Part shown: in pieces, positions 1-1,672 of the stretch
How the letters are laid out: each line of letters begins with the position of its first letter
Position numbering within the stretch: position 1 is the first letter of the stretch
Assembly (NCBI GenBank): GCA_000004985.1
Contig: GG739352.1
DNA length: 1,672 nucleotides
Direction: 5' to 3' (one strand)
DNA from: Naegleria gruberi
Lineage: Eukaryota
Notes under the pieces: generated by a model
Told to the model about the DNA's origin: nothing
The model's input: the letters and a program-made list of their open reading frames with translations, nothing else
Databases searched by the model: none
Made by a program: the position numbers and the translations under genes

Positions 1-11
1 CAAGTTCTCGC

Positions 12-17
12 AATAAA
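12..17 (+). other. AATAAA hexamer, a candidate poly(A) signal, repeated at 1581-1586. It is the only canonical hexamer downstream of the stop codon within the unit.
   Basis: No AATAAA lies between the stop (1404) and the TATA element. The nearest one downstream is at 1581-1586, 177 nt past the stop and beyond the putative promoter. AATAAA is frequent by chance in sequence that is 63% AT. Confidence 0.12.
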
Positions 18-29
18 TCACGGGAAGAT

Positions 30-49
30 AAAAAAAATACGAATCATGG
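30..49 (+). promoter_or_regulatory. A-rich, probably unstructured translation leader (A8 at 30-37) followed by the Kozak-type start context aatcATGg.
   Basis: The sequence is gataaaaaaaatacgaatcATGg, with A at -3 and G at +4 and no GGAGG-like Shine-Dalgarno within 20 nt upstream. This context and spacing are typical of efficient eukaryotic-type initiation. Confidence 0.3.
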
Positions 50-1404
50 TGGATGCAACATTGTCCAAGAAGATACTGCAATCGTTGCACCTTTCTGTGA
101 GACTTGTGAGCCCCTTCCACAACTTGAAAAATAGAAAATTCCAAGTTTTTATTAGTACCCCTTCTGGAATTGATGATAGTAGTATTCAGTTGTTGCATTC
201 GGTTGCTTGCTTGTGTGAACCAAGTAGTGTTATAAGTACGAGAAATAGCAGTCTTGGTGGCAGTGGAAATTTGAGTGATATGTACATTGATCCATTGACA
301 AGAATGGTTACATTTCAAAGTACAATTTCACCGAAAGAAGTGACACAATCTGATGATGGTAAATCACTTTTTATTAAAGTGGGAAATTATGGAAAGAATC
401 CAGGAAGAACACAATTCAAATTCTTGGCTCTCATATTTGAAATCCAGTATCAGAATCAATACTATCAAGCTTACATCACCATTAAAACTCAAAGAGGAAG
501 TGGTGTTGAGCAAAGAGGTTGTACAACCAAAGAATCCTGTTTCATTTCAGATGCTGTTCAAAATGAGGAGGATGAATTCATTCAGGCTTTTTTAAGGTTT
601 AACTCTTTAGGCTCTTCTTTAAGTAATTGTTCAAGTCCAACCAACAGGAGGAGAACACCAAACAGCAAGCCAAACTTTGGAAGTGTCTTTGCAGAGCAAA
701 AATTTGTAAATTTCATGGAAGGCACAACAGATTCTCTTGACAGACTTACTCCTGATATTATTGCTGTTGGACAATCTGACAACTATGATGATGAAATTGA
801 TTATCAAAATTCACTTACTGATTTTTACAATACCATCACATTCACAAAAATCCATTTTGAAAATGGACCAAAACAGGGTGGACAACCAAATACTCTTTAT
901 TTATCATTCAAAGACAGCTCAAAAACTGGATTGTATGAAATGATAAAACACCATTCAATGCAAAGTATCAGTATGTGGTTTGTACCAAAGCATCACCCAG
1001 AAGTTCAGGTAGGTCTTCCACAAATACTTCACATCAGTGAAATTGGAAATTATGCAGCCCTCCATTTTATAACTTCTCCAGTTCTTACACATTTTGAGGG
1101 TGATTTGGATTCTTGTGTTTTCTTGGTTATTGATAATGAAATAATTGATGGACTAGTTGACTATACATTTGTAGACACTTCCAATACTCAATCAAATAAT
1201 CTTCAATTCATAACTTATTATCATCCAGAAGAGAATCTGCAAAGCAATAGATTCATTCAGTACACTGCCCAACAATCATGTGCTCAAGAATCGATCGAAT
1301 TTGTAAATAATTATATTCCAGAAATTAGCCTTTTGAATAATACATGTAAAACTAGGAATATTGGGAGCAAAAAAGATCGCAAGGCATTTGCTGGTAACAC
1401 TTGA
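46..1404 (+). CDS. Hypothetical 452-aa protein rich in S, N, Q and T, with no recognisable catalytic motifs. It is the only substantial ORF of the 1569-bp unit.
   Basis: The frame runs ATG (46-48) to TGA (1402-1404) without interruption. With about 63% AT, roughly 6.8% of random codons would be stops, so 452 stop-free codons have a chance probability near 1e-14. Start context is aatcATGg, with A at -3 and G at +4, which is Kozak-like. There is no purine-rich Shine-Dalgarno upstream. The translation alternates hydrophobic and polar residues in stretches typical of beta-strands (FKFLALIFEIQY, YQAYITIKTQ, VFLVIDNEIIDGLVDYTFVD). It contains one Trp, encoded TGG, and no internal TGA, so the standard code fits. 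I found no Walker A (GxxxxGK[ST]), no GDD, no HUH or Rep motifs, and no transposase DDE signature by eye. Confidence 0.8.
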   Translation: MVDATLSKKILQSLHLSVRLVSPFHNLKNRKFQVFISTPSGIDDSSIQLLHSVACLCEPSSVISTRNSSLGGSGNLSDMYIDPLTRMVTFQSTISPKEVTQSDDGKSLFIKVGNYGKNPGRTQFKFLALIFEIQYQNQYYQAYITIKTQRGSGVEQRGCTTKESCFISDAVQNEEDEFIQAFLRFNSLGSSLSNCSSPTNRRRTPNSKPNFGSVFAEQKFVNFMEGTTDSLDRLTPDIIAVGQSDNYDDEIDYQNSLTDFYNTITFTKIHFENGPKQGGQPNTLYLSFKDSSKTGLYEMIKHHSMQSISMWFVPKHHPEVQVGLPQILHISEIGNYAALHFITSPVLTHFEGDLDSCVFLVIDNEIIDGLVDYTFVDTSNTQSNNLQFITYYHPEENLQSNRFIQYTAQQSCAQESIEFVNNYIPEISLLNNTCKTRNIGSKKDRKAFAGNT

Positions 1405-1506
1405 AGCAATTTTCTTACAAAACTCTAATGTACAGATATCTGACTCTGTTGATTTGAACACAAGCATCAACTTATGTCTTACTAAGAAGATCTAGAAATT
1501 CTCTAC

Positions 1507-1516
1507 TATATAAAAA
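1507..1516 (+). promoter_or_regulatory. TATA-box-like element (tatataaaaa, core TATAAAA at 1509-1515), 106 nt upstream of the ORF start when read across the repeat junction.
   Basis: The motif matches the eukaryotic TATA consensus TATA(A/T)A(A/T) exactly. It is correctly spaced for a transcription start near 1540 and a leader of about 75 nt, given the ATG at 1615 (equivalent to 46). The motif is A/T-only in an AT-rich spacer, so a chance occurrence is plausible. Confidence 0.3.
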
Positions 1517-1569
1517 AGTAGCCTAGAACAGATTGTTTGTGCCCTTCCTCTTATGCTAACATCAACAGT

Positions 1570-1672
1570 CAAGTTCTCGCAATAAATCACGGGAAGATAA
1601 AAAAAATACGAATCATGGTGGATGCAACATTGTCCAAGAAGATACTGCAATCGTTGCACCTTTCTGTGAGAC
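1570..1672. repeat. Right copy of the exact 103-bp terminal direct repeat, identical to 1..103.
   Basis: Same comparison as above. It contains the leader, the ATG and the first 19 codons of the ORF. Confidence 0.97.
1615..1672 (+). CDS. 5' end of a second copy of the same ORF, cut off by the window edge (MVDATLSKKILQSLHLSVR...). On a circular molecule this is the same gene read again.
   Basis: Positions 1615-1672 are identical to 46-103, because they lie inside the exact 103-bp terminal direct repeat. The ATG is at 1615-1617 and the frame stays open to the end of the window. Confidence 0.5.
   Translation, partial: MVDATLSKKILQSLHLSVR

Follow-up and report, generated by a model that had tools for sequence, protein, structure and literature searches.

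A self-overlapping 1,672-bp scaffold of Naegleria gruberi NEG-M carrying a truncated paralogue of chromosomal genes

Scaffold and unit

The stretch of DNA analyzed here (the window) is an entire 1,672-bp scaffold in the nuclear genome assembly of Naegleria gruberi NEG-M, an orphan scaffold with a GC content of 35%, which is also the value given for the N. gruberi genome (PMC6125883). Bases 1-103 are 100% identical to bases 1,570-1,672 and both copies reach the end of the window; the probability of such an exact 103-nt match by chance is negligible. The length of the unit, as given by this terminal redundancy, is 1,569 bp, the period of the repeat. The left copy (1-103, plus strand) comprises the last 45 nt of the spacer, or 5' leader, followed by 19.3 codons from the start of an open reading frame (ORF), whereas the right copy (1,570-1,672, plus strand) is either the start of a next unit or one unit read twice. 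A head-to-tail junction between identical units is thereby present, with 1,570-1,672 repeating 1-103 up to both contig ends. No further notable repeats were found in the window. HindIII (467), ClaI (1,290), EcoRV (1,435) and BglII (1,488) each cut the unit once.

The preliminary description of this DNA had noted the identical 103-bp ends and the 1,569-bp unit, and both are confirmed. Its structural inference also stands, as identical ends that run from edge to edge fit a circle or a head-to-tail array written linearly, and are expected equally from either; its reading of the unit as a single-gene replicon does not hold as biology.

The N-terminus MVDATLSKKILQSLHLSVR encoded within 1-103 can be aligned to those of the paralogues described below, and the terminal 103 nt therefore belong to the gene and do not form a terminal repeat of the LTR type. 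An LTR or terminal-repeat (TRIM-like) retroelement was rejected because the repeated 103 nt are coding, with a start codon and 19 codons homologous to the paralogue N-termini.

Open reading frame

The ORF occupies positions 46-1,404 of the plus strand, starts with ATG and encodes 452 amino acids followed by TGA. Its 1,359 nt including the stop codon make up 86.6% of the unit, in agreement with the 87% stated earlier. The identical database protein is annotated as 'predicted protein [Naegleria gruberi]' (XP_002668077.1, EFC35333.1, NAEGRDRAFT_60099) and occurs on one contig only, of 1,672 bp. In the circularized unit the frame of the ORF is open over 483 codons, whereas 500 shuffles averaged 81 codons and did not exceed 256, and the GC content at codon positions 1, 2 and 3 of the ORF is 41, 36 and 27%. 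The ORF looks like a real coding frame. No ATG lies upstream within the open frame of the circularized unit, so that position 46 is the first start.

No domain was detected in the protein above threshold with Pfam, PHROG or NCBIfam models; the only Pfam match, Ntox24, scored 16 bits, below the cut-off of 24, and was treated as chance. PDB relatives were found neither with the single sequence nor with a family profile. Structure prediction gave pLDDT values of 29.8 (single sequence) and 29.3 (5-sequence alignment), at which the models are meaningless. An internal protein duplication, hinted at by the DNA repeats D2 and D3, found no support in half-versus-half BLASTP, which gave a best E-value of 0.13 over 15 residues.

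Gene family

An exhaustive phmmer search of 1.84 billion representatives returned three relatives only, named P0002 (E = 1.4e-217), P0003 (2.3e-08) and P0004 (1.2e-06). The 81%-identical paralogues escaped a word-indexed search of proteins and were recovered by the exhaustive search alone. P0002 is NAEGRDRAFT_79322 of N. gruberi (XP_002678665, 915 aa). A second N. gruberi paralogue, P0005, is NAEGRDRAFT_79332 (XP_002678569, 1,133 aa), and BLASTP of the window protein against it gave 81% over 436 columns. Both are full-length and located on one 507,294-bp N. gruberi scaffold. Other members of the family are P0004 from N. lovaniensis, P0006 from N. fowleri and P0003 from a eukaryotic contig, with XP_044548453 (N. 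lovaniensis) and CAG4717493 (N. fowleri) as orthologues.

Relatives found with HMMER are restricted to Naegleria or Naegleria-like eukaryotic contigs, and none were found in viral contigs, metagenome contigs, plasmids or phages. The contigs that carry the homologues, which are nuclear genes, have lengths of 88 kb, 507 kb and 666 kb. Genes of the family are chromosomal in at least three Naegleria species, and in species other than N. gruberi the gene is single and stands in an ordinary chromosomal context. The 79322/79332 family has no Pfam or PDB relative; matches of P0002 to PBECR3 and NLRC4_HD2 were sub-threshold and regarded as chance. No paper was found in the literature under the locus tags and accessions. 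To judge from these searches, the family is Naegleria-restricted and expanded in N. gruberi, and the ORF of the window is, by alignment, paralogous to ordinary chromosomal genes of Naegleria and truncated relative to them.

Truncation and tail

Full-length members of the family have 820-1,130 amino acids. The window protein is 81% identical overall to each N. gruberi paralogue across their N-terminal ~431 residues, with tracts at 96-98%. Family homology spans residues 1-431 only, ending with ...YIPEISLLN, and the alignment stops at a conserved LN that precedes the NIGQFAKQQ motif of the family. The full architecture (N-terminal region, NIGQFAKQQ...GFNxAGF segment and conserved C-terminal domain) is absent from the window gene; the missing parts are the linker and the conserved C-terminal domain of ~330 residues, the region of the FNCxWN...HY motif. 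Nothing that matches the remainder of the family was detected in any frame of positions 1,300-1,569 plus 1-60, and past about nt 1,330 neither tblastn nor a six-frame profile HMM, in which all scores were negative, gave a family match in any frame. As compared at the protein level, the gene is a truncated family member only.

Beyond the homology, positions 1,339-1,404 (plus strand) encode a tail of 21 codons, NTCKTRNIGSKKDRKAFAGNT, plus the stop codon, which bears no detectable relation to the family. A run of at least 21 sense codons has a probability of P = 0.21 in sequence of 35% GC, and the length of the tail thus fits read-through into non-coding DNA. The tail would accordingly represent translation that continues past the truncation breakpoint into what may formerly have been non-coding DNA. 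Two other candidates were considered and rejected. Frame +2 after the breakpoint (..AIFLQNSNVQISDSVDL..) resembled by eye a continuation into GFNxAGFLKSNGF and received negative scores only from the six-frame profile HMM; the tail as the extreme C-terminus of the family, left by an internal deletion, gave no match.

Mosaic structure

Four segments, with conversion tracts and breakpoint defined at the protein level only, can be distinguished along the plus strand of the family-related part of the gene. Residues 1-57 (positions 46-216) form an older diverged N-terminal segment with 62% identity to P0002 and 53% to P0005. Residues 58-82 (217-291) match P0002 at 96% (24/25 residues, versus 12/25 for P0005), and 14 consecutive informative sites side with P0002. 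The following 295 residues, 83-377 (292-1,176), match P0005 at 290 positions (98%) versus 251 (85%) for P0002, with nearly all informative sites from residue 87 to 376 on the side of P0005; this segment is a probable gene-conversion or recombination tract from P0005. Residues 378-431 (1,177-1,338), the end of the family homology, are strongly diverged, with indels and identities of 46% to P0002 and 39% to P0005, where P0002 and P0005 are 82% identical to each other.

Tracts of 96% and 98% identity between far more diverged flanks indicate that the DNA of the window recombines with the chromosomal paralogues. Residues 1-57 and 378-431 diverged long ago and lie next to fresh conversion tracts, a pattern that points to a long-lived inherited locus.

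Spacer

The spacer (1,405-1,569 plus 1-45, plus strand) measures 210 nt from the stop codon to the next ATG. In two related loci of the Naegleria type (L001 and L004), neighboring genes are 1-710 nt apart (median 131 nt), and the spacer is therefore of ordinary length for Naegleria. It must contain 3' end signals and a promoter. A TATA-like sequence, TATATAAAAAA, at 1,507-1,517 (plus strand) lies ~98-108 nt before the next ATG and may direct expression. Positions 12-23 of the same strand hold AATAAA (12-17) followed by TCACGG (18-23), with a second copy at 1,581-1,592. At -28 of the ATG, TCACGG forms an ACGT-like motif. Motifs of the related type (A/C)CGTGA are clustered in front of the orthologous gene in L001 and L004; the 150 nt upstream of the other genes scanned in these two loci showed none. 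That TCACGG has a regulatory role is a guess. The spacer has no significant secondary structure (z = -0.40), and its comparison with the orthologous loci L001-L004 at the nucleotide level gave chance 10-15-mers only.

Comparison with small replicons

Proteins of CRESS-DNA viruses, nanovirus components or geminivirus satellites, either Rep (HUH endonuclease plus SF3 helicase) or satellite-specific, were not detected with Pfam, PHROGs or NCBIfam. The unit contains zero matches to a nonanucleotide of the NANTATTAC type, as found in stem-loop origins, and neither strand contains a ribozyme or other Rfam family at E <= 1. Neither delta antigen nor Oblin was found. The preliminary description had stated, by eye, that the protein is neither a Rep nor a delta antigen; no match to a Rep domain was obtained, and the protein has cellular paralogues instead. 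Folded as a circular RNA, the unit has a minimum free energy of -338.6 kcal/mol versus -339.2 +/- 9.5 kcal/mol for shuffles (z = +0.06), with 60% of the bases paired, a median pair span of 41 nt and no rod. No domain or RNA of an organellar gene (photosystem, respiratory, rRNA) was found. Telomere-type repeats, as in a ciliate-type nanochromosome, were not found; the two ends repeat part of the gene in the same orientation.

Nanovirus components, alpha- and betasatellites, dinoflagellate minicircles, obelisks and deltaviruses have only size and a one-ORF layout in common with the unit. Of the features that define such replicons, those tested (a Rep, a stem-loop origin, ribozymes, a rod-like fold and organellar genes) are all absent from the unit, whose ORF is a cellular paralogue.

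Origin of the unit

The preferred reading of the unit is a chromosomal tandem array, collapsed by the assembler, in which a truncated cellular paralogue altered by gene conversion stands head to tail; we hold this reading to be somewhat more probable than its opposite. A segment of 1,569 bp would have been duplicated in tandem, or arrayed, in a chromosome. The copy has a 5' leader of its own and ~431 N-terminal codons, lacks the entire conserved C-terminal half and runs on for 21 codons before a stop; exchange of sequence with both full-length paralogues of the 507-kb scaffold would have left the P0002-like and P0005-like tracts. In the assembly, all reads from such an array would fit a loop and none would reach unique flanks, and the array would be reduced to one unit with a 103-bp overhang. 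The unit would be copied passively within host DNA and would encode nothing that replicates it. As the protein occurs on one contig only, an edge of the array joined to unique sequence is not seen in the assembly. Chromosomal location and copy number of the unit are inferred.

Comparable cases are tandem gene arrays that collapse in draft eukaryotic assemblies, for example the protein-coding arrays of trypanosomatids, which are fellow Discoba. They likewise consist of gene plus short spacer in head-to-tail order, and the assembler leaves a single unit whose ends overlap and which lacks unique flanks. Trypanosomatid arrays, however, contain full-length, highly expressed housekeeping genes, whereas the Naegleria unit carries a truncated paralogue in perhaps just two copies. 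The window gene also differs from the full-length genes of the family in N. gruberi, N. lovaniensis and N. fowleri in its truncation, its unrelated 21-residue tail and its self-overlapping orphan scaffold.

An extrachromosomal circle of 1,569 bp, excised or amplified from the paralogue cluster by recombination, cloned and assembled as a loop, would give the same wrap-around; it would be a by-product of the host and not autonomous. Extrachromosomal circular DNA and circular amplicons occur in eukaryotes, with examples from yeast and Leishmania. Like the Naegleria rDNA episome CERE, they are circular nuclear DNA derived from chromosomes or found beside them, and the sequence of the window fits a circle and a tandem array alike. 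Circular nuclear DNA is tolerated in Naegleria, given this circular episome of ~14 kb with ~4,000 copies (PMC5805870, PMC13398248). CERE is the known precedent in Naegleria; it is ten times larger than the unit and carries rRNA genes, and a single replication origin has been mapped in N. gruberi CERE, according to a statement in PMC13398248 that cites this work. The lack of attached flanks and of the protein on any other contig of the assembly would also agree with a circle. Small circles, however, are unreported in the Naegleria literature searched. Shotgun clones are sheared fragments, moreover, and reads can extend along more than one unit only if the template is multimeric or tandem. The unit has no structured or origin-like element, and a long-lived inherited locus is easier to maintain in a chromosome than as a 1.6-kb circle with no recognizable origin. 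An excised circle is a possible but rather unlikely source. A more specific proposal, a stably inherited multicopy circle of 1.57 kb from the 79322/79332 cluster that has an intact promoter, encodes a truncated N-terminal-domain gene and exchanges sequence with the chromosome, appears distinctly doubtful. If true, such a circle would be a second nuclear episome of the genus beside the rDNA element, and a stable small circle could provide Naegleria, for which few transfection vectors exist, with a naturally occurring minimal episome.

The join may instead be absent from the genome and be due to cloning or assembly, through a chimeric clone or mis-joined paralogue reads in a scaffold of few reads. 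We infer that a 1,672-bp scaffold could rest on two or three long reads; ~885 nt encode the stretch with 98% identity to P0005, which makes repeat-induced confusion conceivable, and small leftover scaffolds are common, the assembly having 784 scaffolds (PMC6125883). The repeated 103 nt, however, encode the copy's own diverged N-terminus (62% and 53% over residues 1-57), and the second 5' end can therefore derive from neither known paralogue. It is also very unlikely that two random fragments of a 41-Mb genome stem from one 1.6-kb locus in one orientation, unless that locus is multi-copy. The 2010 N. gruberi genome project is said to have assembled long Sanger reads, which makes a k-mer artefact implausible, and the assembly is reportedly of the overlap-layout type; if so, a de Bruijn k-mer overlap is ruled out. 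An artefact of either kind is unlikely on balance.

An autonomous or helper-dependent single-gene replicon, as proposed in the preliminary description (a satellite or CRESS-like DNA, an organellar minicircle, or a DNA copy of a viroid-, obelisk- or delta-like RNA), would suit the small unit, its circular or tandem topology and its one ORF with no known domain, but is highly improbable, as the ORF is by homology a truncated paralogue of chromosomal genes with recombination tracts from two of them, no Rep, no Pfam, PHROG or NCBIfam domain above threshold and no viral, metagenome, plasmid or phage relative was found, and all testable hallmarks are absent. The earlier reading rested on the lack of space for a replication gene in the unit; given the host scaffold, the chromosomal paralogy, the recombination tracts, the absent hallmarks and the ordinary 210-nt spacer, no replication gene is needed to explain the unit.

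With the collapsed tandem array as the preferred reading, host paralogy and assembly behavior would explain the appearance of a one-gene circle, and the result is mainly a clean-up. It also advises caution, in that small self-overlapping contigs of eukaryotic draft genomes should not be called 'replicons'. Of minor biological value are the Naegleria-restricted family itself, with protein-level signs of gene conversion between its copies, and the N-terminal-only derivative, which keeps an open frame in N. gruberi.

Scaffold and gene content

The first and last 103 nt of the window (1-103 and 1570-1672) are identical and the match touches both window ends, leaving a unit of 1,569 nt in a window of 1,672 nt. 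One ORF on the + strand (46-1404, ATG start, 452 amino acids) takes up 86.6% of the unit, and the terminal redundancy, unit size and single dominant ORF of the preliminary description are thereby confirmed. The 103-nt repeat is not an LTR, as it includes the ATG of the ORF followed by 19 codons with homology to paralogue N-termini. In the circularised unit the ORF frame is open for 483 codons, whereas 500 shuffled sequences averaged 81 codons and never exceeded 256; the ORF is thus far longer than expected by chance. GC at codon positions 1, 2 and 3 is 41, 36 and 27%, a periodicity of the coding type. The unit length is divisible by three (1569 = 3 x 523), the ORF frame being open in 483 of the 523 codons and its in-frame stops falling in the spacer only; this divisibility is probably a coincidence.

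The window protein has one exact entry in a large protein collection, XP_002668077.1 (EFC35333.1, NAEGRDRAFT_60099; ‘predicted protein [Naegleria gruberi]’), which is placed on one 1,672-bp contig alone. The window is therefore an entire orphan scaffold of the N. gruberi assembly, and the gene itself is already known as a database entry. A literature search by locus tags and accessions found no account of the self-overlapping scaffold, of the truncation or of the mosaic that links the gene to two chromosomal paralogues, and these features appear to be previously undescribed. The assembly comprises 40.9 Mb in 1,977 contigs and 784 scaffolds with 35% GC (PMC6125883), and the GC content of the window is likewise 35%.

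Protein family

No relative of the window protein was found in Pfam, PHROG, NCBIfam or PDB. An exhaustive phmmer search of 1.84 billion representatives delivered three relatives, and a profile search added further family members. A word-indexed protein search returned the query alone; it missed paralogues of 81% identity, one with a 295-residue stretch at 98%, and also P0003, although this protein sat in the query alignment, so that its negative results do not indicate absence. The relatives are the N. gruberi paralogues P0002 (NAEGRDRAFT_79322, 915 aa) and P0005 (NAEGRDRAFT_79332, 1,133 aa), P0004 from N. lovaniensis (821 aa), P0006 from N. fowleri (978 aa) and P0003 from an 88-kb eukaryotic contig (841 aa). 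Both N. gruberi paralogues are carried by one 507,294-bp scaffold; in other species a single family gene lies amid ordinary nuclear genes (ATG5, kinase, LRR, ankyrin). The family is cellular and without assigned function, and its placement in Naegleria rests on P0002, P0004, P0005 and P0006, not on P0003.

The best-conserved part across species is the C-terminal domain (about residues 600-900 of P0002), which is missing from the window. It displays the motifs PKLKxALFxAK..FD..T.LI, an invariant-looking FNCxWN...N(S/T)xHY and KPL...DFFxMDS. The domain has no match in Pfam or PDB, contains a Cys/His motif, is uncharacterised and has so far been seen in this family alone.

Truncation and mosaic structure

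Family homology covers residues 1-431 of the window protein, ending in ...YIPEISLLN directly on the N-terminal side of the conserved family segment NIGQFAKQQ...GFNxAGF. The window protein has neither the family linker nor the conserved C-terminal domain, and no remnant of either was detected by tblastn or the family HMM in any frame of the leader and the 230 nt that remain. The last 21 residues have no relation to the family; at least 21 sense codons are expected with P = 0.21 upon read-through into non-coding DNA of 35% GC, so the length of this tail is unremarkable.

Paralogue identity changes along the protein in sharp segments: residues 1-57 share 62% identity with P0002 and 53% with P0005, residues 58-82 share 96% and 48%, residues 83-377 share 85% and 98%, and residues 378-431 share 46% and 39%, respectively. 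At the informative sites a run of 14 as in P0002 is followed by a long run as in P0005, with almost no exceptions. At protein level, identity segmented in this way is the mark left by gene conversion or recombination between paralogous copies. The window DNA has accordingly been in exchange with the chromosomal copies for a long time, probably by conversion, which accounts for a fresh core between old, diverged flanks.

Origin of the terminal redundancy

The N. gruberi assembly was reportedly made with an overlap assembler from long shotgun reads of the Sanger type, in which case a k-mer artefact does not explain the 103-nt overlap. A mere short repeat between different neighbours would be spanned by such reads, and the contig would run into unique sequence, while reads all consistent with a loop, be it a head-to-tail array or a circle, would lead an overlap assembler to a contig with identity at both ends, as seen in this scaffold. 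The N-termini of P0002 and P0005 are strongly unlike that of the window, so the second 5' end cannot come from them and another unit of this type must exist, at least in its first part.

The gene is probably a tandemly duplicated, gene-converted paralogue or a collapsed repeat. On balance we favour a chromosomal location in which the truncated paralogue would be duplicated in tandem or form an array, the copies having been collapsed by the assembler. Its paralogy, its conversion tracts, a divergence maintained over a long time and a spacer of normal length speak for this reading. Intergenic distances in two related loci range from 1 to 710 nt (median 131 nt), so a gene with a 210-nt spacer is ordinary chromosome organisation, and the puzzle of a unit with no room for a replication gene dissolves.

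An extrachromosomal circular DNA derived from the locus would have the observed topology, and a circular rDNA episome is tolerated in the genus (PMC5805870, PMC13398248), but no small circle is reported in the Naegleria literature found and the unit has no origin-like feature; this origin is unlikely. A stable small episome, if true, would lend the finding more than the low significance it otherwise has. It is quite doubtful that the redundancy arose as an artefact during cloning or assembly, in a scaffold that would rest on a handful of reads. The autonomous or helper-dependent replicon proposed earlier is highly improbable: no ribozyme and no Rfam family at E < 1 was found, the unit folded as circular RNA does not surpass shuffled sequences (z = +0.06), with 60% of bases paired and no rod, no significant structure was seen in the spacer (z = -0.40), the nonanucleotide NANTATTAC and telomere repeats are absent from the window, and no relatives were found in viral contigs, metagenome contigs, plasmids or phages.

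Upstream motifs and gene models

A TATA-like TATATAAAAAA lies in the spacer, 98-108 nt upstream of the next ATG. A short distance upstream of the family gene, (A/C)CGTGA motifs with an ACGT core form clusters in two related loci, L001 (5890-5990; copies at -106, -42 and -17 of the ATG) and L004 from N. lovaniensis (5530-5730). For the other genes scanned in both loci, the 150 nt upstream yielded none; the window holds one copy at 18-23, repeated at 1587-1592, at -28 of the ATG. The motif may be a family-specific cis-regulatory element.

The N. lovaniensis model XP_044548453 on L004 (PYSW02000022.1), with its start annotated at 6001, looks cut short at the N-terminus; residues 14-173 of the window protein aligned in tblastn to 5827-6324, beginning upstream of that start. 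The gene spans 2,716 nt for 821 aa, which implies one or more introns. P0005 carries a C-terminal extension of about 230 residues (approximately 905-1133), missing from P0002 and the orthologues, with faint echoes of the family N-terminal region, e.g., KIHFTN and GQTLTLFLRF. The extension may stem from a gene model fused to another partial copy on its downstream side, in which case the cluster would hold more truncated copies.

Follow-up and report, generated by a model that had tools for sequence, protein, structure and literature searches.

A self-overlapping 1672-nt scaffold of Naegleria gruberi probably derives from a collapsed tandem duplication of a truncated paralogue in a Naegleria-specific gene family

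The window, a stretch of 1672 nt analysed here at its full length, is an orphan unplaced scaffold of the Naegleria gruberi nuclear assembly. Its two ends carry the same sequence. A left terminal direct repeat at positions 1-103, made up of 45 nt of 5' flank and the first 58 nt of an open reading frame, recurs with 100% identity at positions 1570-1672, and the spacing between the copies is 1569 nt. The scaffold thus reads through a 1569-nt unit once and a little further; the unit is arranged either head to tail in tandem or as a circle, and the circular or tandem nature implied by the first-pass annotation is real. A single collapsed contig fits tandem and circular arrangements alike. Two further direct repeats (D2 and D3) and four inverted repeats (I1-I4) are short and imperfect and were treated as chance similarities; the two copies of D2 fall in different reading frames.

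An open reading frame at 46-1404 on the plus strand occupies 87% of the 1569-nt unit. It starts with ATG, encodes 452 aa and is identical to the N. gruberi predicted protein NAEGRDRAFT_60099 (XP_002668077.1, EFC35333.1, D2W6G9; an exact match on a 1672-nt contig). The frame had been described as statistically certain, and its length is indeed far above chance: with the base composition of the window, 452 stop-free codons have a probability of P ~1e-15, and when the unit was read as a circle the observed stop-free run of 1449 nt compared with a longest run of 768 nt (mean 243) in 2000 shuffles. The window has a GC content of 35%, GC is distributed unequally across the codon positions of the ORF and third positions are AT-rich (GC3 = 0.27). 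The protein is enriched in S (11.1%), T, N and Q, as had been noted, and the peptides quoted earlier (SLGSSLSNCSSPTNRRRTPNSKPN, TSNTQSNNLQ and GSKKDRK) were all found in its translation. The statement that it bears no replicase, capsid or enzyme signature also holds for Pfam, PHROGs, NCBIfam and PDB sequences. Pfam returned Ntox24 alone, below the Pfam cutoff (E=0.015); no match came from PHROGs, NCBIfam or PDB sequences when the protein was the query, nor from PDB sequences with the family profile described below. A literature search on locus tags and UniProt identifiers found no paper.

Judged by sequence comparison, the window protein is not an orphan and has clear cellular homologues. These were found by exhaustive HMMER search; a word-index protein search returned the ORF alone and missed a paralogue with 81% identity, and its negative result is unreliable. 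In phmmer P0002 matched with E=1.4e-217 and 81% identity over aa 2-413, and P0005, which shares a 507-kb scaffold with P0002, was likewise 81% identical to the window protein. The full-length N. gruberi paralogues, NAEGRDRAFT_79322 (XP_002678665.1, 915 aa) and NAEGRDRAFT_79332 (1133 aa), hereafter 79322 and 79332, are located on this 507-kb scaffold. They share the start position with the window copy and show 75-81% identity to it over the N-terminal ~431 residues. Other relatives are C9374_004741 of N. lovaniensis (821 aa), a protein of N. fowleri (978 aa) and P0003 from a metagenomic contig (841 aa). Their resemblance to the window protein is weak but significant, with 24-31% identity in aligned stretches and phmmer E values of 1e-6 to 2e-8 (P0003 E=2e-8, P0004 E=1e-6). 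The family has so far been seen only in Naegleria species and on this one metagenomic contig, and is uncharacterised.

The more distant relatives are all full length, possess the C-terminal domain and lie in ordinary chromosomal context. The N. lovaniensis orthologue, which contains an intron, is located on a 666-kb contig with ATG5, lipase, DUF4116-kinase, FHA/Forkhead and BTB genes as neighbours, so that the family is found on 507-kb and 666-kb chromosomal contigs amid ordinary eukaryotic genes. A full-length hit to a cellular protein family with chromosomal context had been named at the outset as the mark of a plain host gene. Cellular family and chromosomal context are largely provided by these relatives, but the match spans only the N-terminal part of the family: its members measure 820-1130 aa and the window protein corresponds to the N-terminal 45% (~431 residues).

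When the window was searched by tblastn with the paralogues, homology stopped at 1275-1338, and the C-terminal half of the family (a helical region and the FNCxWN...N[ST]xHY domain) had no match in any frame. In 79322 and 79332 this half comprises ~470 aa that are 93% identical between the two, whereas it is wholly missing from the window copy. Because neither tblastn nor frameshift-tolerant alignment recovered the C-terminal half, the window copy is, as far as sequence comparison goes, a truncated member or fragment of the 79322/79332 family. A possible continuation of the family in a shifted frame within 1339-1569, where FLQNSNVQISDSVDL resembles FIENFQMQFGKIIDI, was rejected: the frameshift-tolerant alignment scored 31 against 27.5 +/- 4.1 for shuffles, and 42 of 200 shuffles scored at least as high. 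Nor does the end of homology coincide with a family intron, as the N. lovaniensis exon is uninterrupted at the equivalent position and the sole nearby GT...AG spans 10 nt.

The retained part shows a mosaic structure. Codons 1-95 (46-330, plus strand, as are all parts of the ORF given below) are 71% identical to 79322 and 57% to 79332, with many unique changes. Codons 96-378 (331-1179) are 98% identical (278/283) to 79332 and 86% to 79322, and look like a gene-conversion or recent-copy tract. Homology then decays across codons 379-431 (1180-1338): codons 379-395 have 65% identity to 79322 against 35% to 79332, codons 396-431 have 36% to each, and the last recognisable homology is ...YIPEISLLN. 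It is followed at 1339-1404 by a non-homologous tail, NTCKTRNIGSKKDRKAFAGNT, and the stop codon. The pattern suggests active gene conversion among the N. gruberi paralogues. A 98%-identical central block with divergent ends would also be seen if reads from several paralogues had been merged into a chimeric consensus.

A rival explanation is that the scaffold is an assembly or cloning artefact. It would then be a consensus of few Sanger reads from 79322-like and 79332-like loci and low-quality read ends, and neither the overlap nor the truncated ORF would exist in the genome. The sharp divergence on both sides of the 283 central codons, the progressive fall in identity toward the 3' end of the ORF (aa 379-452), the tiny, unplaced nature of the scaffold and the fact that the exact ORF is recorded in no other assembly of the gene-position collection are all in keeping with this explanation. 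However, at least one further locus must exist, because neither annotated paralogue matches the first 95 codons. Moreover, a frame that stays open over 452 codons, with largely conservative differences from the paralogues, is unlike random read error, and the two copies of the terminal repeat agree perfectly along all 103 nt. On balance we regard an artefact as unlikely, although it deserves to be kept in mind.

Both beta domains and the low-complexity linker with its RRR patch are common to the window copy and the two N. gruberi paralogues. The N-terminal part (~aa 1-165; 46-540) is predicted to form a beta-sandwich of Ig-like (IPT/TIG-like) type, with D78, P83, R86, F126, T145 and C165-x-I167-S168 as conserved residues. 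A linker rich in S, N, T and R (~aa 168-260; 547-825), which includes SLGSSLSNCSSPTNRRRTPNSKPN, has a pLDDT of 24-43 and is poorly aligned or missing in P0003 and P0004; it is not conserved among the N. lovaniensis, N. fowleri and P0003 proteins. A second predicted domain of beta-strands follows (~aa 262-375; 829-1170), its strands at low pLDDT (37-47), in which H270-F271-x-x-G274, N282 and Y285-L286 form invariant columns. The invariant residues of both beta domains are shared by the window protein and the relatives from outside N. gruberi. The structure model is of low confidence (mean pLDDT 39.6; 29.8 for a single-sequence AF2 model), and Foldseek with the model gave matches to two-Ig-domain proteins, the fold matching Ig-like domains only. 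Tentatively, the protein would consist of two beta-sandwich domains of Ig-like type with a disordered linker between them. A tentative comparison is with IPT/TIG (E-set) Ig-like domains, such as the C-terminal Rel-homology domain of NF-kB/NFAT and the IPT domains of plexin and Met, at an identity of only 10-15% and with a low-confidence model. Neither the TIG nor the RHD model of Pfam matches the sequence of the window protein, which also gives no evidence for a DNA-binding N-terminal Rel domain. The possibility that the C-terminal extension of P0005 and the two beta domains are internal repeats was considered and discarded (hhalign probabilities <1%). The first-pass annotation had proposed GSKKDRK and RRR as nuclear-localisation or nucleic-acid-binding signals. 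Both proposals are weak: GSKKDRK belongs to the 21-residue tail, where homology has already ended, and RRR falls within the linker, which varies from species to species and is predicted to be disordered.

The spacer between the stop codon and the end of the unit (1405-1569) forms, together with positions 1-45, a non-coding stretch of 210 nt. It contains a TATA-like sequence, TATATAA, at 1507-1513, ~106 nt upstream of the ATG. The only plus-strand AATAAA of the unit is located at 1581-1586 (also 12-17), that is 177 nt past the stop codon and 28 nt ahead of the ATG. In N. gruberi AAUAAA is the signal in use, and 3' UTRs have a median length of 39 nt (PMC11529991); with its only AATAAA so far from the stop codon, the ORF therefore lacks a native-looking 3' end. 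The spacer has no significant secondary structure (DNA fold z=-0.33 against shuffles), no stem-loop origin and no similarity to L001 and L004. A scan for bacterial promoters and terminators gave nothing above shuffles, and no terminator-like or GC-rich hairpin.

These features bear on the question whether the ORF could be an intact short gene, encoding a functional, selected two-Ig-domain protein and repeated in tandem; such a protein might, for instance, regulate the full-length family or act as its decoy. The intact frame of 452 codons with the native start codon of the family, the TATA-like motif and the retention of the conserved residues of both beta domains speak in its favour. Against it, the end of the ORF is non-homologous and has no AATAAA nearby, and over the final ~55 codons of homology the copy is strongly degraded relative to both paralogues, which are far more alike to each other there (32/48 vs 13/36). 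In addition, no short orthologue was found: the proteins of N. lovaniensis and N. fowleri and the metagenomic relative are all 821-978 aa long. We consider a functional short gene quite improbable.

The first-pass annotation had raised the idea of an autonomous element in which this protein was the whole system, acting in replication, movement or nucleic-acid binding. The unit is small and apparently circular, one dominant ORF takes up 87% of it, and the encoded protein belongs to no Pfam, PHROGs or NCBIfam family; this is what might be expected of a small circular virus, a satellite, or an Obelisk-like or viroid-like element encoding a single novel protein. CRESS-DNA satellites, Obelisks and delta-like agents are indeed comparable in size, single dominant ORF and apparently circular contig. 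Unlike CRESS-DNA elements, however, the window has neither the HUH endonuclease and SF3 helicase domains of Rep (searched in Pfam, PHROGs, NCBIfam and PDB) nor an origin hairpin, and a jelly-roll signal is absent as well. It differs from Obelisks, viroids and delta-like agents in having no rod-like fold, no ribozyme and no similarity to Oblin or delta antigen. Folded as a circular RNA, the unit reaches an MFE of -338.6 kcal/mol, with 60% of its bases paired, and its shuffles reach -339.3 +/- 9.5 (z=+0.08). An Rfam search at E<=1 found no rRNA, ribozyme or other RNA family. No relatives were found in viral contigs, plasmids or phages, and no viral fold relatives of the protein were detected. 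A search of metagenome collections for homologous ORFs had been suggested in the first-pass annotation; searches of JGI metagenomes by protein pattern and of metagenomes with the junction DNA returned none. The homologues of the protein form a Naegleria cellular gene family, of whose chromosomal members it is an N-terminal fragment. The notion of an autonomous element is thus unsupported; a replicon of this kind is largely refuted and we regard it as extremely unlikely.

A different question is whether the 1569-bp unit could be a real extrachromosomal circle (eccDNA), excised or amplified from a paralogue locus and carrying the ORF as a passenger. The contig is exactly circularly permuted, and Naegleria maintains circular DNA in the nucleus: a 14-kb rDNA element at ~4000 copies (PMC5805870, PMC10112140). 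This element, CERE, offers a precedent from the same genus (PMC5805870). CERE, however, is 14-16 kb long and encodes rRNA, whereas the unit measures 1.57 kb, matches neither rRNA nor any other Rfam family, and is a candidate circle. The spacer without origin-like hairpin or other structure, the lack of a replication protein signature and the failure to find a similar unit in metagenome, viral and plasmid collections all argue against a circle, and a tandem repeat yields the terminal overlap equally well. An excised or amplified circle is accordingly improbable. Still less probable is a genuine N. gruberi eccDNA that would be a second nuclear circle beside the rDNA element, carrying a promoter and the truncated two-Ig-domain gene and being maintained or amplified independently of the chromosome. 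Only if this unlikely reading were true would the window be of wider interest.

The explanation that we consider probable is that the window represents a truncated, probably decaying third paralogue of the 79322/79332 family in a collapsed tandem duplication. The evidence thereby favours the last alternative listed in the first-pass annotation, a tandemly arrayed host gene. The copy retains the start codon native to the family and ~431 N-terminal codons, encoding the two predicted Ig-like domains and the disordered linker, as a patchwork of the two full-length paralogues; homology is lost at about nt 1338, followed by 21 unrelated codons and the stop, with the helical and LRAT/NlpC-like C-terminal half missing in all frames. 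A stretch that begins ~230-276 nt before the ATG and ends at codon ~431 may have undergone head-to-tail duplication in the chromosome. During assembly the copies would then have been merged into a single unit whose ends overlap, and gene conversion with the full-length paralogues may have produced the mosaic, which sets the window copy on its 1.67-kb self-overlapping scaffold apart from both paralogues on their 507-kb scaffold. We infer that the gene has been copied only in part and that this truncated copy is in decay, possibly a pseudogene, which if expressed would yield a two-Ig-domain fragment only and would have no role in replication.

Little rides on this result other than that a candidate "single-protein autonomous element" is removed as a partial host-gene duplicate on a collapsed orphan scaffold. 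Such outcomes are common in draft eukaryotic assemblies and are a warning for scans that take self-overlapping contigs as circles. Of modest value are the hint of active gene conversion given by the mosaic and the definition of a small uncharacterised family with two predicted Ig-like N-terminal domains and a putative C-terminal papain-like domain without catalytic cysteine. This LRAT/NlpC-P60-like papain-fold domain constitutes the C-terminal half of the full-length family and is missing from the window. Its Pfam LRAT match was sub-threshold in P0006 (E=0.075), and where P0006 has NCQHF the full-length Naegleria proteins read NTGHY, NSGHY or NSAHY, so that the cysteine of the catalytic NCxHF motif is absent. 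The full-length proteins most likely act as cytoplasmic or nuclear scaffold or binding proteins, in which the Ig-like modules would serve for interaction.

The first 103 bases of the window (1-103) are copied exactly at 1570-1672, so its 1672 nt represent a unit of 1569 nt read slightly more than once. As proposed in the first-pass annotation, the ORF at 46-1404 (plus strand, 452 aa) is far longer than chance would allow: with the composition of the window, an open frame of 452 codons has a probability of about 1e-15. When the unit was shuffled 2000 times, the longest run without a stop had a mean length of 243 nt and a maximum of 768 nt, as against 1449 nt in the circularised unit. The GC content at third codon positions (GC3) is 0.27 in the ORF, and composition is unequal among the three codon positions. 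The peptides quoted in that annotation and the enrichment in S, T, N and Q were all found in the translation. The length of the unit is divisible by 3 (523 codons); stops in frame at 1402-1404 and upstream of 1522 close any endless frame around it.

The ORF product is identical to an N. gruberi 'predicted protein' already deposited, NAEGRDRAFT_60099 (XP_002668077.1, EFC35333.1, UniProt D2W6G9). The only contig that carries it is 1672 nt long, and the window is therefore among the smallest of the scaffolds left unplaced in the nuclear assembly of N. gruberi. The G+C content of 35% and the AT-rich third codon positions are as expected for the AT-rich genome of this organism. No paper naming NAEGRDRAFT_60099 or its paralogues was found in the literature. 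The gene model is already public, without a name; what is new is its membership, as a truncated and mosaic copy, of a small uncharacterised family.

Searched exhaustively with HMMER, a collection of 1.84 billion representatives yielded three relatives of the ORF product: the N. gruberi paralogue NAEGRDRAFT_79322 (915 aa; E=1.4e-217, 81% identity over aa 2-413), a protein of 841 aa from metagenome or SRA assemblies (P0003; E=2e-8) and C9374_004741 of N. lovaniensis (821 aa, on a 666-kb contig; E=1e-6). Profile searches added a second paralogue, NAEGRDRAFT_79332 (1133 aa), located on the same 507-kb scaffold as 79322, and an N. fowleri homologue of 978 aa; P0003 was not returned by these later searches. 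A word-index search with the same query found only the query itself and missed the 81%-identical paralogue in the same collection; negative results of this kind are unreliable for such a low-complexity, AT-rich protein. The family has thus been seen in three Naegleria species and on one metagenomic contig.

The N. lovaniensis gene contains an intron and is flanked by genes for FHA/Forkhead, ATG5, lipase, DUF4116-kinase and BTB proteins, which is a plain nuclear chromosomal context. P0003 is encoded on an 88-kb contig amid LRR, ankyrin and DUF4116 genes, and another heterolobosean could be its source. Its locus has a G+C content of 42.5%, the gene lacks an intron, and the closely packed genes at 1-4338 and 14084-14526 include three in a row for LRR proteins, one for an ankyrin protein and one for a DUF4116 protein. 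The first-pass annotation had suggested searching metagenome collections for homologous ORFs; searches of JGI metagenomes, and of viral contigs, plasmids and phages, found no relative.

All full-length relatives comprise 820-1130 aa, and the ORF product corresponds to their N-terminal part alone. In tblastn searches 79322 covered nt 46-1275 and 79332 covered nt 52-1338, while the C-terminal ~470 residues of the paralogues had no match in any frame of the window. An intron at the point where homology breaks off is unlikely, since the N. lovaniensis gene runs uninterrupted across the equivalent position. Frame-shifted remnants of the continuation were also considered; a frameshift-tolerant alignment scored 31, within the range of shuffles (27.5 +/- 4.1), so that the 3' region keeps no such continuation. 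The basic patch GSKKDRK pointed out previously is present, but it lies in codons 432-452, which are without counterpart in the family. The ORF is almost certainly a fragment of a host gene family.

It had also been suggested that the ORF might encode a novel replication protein of an autonomous element. We found no ribozyme or other Rfam family in the unit and no origin-like hairpin in its spacer; neither sequence nor fold searches gave a signal of a Rep, capsid or Oblin-like protein. As a circular RNA the unit reached no greater folding stability than its dinucleotide shuffles (z=+0.08), with 60% of its bases paired. On these results and on the cellular homologues, we reject a virus, satellite or Obelisk-like element, whose probability we regard as very low.

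The retained N-terminal part is, by its identities to the two N. gruberi paralogues, a mosaic. Codons 1-95 are 71% identical to 79322 and 57% to 79332; the values are 86% and 98% (278/283) for codons 96-378, 65% and 35% for codons 379-395, and 36% with both for codons 396-431. In this last segment the paralogues agree with each other in 32 of 48 aligned columns, and the window copy is much less similar to both of them. GC3 is 0.36 in codons 1-95 (46-330) and 0.25 in codons 96-378 (331-1179), a contrast that fits separate histories of the two segments and accords with the mosaic.

The explanation we favour, with moderate confidence, is that a segment of a family member from the promoter to codon 431 was duplicated head-to-tail, and that the assembler merged the tandem copies into a single orphan scaffold with overlapping ends. 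The mosaic would then be due to gene conversion from 79322 and 79332, and the degraded last codons to decay at the 3' end. Of the earlier proposal of a host gene in a tandem array, the host origin stands firmly and the tandem arrangement less so. The scaffold might instead be an assembly chimera built from reads of different paralogues, which we consider unlikely. That the unit is a real eccDNA has a precedent in the Naegleria rDNA circle; we judge it improbable. Very improbable, though the one reading of note, is that Naegleria has in the unit a small circular nuclear DNA besides that of its rDNA. On the view we favour the window is of a commonplace type: part of a paralogue, on a repeat that was collapsed.

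The non-coding stretch of 210 nt (1405-1569 and 1-45) contains a TATA-like TATATAA at 1507; it does not fold into significant secondary structure (z=-0.33) and does not resemble the orthologous loci. The sole sense-strand AATAAA of the unit (12-17 and 1581-1586) follows the stop codon by 177 nt and precedes the next ATG by 28 nt. Poly(A) signals of N. gruberi are mainly AAUAAA, and its 3' UTRs have a median length of 39 nt (PMC11529991); given this distance, the ORF stop does not resemble the end of a native gene. A functional short paralogue is quite improbable. The AATAAA might be the poly(A) signal of a gene once upstream in the ancestral locus, or a per-unit terminator in a tandem array.

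Neither the ORF product nor its family had a significant match in Pfam, PHROGs, NCBIfam or PDB sequences, in agreement with the reported lack of a replicase, capsid or enzyme signature. AlphaFold2 reached a pLDDT of only 30 with the ORF alone; a model of the 915-aa paralogue with a six-sequence family alignment was poor overall (mean pLDDT 39.6). Its N-terminal beta-sandwich is of moderate confidence (aa 1-57 and 92-150, pLDDT 55-77). A linker modelled as disordered (aa 168-260, pLDDT 24-43) leads to another block rich in strands (aa 262-375), and the C-terminal half is helical. The best Foldseek matches of this low-confidence model were two-Ig-domain proteins (TonEBP, Fab fragments); a viral structure library gave nothing meaningful (top matches TM <= 0.1). 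Residues 1234-1467 of a metagenomic protein of 1521 aa (P0006) aligned with the C-terminal domain of the family, at the columns of aa 586-844 of 79322 (hhalign probability 95%). P0006 retains the motif H...NCQHF, which is typical of papain-fold enzymes of the LRAT/NlpC-like kind; its Pfam LRAT match stays below threshold (E=0.075). At this site the Naegleria proteins carry NTGHY, NSGHY or NSAHY, the cysteine being replaced by Thr or Ser, which suggests that the catalytic cysteine has been lost. We infer that the full-length members are scaffold or binding proteins without catalytic activity; if it is expressed, the window copy could provide at most the two predicted Ig-like modules.

Two gene models in the family deserve comment. 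The annotated start of C9374_004741 is at 8001, yet in-frame alignment with the homologues of N. gruberi and N. fowleri begins at 7812 and 7854, respectively (region 7812-8411 of the locus), and the N. fowleri protein aligns weakly (40% identity) within the annotated intron at 8315-8623. These alignments indicate that the model is probably 5'-truncated and that the intron may be partly coding. NAEGRDRAFT_79332 has a C-terminal extension of ~240 residues (aa 896-1133), strand-rich by eye and missing from 79322. It showed no significant link to the N-terminal beta domains (hhalign probability <1%) and could be a gene-model fusion with an adjoining gene.
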